A stretch of DNA of 38,912 bases from Candidatus Thorarchaeota archaeon (lineage in GTDB: Archaea > Asgardarchaeota > Thorarchaeia > Thorarchaeales > Thorarchaeaceae). The translations under genes were made by a program, and so were the position numbers. The stretch spans positions 1 through 38,912 of the forward strand of contig JBHLRZ010000033.1 in assembly GCA_048882045.1 (NCBI GenBank), given 5' to 3'. Under the pieces are notes generated by a model. The model did not search any database and was not told the origin of the DNA. It saw nothing but the letters and a program-made list of their open reading frames with translations. Shown piece after piece: positions 1 to 38,912 of this stretch (the stretch's first letter is position 1; each line of letters starts with the position of its first letter).

Positions 1-1055
1 CTGTACTTTCAATTGATTTAGGGATTAGCAAGGCGGCTTGTTCAGTCCTTCTAACTCAGAAAGGATACAGATATGTTCAGTACTGGAAACAAGAGGATAA
101 ACTTCAGAGGATGAAAACACTTGATGAGAGAGTTGGTTCATTACAACAAGAGAAGGAACAACTCATTTCCAATGGTTTGAATTCGGATAGAGTAACTGCC
201 CATCTCAGAACTCTGAGTGGGAAAAGAGAACGTGTCAGCAGGGAATACGACAAGAAGCTGGTGAGAGATATCTCAGACTACATCAAGGAGATATCTGAGA
301 GGTACAATCTCTACGTGTCAATTGGACAATTGAGGGGTATCCGAAATGCAGCTCGAAAGGGAAACTGCAAAGGACGAAGGTATCGAGGAATAATCCATCG
401 CTGGGCCTTTGCCAGAGTCCGTGAGATGCTTGGTCATAAGCTTGCTTCACTAGGATTTGATTCTAAGAAGTTCAGAGCAGTCCCAGAGCAGTGGACCTCT
501 ATCATGTGTCACAGGTGTGGACACAAGGGACAGCGACCCAAGCAGAACCTCTTTGTCTGTACCACCTGCGGCCTGAAAATGAACGCTGACCTGAATGGCG
601 CACTCAACATAGGGAAGCGCCTTATTATGCTCATCCCCTCGCTGAGAGATGAGAACGGACTAGGGATGTGGCTCACCTCCAAAGATAGAGCCATACTGAA
701 TGCCCGGAGGAAGAAGTCTTCTTCTGATGGAAAGTCCGCACTCCCCCAGAGGACGCCAGCCTTAATGGGGGAGTCCGTGGCCGGCTCCTATGATCAGACA
801 TCACTTGTGGAGTTTATGAGGGGCAAAGACCCTGCCATGGTAAATGCTGTGGAATCACCGTCTGCCATCACACCATCTGGTGAGTGTGAGTCAAGGCAGC
901 GGACAGAAGCCAGGTCCCATCAGAGGAACAATGTTCCAGCGAAGAGGGGCAAAGCTCATGACACTTTGAAGAATCGCGGTTCTACAAATGCTGGTGACGG
1001 CAGTCGTGAGAAAGGTGGAACACAGGAGTCTCTTACAGTTCACTCACAATTGTAA
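1..1055 (+). CDS. tnpB: TnpB-family RNA-guided endonuclease (IS200/IS605/IS607 type), 5'-partial
   Basis: Frame is open from nt 3 (VLSIDLGISKAA = RuvC-I). Zn finger CHRC..CTTC, RuvC-III NADLNGALNI. RuvC-II position reads SIGQL, with a downstream VPEQWTS. About 140 aa low-complexity tail. Confidence 0.9.
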   Translation, partial: VLSIDLGISKAACSVLLTQKGYRYVQYWKQEDKLQRMKTLDERVGSLQQEKEQLISNGLNSDRVTAHLRTLSGKRERVSREYDKKLVRDISDYIKEISERYNLYVSIGQLRGIRNAARKGNCKGRRYRGIIHRWAFARVREMLGHKLASLGFDSKKFRAVPEQWTSIMCHRCGHKGQRPKQNLFVCTTCGLKMNADLNGALNIGKRLIMLIPSLRDENGLGMWLTSKDRAILNARRKKSSSDGKSALPQRTPALMGESVAGSYDQTSLVEFMRGKDPAMVNAVESPSAITPSGECESRQRTEARSHQRNNVPAKRGKAHDTLKNRGSTNAGDGSREKGGTQESLTVHSQL

Positions 1056-1075
1056 GAAGTGGGTTTTGCGAAGGT
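620..1075 (+). ncRNA. Candidate omegaRNA/reRNA overlapping the tnpB 3' end (boundaries uncertain)
   Basis: Perfect 9-bp stem ACTCCCCCA(740-748)/TGGGGGAGT(766-774); nested hairpin CTGCC..TCACAC..GTGTGA..GGCAG (862-899). TnpB guide RNAs typically overlap the gene 3' end. Confidence 0.4.
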
Positions 1076-1117
1076 TGATATGGATATAGTATTCGAGCAC
1101 TCCCAGAAGACGGTGAT

Positions 1118-2467
1118 ATGGTCTTGGTTCTAGAAGGTCTTGGCAAATCCCTAAATTCAGCCCTAAAGAGGCTCTTTGGAGCCAGCGTAATAGATGAGGA
1201 GCTAGTCAAAGAACTTGTGAAGGATATCCAACGGGCACTACTTGTTGCTGACGTAGATGTCAACCTTGTTATGGAAATCACCAAGCGAGTTCAAGAACAA
1301 GCGTTGGATGAAAAACTCCCCAGAGGAGTTTCTCGTCGCGAACACATCATCCGTGTGGTCTGGGATACACTAGCCTTCTTCCTTGGAGAGAAGACTGTAC
1401 CACTCACCATTCATCCAGGAAAACCAAACTTAGTCATGATGGTGGGTATTCAAGGTTCAGGCAAGACGACCACAATAGGGAAACTTGCGCGTTACTATCA
1501 GAAGAGAGGTATCAAGACAGGTGTGATATGTGCTGATAACTTCAGACCTGGAGCCTATAACCAGCTAAAGCAATTGGCAGAGAAGTCCAATGTACCGTTC
1601 TGGGGAGATGAGAATGAAAAGGATGCCACCAAGTTGGCTAAGGCTGGCGTCAAGGAGATGCAGAAGAAGGGCATCGAACTAATTCTCTTGGATACCTCAG
1701 GAAGACATCGGGAAGAGACCGGCCTCATCAAGGAGATGAAGGATATCTCTAAGGGCGTAAAGCCACAGGAGATCATACTGGTAATTGATGGTACTCTCGG
1801 GCAGCAAGCAGGAGTCCAAGCAGCAGCCTTCAAGAAAGCGACTGACATTGGTTCAATTATCGTAACCAAGCTTGATGGTGGTGCAAAAGGTGGTGGAGCC
1901 CTCTCTGCAGTTGCAGCTACTCAGGCACCAATCAAGTTCATCGGAGTCGGAGAAGGAATGGATGCAATCGAACCCTTCAATCCGACCAAATTCGCAGGGC
2001 GACTTCTTGGTATGTCTGATATCCGTGGACTGATTGATAAGGTCAGAGAAGCCCAGATAGAGGTAGAGGAGGACGCTGCCAAACGTATCATGAAGGGACA
2101 GTTCTCATTGAAAGACATGATGGCCCAGATGAAACAGCTGAGAAAGATGGGACCAATTGGAAAAGTAATGGAGATGCTAGGGCTCCAGTATAAGCTGCCA
2201 GAAGGAATGGCCGAGATTCAGGAAGAGAACATGAAACGATGGGAAGTGATCATGAACTCCATGACCAAGGAGGAACTGGAGGAACCCAAACTTATCAAGT
2301 CCTCCAGAATCAAGCGAATCGCTGCAGGGTCTGGAACCTCTCAGAAAGATGTCAGAGATCTTCTGAAACAGCATGACCAGATGAAGAAGATGATGAAACA
2401 GATGGGTAAGCAGCGGAGGGGTCGAAGGGGTGGTATACCAGGCATCCCTGGTCTTGAAGGACTATGA
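1118..2467 (+). CDS. srp54: Signal recognition particle protein SRP54
   Basis: GIQGSGKTTT, DTSGRH, TKLDG motifs; Met-rich M domain with SRIKRIAAGSG. Confidence 0.97.
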   Translation: MVLVLEGLGKSLNSALKRLFGASVIDEELVKELVKDIQRALLVADVDVNLVMEITKRVQEQALDEKLPRGVSRREHIIRVVWDTLAFFLGEKTVPLTIHPGKPNLVMMVGIQGSGKTTTIGKLARYYQKRGIKTGVICADNFRPGAYNQLKQLAEKSNVPFWGDENEKDATKLAKAGVKEMQKKGIELILLDTSGRHREETGLIKEMKDISKGVKPQEIILVIDGTLGQQAGVQAAAFKKATDIGSIIVTKLDGGAKGGGALSAVAATQAPIKFIGVGEGMDAIEPFNPTKFAGRLLGMSDIRGLIDKVREAQIEVEEDAAKRIMKGQFSLKDMMAQMKQLRKMGPIGKVMEMLGLQYKLPEGMAEIQEENMKRWEVIMNSMTKEELEEPKLIKSSRIKRIAAGSGTSQKDVRDLLKQHDQMKKMMKQMGKQRRGRRGGIPGIPGLEGL

Positions 2468-2485
2468 ATTCCAAAGCGATAGAAA

Positions 2486-2947
2486 GTGATGTTCGTGCGT
2501 CGGTTTCTCGTAATCTTTGAGAAGATGCCAATAGATAGGGCATCTGTCAAGTCTGGACAAAATGGTACAGAGGTTGTCACAGCTTGTCGATGTGTAAACA
2601 TCGGTTTGTTTGTATCAGGGGATATACGCCGAGATGTGATTGTTTCACTCGGGATTGGACCACTTGATGATCTGAGGATGATTTCATTTCCAGGACCCAC
2701 GCTCAAGAGGGTTTCACCTGATGAGAGGTCAATTTCGTTCTTTTTGCTCAAGGCATCCGAAATACTTGAGAGTCTTGAAGATGGAGAGTTGTTTACTATG
2801 GACAATGGAATCGAACTGACACGTTCCTCATTGGATGCATTCACTGAGTTATGGGGGGAAGAAGTTATTCAAGTTCCTTCATCAAATCCAGAACGGTTTA
2901 TTCTTGACGAAAATCTGGCTGCAGATAGATTGGAAGAAGCATCATGA
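2486..2947 (+). CDS. trmY: TrmY-like tRNA pseudouridine-54 N1-methyltransferase homolog, shortened
   Basis: RRFLV, CRCV..GLFVSGDIRRDV and PDERS motifs; only 153 aa. Confidence 0.65.
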   Translation: MMFVRRFLVIFEKMPIDRASVKSGQNGTEVVTACRCVNIGLFVSGDIRRDVIVSLGIGPLDDLRMISFPGPTLKRVSPDERSISFFLLKASEILESLEDGELFTMDNGIELTRSSLDAFTELWGEEVIQVPSSNPERFILDENLAADRLEEAS

Positions 2948-3009
2948 AGAAAGCTTCATAAAATCATAATCGAGGCTAGTTATGGAACCAAAAGTAGAGA
3001 GTAATCAAT

Positions 3010-4185
3010 TTGCCAACCAATGTAACTCCTGAGTTCGATAGGCAACGAATCATATACGAAGAGACCGAAGATCTTGCTCAGCGAATAGTAGAGTTGGAAA
3101 AACTCCTCTCCTTGGCACCGAGGCACAAGGGGGGAGAGAGGATGGTTGGAGACTATCGAAAGAAACTGGCCACACTAAAAGCCCAGCTGGAGAAAAAGAG
3201 AGAACAGGACAGAGCCCGCAAAAGTGGCGGTGCTGAAGAGGGTGTGGTTAGAAAGGAGGGCGCAGGACAGATCTGTCTTATCGGTGTCACAAATAGTGGA
3301 AAGTCCTCGATTATCAATGCAGTCACGAATGCAGAATTCGATGTGGGAAACTATCCTTTCACAACACCAATCCCGACACCAGCGATGTTAACATTGGAGG
3401 ATATCAATATCCAGCTTGTTGAACTCCCAGGGATATTCAAAGGGAGTCATGAGTCTGGAATTGGGAGACAGTCTCTTGCTGTGGCTCGAAACACAGATTG
3501 TATCGCCCTTGTGATAGACCTCTCTCAAGATATTGATACTCAGATGAACATCATCCTTGGTGAGCTTGACAAAGCCCGAATCCGTCTCAACAAAGAAAAA
3601 TCAGCCATTAGGATTGAAAGGGTTGGTCTAGGCGGACAGATGATCTATGGAATTCAGAACTATCAGGGAGACATTGATGAAGTTCGTGAGTATCTGAAGG
3701 CTCGACGGATCACGAACATCATTGTACGATTTCAGAAACCAGCAACCTTCGATCAGCTGGTAGATGCTATGGACGCAAGCGTGGCCTATGTACGTGCCAT
3801 TGTTGTTGCTACTAAAGGTGACACTCAGGGCTCCGAGGCAAGGTTCAAAGAACTGGAGAATAAGTACGGTGATAGGTTCGACATCATTCCTGTTTCAGTA
3901 GAAGCCAATGAGAACCTCGATGGGATGAGTTGGGCATTCTATGAACACTTAGATATCTTGAGGGTTTACACGAAGATACCTGGAAAAAAACGAGAGAACA
4001 AACCGATAGTACTTCCAGAGGGCTCAGTGGTAGAGGATGCTGCACGAAAGATTCACAAAGAGTTGTTCGTTGAACGATTCCGATCTGCAGTGATTATAAG
4101 GGAGAACGATAAAATAAAGCGGAGGACCGTAGGTCTCAACTACCCACTCGAGGAAGGGGATGTCTTACAGTTGGCACATAGGTAA
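3010..4185 (+). CDS. DRG/OBG-family GTPase with TGS domain
   Basis: GVTNSGKSS, YPFTT, LVELPG, TKGD; C-terminal RVYTK...LEEGDVL TGS domain. Confidence 0.92.
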   Translation: MPTNVTPEFDRQRIIYEETEDLAQRIVELEKLLSLAPRHKGGERMVGDYRKKLATLKAQLEKKREQDRARKSGGAEEGVVRKEGAGQICLIGVTNSGKSSIINAVTNAEFDVGNYPFTTPIPTPAMLTLEDINIQLVELPGIFKGSHESGIGRQSLAVARNTDCIALVIDLSQDIDTQMNIILGELDKARIRLNKEKSAIRIERVGLGGQMIYGIQNYQGDIDEVREYLKARRITNIIVRFQKPATFDQLVDAMDASVAYVRAIVVATKGDTQGSEARFKELENKYGDRFDIIPVSVEANENLDGMSWAFYEHLDILRVYTKIPGKKRENKPIVLPEGSVVEDAARKIHKELFVERFRSAVIIRENDKIKRRTVGLNYPLEEGDVLQLAHR

Positions 4186-4189
4186 GGGA

Positions 4190-4933
4190 TTGTCCTTGGT
4201 TGAGTTTCCGAACATAGTTATTGTGCTTGTTGATCCTGAGAATCCAGGGAACGTAGGTTTTGTGACAAGAGCACTTGCTAACTTTGGAGTACAGGAACTG
4301 CGAGTAGTGGGGGAGGATATCAGAGAAGACCAGTATGCACAGATGTTCTCAGTACGCGCACATCACATTCTAGACAATGCACGTTTCTATGATGAACTGG
4401 GTGATGTACTCTTAGATATAGATGCGGCATGGGCGGCTACAGCCAGGTCTGGAAGAAACCACAGTGTAACGAGAGCCACAGTTCCCCTCACTGAACTACC
4501 AGATCCAACCTCTCTCGTAGGGAAGGTAGCTATTATCTTCGGGAGAGAGAGTACAGGATTGTTCAATGATGAAATAGAACTCTGTGACCTTGCTTTCACA
4601 ATACCCACATCGGAGGAGTATCCCAGTCTCAACCTGAGCCATGCTGTGTCAATAACTCTCTATCATCTCTTTGCAAAATATGCTCCGGAGGAGCCACGGA
4701 AACCCTCTGAGGCAAGAGCAGCAACTTGGAAAGAGCGGGAGCAGGTTTACAGGTTCTTTGACGAAGTTGTCGACCAATTAAATCTCAAGGAGTTTCGTGT
4801 TCCCATAGCCAAGCAGGTCTTTCGAAACCTTCTCGGACGTGCATACATGACTGGAAGGGAGGTTTCAACACTGACTGGTGTTGTGAGACGAATCAATGAG
4901 CTAGTGTACGACAAGAAGGTAATTGATGACTAG
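4190..4933 (+). CDS. trmJ: TrmJ-family SPOUT tRNA 2'-O-methyltransferase (start approximate)
   Basis: VLVDPENPGNVG..RA, FGRESTGL, YPSLNLSHAV. Confidence 0.9.
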   Translation: MSLVEFPNIVIVLVDPENPGNVGFVTRALANFGVQELRVVGEDIREDQYAQMFSVRAHHILDNARFYDELGDVLLDIDAAWAATARSGRNHSVTRATVPLTELPDPTSLVGKVAIIFGRESTGLFNDEIELCDLAFTIPTSEEYPSLNLSHAVSITLYHLFAKYAPEEPRKPSEARAATWKEREQVYRFFDEVVDQLNLKEFRVPIAKQVFRNLLGRAYMTGREVSTLTGVVRRINELVYDKKVIDD

Positions 4934-5469
4934 ATTCCGTATCCCATTTTACGCTTGACGTCTGGGTCAATCTTGTCAAAGACTATCTTGCATGGAGTGG
5001 GCATTTTTGGTGCAGCCTTCTTTAATGCCTGCATTGCAGGTTTAATGTGTCTGTTGTTGACGCGAATTGTAATCAAGGGCTGTCCTGGTCTCACTCTTGC
5101 GGCAATACCAATCACCTTGCCCCAAGCCTTTCGCATTCCATCCTGTACACGGTCTGCTCCAGCTCCGGAGATCATCTTATTTTCTCTGAGGTAGTGATAC
5201 GGCTTAATTCGAATCCTCAGATGATAGTTCTGTCGACCCACCTTCTTGGTCATATCCCTATTAGAAGCAACTCGTGCAGCTTCGAGGGCTTGGTGCCTGA
5301 TTTGGCATCTCTCAAGACCAACAAGTGAGAGTTCGACCTCAAAATCACCACTAGTGTTACCCATGTCAAAGCTCACTATACGGCTGGCTGGTTGACGATG
5401 GATGTACTTCTTTCGTACGAATGGAGGGCGGTCGCATTCTCGATAACACTGTCCAGGTCGTTTACCCAT
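4930..5469 (-). CDS. rpl10e: 50S ribosomal protein uL16 (L10e)
   Basis: MGKRPGQCYR, ALEAARV, RENKMISGAGADRVQDGMRKAWGK; AGGTGA Shine-Dalgarno before ATG at 5469. Confidence 0.97.
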   Translation of the reverse strand: MGKRPGQCYRECDRPPFVRKKYIHRQPASRIVSFDMGNTSGDFEVELSLVGLERCQIRHQALEAARVASNRDMTKKVGRQNYHLRIRIKPYHYLRENKMISGAGADRVQDGMRKAWGKVIGIAARVRPGQPLITIRVNNRHIKPAMQALKKAAPKMPTPCKIVFDKIDPDVKRKMGYGI

Positions 5470-5539
5470 GATAATCACCTAGTTGGTCTTGTAGCCTGCT
5501 CACTGAGCAGAACTAGCCGAACCCGCGAGGATTTCAATA

Positions 5540-5560
5540 AAAGGATTATGGACTGTCTAT
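5540..5560 (+). repeat. Boundary motif copy 1, AAAGGATTATGGACTGTCTAT
   Basis: 21/21 identical to 8399-8419. Confidence 0.9.
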
Positions 5561-5564
5561 TGAA

Positions 5565-6485
5565 TCAAGAACTGTATTTTCTAAGCAACTCCCTGAAATC
5601 AGAATCATGCTGCAGACCCATAAACTCAGCTGACGAGAGGACTCTATTTAGAATGCTGCGATCATACGCGATTGCCTCATCGAGAGCTAGAATGGCTTTT
5701 CGCGTTTGTCCAAGGGCGTATAGTGCACGAGCCATATAGAAATATGCCATTGGACTTTGATCAATCTCAAGACTCTTCTGAAACTTCTCAAGAGCCTCAT
5801 CATATCTTCTAACCTGAAGCAAACGGTCACCATAGTATATCCACCCTTTTGCGTCATCTGGTTTGATTTCTGTGCTTTTTTCTAGAAGTCCCAATGCTTC
5901 CTCAGTCCTACCTTGACTAAACAGAAGTGTACCTAGTGCTACATACGGAAAATGTGTTTCTGGATGAATCTGAATAATCCGCTCGTAGATGGATTGAGCT
6001 TCATCAAACCTCTCTAGTTGAAGAAGACAATGTGCTCTAATTTGCATGACATTGGGATTATCAGGTTTATTCCTTTCTGCAATATCCAATGCTCTCAGAC
6101 AGTAAGTGTATTCCTCACATTTCACTAAATAGTCAGCCAGCTGCAAGGCATCTGTACCTCTTTGTAGAACGAGTGAAACCATCGCTGCTCGAATTGTAGC
6201 TGCATTTTGATAGAATGTACTAACGTTGTCCAAAGCAGCTGCCTTCTGAAATGCCCCCAGAGCCTCATCCATGAGTACAAGGTGCCGATAGACCATTCCT
6301 AAATGATACCAAATGTACCAGTTGTCTGGATGTTTTTCACTGGCTTTAACAAGTTCTTTTATTGCGTCATCATACTTCTCCTTTCGGATTAGTTTGACTC
6401 CACGTTTGGCACGCTTGTCCTTCTCACCTTCTTTCAGGAATTGCTCTTGCGTTTCCTCGGTGACAGTCATTGAATCTTCATTCAT
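5565..6485 (-). CDS. Tetratricopeptide repeat protein
   Basis: Multiple TPR units (WYHLGMVY..EALGAFQKA, YVALGTLL..GRTEEAL, AYFYMARALY). Confidence 0.9.
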   Translation of the reverse strand: MNEDSMTVTEETQEQFLKEGEKDKRAKRGVKLIRKEKYDDAIKELVKASEKHPDNWYIWYHLGMVYRHLVLMDEALGAFQKAAALDNVSTFYQNAATIRAAMVSLVLQRGTDALQLADYLVKCEEYTYCLRALDIAERNKPDNPNVMQIRAHCLLQLERFDEAQSIYERIIQIHPETHFPYVALGTLLFSQGRTEEALGLLEKSTEIKPDDAKGWIYYGDRLLQVRRYDEALEKFQKSLEIDQSPMAYFYMARALYALGQTRKAILALDEAIAYDRSILNRVLSSAEFMGLQHDSDFRELLRKYSS

Positions 6486-6561
6486 GCTATAATCACCCTC
6501 TCAACTTACAAGCTACCCTTGGATTTAAAGAAGTCTAGAGTAATGCTTTGGTAGTTAGGTG

Positions 6562-6577
6562 AAAGGATTATGGACTG
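6562..6577 (+). repeat. Boundary motif copy 2, AAAGGATTATGGACTG
   Basis: 16/16 identical to the first 16 nt of copies 1 and 3. Confidence 0.85.
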
Positions 6578-6641
6578 GATATGTCTTTTATGCACAATGT
6601 AAGTAGACAGTAGAGTACATTGCTTAACAGTAGTTGAATTG

Positions 6642-6685
6642 ATAGATGAGTTTGGGTAGGTTAATAGATGAGTCTGGGTAGGTCA
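6642..6685 (+). repeat. 22-bp tandem duplication ATAGATGAGTYTGGGTAGGTYA x2
   Basis: 6642-6663 and 6664-6685 differ at 2 positions. Confidence 0.9.
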
Positions 6686-6719
6686 ATGTTTTTCTGACAA
6701 TGTTCATACATTGTAACGG

Positions 6720-7184
6720 GTGGAATCTTTGGATCGAGGGGACTATTGGATTCCAATAATCGTCTGTGTTAGTCTAGTTTCACCGATAGCTTGGGTTGAA
6801 TACCTCGACATGTTCATGGAAGCCTCGATGAGATATCTGGCATTTCCTTGGTTTGTCTATAGCCCAATAACTGGAAACGTTACACCACTCATATTTCATC
6901 CTCAACCATTTCATCCATCAGTTGTCTGGGTAGGAATTCTCTGGAGTGTCTTGGGGCTGCTTCTTATCCCGATATTGAGGTCAGGATTTCAGAGGTCCTT
7001 ATGGGGATTCACTCTTTTAGGAGGATTCCTTGTTTTCACACTTCAGAATACGATTGTCATGTTTGGATTCTTCCCAACTATAGACTTCGTCTTTGTCGAG
7101 ATACTCCCAATACCGACCCCAGCTCTCATCGCATTCATCATCATTTTTGAGAAATACTATCGAAACAGAAGGAGCAATGTATGA
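6720..7184 (+). CDS. Hypothetical multi-pass membrane protein (family A)
   Basis: Hydrophobic segments; FPWFVY and LPIPTP shared with 9154-9606. Confidence 0.7.
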   Translation: MESLDRGDYWIPIIVCVSLVSPIAWVEYLDMFMEASMRYLAFPWFVYSPITGNVTPLIFHPQPFHPSVVWVGILWSVLGLLLIPILRSGFQRSLWGFTLLGGFLVFTLQNTIVMFGFFPTIDFVFVEILPIPTPALIAFIIIFEKYYRNRRSNV

Positions 7185-7624
7185 TTATTGTTACAGTTGT
7201 CGCACTGGTATCATGGGGGATATTCAAACGTTATGGGAAGCAAAATTCAATTGCGAGTCTTCTCATAGTTTCAGCTTTAATTTCGTTTATCGTCATTATC
7301 AATGTTAGGACTGCAGGAGTGTTCAGAGAGGAAATATCACCAGACTATGATATTGTCCACAATAACAGCGTTGCATTGTTCCCCTTTGTGGTTCAGAAGC
7401 ACCATAACTGGTCATCGCAGGAGTACTTCTATCAGGTTTGTCTACTAAGTCAAGATGGAATTATTGTGTATGAGGAAGGTCCGAGTCCCGATCAGAGTGA
7501 GTTCATGCATTGGTCCCTATTTTTGATTTCTGCGACTCTCTGTGGGCTAGGATTCTTTCTTGCCGTGTGGATGATTATCGTTGCTGAATTGATATGGTGG
7601 TATCGATTACAAGGGAGTGGTTGA
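7181..7624 (+). CDS. Hypothetical membrane protein (family B)
   Basis: TM helices around a loop FPFVVQKHHN..FYQV..DQSEFMH, shared with 9585-10370. Confidence 0.7.
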   Translation: MIIVTVVALVSWGIFKRYGKQNSIASLLIVSALISFIVIINVRTAGVFREEISPDYDIVHNNSVALFPFVVQKHHNWSSQEYFYQVCLLSQDGIIVYEEGPSPDQSEFMHWSLFLISATLCGLGFFLAVWMIIVAELIWWYRLQGSG

Positions 7625-7761
7625 AATCATATACCATCAGTAGGGACTGTCTGTGTGAATTGAGAGCCACTACTTGATCAAGATGGCAGGACAAATTTAT
7701 ACACGCTCTTGCGTCAATGGTCTTGAAGGACTTTTGTCAAATTTCTATACTGGAATGTCAA

Positions 7762-8343
7762 ATGAAGAGGGTGAAGATAGTCTTATTCGCAGTCATTGGC
7801 ATTATACTCACTTCCATGACGGTATACGACCTACTTCCATATCGAGAAAGAAACTATGTCACGCACGCCGGTTCAACATCACAGTCCTTTGACCTGGTCT
7901 TCAACTCTACATATCCGTGGATTGAGATTAGTGTGGATCCATTCATCGACATTCAGGATCCATTCCCGGATACAATCAATACTCTCTTGTTTTCAGCAAG
8001 TATCAACGTGTCATATCACATATCCAGTTCTGAGTGGACTGCTTCCCTATACTCCCCTTTAGGTTATGTTGACTGCAATACAACAGAAACCTATCATAAC
8101 GCGGATTGGGGGAACAACCAACGTTGGTTCCAATTCTATAACAATAATAGAACTGACTTCGCCTTTTTCTTCACGTACACTGCAAACTATAGTTTAGAAA
8201 TGATATACACACGACCACCCAAGACCTATGCGTGGGAAACTTTACGCTCATTCCTTACAACAGAGGGGGTCATCTTTGCATGCGTGGTCCTTATTGCATC
8301 AATATTGGTTTATGTAAGTGTCAAAATTGCAAGAGATTCCTGA
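7762..8343 (+). CDS. Hypothetical surface protein with N- and C-terminal TM helices (family C)
   Basis: MKRVKI start, GSTSQSFDLVFNST, DIQDPF, PKTYAW; paralog of 11075-11668. Confidence 0.78.
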   Translation: MKRVKIVLFAVIGIILTSMTVYDLLPYRERNYVTHAGSTSQSFDLVFNSTYPWIEISVDPFIDIQDPFPDTINTLLFSASINVSYHISSSEWTASLYSPLGYVDCNTTETYHNADWGNNQRWFQFYNNNRTDFAFFFTYTANYSLEMIYTRPPKTYAWETLRSFLTTEGVIFACVVLIASILVYVSVKIARDS

Positions 8344-8398
8344 ACCTCAATCACTTGTCGATTTTGATAAATTATAATCCCCTGACCTTGGTACGCTC

Positions 8399-8419
8399 AA
8401 AGGATTATGGACTGTCTAT
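8399..8419 (+). repeat. Boundary motif copy 3, AAAGGATTATGGACTGTCTAT
   Basis: Identical to 5540-5560; lies between converging gene ends. Confidence 0.9.
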
Positions 8420-8422
8420 ATG

Positions 8423-9142
8423 CTACCGAGTCCAATGTAGTTCCACGAATGTGAACCCATATAGCATCAGTGAAACAACGCCCCAGTACAGCAGGAACCA
8501 GAGGATATACCTCAGAGGTCTTCCTTTCGCTAAGCGAGGATACTTTTCTAAGAATGCAAAAAGAGAAACCTTTGGGAGAAGAAATGAAGTCCTGTCACAG
8601 TATTCGATGAATTCAGTTCCGAAATTTTTGACAAGTGTTCGCTCTTCAAGATCAGCTGCGACTATCAGCATGAATGCTACAAGTGACCAGGAGAGGATGT
8701 CACCAGGTCTTATTCCAGTCCACCATGTAGAGTAGCTGCTATTGAACAGAGCGAGGGGAAGAAGGAACATGATAATACCAAGATGTTGTGGATGCCGTAC
8801 CCAACGATAGGGCCCCGATGTAACAAGAGGTATAGGATCTGACCTTTTTCGGGTCATTTCGAACAGAGCACGAAGAAAAAGAACCGATCCTGCGAGGAAT
8901 AGTGTTCCCTGCATAATACCTATGATAAGAGCACCTAGCGGACCTGGAGATGGACTCCAAAGACCTCCCCATATCGGACTGAAGGGAAAGATGAACCCAA
9001 TAACAAACCAGGCACTATACCACGCAGGCAGCAACCAAAGCATCGGTGTTATGATACCTGCGATGACGGGGAGGTATGTGAAAGCGGAAGACAGACCTAA
9101 TAATAGACGACCAATGATTTTGTTTCTTTCAATAAGTGTCAT
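8423..9142 (-). CDS. Isoprenylcysteine carboxyl methyltransferase/PEMT-family membrane protein
   Basis: LVTSGPYRWVRHPQHLG, EERTLVKNFG..EYC. Confidence 0.85.
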   Translation of the reverse strand: MTLIERNKIIGRLLLGLSSAFTYLPVIAGIITPMLWLLPAWYSAWFVIGFIFPFSPIWGGLWSPSPGPLGALIIGIMQGTLFLAGSVLFLRALFEMTRKRSDPIPLVTSGPYRWVRHPQHLGIIMFLLPLALFNSSYSTWWTGIRPGDILSWSLVAFMLIVAADLEERTLVKNFGTEFIEYCDRTSFLLPKVSLFAFLEKYPRLAKGRPLRYILWFLLYWGVVSLMLYGFTFVELHWTR

Positions 9143-9153
9143 CCGACCTCACA

Positions 9154-9606
9154 TCAATCAACAGCACTCACACTATTTCGCAAAATGTAAAGTACTATCA
9201 GAAAATGGATTGGTAGGGGAATTGGATAGAGAAGATACTCATACAACATGAAACCAACAATAACAACTGACAAACATTGGAGGACTAGAAGGACCTGTGC
9301 TAGAAGACGCACAGACTCAACGTCTCTCTTGTTTTTGAAGTATTGATAACATGCATAGATGATGTAAAAACCAAACCCTAACCAAATCAGTCCAACGAGT
9401 GATAGAACGAGATGGTACATTGAGAAGAAAGGCGGTATGATAACACTCCAATTCAACCAATTTGTAAAGTCATGTAAATAAATCCATAGAGGGAACAACC
9501 AGTATTGGTTCGTTGTCATAGCTACAGTACTCGTTGTTAAAGTCCCATATGGCAACAGAACATTTGTTGCAGTCAAGATAGCTATCAAACCTTTCTGCTT
9601 CTGCAT
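9154..9606 (-). CDS. Hypothetical membrane protein (family A paralog)
   Basis: FPLWIY, YPIPLP, about 4 TM segments. Confidence 0.7.
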   Translation of the reverse strand: MQKQKGLIAILTATNVLLPYGTLTTSTVAMTTNQYWLFPLWIYLHDFTNWLNWSVIIPPFFSMYHLVLSLVGLIWLGFGFYIIYACYQYFKNKRDVESVRLLAQVLLVLQCLSVVIVGFMLYEYLLYPIPLPIHFLIVLYILRNSVSAVD

Positions 9607-10370
9607 AATGACCCCCAACCAAACGATTCTCGGTTAACATCTTTTGACGGATTCATATCAATATACTGGACTGGATTTTGGACTGTGTATTGAACAACTT
9701 CAGATAGTAAAGTGAGTAATGCAAGGGCGTAAACTCCAATTCCTACGAAAGATCCCCAGAAAACAACTCTAAACAAAGGATCTGGAGAGATATATGCCAA
9801 GTGATGAGGAAATAAGTACAAGACGAAAGACAGTAAGAATATTGAAGCTGCCAATATGATCCGTGTAATCCTCTTTCTCTGGCTTCTTTTCGAACTATCT
9901 TTTCTTCCTTCCAAAAGAAAGAACAGTGATAGTGCCATCATCAGAACTGCTGAGATATCTTCACCCAACAGGATGGCAGTATAGTAGTGTGTTTGATGAA
10001 TAAACTCACTCTGGTCATCGACCTCAGGACCTTCGTAGATAGGCACACCATTAGGCCAACCTACAACAATTCGGTAATAGAACTGATTGGTATCATAGTT
10101 TCGATGTTGTTGCATTGTAAGTGGAAAAGCAGTTGGAGGCATAACTCTGAGTTCTTGGTTTAGTCCCGTTGGTATCTCTATTATAGGAATGCTGCCTGCT
10201 GTGAAGGCAGTAATAGCAATGGCAAGCATCGCTATCGTCGCCATCTCAAATGCTCGTTTGGCGGGCTTGCTATTGAGGCGTTTCCATGCTAGGACACATA
10301 CGATGACTGCGATAATCAACTCCGCCACGACAATAACAAGATTGCGTCTAGTTGCAATATGTGTTACCAT
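9585..10370 (-). CDS. Hypothetical membrane protein (family B paralog, C-terminally extended)
   Basis: FPLTMQQHRN..FYYRI..DQSEFIH. Confidence 0.7.
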   Translation of the reverse strand: MVTHIATRRNLVIVVAELIIAVIVCVLAWKRLNSKPAKRAFEMATIAMLAIAITAFTAGSIPIIEIPTGLNQELRVMPPTAFPLTMQQHRNYDTNQFYYRIVVGWPNGVPIYEGPEVDDQSEFIHQTHYYTAILLGEDISAVLMMALSLFFLLEGRKDSSKRSQRKRITRIILAASIFLLSFVLYLFPHHLAYISPDPLFRVVFWGSFVGIGVYALALLTLLSEVVQYTVQNPVQYIDMNPSKDVNRESFGWGSLCRSRKV

Positions 10371-10417
10371 TGTAAAAGGATTGTATCTAACTTTTATTCT
10401 CAATCATTTGGAGATTA

Positions 10418-10921
10418 TCATGGCATAAGTGAAACTTCAAATCTGGTTTCAAAAACTGCTGAACTGTTATCCAGATCGGTGAATCGAATTGCCCATACAT
10501 ATTGACCGACAAGACCCACACCTAAGTATCCAGTGGAGTATCCCGTGCCTATTGGACCCCAGCCAGCACCACCGCAATATCCGTCAAATGATCCGATTTT
10601 CTCATTATCATTGAGGGACATGAAACTGGTCAATGACATGCGCGCAAATCCGAAATCTAGCCTTATGTTGTCCTCGTTGTTGTTGTGGCTGAATAAGTAA
10701 CCCTCAACGCCAATACCACAATCTTCACGACTATCGTCAATCAAGAAAGTCCTAGCATACCATTCCCCGCTATTCAAGCTGATGCTCTCCCCAGGACTTG
10801 AGTAGATGACCTCTGGTTGCTCTGGATATGGAATGGGAGGCATGAAGATGTAAGGACCTGTGAGTATCAGGATTATCACTATGATGAAAGCAATGAATAG
10901 CAGACCTCGTCTTATCTGCAT
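10418..10921 (-). CDS. Hypothetical membrane-anchored exported protein
   Basis: MQIRRG plus N-terminal TM helix, then a beta-rich domain. Confidence 0.65.
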   Translation of the reverse strand: MQIRRGLLFIAFIIVIILILTGPYIFMPPIPYPEQPEVIYSSPGESISLNSGEWYARTFLIDDSREDCGIGVEGYLFSHNNNEDNIRLDFGFARMSLTSFMSLNDNEKIGSFDGYCGGAGWGPIGTGYSTGYLGVGLVGQYVWAIRFTDLDNSSAVFETRFEVSLMP

Positions 10922-11074
10922 GTTTCTCCCACCAAGTTTAATCCTCAAAGGTTTCCAGTTGACAATTAGCTCTCGAAACTTATCTACTCTTGGGAGAGGA
11001 AATCCAGCGTAATAGAAAGGATTCTTTATGATGGAGTGTATCCAATTTCTCAATAGTTGATGCTGGAATGTCAA

Positions 11075-11668
11075 ATGAAGAGGGTAAAGATAGCGATATT
11101 TGTCGTCATCGCCATTCTACTCATCTCCATGACAATATACGATTTCATCCCATACCAAGACAGCGCCCGTATTTCGCAACAGGGTTCGACATCGCGATCA
11201 TATGACCTTGTCTTTAACTCGACGACATCAAGCATTGAAATGTGGATTGATCCGGTCATTGACATCCAAGATCCGTTCTCCAATACAAACAGCACCTATC
11301 TTCTTTCCTATGAGGTCAATATCTCAGTTCTTGTGGAATCCAGTCAAGAGGTGATCTATGCATTTTCTGGTATGACTGCTGGTGTCAACCGTATTTTGAC
11401 CAATATGACTCATGTCTTCAAAGATGTGCGACTGAATGGAAACCGACAGTGGTGCTTGTTCCTAAAGCCTGGGAATACGACCGAAGTTAACTTTGTCTTT
11501 TCATACATAGCTGACTATACAGTGGAAATTCTCTACAATTTACAACCCAAGACTTATGCATGGGCTTCTGTCCTGTCATTCCTTTCAATGAGGGGGATTA
11601 TCTTGGTTGGTGTCATCCTTTTCTCAGCAGTATTGATCTTTGCCGGTATCAAGTTGGCAAGTGATTAA
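11075..11668 (+). CDS. Hypothetical surface protein (family C paralog)
   Basis: MKRVKI, GSTSRSYDLVFNST, DIQDPF, PKTYAW. Confidence 0.78.
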   Translation: MKRVKIAIFVVIAILLISMTIYDFIPYQDSARISQQGSTSRSYDLVFNSTTSSIEMWIDPVIDIQDPFSNTNSTYLLSYEVNISVLVESSQEVIYAFSGMTAGVNRILTNMTHVFKDVRLNGNRQWCLFLKPGNTTEVNFVFSYIADYTVEILYNLQPKTYAWASVLSFLSMRGIILVGVILFSAVLIFAGIKLASD

Positions 11669-11732
11669 GTTTGAATAGAGATGCATTGATAACCTCTTAC
11701 AACCATATTCAGTTTAGGGATATCGCAAGAAA

Positions 11733-11972
11733 TTGGAATGGAGAGAAAAAATAATGGGAAGATCTGGCGTTGCAGCTGGTGTTCTGACATTCCTAGTAGG
11801 ACTAGTACTGGTAGTTGATGATTTACACGACTTTGTGTCGGTTCCTGATTTCTTTCACTTTCTACCAGATTTCGACCCGTACATCATTATGGGATTTCAT
11901 CTACACCATCTCTACTTAGGTATCGTAATCATGCTTATTGGACTGTACGTAGCCATGAAGTACGATGAGTGA
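11733..11972 (+). CDS. Small two-TM membrane protein
   Basis: Two hydrophobic helices; DDLHDF and FHLHHLYLG motifs. Confidence 0.65.
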   Translation: MEWREKIMGRSGVAAGVLTFLVGLVLVVDDLHDFVSVPDFFHFLPDFDPYIIMGFHLHHLYLGIVIMLIGLYVAMKYDE

Positions 11973-11981
11973 GACTGATAC

Positions 11982-12386
11982 CTACTCCTCACTCTTGACT
12001 CGAGGTTCAGCTACGACCTGTATAGGATTCCCTTCGGGATCCTTCAGGTTGAAGTAGGACACCATATCAGGTATGTCAGTGATATCTGTAGTTTCTATCC
12101 CCTTTCCTTCGAAGTAGGTCTTACATGCATCCAGGTCCTCTACATCCATGGTAAGAGTACCAGAGCCTTGACGGTGCTCTCCTTCGCGTATTAGATTGAT
12201 ACCTAGTCTCGCACCCTCTGCAGGGAGTGCGAACTCAGCCCAACCGACCTCGGCTCCACCATCCCATTTGATCTCGAAGCCCATGATATCAGAGTAGAAC
12301 TTCTTAGCTCGGTCAAAGTCCTTCACCTGATACTGGAAGTACACAGACCCTTTCTTGTAAGGCATAGGCCATTTCTTGTCGCTCAT
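11982..12386 (-). CDS. VOC/glyoxalase-family protein
   Basis: VKDFDRAKKFYSDIMG, FNLKDPEGNPIQV. Confidence 0.9.
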   Translation of the reverse strand: MSDKKWPMPYKKGSVYFQYQVKDFDRAKKFYSDIMGFEIKWDGGAEVGWAEFALPAEGARLGINLIREGEHRQGSGTLTMDVEDLDACKTYFEGKGIETTDITDIPDMVSYFNLKDPEGNPIQVVAEPRVKSEE

Positions 12387-12496
12387 TGCAACCACAGCCC
12401 ATCTTACCCACACTATGATTTAACTATTGTGAATTATGATGGTGTATGAGGGTTTGACGGTCAACAATATTTTGACCTTCCTCAGAACGCCATAAA

Positions 12497-13426
12497 TCAG
12501 GATAGTGCTCCGAGAACAAGGAGAGGAAACAGAATGGTTGCATCACCAATGACCGTTTCAAAGTTCGCCTCAATCTGCATTTTCTGCCAAGAAACACCTT
12601 CCACGAGTGGGGCACCTCCCAGACTACCTCCCTCAGGGCGATCGAGGGTAATCTGGACAGCCATATCTAGACCTCCCCGTAGAATCGTAGAACCCATGGT
12701 GAAGTGTTTCGTGAGACCTCCCCCGAGCATTATGGCTCCCGTCTTCTTCTGATTCGTGATGATTTCTCCGAGGATTCTAAGGTCTTTAACAAAATCGAGT
12801 GCCAGTTTCTTGGTCGTACTGTACGTATATAGATGGAAACCAAGCATGGAGTCCATTAGACCTGGGGAGAAGATGGGTACACCTTTGGCAGCAGCCTGTT
12901 TCACAATTGAGTTGGAATCGTTGATAGTTTGGCCCAGAGCTGTGAGGAATTCACTCGGTGCCAGGGTCGTGAGTTTCGCTTCTGAAAGGGAGTCAAGAAA
13001 AGCATAGATCCCTTTCTCGAAGAGCTCAAAGTCTTTCTCGTGTACGAAGAGGTCAGCGATTCGACCCATACCTCCCTCCCTAAGCTCATAGTCATCCTTT
13101 GCGGGTGGCACGCGATAGTGGCAACCACCATAAGCCTCTACAAGATCATGGACAATGTTGGCCCCACTTGTGACGATTGCATCTATATGCCCTTCTTGCA
13201 CAAGATGACTCACAATGTTTCGGAGACCCCCTGGAACCATTGGTCCCGACATTGAGAGAAATGTGAAGCAATCTGATTCTTTGAACATCCTTCTGGTGAT
13301 TTCTGTAGCACGTCCAAGCCGGCCTGCTCCAAGCACTCCAACACTTGACATAGCTTCTACAAACTCAGAGATGTTTGTTGTTCTCTTCGGATCTAGATGT
13401 ATGACCTTGTCCAACACAGCCACCAA
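12497..13426 (-). CDS. dys: Deoxyhypusine synthase
   Basis: SGPMVPGGLR, TSGANIVHD, GGGLTKH, EGVSWQK (catalytic Lys), GDATI. Confidence 0.92.
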   Translation of the reverse strand: MVAVLDKVIHLDPKRTTNISEFVEAMSSVGVLGAGRLGRATEITRRMFKESDCFTFLSMSGPMVPGGLRNIVSHLVQEGHIDAIVTSGANIVHDLVEAYGGCHYRVPPAKDDYELREGGMGRIADLFVHEKDFELFEKGIYAFLDSLSEAKLTTLAPSEFLTALGQTINDSNSIVKQAAAKGVPIFSPGLMDSMLGFHLYTYSTTKKLALDFVKDLRILGEIITNQKKTGAIMLGGGLTKHFTMGSTILRGGLDMAVQITLDRPEGGSLGGAPLVEGVSWQKMQIEANFETVIGDATILFPLLVLGALS

Positions 13427-13464
13427 CAGCGAACGTTTTGTGATTAATGATAAGTCATTCTATT

Positions 13465-13635
13465 GAGAAAAAGAGTAGAGGCGAGTCCAGGTCAATTCCG
13501 GGAGGGCAGGACCAAGACTCGCGAAACCACAATAGATTCGAGATTTTACGGTACTCGAAAAGGATTCAGCCTTCCCTTGTGAAGACATCTGATTTGGAGT
13601 ACATTCACCGAGTGGGGAGATTCCCGAAAGTAATT
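13465..13635. ncRNA. Candidate structured intergenic RNA of unknown class
   Basis: Several stems: GCGAGTC/GACTCGC enclosing GGTC/GACC, TTCGAG/CTCGAA, GCCTTC/GAAGAC; U-rich run on the minus strand at about 13465. Confidence 0.35.
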
Positions 13636-13684
13636 TTTTAGCGCACTTCAATACGTTTAAACGAAGAGTACCGTCGAATGAGCC

Positions 13685-14320
13685 ATGCAGCTGTCAGTCT
13701 ATAGCATGTTAACGTTCATCATATTCCTCCAGGCAGTAATCCTACAGTCTGTCTGGTTGATGATTGGACGTCGTGCTAGAGACAAGTATCTCTATGATAT
13801 CATGCATTTTAGAAGACCTACATCTTCGTTGTCAAGATACTATCAATGGAGAGTCACAAATTACGGGAATGCCATACTGGAAGGTATAGCGTTTCAGTTC
13901 ATCTTGGTCGGATCACTAGTCATTGTATCAGTCTTGATCGCAGATCTCTCCTTGCTATTGGACTCTTCTCTCTTCGTTCTATTCGTGATGATTCTCTCGT
14001 TCATCAGCTCAATGCAAATGGCTTGGCGTGTGAGAGAAATCAACATTCAGGAGAGGAGTATTATCACTGGGGTTGGTTCCTCAGTTGACAAATTTGGGAT
14101 TGCAAAGGATATTGTTGACAACCTCTTCATGCAAGGTTCAATGGGTGATGGAAGAATCTGGTTTGCTCTGTACAGAATAGCTCAGGAGTCCAATCCTGTT
14201 GGGTACATAGTTAGGGATGTATTGATAGAGAAGAACAGAGAGGTCGCAGAATCTGGAAAATACGTCAAAACAGATACTGGAAATGCAACTACTGAAGCGG
14301 GACCAGGGATTGAATCCTGA
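13685..14320 (+). CDS. Hypothetical membrane protein
   Basis: Three TM segments; TTTAAA box about 25 nt upstream (leaderless). Confidence 0.75.
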   Translation: MQLSVYSMLTFIIFLQAVILQSVWLMIGRRARDKYLYDIMHFRRPTSSLSRYYQWRVTNYGNAILEGIAFQFILVGSLVIVSVLIADLSLLLDSSLFVLFVMILSFISSMQMAWRVREINIQERSIITGVGSSVDKFGIAKDIVDNLFMQGSMGDGRIWFALYRIAQESNPVGYIVRDVLIEKNREVAESGKYVKTDTGNATTEAGPGIES

Positions 14321-14399
14321 TTACAATCGAGTCTATTCAGTAACTCTTATATCCGAATCCTAAGGGCGTTGACGAGAACTCCCAGAGGAGGAACTCCGC

Positions 14400-14684
14400 A
14401 TGTCAAAGAAAGATGTTCTGAAAGGCCGAAAGGGCGTAGTCACAAGCTATCGTAGAGGAAAACACCTACAACATCCAAATCAGGTGATATTGCTTTTCGA
14501 TGGGATTAAGACACGAGCGGAGGCGGCAGCATTAGTCAGTCGAAAGGTTGTCTGGACATCGCCAGAGGAAAGGGAGTTTCTGGGAAAGGTCCTTGGAGTA
14601 CATGGAAATAGTGGAGCTGTTCGTGCAAAGTTCCGTACAAATCTCCCAGGACAGGCAGTCGGAACACCTGTAGTTCTGATGTAG
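14400..14684 (+). CDS. rpl35ae: 50S ribosomal protein eL33 (L35Ae)
   Basis: SYRRGKHLQ, HGNSGAVRAKFRTNLPGQAVG. Confidence 0.96.
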   Translation: MSKKDVLKGRKGVVTSYRRGKHLQHPNQVILLFDGIKTRAEAAALVSRKVVWTSPEEREFLGKVLGVHGNSGAVRAKFRTNLPGQAVGTPVVLM

Positions 14685-14725
14685 ACAATCACCAAGTTTT
14701 ATCAAGACATCAATGGATGCCTCAA

Positions 14726-14799
14726 TGGCTCCGATGATGTTATTGGCTATCTGAGGACAGAAATGTCCAGCGACGAGTCATAGTTAGACTGAGGAGCCA
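14726..14799 (+). ncRNA. Box C/D 2'-O-methylation guide sRNA (23S H69/H70 region)
   Basis: Terminal stem TGGCTCC/GGAGCCA, C box ATGATGT, D' CTGA (14751), C' GCGACGA, D CTGA (14789); D guide GAGTCATAGTTA is antisense to UAACUAUGACUC. Confidence 0.85.
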
Positions 14800-14818
14800 C
14801 TTTGCCTGAATACTCGGG

Positions 14819-15379
14819 ATGGAGGTAGAGATGATAGAGTGGATTGTCTACTATTTGGCCTACTTAGGAGCTGGAGTTACTCTTAAGATGGGTGATGATC
14901 TGCTTGACGAGCTCGATAGACCTCAGTTGGCATGGTATCCTCTCGCAATTTCTGGGGTACTTTTCGGATATCTCATGACAATTTCAGAGTGGGATTTGGT
15001 GCTCCTCACGAGTATAGTGATTGCAGTCCTAGCATCTGGAAAAGTAAACAGACCCCAATTCATCGTTGGTTTTGTTCTGATTTTTGCCACACTTGCGTTA
15101 CTTGGAGTTCCCCTATCTACTGACTGGCTAAGCTGGACTACACTACTGATCATTCTATTTCTAGCAGCAGTTCTTGACGAAAAGGGAAATGATTGGGTAG
15201 ACAAGGAATATTCACCAAGAGCCTATGGTTTCTTCAAATACAGGTTTACTCTGAAACTTGTGGCTCTGGCTCTAGTGATTCCCTGGCCACTGTTTCTTCC
15301 AACAGGCATAGGACTCTGGGTGTTTGATTTTGGATATGAAACATCAGGGTGGTTGGTGAGAAAGCAGTTTACAACATAG
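14819..15379 (+). CDS. Conserved archaeal hypothetical membrane protein
   Basis: Multiple TMs; KMGDDLLDE, GKVN, LDEKGND motifs. Confidence 0.75.
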   Translation: MEVEMIEWIVYYLAYLGAGVTLKMGDDLLDELDRPQLAWYPLAISGVLFGYLMTISEWDLVLLTSIVIAVLASGKVNRPQFIVGFVLIFATLALLGVPLSTDWLSWTTLLIILFLAAVLDEKGNDWVDKEYSPRAYGFFKYRFTLKLVALALVIPWPLFLPTGIGLWVFDFGYETSGWLVRKQFTT

Positions 15380-16376
15380 ATTTGTACGCAAGGCTACAGC
15401 AGACATCCAAAAAGACTGGTTCCAGACCCAAACTCCTTGCGTAGTCAACACCATCCTGACTGATCAATGCTATGCCATTTGTTCCACTACGGATTGCAAA
15501 CTTGTCTGTATCGATTTTGTGTTGGCCCATAGGACGCGCACACCCAAGAAGGGACGGGATTTTCCTCATTCCCAATCTGGCAATGGTCAAGATTCGTCCG
15601 ATGTCTTCTGGCGAAGGTGGTACTACATCTTCCATGGCAGTCTTTCGAATTGGACTCAGAGCAATGATGACGATTGCAGCTGGAGACCCCTGTGCTATCA
15701 TCTCCAAGGCTTCAAGCTCTCCTCCAAGTCTACCATAGTCAAGTCCAACCAGAACATGTGGGACAGTAGGAATCCCGAGAGATTCGAGAATGTCAAGTGA
15801 TTCGCGCATCCTTTCAGGACCATTCTCGATGTGGTACACTTCTCGTGAAACTCTTTCATCACCAATGATGTCGAGCATGGCAGCGTCTATCTTGGCTTCA
15901 GCCAGTAATTGCGCTGTCTTTTCGCTCACAAGTCCTGTATGGATTACAACTTCAAGTCTAAGGTCAGTCTTCACTTGTTTAATGGCTTCTCCAAATCGTT
16001 CTAGAGGAACATAACCATCCGAATCTGATCCCCCACTGATCAGTACCCCTTCTCCACCACTATCCTTAATCTGTTTGCACCTGTCAAATAGGGACTCAGG
16101 CGTTATTGCAGATTCCATTCCCTTAAGGAGTTGTCCGTTACAGTGTTCACAGTTCAATGAACATGCAGTACCAGTAACACTGAGGGAAACGAAGTTGTCA
16201 GGACTTGCTTGTTTGTGGTCATGTATCTTGTATGGATATGCTGTCGGACTGTAGCATAGAAGCTCGTTTCCAAATACATTAAGGCGTTCATTAAAGCTCT
16301 GATTCATCCACTCCTTTAAGTCACTAGATGACGAATTTAGGAGGGCTTTACCTTCTGTGAGGAAATCAAAGCTCAA
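15369..16376 (-). CDS. Radical SAM protein (biotin synthase-related, uncharacterised)
   Basis: CSLNCEHC, GVLISGG, LGCARP, C-terminal CCS. Confidence 0.9.
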   Translation of the reverse strand: MSFDFLTEGKALLNSSSSDLKEWMNQSFNERLNVFGNELLCYSPTAYPYKIHDHKQASPDNFVSLSVTGTACSLNCEHCNGQLLKGMESAITPESLFDRCKQIKDSGGEGVLISGGSDSDGYVPLERFGEAIKQVKTDLRLEVVIHTGLVSEKTAQLLAEAKIDAAMLDIIGDERVSREVYHIENGPERMRESLDILESLGIPTVPHVLVGLDYGRLGGELEALEMIAQGSPAAIVIIALSPIRKTAMEDVVPPSPEDIGRILTIARLGMRKIPSLLGCARPMGQHKIDTDKFAIRSGTNGIALISQDGVDYARSLGLEPVFLDVCCSLAYKSML

Positions 16377-16498
16377 TTATCTGCCTCAGATAAATCCAGG
16401 CATCTCCTGCTTTTAGCATTATCATCGGGACTGAGATGAGCAATAAGTGCTAAATGGGCTACGGGATACCAGTTCAGCATCGACAGGATGTGAGAGGT

Positions 16499-16645
16499 GT
16501 GACTCTAGTACGAACCGAATCCATCAACCTGTTCTTTGAAACTAAAAGTGTGGCAATCTATGGAGCTTCTGCAAAGGCTCTAGCACAACATGGTGAGATC
16601 AAAGATGGAGGCAAGTTCAACAAGACAGTGGAGTCTGACAAATAA
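16499..16645 (+). pseudogene. Internally deleted ADP-forming acyl-CoA synthetase alpha subunit remnant
   Basis: SINLFFETKSVAIYGAS (alpha-subunit N-terminal motif) joined directly to AKALAQHGEIK; located upstream of the beta subunit. Confidence 0.7.
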
Positions 16646-16693
16646 TTAAAAGGTGGACACTTCTGCAACAAACGAGAGAGGTCTGTATCTGAG

Positions 16694-17434
16694 ATGAAAG
16701 ATGCCAAGAAGATTTTCAAAACCGCCCTTGAGGAGGGTAGGACGTTCGTCCTAGAACATGAAGCAAAGGACATAATGAAAGCATACGGTATCCCAATTCC
16801 TGCATATGCAACAGCAAGTTCAGCTGATGATGCCATTGCTAAGTCGAAGGAGATTGGGTTCCCAGTAGTGCTGAAGATTCTCTCTAAAGACATCTTACAT
16901 AAATCAGATGCTGGGGGAGTGAAGATCAACCTCAAGGATGAGGACTCTGTACGTAGGGCGTTCGATGAGATCATGGAGAACGCAAAGAAGTACGGGAATG
17001 AACATGGAATAGAGGTAGACCTCAGTAAGGGCGTATTCATCTCAGACTTCGCAGACATGGGAACCGAAATCATCATAGGAGTGACAAAGGACCCACAGTT
17101 TGGACATGCGCTAATGGCAGGACTGGGAGGGATATTTGTTGAGGTCCTCAAAGATGTGTCATTCAGATTGATACCATTCACTGAGGCAGATGCAAGAGAG
17201 ATGCTTGGTGAACTCAAGGCGTATAAGATACTTGAAGGAATTCGAGGGGAAGCACCTCGGGATGTGGATGCTCTGGTCAAAGTCATGTTGGCTGTATCAA
17301 AGATGATAGAGGAGAATCCAGAGATTACTGAACTTGACTGTAATCCAACATTCGTTTATGAGAAAGGCAAAGGCGTGTTGGTCGTTGATGCAAGGATACT
17401 GATTGACACTCCTGACTCAGACGCTAGCCACTAA
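16694..17434 (+). CDS. acdB: ADP-forming acetate/acyl-CoA ligase beta subunit (ATP-grasp)
   Basis: GFPVVLKILS..HKSDAGGV, DPQFG, GLGGIFVEVLKDVSFR, ELDCNP, VDARI. Confidence 0.93.
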   Translation: MKDAKKIFKTALEEGRTFVLEHEAKDIMKAYGIPIPAYATASSADDAIAKSKEIGFPVVLKILSKDILHKSDAGGVKINLKDEDSVRRAFDEIMENAKKYGNEHGIEVDLSKGVFISDFADMGTEIIIGVTKDPQFGHALMAGLGGIFVEVLKDVSFRLIPFTEADAREMLGELKAYKILEGIRGEAPRDVDALVKVMLAVSKMIEENPEITELDCNPTFVYEKGKGVLVVDARILIDTPDSDASH

Positions 17435-18620
17435 TCAAATGATGTAGAAGAATCAACCCTCTCTTGAAATCAAGGTCTGTCAGTGGTGCCTCTGGAGAGC
17501 TTTTTGCCTTGCATGCAAGTAGGAGCAATAAGGCCACAAGTCGCGGTACTAGACGAGAATACTGGAGCAGGAAGTCCTTGTTTCCTGTCGAATCTACGAC
17601 TAAGCCTTCTAATCTCCTTGTTAGAAGCTGTATTCTTTCCTCGACACCTTCGTCTAGCTTAAGACCTTGAAAGATCTTAACGGCTTCAGAATCATTCTGG
17701 AGAAAGTCTGAGGAAACACCGATTTTTTCAAACATCTTGAGTGCAGCTAGAATAGTTGATTCATAATGCTCCTCTTCGAGCCGCTTGATTCCAAGATTGA
17801 CAGCTTGGATTTGCCCCAGTAAACGGAGGGAGTTTGTCAAGATTGTTCTTGACGCACCTGAGGTTGATGGAGCCATTTCTGCTAGATGTTCACCATGTAT
17901 CTTTTCAAGTCGAGCTGCAACAGATGCGTTGAGTTTCTTGTCAAAAGCAGGTGAAAAACCGATGCTTGCGGCCTTGGGCAAGAGAGAATGAGTTCCTATC
18001 CTTCGTATCACAGTAAGAGTCGTGTAGTCTTCAATGGGGATATAGAAGAGAAGGATCCGAACAATATCATACCCAGTTTCAAAGTCGCCCTCCGTGGTGA
18101 CATTGCGGCCCTGTGCCTTACACGAGAAAGCACTGAGGAGAATCCACGAAGAGAGTAGATCTTCTCTGAGCTCACTTCGAGATCTAGAATCTGACAACTC
18201 GTGCTCCTCAAGAAATCGTGAGAGCTTGTCCGCAGCGACCGTTGCTCTCTGGAGAGTTGGACCACCTAGTTGGATGTTGGCAATCGACTTGATGAATTCT
18301 CGCGGTTCACGTGATGGTGGTCGGAGAATAAAACCAGGGTCCTTTCTTGACATCAACCACCATTTCGAGGATGATGTGAAATAGTCTAGAACATCGATTG
18401 CGACTGTAGCATCTGAGAGGGTAGCAACCTCTCTTCCGTCGAGATATGCCACCAGTCGAGTGATCAGTCGTACAAATCTCGTAAGGTGATTAGACATCTT
18501 CCTACCTGCAAATTGACTATCAGTAAATCGAGATACTACTGTTTCAATCTGTTTTGTGATAGAATTCTCTAGACGTGTGTGTGACAAACCTCTGTAAACA
18601 TCTACGGGAGTCCTAGACAA
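17424..18620 (-). CDS. Hypothetical all-helical protein with four internal AAA-lid-like repeats
   Basis: 398-aa ORF; recurring helix-(G)R/K-x-V/L-xxx-D-helix motif four times. Confidence 0.7.
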   Translation of the reverse strand: MSRTPVDVYRGLSHTRLENSITKQIETVVSRFTDSQFAGRKMSNHLTRFVRLITRLVAYLDGREVATLSDATVAIDVLDYFTSSSKWWLMSRKDPGFILRPPSREPREFIKSIANIQLGGPTLQRATVAADKLSRFLEEHELSDSRSRSELREDLLSSWILLSAFSCKAQGRNVTTEGDFETGYDIVRILLFYIPIEDYTTLTVIRRIGTHSLLPKAASIGFSPAFDKKLNASVAARLEKIHGEHLAEMAPSTSGASRTILTNSLRLLGQIQAVNLGIKRLEEEHYESTILAALKMFEKIGVSSDFLQNDSEAVKIFQGLKLDEGVEERIQLLTRRLEGLVVDSTGNKDFLLQYSRLVPRLVALLLLLACKAKSSPEAPLTDLDFKRGLILLHHLISG

Positions 18621-18691
18621 GGCCCTTTATTCTCCTGATGTATCAAAGCTCTGGTTTTGATATTTAAAAGACTGGATTACATGTGAGAGGA

Positions 18692-19459
18692 CTATTTGCC
18701 ATAACGACGCGACCTCTCCTCATACGAACGTATGGCGCGCCAGATGTCAATACGCCTGACTGCTGGCCAGTATATCTGTGCAAAATAAAGTTCAGAATAT
18801 GCAGACTGCCATAAGAGGAAACCTGAGAGTCGTTCTTCACCTGATGTTCTGATTATCAGATCAGGATCAGGTACTCCGTTGGTGTAGAGATGTCCTTCAA
18901 TTATATCTTCGTCAATCTGTTCAGAACTCATCTCACCAGCCTCTATTTTCTCACCAATGGCTTTCACAGCATCAACAAGTTCTGCACGACCTGAATATCC
19001 TATGGCAACATTGAGGATGTGGTCCCTGTAATCCTTGGTTTCTTCCTCAGCAGCCTTGATTGCGAGTTGGACTTTCTCTGGGAGTAAATCAACCCGACCA
19101 ATCGCCCTGATACAGACCTTGTGACGATGGACATCTGGATTATCAACAACCTCCGTAAACTTTTCTTCTGCAAGCGCCATGATTTCGTCTACTTCATCCT
19201 TATTTCTCTGGAAGTTCTCAATAGAGAAGGCATACAATGTACACACCTTGACATTAGCTTCCCAGAGAATTCGGAGGACTTCCATGACCTTTGCGGCACC
19301 CTTTTGATGTCCAAACCAAGGAACGTCCAATCCATGTTTTCGTGCATAACGACGGTTTCCGTCAAGAATCACACCGACATGTCGAGGCGCCAGATCTTTG
19401 TCCAACTGCCGGTGTAGGAAGTATTCGTATAGCCTATACATAGGACCGGACAAGTTCAT
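18692..19459 (-). CDS. uppS: cis-prenyltransferase (polyprenyl diphosphate synthase)
   Basis: ILDGNRRYA, YAFSIENF, DLIIRTSGEERLSGFLLWQ. Confidence 0.96.
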   Translation of the reverse strand: MNLSGPMYRLYEYFLHRQLDKDLAPRHVGVILDGNRRYARKHGLDVPWFGHQKGAAKVMEVLRILWEANVKVCTLYAFSIENFQRNKDEVDEIMALAEEKFTEVVDNPDVHRHKVCIRAIGRVDLLPEKVQLAIKAAEEETKDYRDHILNVAIGYSGRAELVDAVKAIGEKIEAGEMSSEQIDEDIIEGHLYTNGVPDPDLIIRTSGEERLSGFLLWQSAYSELYFAQIYWPAVRRIDIWRAIRSYEERSRRYGK

Positions 19460-19531
19460 TCTGACACCCTCTGAACGAGGAGATTGTGAAAATGTTCTCT
19501 TATTAGAGTTGATGTTAAGACGACAGATGTA

Positions 19532-19903
19532 CTAGATCATTGTTGATACTTTCTCAGCAGCACGTTTCATGTCCAGAAATATGAGACCTAGTTTCGCGTT
19601 CGCTGTGGTGGAAACGGTGAGACACGCGTTCATTCCGGCTTGAACAACTAGAAGCCACCCGTCTACACCCTTAATGTTGACCTGCTCCAAATTGCCCTTT
19701 CCTAGCTCAATTGCGGCCTTCTCACCTAGAGTCAACATTGCGGCAGTCATAGCAGCGACCTTTGCCTCATCAACATCTGTTGGAAGAGCTGATACAATCG
19801 GTAGTCCTTCAACGCTCACTATGGCACATGCCTCTATCTCGGGAATGCTTCCCTGCAGTTCGTTCAGAACGCCTTCGAGTGTATTTTCGCGGGATTCTCC
19901 CAT
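19532..19903 (-). CDS. Roadblock/LC7 (MglB-like) protein
   Basis: AIVSVEGLPIVS, VAAMTAAML, AKLGLIFLDMKR. Confidence 0.92.
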   Translation of the reverse strand: MGESRENTLEGVLNELQGSIPEIEACAIVSVEGLPIVSALPTDVDEAKVAAMTAAMLTLGEKAAIELGKGNLEQVNIKGVDGWLLVVQAGMNACLTVSTTANAKLGLIFLDMKRAAEKVSTMI

Positions 19904-19915
19904 TGGCCTCACCTG

Positions 19916-20488
19916 TTATTTGTACATTCTTTTCAGAATAACTTCCCTTGCTATAGCTTGGAAAGCTCTCTTAACTCCTACGCCTTGGACGGCAATTGTT
20001 TCATAGATGGGCACATTCCCACCTAGACCAAGAAGGTCGAGCATCTCATCACGTGACATCCTGTTGGGGAGGTCTCGCTTGTTCAGCATAACCACTATTG
20101 GAATTTCACGACCGAGTGCATCGCCAAGAAACAACTTCAATTCTTCAAAGCTCTCTGTGTTCTCATCACGTTGATCTGGTGAAGAGTCAGCCACAAAGAG
20201 AATTCCATCGGTACCCTGAAGAACTACCTTCCTCTGATGTCTATGCCTCTTCTGTCCTGCCACGGTAAATACGTCAAACAGAACCCGACCTCCAGCAGAC
20301 ATTGGGACATAGTCAAAGAACAACGTACGATTGGTTTCATCCTCGATAGCAGTGAACTCACCTTTCTGTAGCCCTTCTACTTTTCCGTAAAGCCAACGGA
20401 GTGCGGTTGTCTTACCGCCCAGGGACGGGCCATAGAATACCAATTTGAGATGAATTCGTCCCTTGTCGTCTTTTCGAATTGTAAACAC
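19916..20488 (-). CDS. MglA-like small GTPase
   Basis: GPSLGGKTT, RTLFFD, FTVAGQ, FVADS, NKRD. Confidence 0.93.
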   Translation of the reverse strand: MFTIRKDDKGRIHLKLVFYGPSLGGKTTALRWLYGKVEGLQKGEFTAIEDETNRTLFFDYVPMSAGGRVLFDVFTVAGQKRHRHQRKVVLQGTDGILFVADSSPDQRDENTESFEELKLFLGDALGREIPIVVMLNKRDLPNRMSRDEMLDLLGLGGNVPIYETIAVQGVGVKRAFQAIAREVILKRMYK

Positions 20489-20733
20489 CTCATTGTGTCA
20501 CTGCAGAGGTCCCTGTGATGGGATGTTGATTGAAAAGAAAGTTCAGTCTAATAAAAGCCTTTGTGGCACGGGAAGGTGTTTTCGGAAGGCTTCGTTGATA
20601 GATTGGACTTGTCATTTCAATATGCACTGCATGGTAGCACTGCCAGACGCAATACAACTGTATGTGTTATGATTGAACTCATACGCGCTCAAGTTCAAGC
20701 TGGATTTGCAATCTTCGTATAATGGATTCATAA

Positions 20734-20994
20734 CTATGCTTTACCACTTTGACGCTTGATGTTGCTTCTGTGATAGGCGATAATCACAATTACTCCAAGC
20801 ATCGTTAGTCCAACTTCTGGTAAGGGCAATCTCAGACCATAGACTGCAACCCATTTATTTAGATAGTAACATCGAAAGTAGCCAGAGAGATCAAACCCCG
20901 AACCAGATTCACATCCGTTTATTTGGAAATACGCAATTGATTCGTTTCCTTTGTAAAAGAGGGCTGGGTGTTGTTCTGATAAGAACTGATAGCA
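20734..20994 (-). pseudogene. 5'-truncated gene fragment encoding a C-terminally membrane-anchored protein
   Basis: 87-codon open frame with no plausible start (CYQFLSEQHPALFY...GLTMLGVIVIIAYHRSNIKRQSGKA*), beginning 5 nt from boundary motif copy 4. Confidence 0.55.
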
Positions 20995-20999
20995 TCAGA

Positions 21000-21011
21000 A
21001 CAGTCCATAAT
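21000..21011 (-). repeat. Boundary motif copy 4 (core ATTATGGACTGT, reverse orientation)
   Basis: ACAGTCCATAAT is an exact 12-nt reverse complement of the core. Confidence 0.65.
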
Positions 21012-21026
21012 GCTGAAAGTTTTACA

Positions 21027-21842
21027 CTACGGGTTCAATGCACTCATAATTAACCAATATCGCTTTGCATGGTGGCACTTGATATCAGCAAATCCAGCAT
21101 TTTCAAGATAGGCAGTAAGTGAATCTCCAGTGAAGTACTTGAGCCCGCCCGTTCGGGTTTCTCTAGCAGCTAGTTTCCTACCTATTCTTCCCGTAGGTGC
21201 AAGTGCTGCAGCAACTGTGAAACGCCCGTTAGTCTTGAGCATCCGACGCAAATTATTGAGAAGGTCTGGCAGAAAATCTCCAAAGAGGTGAAGTGCTCCG
21301 CAGCAGTTTATGTTGTTGAACTCATCATCTAGAAAAGGTAAGTTGTTCACATTGGCGTGAATGAATTGGACATTTTTCTGTCCTTTTTTCCTTGCTTGTT
21401 TGCTTGCATTCTTCAACATAGGCAGGGAAAGATCAACTCCAATGACGAATCCAGAATCAACCTTTTCTGAGAGTGGAATTGAATAAGTACCAGGACCACA
21501 AGCTAAGTCTAGAATCGACTCATGTCCAGTTAGGTCCATCGCATCTGTGATTGTCTTGAATTCCTTGGAGAAAGAGATACCGAACATTGTGCCTAGCACA
21601 CGACCCTTCCGCCAGAGTCTGCTGTTGTAGATTCTCGCAACCCAGCCCCATTTCATTGGATTTGAACCAGAAATCATTCCTGGCGACGCTTCTCCAGGCA
21701 ACAGATCAAGAAATCCTTGGCTTACAGGGAAGACCGTACCGCAATTACCACACTGGACGTCTTCATCAAGATCACCCAGCTTTAGTGTGTTTGATTTACA
21801 CGCAGGGCAAGTCAGTTTCATGTCATATAACACAGTAGTCAT
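21027..21842 (-). CDS. Class I SAM-dependent methyltransferase with N-terminal Zn ribbon
   Basis: CPAC..CGNC, ILDLACGPG, GVDLS, LPF, CCGALH; GGTGA Shine-Dalgarno before ATG at 21842. Confidence 0.9.
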   Translation of the reverse strand: MTTVLYDMKLTCPACKSNTLKLGDLDEDVQCGNCGTVFPVSQGFLDLLPGEASPGMISGSNPMKWGWVARIYNSRLWRKGRVLGTMFGISFSKEFKTITDAMDLTGHESILDLACGPGTYSIPLSEKVDSGFVIGVDLSLPMLKNASKQARKKGQKNVQFIHANVNNLPFLDDEFNNINCCGALHLFGDFLPDLLNNLRRMLKTNGRFTVAAALAPTGRIGRKLAARETRTGGLKYFTGDSLTAYLENAGFADIKCHHAKRYWLIMSALNP

Positions 21843-21862
21843 CTTGTTCACCAGATGTGTCA

Positions 21863-21912
21863 TTAAAAGTGAGCCACACTCACTTTTAAATATTGAGTTC
21901 GGCTCACTTTTT
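21863..21912. promoter_or_regulatory. Tandem TetR-type operators
   Basis: Perfect inverted repeat TTAAAAGTGAG-N5-CTCACTTTTAA (21863-21889) and a second TGAG-N5-CTCACTTTT (21894-21911), between the divergent methyltransferase and TetR genes. Confidence 0.8.
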
Positions 21913-21969
21913 AGGTGGCTTGTATAAATGCATCGTGAGGATCCATAATATCTCAAGGAGTAAAACGTC

Positions 21970-22593
21970 ATGTCCGGTTCAACGAAACGCACCTACAACA
22001 AGCAACAGAAAGAGAAAGCGATTCAGGACACTACGGTTGATTTGCTATTAAAACGGGGCTATCCAAACCTTACTACAAAGGAGATTGCAGAGAAAGCAGG
22101 AGTTGCTATAGGTCTTCTCTACAAGTACTTTCCAGCAGGCAAGGTTGAGATAATAAAGCGCATTGCTGAAGGAGTCGCTGAAGGGGCTATTGACAGGGTG
22201 AAACTGAATAGTGAACACTTTGACATTCCAGATGACATTGACATCCGCGAATTTATGCGAAGTTCCATGTTAAAGACTGTTGAATTTCACAGACAAGACA
22301 AGGCCATGATTATAGCTATCGAAATGGCATATCTATCGGATCCTGAGGTTTTTGGTTATCATGCATTAGACAACTATATGAATTACATCAACCTTGCATC
22401 ACGAATGTTTATCAAACTCACAGCTGAGCGGCTAGGTAAGAAAATCGATGAGAACTTTGCGAAATTTGTGATTGACATTGTTGACGCTGCAATCCATCGT
22501 CATATACTCCTCATTCCGAGTGCCCCCACTGATGAAGAATTCGCTAACGCTTTAGCTGACTTGGTTCTCAATCTTTTATCCAGTCAGCAGTAG
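21970..22593 (+). CDS. TetR/AcrR-family transcriptional regulator
   Basis: GYPNLTTKEIAEKAGVAIGLLYKYFP helix-turn-helix. Confidence 0.93.
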   Translation: MSGSTKRTYNKQQKEKAIQDTTVDLLLKRGYPNLTTKEIAEKAGVAIGLLYKYFPAGKVEIIKRIAEGVAEGAIDRVKLNSEHFDIPDDIDIREFMRSSMLKTVEFHRQDKAMIIAIEMAYLSDPEVFGYHALDNYMNYINLASRMFIKLTAERLGKKIDENFAKFVIDIVDAAIHRHILLIPSAPTDEEFANALADLVLNLLSSQQ

Positions 22594-22795
22594 AGGAGAT
22601 TGGCAAGGGTTTGAAGATTTTTTCCCCCTCTCTCATTTTTCCATATTGCCTACAATAGTCGTCTGCACTCTATTGTCTACCTATGTTGATGCATTTAGGG
22701 ATGTAGTATTAATTACAAATAGCATTATCCACTTCTCTATCGAGGAGCGGTTGTTCGGGCGAGTCTTAGAGTGCGAGTTGCGGTAGAAGTTAGGC

Positions 22796-23260
22796 TTAGA
22801 CTCTTTCAAGTTCTGCAAGTGCTGACTTGAGGTCCTCCTCATCTAGCTCACTCTCCTTTGGAGAGAGTGGTTCGACTGCAAGGAACTTGTCAAGTTCATC
22901 GGCTAATTGCACGCCTTGCTTCTTCATCACAAGCCGGATCAGACCAATGTTTACCTCTGCCTCAGACACTACACAGAGTACACCTTTCCCACAGGCTGAG
23001 GCGAAGATTTTGCCCTCTGAGAACTCAGAAGTGACTATCTCAAGCTCCCCGATCTGCAGGTTCTTGCCCTGCTCCTCACTTGCACAGAAGACCGCACTGG
23101 CTATCGCTCCGATGCTATCTACGTCGACAGGATAGTAACTCAGCTTACTAACGTTGGCTATCGTTAGACCAGTCTTGTCTACAAGAATTACCTTCTTGAT
23201 ACCTTTGTCTTGTCTAATGATCTCGGTCAATATCTTGTCGAAGGCTTTTGGATCACTCAT
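22796..23260 (-). CDS. Roadblock/LC7 protein with acidic C-terminal tail
   Basis: ILVDKTGLTIA, IGAIASAVF, VNIGLIRL. Confidence 0.9.
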   Translation of the reverse strand: MSDPKAFDKILTEIIRQDKGIKKVILVDKTGLTIANVSKLSYYPVDVDSIGAIASAVFCASEEQGKNLQIGELEIVTSEFSEGKIFASACGKGVLCVVSEAEVNIGLIRLVMKKQGVQLADELDKFLAVEPLSPKESELDEEDLKSALAELERV

Positions 23261-23278
23261 TTCCAGTACACCTCATTC

Positions 23279-23581
23279 TCATTCATTATTCTTGAGCACG
23301 ACCAATATGAGGTCCTCGCTCACGTCCGGTGCGATGTTGATCTGACCCTTGGTTGTATCAAGAGTCAGAAATGACAGTGACCCCTCTCGAAGTTCACGCA
23401 CCGCATCCAGTGCTTTCCCAACGAGGGAGGTGATTATGGCAGCGACGTTCTCTGTAGTTTCAGGGTCTAGATCGCTGCTAAGCGGCAGACCGTCCATATT
23501 AGTCACAACAACTCCTCGTACTCCTTCCTGTTCTTTTATCTTGGAAAGAATCCCTTGAAGTTTTTCTTGACTAATTGTCAA
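23279..23581 (-). CDS. Roadblock/LC7 protein (TTG start)
   Basis: GVRGVVVTNMDGLPLSS, AAIITSLV; GAGGA Shine-Dalgarno before TTG at 23581. Confidence 0.88.
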   Translation of the reverse strand: MTISQEKLQGILSKIKEQEGVRGVVVTNMDGLPLSSDLDPETTENVAAIITSLVGKALDAVRELREGSLSFLTLDTTKGQINIAPDVSEDLILVVLKNNE

Positions 23582-23773
23582 CTTGCAGTATCCTCGCTGC
23601 GTCAACTGTTCGTTAACATTTACGCCGCAGTTGACTATTTTAGACTTGTGGAGATATGTTACCATCCCACGAGCACCAAATGCGCATTCCATGAATATTT
23701 GGTGTTGTGTTACATGAAAAAATAGGTTTGACCGTGCTAAAATTAACACGGCCATTGATTTCAATATCTAGAG

Positions 23774-25402
23774 CTATTCGTCGTCCTCGTCTTCTTCCTC
23801 AAAGAGCTTCTTCGAACTCCTCTTCATCTGAGCAAGACTTCCGGTGAAAGCCTTGTCTGCAGCTCCTGAAGGGGCTGATGCAGGAGCAGCTTCAAGCATC
23901 TCTTCCTGACGGACAATCTCCTCTTCTTCCATGTTTAGGACATTGTCGGTCTTGTCAAGCATTGCTTGTACGGCTTTCGGGGCTCCTTTTGCCTTTGTTT
24001 TCAGAGCTTTCCTGAAGGATGCGATTCGCTTGCGACCTCCCTCTCTGTCCCCGCGGAAAGATTCCTCACCAGCTTTCTGAGTCACAAATGTAGCTCCGAC
24101 AGTGGGGTCAAGAGTTTCTAGGATTTCTTCTTCCTTCTTTGAAACTTTGAGTTTTGTAGTAACAGCTCGCACTCTTCTGGCGCCTTCCTCGTCAGTGTAG
24201 GAAACTTGGACCTGTATGGGAACTTCTGCTTCTTTGATCTCCTTTTCTGGTTCAACCTCGAAGTAGAGCTCGTGGTCTTCTCCAACCACACCAATCTTAC
24301 TCTCGCTCTTCTTCTTTAGCTGGTCCACAACTGCTCGAGAAACTCCAGAAGCATCCTTGACCTTTACACCAGGCGGTGTAACTAAGCGAACCTCTACATC
24401 TCGACCAAGGAGTGATGCTCCTGCGAGTTCTGAGAGACTTCTGTCAAGCTCATTGGGAGTGACATAGTACATCTGACCGCCTGTTGCCTCAGGTAGGAGT
24501 CCTAGCGTCTGAAGTTCCATACCTGCACCTGAAGCGATACCCACAACATCGACGGCAGTACCGAGTTCCATGAACATCTTTCCTAGATCTTCATAGTATT
24601 GACTTGCTGGTGTCACCTGATATCCTTCAAGGGCGCCAATCCCCTCGTTTGCCAGACCATCAGTAAGAAGAACTACGCGGCCAACATTACGATGCTTAGC
24701 AATAACATATGCCATACCTACTGCAGGCCCAAGGGCAGTTCCACCTTGGTCGCGAAGGGCCTGTACATGCTTCTTCAGTTTGTCCTTGTTCTTACCCACA
24801 CCTATCAGCTTGATGTTGTCAAGGAGATTCTTTGTGGAGTCCATGATTTCATTTAGACTTGCAAAAGAATCTCTGGGAAGCTCCACTGGGGCACCATTCT
24901 CAAGATTCCTGGCGACAACTGAACTCTCGAACTCTATAAGTCCAAACATGGTTTCAGGTGCGTTTGCAGCAAGACTGTCAATGGATGTGTTTAGACTACG
25001 TTTCACAGCAGCCAAGTTTGCGCCTGCCATTGATCCTGAAACATCAATAAGTCCAAGGAAGGACCTTCCACCAATGGCAATTGCTTCAGTAGCTTCATTC
25101 GGATCAGGAGGTGCCTCTACGACGAAATCAGTGTCTTCGCCAGCAACGACCACCTCACCTTCTATCACATTGAGGGTTCCACAGAATGGACAAACAAAGT
25201 GTCGGCCCACCTTTGGATCCTCTTCGATTTGGTCCACACTAAGAAGGAAACCATTGCAATTGTGACATGCTATTGGTTTTCCTACAATTTTAGTTGTCTC
25301 ATGCGCTAGATGACCAAATTCTACACGCAAGACGTAAGGAATGTCGCTCAGTACTTTCTTTGACGCTGGAAAAGATTCCGAGCTAGTTCTCAGCATAGGC
25401 AT
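23774..25402 (-). CDS. Sec23/Sec24-like protein (Zn finger + vWA + beta-sandwich + helical tail)
   Basis: CHNC...FVCPFCGTLN Zn finger; DVSGSM, GGTALGPA, LLTDG, ATGG vWA motifs; IQVQVSYTDEEGARRVRAVT beta-sandwich. Confidence 0.85.
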   Translation of the reverse strand: MPMLRTSSESFPASKKVLSDIPYVLRVEFGHLAHETTKIVGKPIACHNCNGFLLSVDQIEEDPKVGRHFVCPFCGTLNVIEGEVVVAGEDTDFVVEAPPDPNEATEAIAIGGRSFLGLIDVSGSMAGANLAAVKRSLNTSIDSLAANAPETMFGLIEFESSVVARNLENGAPVELPRDSFASLNEIMDSTKNLLDNIKLIGVGKNKDKLKKHVQALRDQGGTALGPAVGMAYVIAKHRNVGRVVLLTDGLANEGIGALEGYQVTPASQYYEDLGKMFMELGTAVDVVGIASGAGMELQTLGLLPEATGGQMYYVTPNELDRSLSELAGASLLGRDVEVRLVTPPGVKVKDASGVSRAVVDQLKKKSESKIGVVGEDHELYFEVEPEKEIKEAEVPIQVQVSYTDEEGARRVRAVTTKLKVSKKEEEILETLDPTVGATFVTQKAGEESFRGDREGGRKRIASFRKALKTKAKGAPKAVQAMLDKTDNVLNMEEEEIVRQEEMLEAAPASAPSGAADKAFTGSLAQMKRSSKKLFEEEDEDDE

Positions 25403-25575
25403 TCAATATGCGCCTCCAAAATTTATGGCCTGACCTTTGCGTGAGTGGTTTTAAGTGTTGACAGGCTCAAGTTCAGGCTCGAAAAGAGCAGAATGGACCG
25501 ACGCGTAAGATATTTACGGCAAGTGGTCGGAACTGGTGGATAGTCTATTCTGGCCTCTTGGGAGGAAAATTACAG

Positions 25576-25941
25576 ATGGTGGATCAAGCAAAGATTGAAC
25601 AAGTTGTACAAGACACGATGGCAGCCAATGCAGATTTGGAAGGGATTGTCATCTGCGATGCCAAAGGAAAGGTCCTATTCGGGCATACGATCAGCGGAGG
25701 GACAAAGCATTCTGATGTTGCGGACCTTGCAGTGAAGATAGCCGCCAACTCCTCTCAGCTTGCTGCGGGTTTGGACAAGGGAGGCCTAAAGGAAGTCAGT
25801 ATTGCTTCAGATAATGGATTTGTTATCATCCTTGGAGATGTCAAGATTGTCCTTGCAGGAATTGCAGGTGAAGGTGCAAGAGAATCACTTGGACTTCTGA
25901 GAATGGCGCTTCGACGAGCATTGTTGTCGATAGTTGGATAG
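25576..25941 (+). CDS. Roadblock/profilin-like fold protein
   Basis: GIVICDAKGKVL, LKEVSI, SLGLLRMALRR. Confidence 0.8.
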   Translation: MVDQAKIEQVVQDTMAANADLEGIVICDAKGKVLFGHTISGGTKHSDVADLAVKIAANSSQLAAGLDKGGLKEVSIASDNGFVIILGDVKIVLAGIAGEGARESLGLLRMALRRALLSIVG

Positions 25942-25979
25942 TACGCGCCCAAACACGTCAACAGAGTTACACTTTTCAA

Positions 25980-26117
25980 TACAGTAGATGATGCCCTGTT
26001 GGTCTGAATACGTTACCCAGACATAGCTGGGGTATTACCAGTGTCATACCAACCGTATTTAGGCCTGTGTAAAATGAGAATAACACACTCGGTCACGCCA
26101 GAACTAATCTGACTGTA
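25980..26117 (+). ncRNA. Candidate long box C/D guide sRNA
   Basis: Terminal stem TACAG/CTGTA, C box ATGATG (25988), D' CTGA (26004), D CTGA (26109), structured insert between them. Confidence 0.6.
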
Positions 26118-26139
26118 ACTTATCGGAAGGGAATGGGAC

Positions 26140-29100
26140 TTGGTTCACATTGAGAAGCTTGTATGCAAGGGCTTCAAATCATTCGGACGAGATACAGTCA
26201 CCATCAAGTTCAATCGAGGATTTACATGCATTGTTGGTCCAAATGGTTCTGGAAAGTCAAATGTTGTGGATGCAATCCTATTTGTCCTAGGACAGCTCAG
26301 TGCCAAAACACTGAGAGCCACTGTATTCTCAGACCTTCTGTACTCACCGCCAAAACCCAATATGCCACCCAAAGCCAAGTCAGCTATTGTCGAACTTCAT
26401 TTTGACAACAGAGATCGAGAGTTACAGATTGAGGCTGACCGAGTTGTGATTGAAAGACAATTGGACGACACTGGTAAGTCAGTATGCAGAATAAATAGCA
26501 AGGTGGTCACTCGAACTGCTGTTCTTGATATATTGGGCGCTATTGGTGTAGATCCAAACGGATACAATCTTGTCCTCCAGGGAGAGATAGCTCAGATGGT
26601 CAAGGTCAGTCCCACTGAGCGTCGAAAACTGATTGAAGAGATTGCAGGCATTTCAGCCTACGACGAGCAGAAGGAACGTGCCCTCAAGAAACTGTCTGAG
26701 AGTGAAGGAAATCTTGGCAAGGTCGACATGCAGCTGCAGGAACGTCGCCGACAGCTTGAGAAGCTTGAGGACGAGATGGCTGACGCGAGGAGGTATCAAG
26801 GACTCCACAATCAAATAAGAAAACACCGAATTGACATTTTGGCATGGAGCACAATCAAAGGAAGATCAAGGATTGAAACCATTAACGAAACTTTGGTGAT
26901 GAGAGCTGAGGAAGCAGAGAGTTTGGTCAAAGAATTTGTCGAGGTTGAGAACGGTATCACTACAACAGACACAGAGATTGAGAAGATAGATCATGAAATT
27001 GATGAGATTACTGGAGGCGACTCGACAAGGGTTTCTGAGCAGTATGGTATCGTTTCAGCAGCAGTCAGTCATGTGAAAGGTGATCTTGACCGTGCCCAAA
27101 TAGAGTATGAAAGAGCAACAAGCGAACGAGATTCTCTTGCTGAAGCTTTAGGAACTACACAGGACGAGATTAGTCATAATGAACAAGTCATGAAGGACAA
27201 AAATGACGAACTTGCTGAGTTGGAGAAGGAGATTGCCGGTACGACTGCTGAGATTATCCGGTTGGAGGACATGGCCGAGAAAGCACAGGAAGCTTACTAC
27301 GAAACGACACTTAGACTTCAGGATCTCAACAATCAGATGCGTCATCTTGACGAAGGAGTTTCTGAAATCAGATCTACAATCAAGTCAGACAACAGGGAAC
27401 TAGGACTTGCCTACGAAGAAGTTAGAGATGCAACTGAACGTCTTCAGGATGCAGAAAGTGAGATTGCAGAACTGACAGAGAGCATTCCAGAAAAGAGAAC
27501 TGAACTAGAACAGTCAGTCGACCTCGAAAAGACCAAACGAGCAGAGATTGAGAGATTGGAGAACCGTCTCAAAACAGTAGATGCTGAGGTTTCAGAGAGT
27601 ACAAAAGTTGTGGCACAGACCAAGGAGGAGCTCATCAAGGTACAGGCTCGTCAGGATGCCCTTAAGGAAGCTGAAGATGCATTTCTAAAAAGACGCCAAG
27701 CTATTGCCATGGTATTAAAGCTAAGAGATGCAGACGTAATCAGGGGAATCCATGGGACAGTGGCTGAGTTGGGGACTATAAATCCCGACTACTCTGTTGC
27801 CTTGGAGATAGCCGGAGGTAGCAGACTCTCCTATATCGTCGTTGATAATGAACAGGTTGCAACTGAATGTGTAGAGGTGCTTAAGAGAGAGAAAGTTGGT
27901 AGAGCTTCTTTCATCCCACTTGACAAAATCAAGACACATACACCAGGAAAATTACCCAAAGATCAAGGTGTCATTGATTTTGCACTGAATCTAGTGAATT
28001 TCGAGCAGAAAATGCGTCCTGCATTTGAGTTTGTTTTCTCGGACACCATTGTGACAGAAGACTTTGACACTGCCAAGCGGCTAGGTTTCAGTGGACAGAG
28101 AGCAGTTTCTCTGGATGGTGACCTGGTCGAAAAGTCCGGCTTGATGACAGGAGGATACTTCCAGAAAGCTGCAGTTGGACTGTCCCTTCAGGTTGAAGAT
28201 ACCAGTCCAAAGATTGCTGAACGTCTGAAAGGGCTTGAAGAAATCCTAGCAGACCTCAGAGAAAAACAGTCCTCTCTTCGCGTTGAGAGAGGAGGTTTGG
28301 AAAAGGAAGTTCAAGAACTAGAGAAGACAAACTATCGTCTTCAGATGGAGCTTAATCGATTCGAAGAACGATTTGAGGAACAAGAAGCCAGATCAGAGGT
28401 GTTGAAAGAGCGAATTGACAAGGCCAACCTCACAATCAATGAACTGGAGGACCAGATTCAGAATCTTCAGGAGCGAGATGATGAACTCAGTGTTCAACGT
28501 GAGAGAGTCAGGGCCCAGAGAGATGATGCAAACCAGGCACTGGTTTCTTCAGATGCTAACAAGATCAATCAAGAGATCAAAGATCTGAAAGAAGTCCAAG
28601 AACAGTATAACAGACGGAGAGAGAGTCTTCAGAGCGAAATCACATCTGTACGAGTGGCTTTGGATGAGCGACTTGGACCAAAAGCAATTGATTTGGAAAC
28701 AAAAATACAAGATCAGGAAGCTGTGATTCCGGGACTTGAAGAAGAACTAAAACGACTGCAGATGGGACTCGCGGAAAGAGAAGCTGAGTTTGAGAAACTC
28801 AAGGAAGAGAGGGAACGCATAGACGATGCAGTGAAAGACAAACGAGTTCGTCAGCTGAAGTTGAAAGAAGACCTCCGTAATCTAAGAATGCGACACGAGG
28901 AAATCAGGGAAGCTCAGACATCTAATGAAAAAGCAGTCTACAGGCTCCAGACAGAACAGAATAGGCTTGAAAGCGAGATTGTTGCATATGTAGCAGAACT
29001 GAATGAGGTTTCAAATGCTCAAGTAGCCCTTGAGGAGAGGGAGGATCAGCGTGAACTCACTTACAAGGAGATTGAGGAGCTAGAAGACAAGATCAAAGAG

Positions 29101-29730
29101 GTAGAGCGCGAACTAGAAGCGATGGGTCCTGTCAACCTAAAGGCACTCACAGACTATGATCAAGAGAAGGACAGGTATGAAGAGATTGTAGACAAAAAAA
29201 CAAGACTCGAAGATGAAAGAAATGAGATTTTGGCTTTCATGGAGGAATTAGAAGCTGAGAAGACTCAGAAATTCTTGACAGTGTACAATGAAATTGCAGA
29301 CAACTTCTCTAAGGTGTTCGCGAAACTCTCTCCAGAGGGAGAAGCAAACCTGATGCTTGAGAATCCTGAGCATCCGCTGATGGGTGGGATTACGGTACGG
29401 TCCAAACCAAGAGGGAAAGAGCTGGTCACTCTGGATGCAATGAGTGGTGGTGAGAAAACCCTCACAGGTCTGGCACTCATATTTGCCATCCAGATGTACA
29501 GTCCTGCAAGCTTTTACATTTTCGATGAAATTGATGCAGCTTTGGACAATGTCAACGCTCACAATGTGGCATTACTAATTTCGGAAATGTCCAAGAATTC
29601 ACAGTTTGTAGTTGTTTCACTGAGAGACACAACGGTTCGAAAGGCTGATTTGTTGGTGGGTGTATCCAATCAGGATGGCATCTCAAGAATTGTTGCAGTT
29701 GATTTGGAGGAGGTCGCGGCATCATCATGA
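26140..29730 (+). CDS. smc: Chromosome segregation protein SMC
   Basis: GFKSF, GPNGSGKSN, hinge GxxxGG, MSGGEK signature, FDEIDAALD; long coiled coils. Confidence 0.98.
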   Translation: MVHIEKLVCKGFKSFGRDTVTIKFNRGFTCIVGPNGSGKSNVVDAILFVLGQLSAKTLRATVFSDLLYSPPKPNMPPKAKSAIVELHFDNRDRELQIEADRVVIERQLDDTGKSVCRINSKVVTRTAVLDILGAIGVDPNGYNLVLQGEIAQMVKVSPTERRKLIEEIAGISAYDEQKERALKKLSESEGNLGKVDMQLQERRRQLEKLEDEMADARRYQGLHNQIRKHRIDILAWSTIKGRSRIETINETLVMRAEEAESLVKEFVEVENGITTTDTEIEKIDHEIDEITGGDSTRVSEQYGIVSAAVSHVKGDLDRAQIEYERATSERDSLAEALGTTQDEISHNEQVMKDKNDELAELEKEIAGTTAEIIRLEDMAEKAQEAYYETTLRLQDLNNQMRHLDEGVSEIRSTIKSDNRELGLAYEEVRDATERLQDAESEIAELTESIPEKRTELEQSVDLEKTKRAEIERLENRLKTVDAEVSESTKVVAQTKEELIKVQARQDALKEAEDAFLKRRQAIAMVLKLRDADVIRGIHGTVAELGTINPDYSVALEIAGGSRLSYIVVDNEQVATECVEVLKREKVGRASFIPLDKIKTHTPGKLPKDQGVIDFALNLVNFEQKMRPAFEFVFSDTIVTEDFDTAKRLGFSGQRAVSLDGDLVEKSGLMTGGYFQKAAVGLSLQVEDTSPKIAERLKGLEEILADLREKQSSLRVERGGLEKEVQELEKTNYRLQMELNRFEERFEEQEARSEVLKERIDKANLTINELEDQIQNLQERDDELSVQRERVRAQRDDANQALVSSDANKINQEIKDLKEVQEQYNRRRESLQSEITSVRVALDERLGPKAIDLETKIQDQEAVIPGLEEELKRLQMGLAEREAEFEKLKEERERIDDAVKDKRVRQLKLKEDLRNLRMRHEEIREAQTSNEKAVYRLQTEQNRLESEIVAYVAELNEVSNAQVALEEREDQRELTYKEIEELEDKIKEVERELEAMGPVNLKALTDYDQEKDRYEEIVDKKTRLEDERNEILAFMEELEAEKTQKFLTVYNEIADNFSKVFAKLSPEGEANLMLENPEHPLMGGITVRSKPRGKELVTLDAMSGGEKTLTGLALIFAIQMYSPASFYIFDEIDAALDNVNAHNVALLISEMSKNSQFVVVSLRDTTVRKADLLVGVSNQDGISRIVAVDLEEVAASS

Positions 29731-30446
29731 TGAATAACGACTCACCTTTCTGGGCGACTCCACCCTACATTCTTCTCACTGATGTCCTACAACTTGACAA
29801 AGTCGAACCATGGAATGTCGATGTAGGAAAACTGGTGGGAGGATTCCTAGATGAGATGAAGAGGTTGGGAGATATCGATTTCAGGATATCTGGGAATGCT
29901 CTCTATTCAGCATCGGTAATCTTCATGAGAAAGACCAGAGAACTAGTCCAACTTGGTCTTCTGCCTCCTGAAGAGGAGGATGAGGACGGAGAGATAGAGA
30001 TTCCCCTCATCCGTCCACCGTTCAGACTGACAAATCGACGCGTGACATTAGAAGAGCTGCTTGTCGCTATGGACCATGTCCTGAGCAAGGGAACTAGGCA
30101 ACAGTATACACCTACAAAGAAGAAGTACAGACCGAGGACAGATCCACTGACATTCCAAGTGAATATTGATCAGGCGAACATTGAGGAAACCATTGCAGAT
30201 GTTTACAAGGACCTATGCAACATCATGAAGATTGGTGATGTAGCTAAGTTTGTAGAGATACTGATGAATAACACCAGACAAGAGATTGTACGTGTCTTCT
30301 TCTCACTCTTATTCCTCTTTGCAAGAGCATACATCGACATATGGATGGATGAGAATGGGGTAATCTGGATAAAGCTTCTAGAGCCACCAGAAATCAGAGA
30401 GGAAGAGGAGTCTGAAGAAGAGATTCAGCCAGAAATCAAGACTTAG
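29727..30446 (+). CDS. scpA: Kleisin ScpA
   Basis: PWNVDV, DFRISG, RRVTLEEL, FFSLLFL; follows smc. Confidence 0.9.
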   Translation: MMNNDSPFWATPPYILLTDVLQLDKVEPWNVDVGKLVGGFLDEMKRLGDIDFRISGNALYSASVIFMRKTRELVQLGLLPPEEEDEDGEIEIPLIRPPFRLTNRRVTLEELLVAMDHVLSKGTRQQYTPTKKKYRPRTDPLTFQVNIDQANIEETIADVYKDLCNIMKIGDVAKFVEILMNNTRQEIVRVFFSLLFLFARAYIDIWMDENGVIWIKLLEPPEIREEEESEEEIQPEIKT

Positions 30447-30457
30447 AGGTGATTTGA

Positions 30458-31012
30458 TTGGACGATGACATGATTACTCTAGAAGCGGCACTCTATGTAT
30501 CTGGAAGGGCCCTTACTCTAGAGGAGCTAGCTGATATCATCGGAAAATCACAATCCACAGCTCAGAAGATACTCGATAACCTTAGCTTCGAATACAATCA
30601 GAAAGAAGGAGCACTTGAGATTGTTGCATTGCCCAAGGACCGGTATGTCATGCAGCTGAAACCCGAACTCACGCCTAGGGTGGGAAAATTGATTCCTGGA
30701 GGTCTTCTCTCTTTTGCCACATTACAGACACTGGTTTTCATCGCACTCAAACAACCAATAATTCAGTCAGAATTGGTGGCGCAGCGGGGAACTCATTCTT
30801 ATGACCACATCAGAGACCTTGTAGACAAGAAGTTCGTTGATGCAGTTCCAGAGGGGAGATCAAAACTGTTGACGACAACCCAGCTCTTCGCGGATTATTT
30901 TGGTCTAGACAATGACCGAGTTAAACTGAAGGCTCAACTCAAGTTCAAGATGAAGAAGATTCTTGATGAGCAACGCGAGGCTGAAGAGGCTGCTGGGATT
31001 TCATCTGTCTAG
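30458..31012 (+). CDS. scpB: ScpB
   Basis: LEAALYVSG, TLVFIALKQPI, TTQLFADYFGL. Confidence 0.93.
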   Translation: MDDDMITLEAALYVSGRALTLEELADIIGKSQSTAQKILDNLSFEYNQKEGALEIVALPKDRYVMQLKPELTPRVGKLIPGGLLSFATLQTLVFIALKQPIIQSELVAQRGTHSYDHIRDLVDKKFVDAVPEGRSKLLTTTQLFADYFGLDNDRVKLKAQLKFKMKKILDEQREAEEAAGISSV

Positions 31013-31497
31013 AATCCAAATGGAATGAAGACTGAAACCCAGAGAAGAATTCCGAATGTCAAGAGGAAGAGTCCTGAAATGAATCCAGTATTCCTACGGA
31101 ACTTGATTAGAATGGCTGTATGTACAATTCCGTTGAGCATACCATTGAGTGCTATCCCCAGACCATAGATCAGAGCCCAAGGAGCCTGTGTCGATATTGG
31201 GAAGTATAACAGAAAACTAAGCAAGACAAGTACATGGCTGAATAGGACCAGAAAATCGCGGCCTGAAATTGATTCCTTAGGTGTCCCATCCTCATGTTTT
31301 CGAAGTTGAGCCTCGACTTCCCAAGCCTTCGTATAGTTTTCTTCGAGGAAATGGCCTGCTTGTGAGAAACATACTAAGAGGTAGATTAGGGGAGAATATG
31401 CAAAGGCTACTATCTCTACTGGAAATAGCAAACCAACCGTGACTGAAATTGTCAGTAGGAGAACCATGAATACAATGAGGGGTTTGAAGACTTTCAT
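31009..31497 (-). CDS. HXXEE-domain membrane protein
   Basis: GHFLEE motif, several TMs, NGIVH. Confidence 0.75.
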   Translation of the reverse strand: MKVFKPLIVFMVLLLTISVTVGLLFPVEIVAFAYSPLIYLLVCFSQAGHFLEENYTKAWEVEAQLRKHEDGTPKESISGRDFLVLFSHVLVLLSFLLYFPISTQAPWALIYGLGIALNGMLNGIVHTAILIKFRRNTGFISGLFLLTFGILLWVSVFIPFGF

Positions 31498-31664
31498 ATT
31501 GATGCAACACTCTTAACAGACTCTTGGAATTGGGCTATGCTGGAGCTGTCCAGAGGAGTATTTGAAATGGACGCTTCGTACATGTAACAAGAAGTTGGCC
31601 ACTAAGCAACACTTAAAACGAATCTACAGTGAGCGACATTGACCTAATCAAGAGGTAGTCAGAA

Positions 31665-32042
31665 ATGGGTATCTGGCATAGAAGATCAACAAGAACAGCC
31701 ACTGGTGCGCGACTGAGGAAGCTCAGAAGTAAGAGAAAGCATCAGATGGGGCGTAATCCTACTGAAACTCTCATGGGAGAACCGAAGAGAATTATAATTA
31801 ACAGTAGGAGTAAAGCAAACAAGACCCCAGCCCTTCGACTCACCCAAGTCAATGTGACCGATCCTGCGAAGAACGTCACCTTCCGTGCTGATCTTCAGGA
31901 TGTTGAGAAGAATCCAGCTAACATGGACTATCAACGCAGGAAGGTAATCACAAGAGGAACGATTATCAAGACCTCAAAGGGTCGAGCAAGAGTAACCAGC
32001 AGACCAGGACAAGATGGCATCCTAAATGCAGTCCTGATCTGA
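31665..32042 (+). CDS. rps8e: 30S ribosomal protein eS8
   Basis: RKHQMGR, NPAN, ARVTSRPGQDGILNAVL. Confidence 0.97.
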   Translation: MGIWHRRSTRTATGARLRKLRSKRKHQMGRNPTETLMGEPKRIIINSRSKANKTPALRLTQVNVTDPAKNVTFRADLQDVEKNPANMDYQRRKVITRGTIIKTSKGRARVTSRPGQDGILNAVLI

Positions 32043-32066
32043 AAAGCACCGATTGTTATAGCAGTC

Positions 32067-32462
32067 TTAACCAGCAGTGGACTCTGAAATTTGAGCCTCT
32101 ATGCTAGTTATGACAAAGTCTCTTCCGCCAGTGATTTTCGTAGAACTTCCTCCGCATTTAGGGCACTTCATCGGTGCAAACACAGCAATCTCATTTGGAA
32201 TACTAGAATCTACCTCTGACTCTCCCTCAAAACCGCAATCATTGCAGAGAAGACGTCCCTTTACAGTCTTGATTCTCAGCTCAGCGCCTTCTAGGATGGA
32301 GTTCTTACTGGCAATCTCAAAATTGAAGGTCAGTTGTTCAGGAATTAGGAAGGTAAACTCTCCTAGCTCTACATGAACCACAGAAACTTTTGTAGCGTTG
32401 TTGTTTACCGCAGCCTCCACAGCAGTATCAACTATCGAACATGCAGCTGAGAATTCGTGCAT
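32067..32462 (-). CDS. hypA: Hydrogenase nickel metallochaperone HypA
   Basis: MHEFS N-terminus, CNDC...CPKC, GGRDF. Confidence 0.93.
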   Translation of the reverse strand: MHEFSAACSIVDTAVEAAVNNNATKVSVVHVELGEFTFLIPEQLTFNFEIASKNSILEGAELRIKTVKGRLLCNDCGFEGESEVDSSIPNEIAVFAPMKCPKCGGSSTKITGGRDFVITSIEAQISESTAG

Positions 32463-32590
32463 AAGAACCACCAATGCTTGAACAGATTGATTCTTGTTAA
32501 GGCATTTCTGTTGTGGTTGCAAGTTCAGACTCTTTATATGATTCATTGTTTATTGCAGAATCGTTCTGATTAGATATTGAGGGAGCTGTC

Positions 32591-33181
32591 TTGTCTAAAA
32601 CTTCAAAGAAGAAAGAATCAACAAAGAAGAAGACAAGCTCAGCAAAGGCATTGCCCAAGAAAACCACAAAGAAGACAAAGACTGTTGCTAAGAAAACTCC
32701 TGTGAAGAAGTCAGCTGAAAAAAAGTCAGCAAAGAGAAAGAAGGACGTTCCACCTAAGAAAAAGAAAGCACCAGCCAAGAAGACTCGTCGAAAGAAGGTC
32801 GCCAGTTCCGATGTTTCAGCAATGTTGAGCGAGTTAGAGGTTGAGATAAAGAGCGATGATGATCAAGTCAGTTTCGGTGCAATTGAGCGTTTGGGCGTAT
32901 TGGACACTCCGCAGGCCACACAGGTGCTGATAAGAGCGTTATCAGATTCAAGGTATATCGTGAGAATACATGCGGCAGCACAACTTGGAGAACGTAAGGA
33001 CAAGAAAGCGGTCGATTCGTTGATTGCATCACTCAATGATGATTCAGTCTTTGTCAGACAAACGGTAGCTGGAGCACTCGATAACATAGGTGGGACAAAG
33101 GCAAAGAAAGCTGTGACGAAGGCTGAGAAGGACGGTCTGCTTCTTGATGAGCTTCCAGAGGGCAGGAGATTGACGGATTAA
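32591..33181 (+). CDS. HEAT (PBS-lyase-like) repeat protein with Lys-rich N-terminus
   Basis: About 70 aa K/A/T/P-rich tail; VRIHAAAQLG and VRQTVAGAL repeats. Confidence 0.8.
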   Translation: MSKTSKKKESTKKKTSSAKALPKKTTKKTKTVAKKTPVKKSAEKKSAKRKKDVPPKKKKAPAKKTRRKKVASSDVSAMLSELEVEIKSDDDQVSFGAIERLGVLDTPQATQVLIRALSDSRYIVRIHAAAQLGERKDKKAVDSLIASLNDDSVFVRQTVAGALDNIGGTKAKKAVTKAEKDGLLLDELPEGRRLTD

Positions 33182-33271
33182 TAGCACTTGGACTCATTGT
33201 ATTCAACTGAGTTCTTCTTATATTGAAAAACGTCAGCAATCAAATAGACATCTTCAAGGAGAAACACTACT

Positions 33272-33817
33272 TTGAACGATTCTCGTGATGAGATTTCTAC
33301 AATTCGAGCCAAAATTAAAGACCTTGACTTTGACTACATGAGAGGCTTGGTATCAGAAGAGGAATATAACCAACAGATGGCGGATTTAAAACAAAAATTG
33401 GAATTGGCTGGTGGTTCAATCCAAGAGGTTTCTCCTGTTCACAAAATCGAACCCGAAGAGCTTCAGACTGCAAAGCTAGAACCTCCTCCAACTACTAAAC
33501 CTGCTACTGTGGATCCAGTCACCTCAGTGAAAAGGACTGTCGAGGGAATGAGAAGAATATCTCTGGAGAGGATTGCACAAGAATCGGGGGTTTCCATTTT
33601 GAACGTTACAAAAATACTGAATGATCTTCTTGATGGACGTGAACTCTCTGGTAGAGTTGATCATGATATGGGAGATTTCATTCTGGGAACCGGTACAGGC
33701 CCTGCTCCAAAGACGATTGCCGTGTGCCCCTTCTGCAGGAATGACCTCAAACGTATTGCTGTAAAAGGCGAAACAGTGACCTGTAACATGTGTAGAGAAT
33801 CATTCATTATAACTTGA
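33272..33817 (+). CDS. Hypothetical protein: SHOCT-like + PCI-like winged helix + Zn finger
   Basis: GLVSEEEY; ISLERIAQ...LSGRVD; CPFC..CNMC. Confidence 0.7.
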   Translation: MNDSRDEISTIRAKIKDLDFDYMRGLVSEEEYNQQMADLKQKLELAGGSIQEVSPVHKIEPEELQTAKLEPPPTTKPATVDPVTSVKRTVEGMRRISLERIAQESGVSILNVTKILNDLLDGRELSGRVDHDMGDFILGTGTGPAPKTIAVCPFCRNDLKRIAVKGETVTCNMCRESFIIT

Positions 33818-33829
33818 TATCATTAATGT

Positions 33830-35101
33830 GTGATTCAGATGGACTTCTTTCAAGCATGTTTGAAAGCAGATGGTAGAGCGGCTGTGACTGCAATCAAAAA
33901 TATGCACTCATCGGCCCGTCCAACTGCAATTTGGGCTGTCTTAATGCACGGTGCAGCATGGCATGAGCAACGCACGTATGACACACCCCATTCCACTATA
34001 GTTGTTAATTCAATACATCGAATGATTGAGGACCTAGGAAGTCATCCTGGGCTCGCAGAAGATGTTGAAACAAAGATCAAAATGGATGAAGAGAGGAGAA
34101 CGGAACTACAAGAGCTCTTGGTCCATAGATTAGCTCTCCATCTTGCCGACATTGACCACTGGGTGCCTGAGAAGGGGCCAAGATACAATGTGGAGAAAGG
34201 AGTAGATTCTCCAGACAATGCACTTAGGAAGTTCGCTTCCTCTATTAGACAGAAGAGTGACGTTGGAGCCTGGGAGGCATCTGTCATTCTGGCAGCAAAA
34301 GAAGATCATGTGAGACTGAAGCGCATTGTTGCGTCTCTCACCGCTGAAGAGCCAGACAGATTGGGTCACGGTTACATCATGCCCTATTCACTTGTTTCAG
34401 AACTCCCTGGATCTGAATATACACGACCTCAGATTGCTGTATTGTGGCACCTGATGGAGTATCTTGTGAGAAAGGTACCTTCCAAATCTCCCGATGGATA
34501 CCTGAAGGACGATAAACTGTCCAAGCTGACCAAACCAACTGATTTGACGCAATACAGAGATGTCTTCCTGAATTCAGTTGTCAACTTTGGTATACTTGGG
34601 CACAATGCTATTTTTGCCCATCGGATTGCCGAGTCAAATTATCATGGATTGGTGACAAAGGACACTGTTGCTTGGCTCATTGATATACTGAAGCGGAATA
34701 TTGGTAGTTCCATAGTACCTGAAGAGAAGATGACATTTGAAACAGTATATCAGAAGAGATCGAACCATGACTGGGACCATCAGCCAGAACTCATGAGACT
34801 TCCTCATACAAAGAGTGTTGAAGAGTGGCTCGCAAGTGAACCATCTGGATTTTGGACAAAAATGACCCACACAAAATCCGTAGAGTTTGAAAAGGCCATT
34901 CCAGATATCAGTGATAATGATTGGTCGCTCGTGAGGACGCTTCAATATCTAATGTCAACCCTTCTAGGAAATCCAGGGTCCACACACGTAATTATCTTCA
35001 CTCAATCTGTCTGGAACCTAGTAGACAGAGGTCTTGTCCCTCAGGACATTGCAGCTCTTCAAGTCCATAGAATGCTCCGTAGATATCTTTCTGATTGGTA
35101 G
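33830..35101 (+). CDS. Hypothetical helical protein with repeated His motifs
   Basis: 423-aa ORF; PHSTI, GHGYI, GHNAI, THVII. Confidence 0.7.
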   Translation: MIQMDFFQACLKADGRAAVTAIKNMHSSARPTAIWAVLMHGAAWHEQRTYDTPHSTIVVNSIHRMIEDLGSHPGLAEDVETKIKMDEERRTELQELLVHRLALHLADIDHWVPEKGPRYNVEKGVDSPDNALRKFASSIRQKSDVGAWEASVILAAKEDHVRLKRIVASLTAEEPDRLGHGYIMPYSLVSELPGSEYTRPQIAVLWHLMEYLVRKVPSKSPDGYLKDDKLSKLTKPTDLTQYRDVFLNSVVNFGILGHNAIFAHRIAESNYHGLVTKDTVAWLIDILKRNIGSSIVPEEKMTFETVYQKRSNHDWDHQPELMRLPHTKSVEEWLASEPSGFWTKMTHTKSVEFEKAIPDISDNDWSLVRTLQYLMSTLLGNPGSTHVIIFTQSVWNLVDRGLVPQDIAALQVHRMLRRYLSDW

Positions 35102-35102
35102 T

Positions 35103-35339
35103 CTATTTTCTACTCAATATGAAGAAATTATCTTCTTGAAAATCGACCTTAAAGAGGTCTGTTCATTCAATATCACCCAATAATTCAGCCGGATCCATAT
35201 GGTCAATGAATACAAACAGTTTTCCTTCAGGTTTCGGGACACCATGCAACTTCCTCAACAGCTTGAACTTAGTTGAAATCCTACTATAACCGTCAAACAA
35301 GAGATTGTGATCTAAACTTTCATCGAAAGTAGAAACAAT
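35103..35339 (-). pseudogene. Degraded class I methyltransferase C-terminal fragment
   Basis: DESLDHNLLFD..KLLRKLHGVPKPEGKLFVFIDHM with in-frame TGA at 35163-35165 and no start. Confidence 0.6.
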
Positions 35340-35470
35340 CTAAAAATGTAAATTGGAATTCTACGAAGACTTGTGGCGTCTTTATATTCGAGTTCTGTCA
35401 AGGAGTTGCATGAGTTTCGTATAGATTGTTAACTACTCCAAATATCTAATGATGAAGGGAATATTGAAGA

Positions 35471-35719
35471 ATGACAGAACCATTTCAAGATAGATGGATG
35501 AAAGAGAAGACTGGGTGGGTTGCAGTAGTCCTAACAATGATTGGGTTTGTTGTCCTGGTGTTTAGACAACCTTCTGCTCAATGGATGATGAGCCATTCGG
35601 TGGAAGAATACCTTGAATATATGCAGTTGACGATAGCCCTTGCTGCCGCTTTTATAATACCTGCGATGTTTTTCTGTGGCTACAGCTTGAATGTAACATG
35701 GAAAAAGTGGAAAAAGTGA
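35471..35719 (+). CDS. Small two-TM membrane protein
   Basis: 82 aa, two hydrophobic helices. Confidence 0.6.
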   Translation: MTEPFQDRWMKEKTGWVAVVLTMIGFVVLVFRQPSAQWMMSHSVEEYLEYMQLTIALAAAFIIPAMFFCGYSLNVTWKKWKK

Positions 35720-35741
35720 TTGTTTACTAATACGCGAACAA

Positions 35742-37304
35742 CTACTTTTCGTCACCTTTTCTATAGGACTCAGCCAGAAGATCTGGGATATAGCGCACCT
35801 TCATCTCCGAGTCTTTCATCATGTCGTTGATCTGAATAGTGCAAAATGGACACTCTGTGGTCACCATGTCGGCTCCTGTTGCCATGATGTATTCTTTCTT
35901 TGTGTTGGCAATCTTTTGGGACAATTCTCGCTGACCTGCACGGACTCCACCGCCAGCACCGCAGCAGCGGTTCTTGTAGGGGTCATCGATGTATTCCACA
36001 CCTGGAATCATCTTGAGAAGCTGAATTGGTTCATCATAGACGTGCTGACCTCTACCAAGATGACAAGGCTCGTGATAAGTTACCTTCATCTTGATCTCAC
36101 CTTTTGGTGGAACAATGTTTTCTGTCCCAATCTTCTGAATCATATACTCAGCCATGTCATAGACCGTGTAGAGAGGTGGTTCACCACGCTCCTCTTCAAT
36201 GAATGGACGATGGTCCTCACGAAGTGTCTTACCGCACCCAGCACATGCGACCACAACTGTGTCGCAGTCATACTGCTTGCATGCCTCTTCGAAAATCTCT
36301 GTGACTCTTCGTGCTGCAGCATGGGCAGTATTGAGGTCACCAGTCCGAAATGCAGGGCTTGCACAGCACCATTGCTCTTTTGGAACTACAACATCGATGT
36401 TGTTGCGATTCAGGACATCAATCAGTGCTTTTCCGGTGTTTTGCATTCTGTAGTCAATAAGACATCCTGTGAAGAAAGCTACTCGGCCCTTTGGATTGTC
36501 CACGAAGAATGTAGCATCCTCGACCTGCTTGAGGAGTGGAGCATCCTTCACGGGTACCGCTCGACCAGTTTCATTGATTGAATCAAGGAAGGCCTGCTGA
36601 CCCTCAGCAAGAGGATAACCAGACTCTACTGCTTTTGCTCTAAGTAGTTCTACAGCCAGAGATGGAATGTCTATTTTCTTTGGACAGATATCAGTACACA
36701 TCTTGCAGGTCGTGCATGAGTAGACAGACTCGTTCATGGCCATTGCAACACGGTCCTCGACATCTCGTGGGTCAAGCTCGAGTCGGGCAATCTGGCGAAT
36801 GATCATTGGACCTGGATAGTCCCAGGTTTCATGTACGATGGGACAGTTGGACAGACAGGCACTACACTCGATACACTTTCGAATCTCACGCAGCTTTTCA
36901 ATTTCCTCAGCATGGATGATCTCTGGATGCTGTGGTTGCTTGTCACGTGCCACATATGGACGAATCCGCCTGATTCGAAATGTGGTCTGAGACATGTCCG
37001 CTACTAAGTCCTTGATGATGGGCATCTTCTCTAATGGTTCAAGAAGAAGGTCTTCGTCAGGATTGACCTTGGTTCGGCATGCGATTCGAGCTGTGTGGTT
37101 GACCTTGACAGCACATGAGCCACACTGACCTCCTCTGCACTCCCAGCGGAAAGCGAGACTAGAATCAAATTTGTCCTGAATGTAGAGTAAGGCATCCAGA
37201 ACAGTCATTCCAGGTTCGTATTTGACCTCAAAGTCTTGGAGGTATGGCGCGTCGTCACTGTCAGGATTGTATCGCTGCACGCTGGTTTTGAATGTCTTTG
37301 TCAT
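35742..37304 (-). CDS. tfrB: Thiol:fumarate reductase subunit B-like (SdhB-type Fe-S + two CCG domains)
   Basis: CRGGQCGSC, CIECSAC, CTTCKMC, WCCASP, YHEPCHL, CCGAGGG, CPFC. Confidence 0.88.
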   Translation of the reverse strand: MTKTFKTSVQRYNPDSDDAPYLQDFEVKYEPGMTVLDALLYIQDKFDSSLAFRWECRGGQCGSCAVKVNHTARIACRTKVNPDEDLLLEPLEKMPIIKDLVADMSQTTFRIRRIRPYVARDKQPQHPEIIHAEEIEKLREIRKCIECSACLSNCPIVHETWDYPGPMIIRQIARLELDPRDVEDRVAMAMNESVYSCTTCKMCTDICPKKIDIPSLAVELLRAKAVESGYPLAEGQQAFLDSINETGRAVPVKDAPLLKQVEDATFFVDNPKGRVAFFTGCLIDYRMQNTGKALIDVLNRNNIDVVVPKEQWCCASPAFRTGDLNTAHAAARRVTEIFEEACKQYDCDTVVVACAGCGKTLREDHRPFIEEERGEPPLYTVYDMAEYMIQKIGTENIVPPKGEIKMKVTYHEPCHLGRGQHVYDEPIQLLKMIPGVEYIDDPYKNRCCGAGGGVRAGQRELSQKIANTKKEYIMATGADMVTTECPFCTIQINDMMKDSEMKVRYIPDLLAESYRKGDEK

Positions 37305-37316
37305 CTAATGGCCTCC

Positions 37317-38912
37317 TTATGGGGGTGTAATCTTGGTAATCACAAGGTCTTCCTTTCGCAGCTCCATCTTGCCATCTTTGCCCTTACGAATGACGATATT
37401 GTAATAGCCCTTATCATTGAGGTCAGCATCAACTCGATAGTGAGCACCCCTACTGCCTTTTCTCATGACTGCAGCTTCCGCTACCATCCTCGCCGTTGTA
37501 ACCATGTGAACGAACTCCATGGCTTGATGCCATCCAGGATTGAATCGCTTCACAGGAACATCAACCTTAATCTCAGGAACTACCTCCTTCTCGATTCGTT
37601 TGAGTTCCTTTACTGCGTACTGCATCTCATCCTCTTTTCTGAAGATTTGGACCTTTGACCACATGAGTTCGGTGAGTTCCTCACGAGCGTCTGCGGGAGA
37701 GATACCTTCCTTCCGTTTTAGCATCGCTTCAAGTCTCACAAACTCATTATGGATTTCATCACGGGCTACACCGAGATGATTTGTTGTCTTAGCGTACTTT
37801 GCAGCATTCTCTCCAGATAGTGCACCATAGACCTGAGTGTCCGCAAGAGCGTTTCCACCAAGTCGGTTTCCACCATGGACTCCTCCTGTACACTCACCAG
37901 CCGCATACAAGCCTAGAATGTTTGTGCTCGAGTTCTCATCGATCTTGATACCACCCATGAAATGGTGAGCTGTTGGTGATACCTGCATTGGTTCTTCTCG
38001 AATATCAACTCCAGCATCCTCAAACTGTTCGATCATGCTCTCTAATCTGAACTCGATGATAGAGTGTGGAAGGTGTGATATGCTAAGATAGACTCCTCCA
38101 TCAGGAGAACCTCTGCCCTCACGCACTTCGGTCATTATTGATCTAGCCACTTGGTCTCTTCCTGCGAGTTCCATTACTTCAGGGTAATAACGGTTCATGA
38201 AACGCTCACCCTTGTTGTTGAGGAGGATTCCTCCCTCACCGCGGACTGCTTCTGTGACTAGTCGACCCTTTGCTGACTCAGGTTTTACCATGCCGGTAGG
38301 ATGGAACTGGACCATCTCCATGTCGATCATCTCGCATCCGGCTTCATACGCCATACCATAACCATCACCGACATCTAGCTGAGCATTACTAGTGACACTG
38401 TAGATTCGACCAGCACCACCTGTTGCCATGACAACAGATTTTGCACGAAACACTAGATAGTCACCATATTTGAGATCCACCGCACATACACCTGAAATCT
38501 TGCCGTCTGTGACTAAAAGTCGAGTAGCGAAGACCTCGTCAAACACTCTTACAGAGGTCTTTCGAACCCCTTCAATGAGTGTAACCATAATCTCAGAACC
38601 AGTCCTGTCAGAAGCATACGCAGTTCTGCGCCAGCTCTGCTTTCCGAACGTTCTCTGAGCAATCTTGCCTTCAGGTGTTCTGTCAAAAACAGCACCCATG
38701 TCCTCCAAGTCAAAGATTCTCTGAGGAGCATCCCTCACAAGGATCTCGGCAAGTTTCTGATTATTAAGGTAATTGCCACCCACGATAGTGTCTTTGAAGT
38801 GGATTTCAGGATTATCATCTGGGTCTACATTGCCCAGGGATACATTGTAACCGCCCTCGGCCATGGCAGTGTGAGCCTTTCCGAGTAACTCTTTGCTAAG
38901 CATGATAACGTC
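37317..38912 (-). CDS. tfrA: Thiol:fumarate reductase/succinate dehydrogenase flavoprotein subunit A, 5'-partial
   Basis: AHTAMAEGG, QFHPTG, TEAVRGEGG, HHFMGG, HGGNRLGGNAL, SRGAHYR. Confidence 0.9.
   Translation of the reverse strand, partial: DVIMLSKELLGKAHTAMAEGGYNVSLGNVDPDDNPEIHFKDTIVGGNYLNNQKLAEILVRDAPQRIFDLEDMGAVFDRTPEGKIAQRTFGKQSWRRTAYASDRTGSEIMVTLIEGVRKTSVRVFDEVFATRLLVTDGKISGVCAVDLKYGDYLVFRAKSVVMATGGAGRIYSVTSNAQLDVGDGYGMAYEAGCEMIDMEMVQFHPTGMVKPESAKGRLVTEAVRGEGGILLNNKGERFMNRYYPEVMELAGRDQVARSIMTEVREGRGSPDGGVYLSISHLPHSIIEFRLESMIEQFEDAGVDIREEPMQVSPTAHHFMGGIKIDENSSTNILGLYAAGECTGGVHGGNRLGGNALADTQVYGALSGENAAKYAKTTNHLGVARDEIHNEFVRLEAMLKRKEGISPADAREELTELMWSKVQIFRKEDEMQYAVKELKRIEKEVVPEIKVDVPVKRFNPGWHQAMEFVHMVTTARMVAEAAVMRKGSRGAHYRVDADLNDKGYYNIVIRKGKDGKMELRKEDLVITKITPP

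Follow-up and report, generated by a model that had tools for sequence, protein, structure and literature searches.

The question raised by this locus is whether a short sequence repeated beside a ribosomal-protein gene marks the joints at which accessory genes are added to a genome and exchanged between genomes. The DNA analysed (the window) is a stretch of 38,912 nt from a Candidatus Thorarchaeota archaeon (GenBank assembly GCA_048882045.1, contig JBHLRZ010000033.1, positions 1–38,912). An earlier note, made from the letters alone, had proposed that the repeat delimits accessory gene units and belongs to an integron- or pdif-like cassette system; the first proposal was borne out and the second was not. 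The 17-mer recurs in one orientation at the joints of swappable modules and thus looks like the junction site of a cassette array. With somewhat better than even probability, we read it as the att-like junction core of a promoter-proximal cassette-accretion hotspot beside rpl10e.

The island and its motif copies

Genes for a GTPase, SpoU and rpl10e lie on the conserved left side of the island. The rpl10e gene (ribosomal protein L10e/L16; 4930–5469, minus strand; Pfam PF00252) encodes 179 aa; its ATG at 5469 is the start used in public records, and the 179 aa call is found in three NCBI assemblies. Motif copy 1, the rpl10e-proximal copy (5540–5560, plus strand; 30.3 bits), consists of the core AAAGGATTATGGACTGT followed by CTAT. 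It had been described as the switch from core to accessory DNA, and blastn homology to all relatives indeed stops at window positions 5554–5565, at the right end of the copy, while its left end overlaps the presumed TATA/BRE of rpl10e on the minus strand. The GC content of the island is 0.40–0.43, compared with 0.45–0.49 in the flanks.

Module 1 (5561–6561, minus strand) carries a TPR gene (5565–6485) with its own TTTAAA box; within the genus it was found in this species only, and the nearest public protein is 55% identical. Copy 2 (6562–6582, plus strand; 25.3 bits) matches 16 of the 17 core positions and lies between divergent genes. Module 2 (6583–8398, plus strand) comprises three membrane-protein genes (6720–7184, 7181–7624 and 7717–8343) without a Pfam or NCBIfam match; homologues of the second and third are present in the G042, G005 and G006 arrays. 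Copy 3 (8399–8419, plus strand; 30.3 bits) is identical to copy 1 over 21 nt and lies between convergent genes. Module 3 (8420–9669, minus strand) encodes an ICMT/PEMT-like membrane methyltransferase (8423–9142), with about 73% nucleotide identity to the array copies of G018, G021 and G014, and a 150-aa membrane protein (9154–9606). The direct copies therefore bracket units of 1022 bp (TPR) and 1837 bp (three membrane genes), as the earlier note had it. Copy 4 (9670–9690, plus strand; 17/21; 21.8 bits), which that note had overlooked, is degenerate and is situated 64 nt upstream of the start at 9606; it falls within the C-terminal tail of the ORF at 9585–10403, so that, contrary to what had been stated, not every copy is intergenic. 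The distal part of the island (9691–11678) holds this ORF, a paralogue of the second membrane gene of module 2, together with ORFs at 10418–11074 and 11057–11668, the latter a paralogue of the third membrane gene (42% amino-acid identity). On the right the island is bounded by a conserved box (11679–11694, plus strand) about 55–70 nt upstream of a gene for a small 2-TM protein (11754–11972); this box occurs once per array, with no internal duplicate in any of them. The order of the array is thus M1, TPR, M2, three membrane genes, M3, methyltransferase module, M4 (decayed) and older DNA.

The 21-mer is exact at 5540–5560 and 8399–8419 and matches at 19 of 21 positions at 6562–6582, in agreement with the recurrence first noticed; no match was obtained in any of 100 shuffled sequences. 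Conservation around the copies is limited to 16–17 nt. A motif matrix was built from 19 copies and scores are given in bits. Across the 3.6-Mb genome, the four co-oriented copies at 5540–9690 rank highest on this matrix; even copy 4 outscores all non-array sites, the maximum of which is 20.1, and the 11-mer core occurs five times genome-wide, four of them inside the window. The genome scan that had been suggested therefore found the motif in the array, not at random, and gave no dispersed sites: in this genome the motif is a single-locus feature. Two further copies had been listed. The one at 7639 (given as 15/19) has only the right half in common and scores 5 bits; it is not significant because 102 genome sites score at least 11 bits. 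The inverted core at 21000–21011 is present, but its 18.1 bits are inside the genome background, and at the orthologous position of the insert 4 of 14 positions are mismatched in G002, and nothing within four mismatches is present in G018. It is most likely to be a chance occurrence, and its interpretation as a second array or island was rejected on the score and on the lack of retention in G002 and G018. As separate observations, the alignment of 6590–6619 with 22664–22694 requires a gap (8/31 ungapped), and the homology of the window to relatives with the insert around 21000 stops at 22581, before 22664–22694.

Eight independent assemblies, retrieved through exact matches to the TPR and rpl10e proteins, contain the array in collinear form with 99.94–100% identity. 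The arrangement is thus no assembly artefact. No empty or alternative alleles were found among these eight within the species, and the array can be regarded as static in this population.

Variation of the array across the genus

In 27 genomes of the same genus, the stretch between rpl10e and the small membrane gene that precedes glyoxalase/DHS is hypervariable. The rpl10e edge always carries one motif copy, and in at least nine species further copies, in the same orientation, are found where modules meet. All copies scoring at least 16 bits have the same orientation, with none inverted among 26 oriented relative loci. The ends of blastn HSPs fall within 25 nt of the motif in 316 of 1850 cases, compared with 12.7 expected, and at internal copies the module homology either begins at an offset of 0–1 or stops at the motif. 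Eleven internal copies have the 17-mer alone in common; their left edge is sharp and their flanks are unrelated, and the right edge is the same in all copies. The modules measure 0.4–5 kb and contain 0–4 genes on either strand.

Empty and filled alleles at rpl10e could be compared as the earlier note had proposed, and they are nested: the order is rpl10e–M–T in G006, rpl10e–M–ABC–M–T in G022 and rpl10e–M–MFS module–M–ABC–M–T in G018 and G019, where M is the motif. A metagenome contig (L090) has rpl10e–M–SBP_bac_5–M–ABC. The 2.6-kb ABC-transporter module is 89–93% identical in nucleotide sequence among five species, the 4-kb GTPase–SpoU–rpl10e flanks of which are 77–80% identical. Six different neighbours were seen on the left side of this module, with the motif at the joint in five cases. 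At least one module has therefore been exchanged between species. The claim that the motif delimits accessory gene units is supported, and the breakpoints of gene gain and loss in relatives coincide with the motif to within a few bases. Motif copies are locus-restricted and co-oriented, breakpoints are at the motif and alleles are nested; the cassette reading is supported by the nested alleles and by an ABC module that is more alike than its flanks and has six left neighbours. The proximal modules (TPR here, MFS and SBP elsewhere) are lineage-specific, and the distal 'T' and methyltransferase segments show core-like divergence (73–79%). From this polarity and the sharp repeat edges we infer the order of events.

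The variation is not wholly motif-bounded, since the arrays are remodelled by simple indels and by another repeat, E2, as well. E2 is an array-specific structured element of 139 nt, with a K-turn-like loop, that adjoins the motif in some cassettes. A search of the window and five arrays against Rfam gave no match. G018 and G019, which are about 95% identical, differ in a 1.6-kb stretch in which G018 has two E2 elements around a gene and G019 has one E2, a difference consistent with E2–E2 recombination. Two internal motif copies belong to duplicates, about 110 nt long, of the 5' region of rpl10e; a 29-nt extension accompanies one event. The duplicate of about 110 nt in G004 is 85% identical to the corresponding region of G022 and 73% identical to its own. 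Such duplicates fit the import of foreign array pieces as well as they fit att-site mimicry.

Proposed mechanism of module accretion and its alternatives

Candidate catalysts were sought in the genomes and in the arrays. Genome G000 (93% complete) has no match to PF00589, PF00239, PF01548, PF01797, PF01609, PF01867 (Cas1) or PF16795, so that recombinases of the tyrosine, serine, IS110, Y1 and DDE types are missing, as is Cas1; all control genomes gave matches in the PF00589 search. Across the genus, PF00589 occurs in eight of 28 genomes, never at the locus, PF16795 in 0/28 and Cas1 (PF01867) in 1/28. No recombinase was found in any array. Virus contigs yielded no related site: a scan with a 16-mer gave 13 matches, all in unrelated phage sequences (27–41% GC) with unrelated flanks. 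Several proteins near the motif were considered. The 79-aa boundary ORF was set aside: it looks like a small membrane protein with two TM segments, and no relative was found in the PDB. The conserved neighbours of 211 and 186 aa have no Pfam or NCBIfam match. F37, a 482-aa family without Pfam assignment beside one motif copy, was rejected as the catalyst because it occurs sporadically and most array genomes lack it, and because its two array-linked copies are no more than 29% identical to each other.

In the reading that we favour, the hotspot would occupy the divergent intergenic region from the rpl10e promoter to the promoter of the small membrane-protein gene, with one resident copy on the outer margin of the core promoter of rpl10e. 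Modules (0–4 accessory genes in either orientation) would be inserted by recombination at the 17-mer, each insertion leaving the new module flanked on either side by a co-oriented copy; arrays would thus grow as M–module–M–module. The newest modules would tend to be rpl10e-proximal, and modules could be lost, reshuffled or passed between species. The reaction may be a conservative, Campbell-type or target-duplicating site-specific insertion, and the catalyst, as no known recombinase family is present, would be an unrecognized protein or one supplied in trans by an unbinned element. A stronger form of the proposal is rather unlikely, namely that this is a new kind of cassette capture in Thorarchaeota, using a 17-nt site on the margin of the rpl10e promoter and an enzyme outside the known recombinase, transposase and Cas1 families that would cut or recombine this site for the leader-proximal, repeat-duplicating addition of kilobase modules, in which E2 may take part.

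A dedicated enzyme might not be needed at all. The 17-mer could be kept as part of the rpl10e promoter, be duplicated by accident and then serve general short-homology recombination (RadA-dependent or microhomology-mediated), with loop-out circles, re-insertions, deletions and exchanges within a chromosome, between chromosome copies or with incoming DNA. The lack of a detected recombinase family in G000, and almost so in the genus, agrees with this account, as do the G018/G019 difference, which fits E2–E2 recombination, the duplicates of the rpl10e 5' region, which show that ordinary duplication or import also occurs, and the static array of this species. Yet 17 bp is very short for homologous recombination and is the sole common sequence at most junctions. 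Eleven copies with an identical sharp left edge, the multiplication of the 17-mer alone and not of the equally conserved right-boundary box, and the common orientation of all copies also speak against it. We consider this explanation possible, although not probable.

The promoter context of the proximal copy has to be weighed separately. In all genus members examined this copy lies about 62–71 nt upstream of the rpl10e start and has a TTTTAT-type TATA at its left end on the rpl10e strand, and in another genus, g22, the same sequence with two changed bases is found upstream of rpl10e. Owing to the overlap with the presumed TATA/BRE and the conservation beyond the multi-copy clade, the conservation of this copy and the breakpoint at its edge could reflect promoter constraint alone. 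A fixed distance upstream of a conserved gene, which the earlier note had named as the mark of a transcription-factor site, is accordingly seen for the proximal copy (in the genus and in g22) and is not seen for the internal copies. The g22 match was the only one confirmed upstream of rpl10e in a class-wide pattern search; matches in genera g25 and g29 were discarded, as their conserved flank is another one and rpl10e, GTPase and SpoU are all missing from the vicinity. A metagenome scan with the 20-mer proximal site gave ten matches, of which seven were chance matches not beside rpl10e and three were relatives (L063, L071 and L072, the last being the G005 contig itself).

It is quite unlikely that the motif is a pure transcription signal (a TFB/BRE-proximal element, a transcription-factor operator or an insulator) with internal copies that regulate the modules and a border position that is a by-product. 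Besides the genus-wide spacing and the g22 site, copies 2 and 4 would suit such a role, lying 77 and 64 nt upstream of leftward genes. Against this, internal copies are found between tandem, divergent and convergent genes and are upstream of a leftward gene no more frequently than expected by chance. When each copy was inspected for a TATA and a correctly oriented downstream gene, the core-promoter pattern failed: most internal copies have no adjacent TATA and face gene 3' ends. No regulator genes are encoded within the arrays, and the nested alleles and the 90%-identical module in different contexts would be left unexplained.

Relation to known systems and meaning

The attC site of integrons is an imperfect palindrome of 57–141 nt, with inverse-core and core sites, that folds into a hairpin as a single strand; most integron cassettes consist of one ORF without a promoter, and all share an orientation. 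Xer/dif sites are 28 nt in length, with two inverted 11-nt arms and a 6-nt spacer, and pdif modules lie between inverted sites. At the present motif the best arm complementarity in an 11-6-11 arrangement is 5–7 of 11, as in shuffled sequence, and no conserved hairpin was found at 23 copies (77-nt windows folded; z-scores near 0; no common stem). The idea of the earlier note that the motif is an integron- or pdif-like tyrosine-recombinase half-site finds no support in these results, in the direct sites or in the absence of PF00589 from G000. A true integron or Xer/pdif-type system, in which a tyrosine recombinase (IntI, XerA or XerC/D-like) would act on the motif, is largely refuted and very improbable: co-oriented sites between accessory units, insertion by a fixed proximal site and the report of integrons, mostly integrase-less arrays, in Asgard MAGs (Ghaly et al., 2022; PMC9668308) would be in its favour, but most array-bearing genomes, like G000, have no tyrosine recombinase, attC-like hairpins and 11-6-11 arms are missing, genes run in both orientations with their own promoters, and the sites are not alternately inverted as in pdif modules.

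The favoured reading, accretion at an att-like junction core, shares features with several systems. As in integrons, including archaeal integrons and the attC clusters without an integrase known as CALINs (PMC9668308), there is a fixed proximal site by a conserved gene with co-oriented sites between accessory units, and the arrays are nested and reshuffled, with younger units tending to be proximal and units traded between species. Unlike integrons, there is no IntI, the core is 17 nt and conserved in sequence in place of a folded attC of 57–141 nt, the units span 0.4–5 kb with 0–4 genes in either orientation and their own promoters, and each genome has a single such locus, next to the promoter of a ribosomal-protein gene. 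Xer/dif and pdif systems likewise have accessory gene modules between short sites, whereas here no 11-6-11 palindrome and no Xer protein were found, all sites are direct, and the site is neither at the replication terminus nor on plasmids.

Casposons produce target-site duplications of 14–15 bp and occur in tandem, and CRISPR arrays grow by repeat duplication at the leader-proximal end. Resemblances to such Cas1-type target duplication are inserts with unrelated sequence and no common ends and a sharp-edged short repeat, which may be duplicated at each insertion in growth that would be polarized beside a promoter-bearing 'leader'. The differences are that Cas1 is absent from G000 and rare in the genus, that the inserts are kilobase gene modules and that there are no terminal inverted repeats, bar one 7/8 match that may be fortuitous. 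For tandem accretion of integrative elements, and of cis-mobilizable elements that lack an integrase, at one att site, the nearest Asgard precedent is in Atabeyarchaeia, where an 11-bp attachment motif flanks integrated elements (PMC11529989). The likeness consists of a direct att core at each junction, an attB in conserved sequence and some distal repeats that carry an extended copy of the target 5' region, as target-rebuilding att sites do; here, in contrast, the elements have no integrase, replication or mobilization gene, the modules are plain cargo, and the resident genomes are without tyrosine and serine recombinases. Flexible genomic islands and hotspots are similarly hypervariable between two housekeeping blocks, of lower GC content and loaded with transporters and membrane proteins, but they usually have no repeated junction sequence, whereas here a specific co-oriented 17-mer marks the joints.

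To our knowledge, little is known about gene gain and exchange in Asgard archaea, and their gene flow matters for hypotheses on how eukaryotes arose. Here is a concrete, repeatable case: at one chromosomal spot, modules with transporters, membrane proteins and methyltransferases accumulate, disappear and move from species to species. As these genomes have almost no recognizable recombinases, it offers a defined DNA substrate with which the responsible activity can be sought, and the 17-nt joint is a marker for strain-level gene flow in sediment metagenomes. Should there be no dedicated enzyme, the locus would remain an example of how a sequence bordering a promoter can turn into the seam of a genomic island.

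Motif copies and gene content of the island

The 21-nt repeat reported in the earlier note is exact at 5540–5560 and 8399–8419 and recurs at 6562–6582 (19/21); the shuffled window gave zero matches to it. A degenerate fourth copy in the same orientation was found at 9670–9690 by repeat search. Using a position matrix made from 19 motif copies of this genome (G000) and related genomes, the motif was narrowed to a sharp-edged core of 16–17 nt, AAAGGATTATGGACTGT. When both strands of the 3.6-Mb assembly were scored, the four co-oriented window copies took the top four values (30.3, 30.3, 25.3 and 21.8 bits), and the best site elsewhere reached 20.1 bits. The 11-mer core occurs five times genome-wide, four of them within the window. 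Two other proposed copies were not retained. The one at 7639 scores 5 bits and has the right half only in common. The inverted core at 21000, which scores 18.1 bits (inside the background) and shows 4 mismatches in 14 at the orthologous position of G002, a relative with the same methyltransferase–TetR insert, was treated as a chance match.

Genes left of copy 1 encode SRP54, an RNA methyltransferase, a DRG-type GTPase, a SpoU methylase and ribosomal protein L10e (rpl10e). The stretches separating the copies hold a TPR gene, three membrane genes that match no family, and an ICMT/PEMT-like methyltransferase with a further membrane gene. Paralogues of two membrane genes follow, and then a small 2-TM protein, glyoxalase, deoxyhypusine synthase and rpl35ae. 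The island, situated between two divergent promoters, has a GC content of 0.40–0.43, below that of its flanks (0.45–0.49). Two membrane-protein genes at 7181–8343 have diverged paralogues at 9585–11668 in changed order and orientation (32% identity over 56 amino acids; 42% over 202), so internal duplication has contributed to the growth of the island as well. A TnpB-like gene (Cas12f1-like TNB domain) at the contig start (3–1055), one of three in the genome, reads as complete (354 amino acids) in another, longer assembly of the strain from public data; in relatives it is not conserved at this place.

Variation of the locus and exchange of modules

The survey covered all 28 species-level genomes of the genus, and the locus was retrieved from 25 of the 27 relatives. 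Membership of the genus in Thorarchaeota follows from the names of related proteins in public records and from an SMTZ1 contig identical to the locus of one relative. In every locus retrieved the stretch from rpl10e to the small membrane gene varies in length (about 2–9 kb) and content, the cargo in relatives including an ABC transporter, MFS and LVIVD proteins, radical SAM with DUF2064, an OYE reductase and many unknowns. Homology to the window breaks off at 5554–5565, where copy 1 has its right edge, and starts again around 11680, at a conserved box upstream of the gene for the small membrane protein. Nearly all genomes carry the motif at the rpl10e edge (the proximal copy), and at least nine carry 2–4 copies (G000, G022, G018, G021, G005, G006, G004, G009 and G019), all co-oriented and none inverted. 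The right-boundary box is nowhere duplicated in these arrays.

The 17-mer is probably the physical junction at which modules, the gene units between copies, were inserted, lost and exchanged. An example is a 2.6-kb module running from motif to motif and encoding an ABC ATPase and a 548-residue, 12-TM permease. It takes first place after rpl10e in G022 and G021, and second place in G009. It is also second in G018 and G019, where an MFS module precedes it, in G005, where two unknown genes do so, and in metagenome contig L090, where the preceding module is SBP_bac_5; in contig L089 it is preceded by an LRR gene and the joint has no motif. Nucleotide identity of the module among five species is 89–93%, whereas the adjoining 4-kb core flanks reach just 77–80%; it therefore moved between species after their divergence. 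At its left joint the flanks are unrelated and the motif is the only common sequence; on the right, the two forms of the module part at the very left edge of the motif that follows. Compared with the G006 allele (rpl10e, motif, distal segment), that of G022 has exactly one module and one motif more, and that of G018 two more. These nested alleles and motif-only joints support the proposal that the motif delimits accessory units. HSP ends fall at most 25 nt from a motif in 316 of 1850 cases against 12.7 expected, the majority at the proximal copy and non-independent. Because proximal modules are often lineage-specific and distal segments diverge at the level of core DNA, the data suggest that modules insert at the proximal copy. 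The TPR module of the window has no DNA match in the genus (best protein match 55% identical).

Eight independent assemblies of the window's species have an identical, collinear array, so there is no detectable movement in this population. Elsewhere, many MAG and metagenome contigs stop inside the island or no more than a few hundred bases from the motif (G011:C25, G019:C12/C297, G014:C111, G021:C32, G009:C46, G004:C61/C174/C18, G002:C54 and L063). Such ends would be compatible with strain heterogeneity there, and are not seen in the assemblies of the window's species.

Two other variable spots were recorded. At 20676–22795, between an Arf-like GTPase and a roadblock gene, a SAM-methyltransferase and TetR insert with motif-free borders is shared only with G018 and G002; in G005 its flanks directly adjoin each other, and in G015 and G024 only 121 nt separates them. 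At about 14685–14818, between rpl35ae and a 186-residue gene, G024 has a 482-residue gene without a Pfam match (L038:6326–7774) and G022 a 138-residue gene (L013:14215–14631). In G015 (contig C90) a homologue of the latter adjoins a motif copy (16/17) that lies outside the rpl10e island.

Proximal copy, internal copies and repeat E2

The proximal copy overlaps the presumed rpl10e TATA/BRE on the minus strand, keeps a constant distance to rpl10e throughout the genus and is found, with two changed bases, upstream of rpl10e in another genus (g22). Promoter constraint could therefore explain its conservation and the synteny break at its edge, and recombination at the motif has to be argued from the internal copies. 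These are found between genes in tandem, divergent or convergent arrangement, mostly without the TATA flank, and thus form no uniform promoter or terminator signal. Eleven have the 17-mer alone in common, with an identical sharp left edge, and in one event the proximal site is matched over 29 nt. Two are duplicates of about 110 nt (L016:11894–12002 in G005; L018:1416–1529 in G004) that hold the first 24–33 nt of the rpl10e coding sequence, the 5′ UTR, the promoter and the motif, and end at the motif's right edge; that of G004 is nearer to the G022 region (85%) than to its own (73%). All classes have the same right end.

A 139-nt repeat, E2, is specific to the rpl10e island and present in about 20 relatives (e.g. 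L013:9391–9529 in G022, L037:1272–1410, L020:1011–1143 and L016:9365–9502), and is absent from G000. Always co-oriented with the motif, it often lies 30–80 nt past the proximal copy, abuts the motif in three cases (2–4 nt upstream) and also marks joints, where half-copies occur. It contains a AATAAAAC box, covarying helices and a GA/GAUGA K-turn-like internal loop, and has no Rfam match. E2 is probably either a small RNA gene lacking annotation or a structured site, and likely a recombination substrate.

Candidate reactions and known systems

Folding of 77-nt windows around 23 motif copies gave no common hairpin (z-scores near zero), and neither dif-like 11-6-11 arms at the motif nor an Rfam match in the window or five arrays was found. 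In G000 (93% complete) the census showed no Cas1, no recombinase of the tyrosine or serine type and no transposase of the IS110, Y1 or DDE type, with only three TnpB-like genes present. The arrays encode no recombinase, no related site was found on viral contigs, and no enzyme for the reaction was identified. The genus is nearly without recognisable recombinases: tyrosine recombinases are sporadic (8 of 28 genomes), Cas1 is present in one of 28 and SSV-type integrases in none. A XerA-type enzyme was not found in 20 of the 28, all MAGs, so that absence is not proven.

We infer that a site-specific reaction best accounts for the sharp-edged, co-oriented, single-sided duplication. It could be a conservative exchange with a circular module at the 17-mer, or staggered cutting there with target duplication. 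The main rival is recombination through short homology, acting between copies of a sequence under promoter constraint; it fits the recombinase-poor genomes as well as E2 and the ~110-nt events, but accords poorly with a substrate of 17 nt and with uniform copy edges. The integron- or pdif-like mechanism of the earlier note was not supported: neither IntI, a folded attC and promoterless co-oriented ORFs, which define integrons, nor a palindromic site, a Xer protein and inverted sites, which define Xer/pdif systems, were found.

In its architecture the array works like an integron array, and like tandem accretion at an att site. Archaeal integrons have been described (PMC9668308), and in Atabeyarchaeia integrase-bearing elements are flanked by an 11-bp attachment motif (PMC11529989), which is the nearest Asgard precedent. 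That XerA-type recombinases went undetected in most of the genus makes one ask how its chromosome dimers are resolved. The pattern at rpl10e is clean and repeated across species, and the enzymology of this lineage would have to be new or borrowed.
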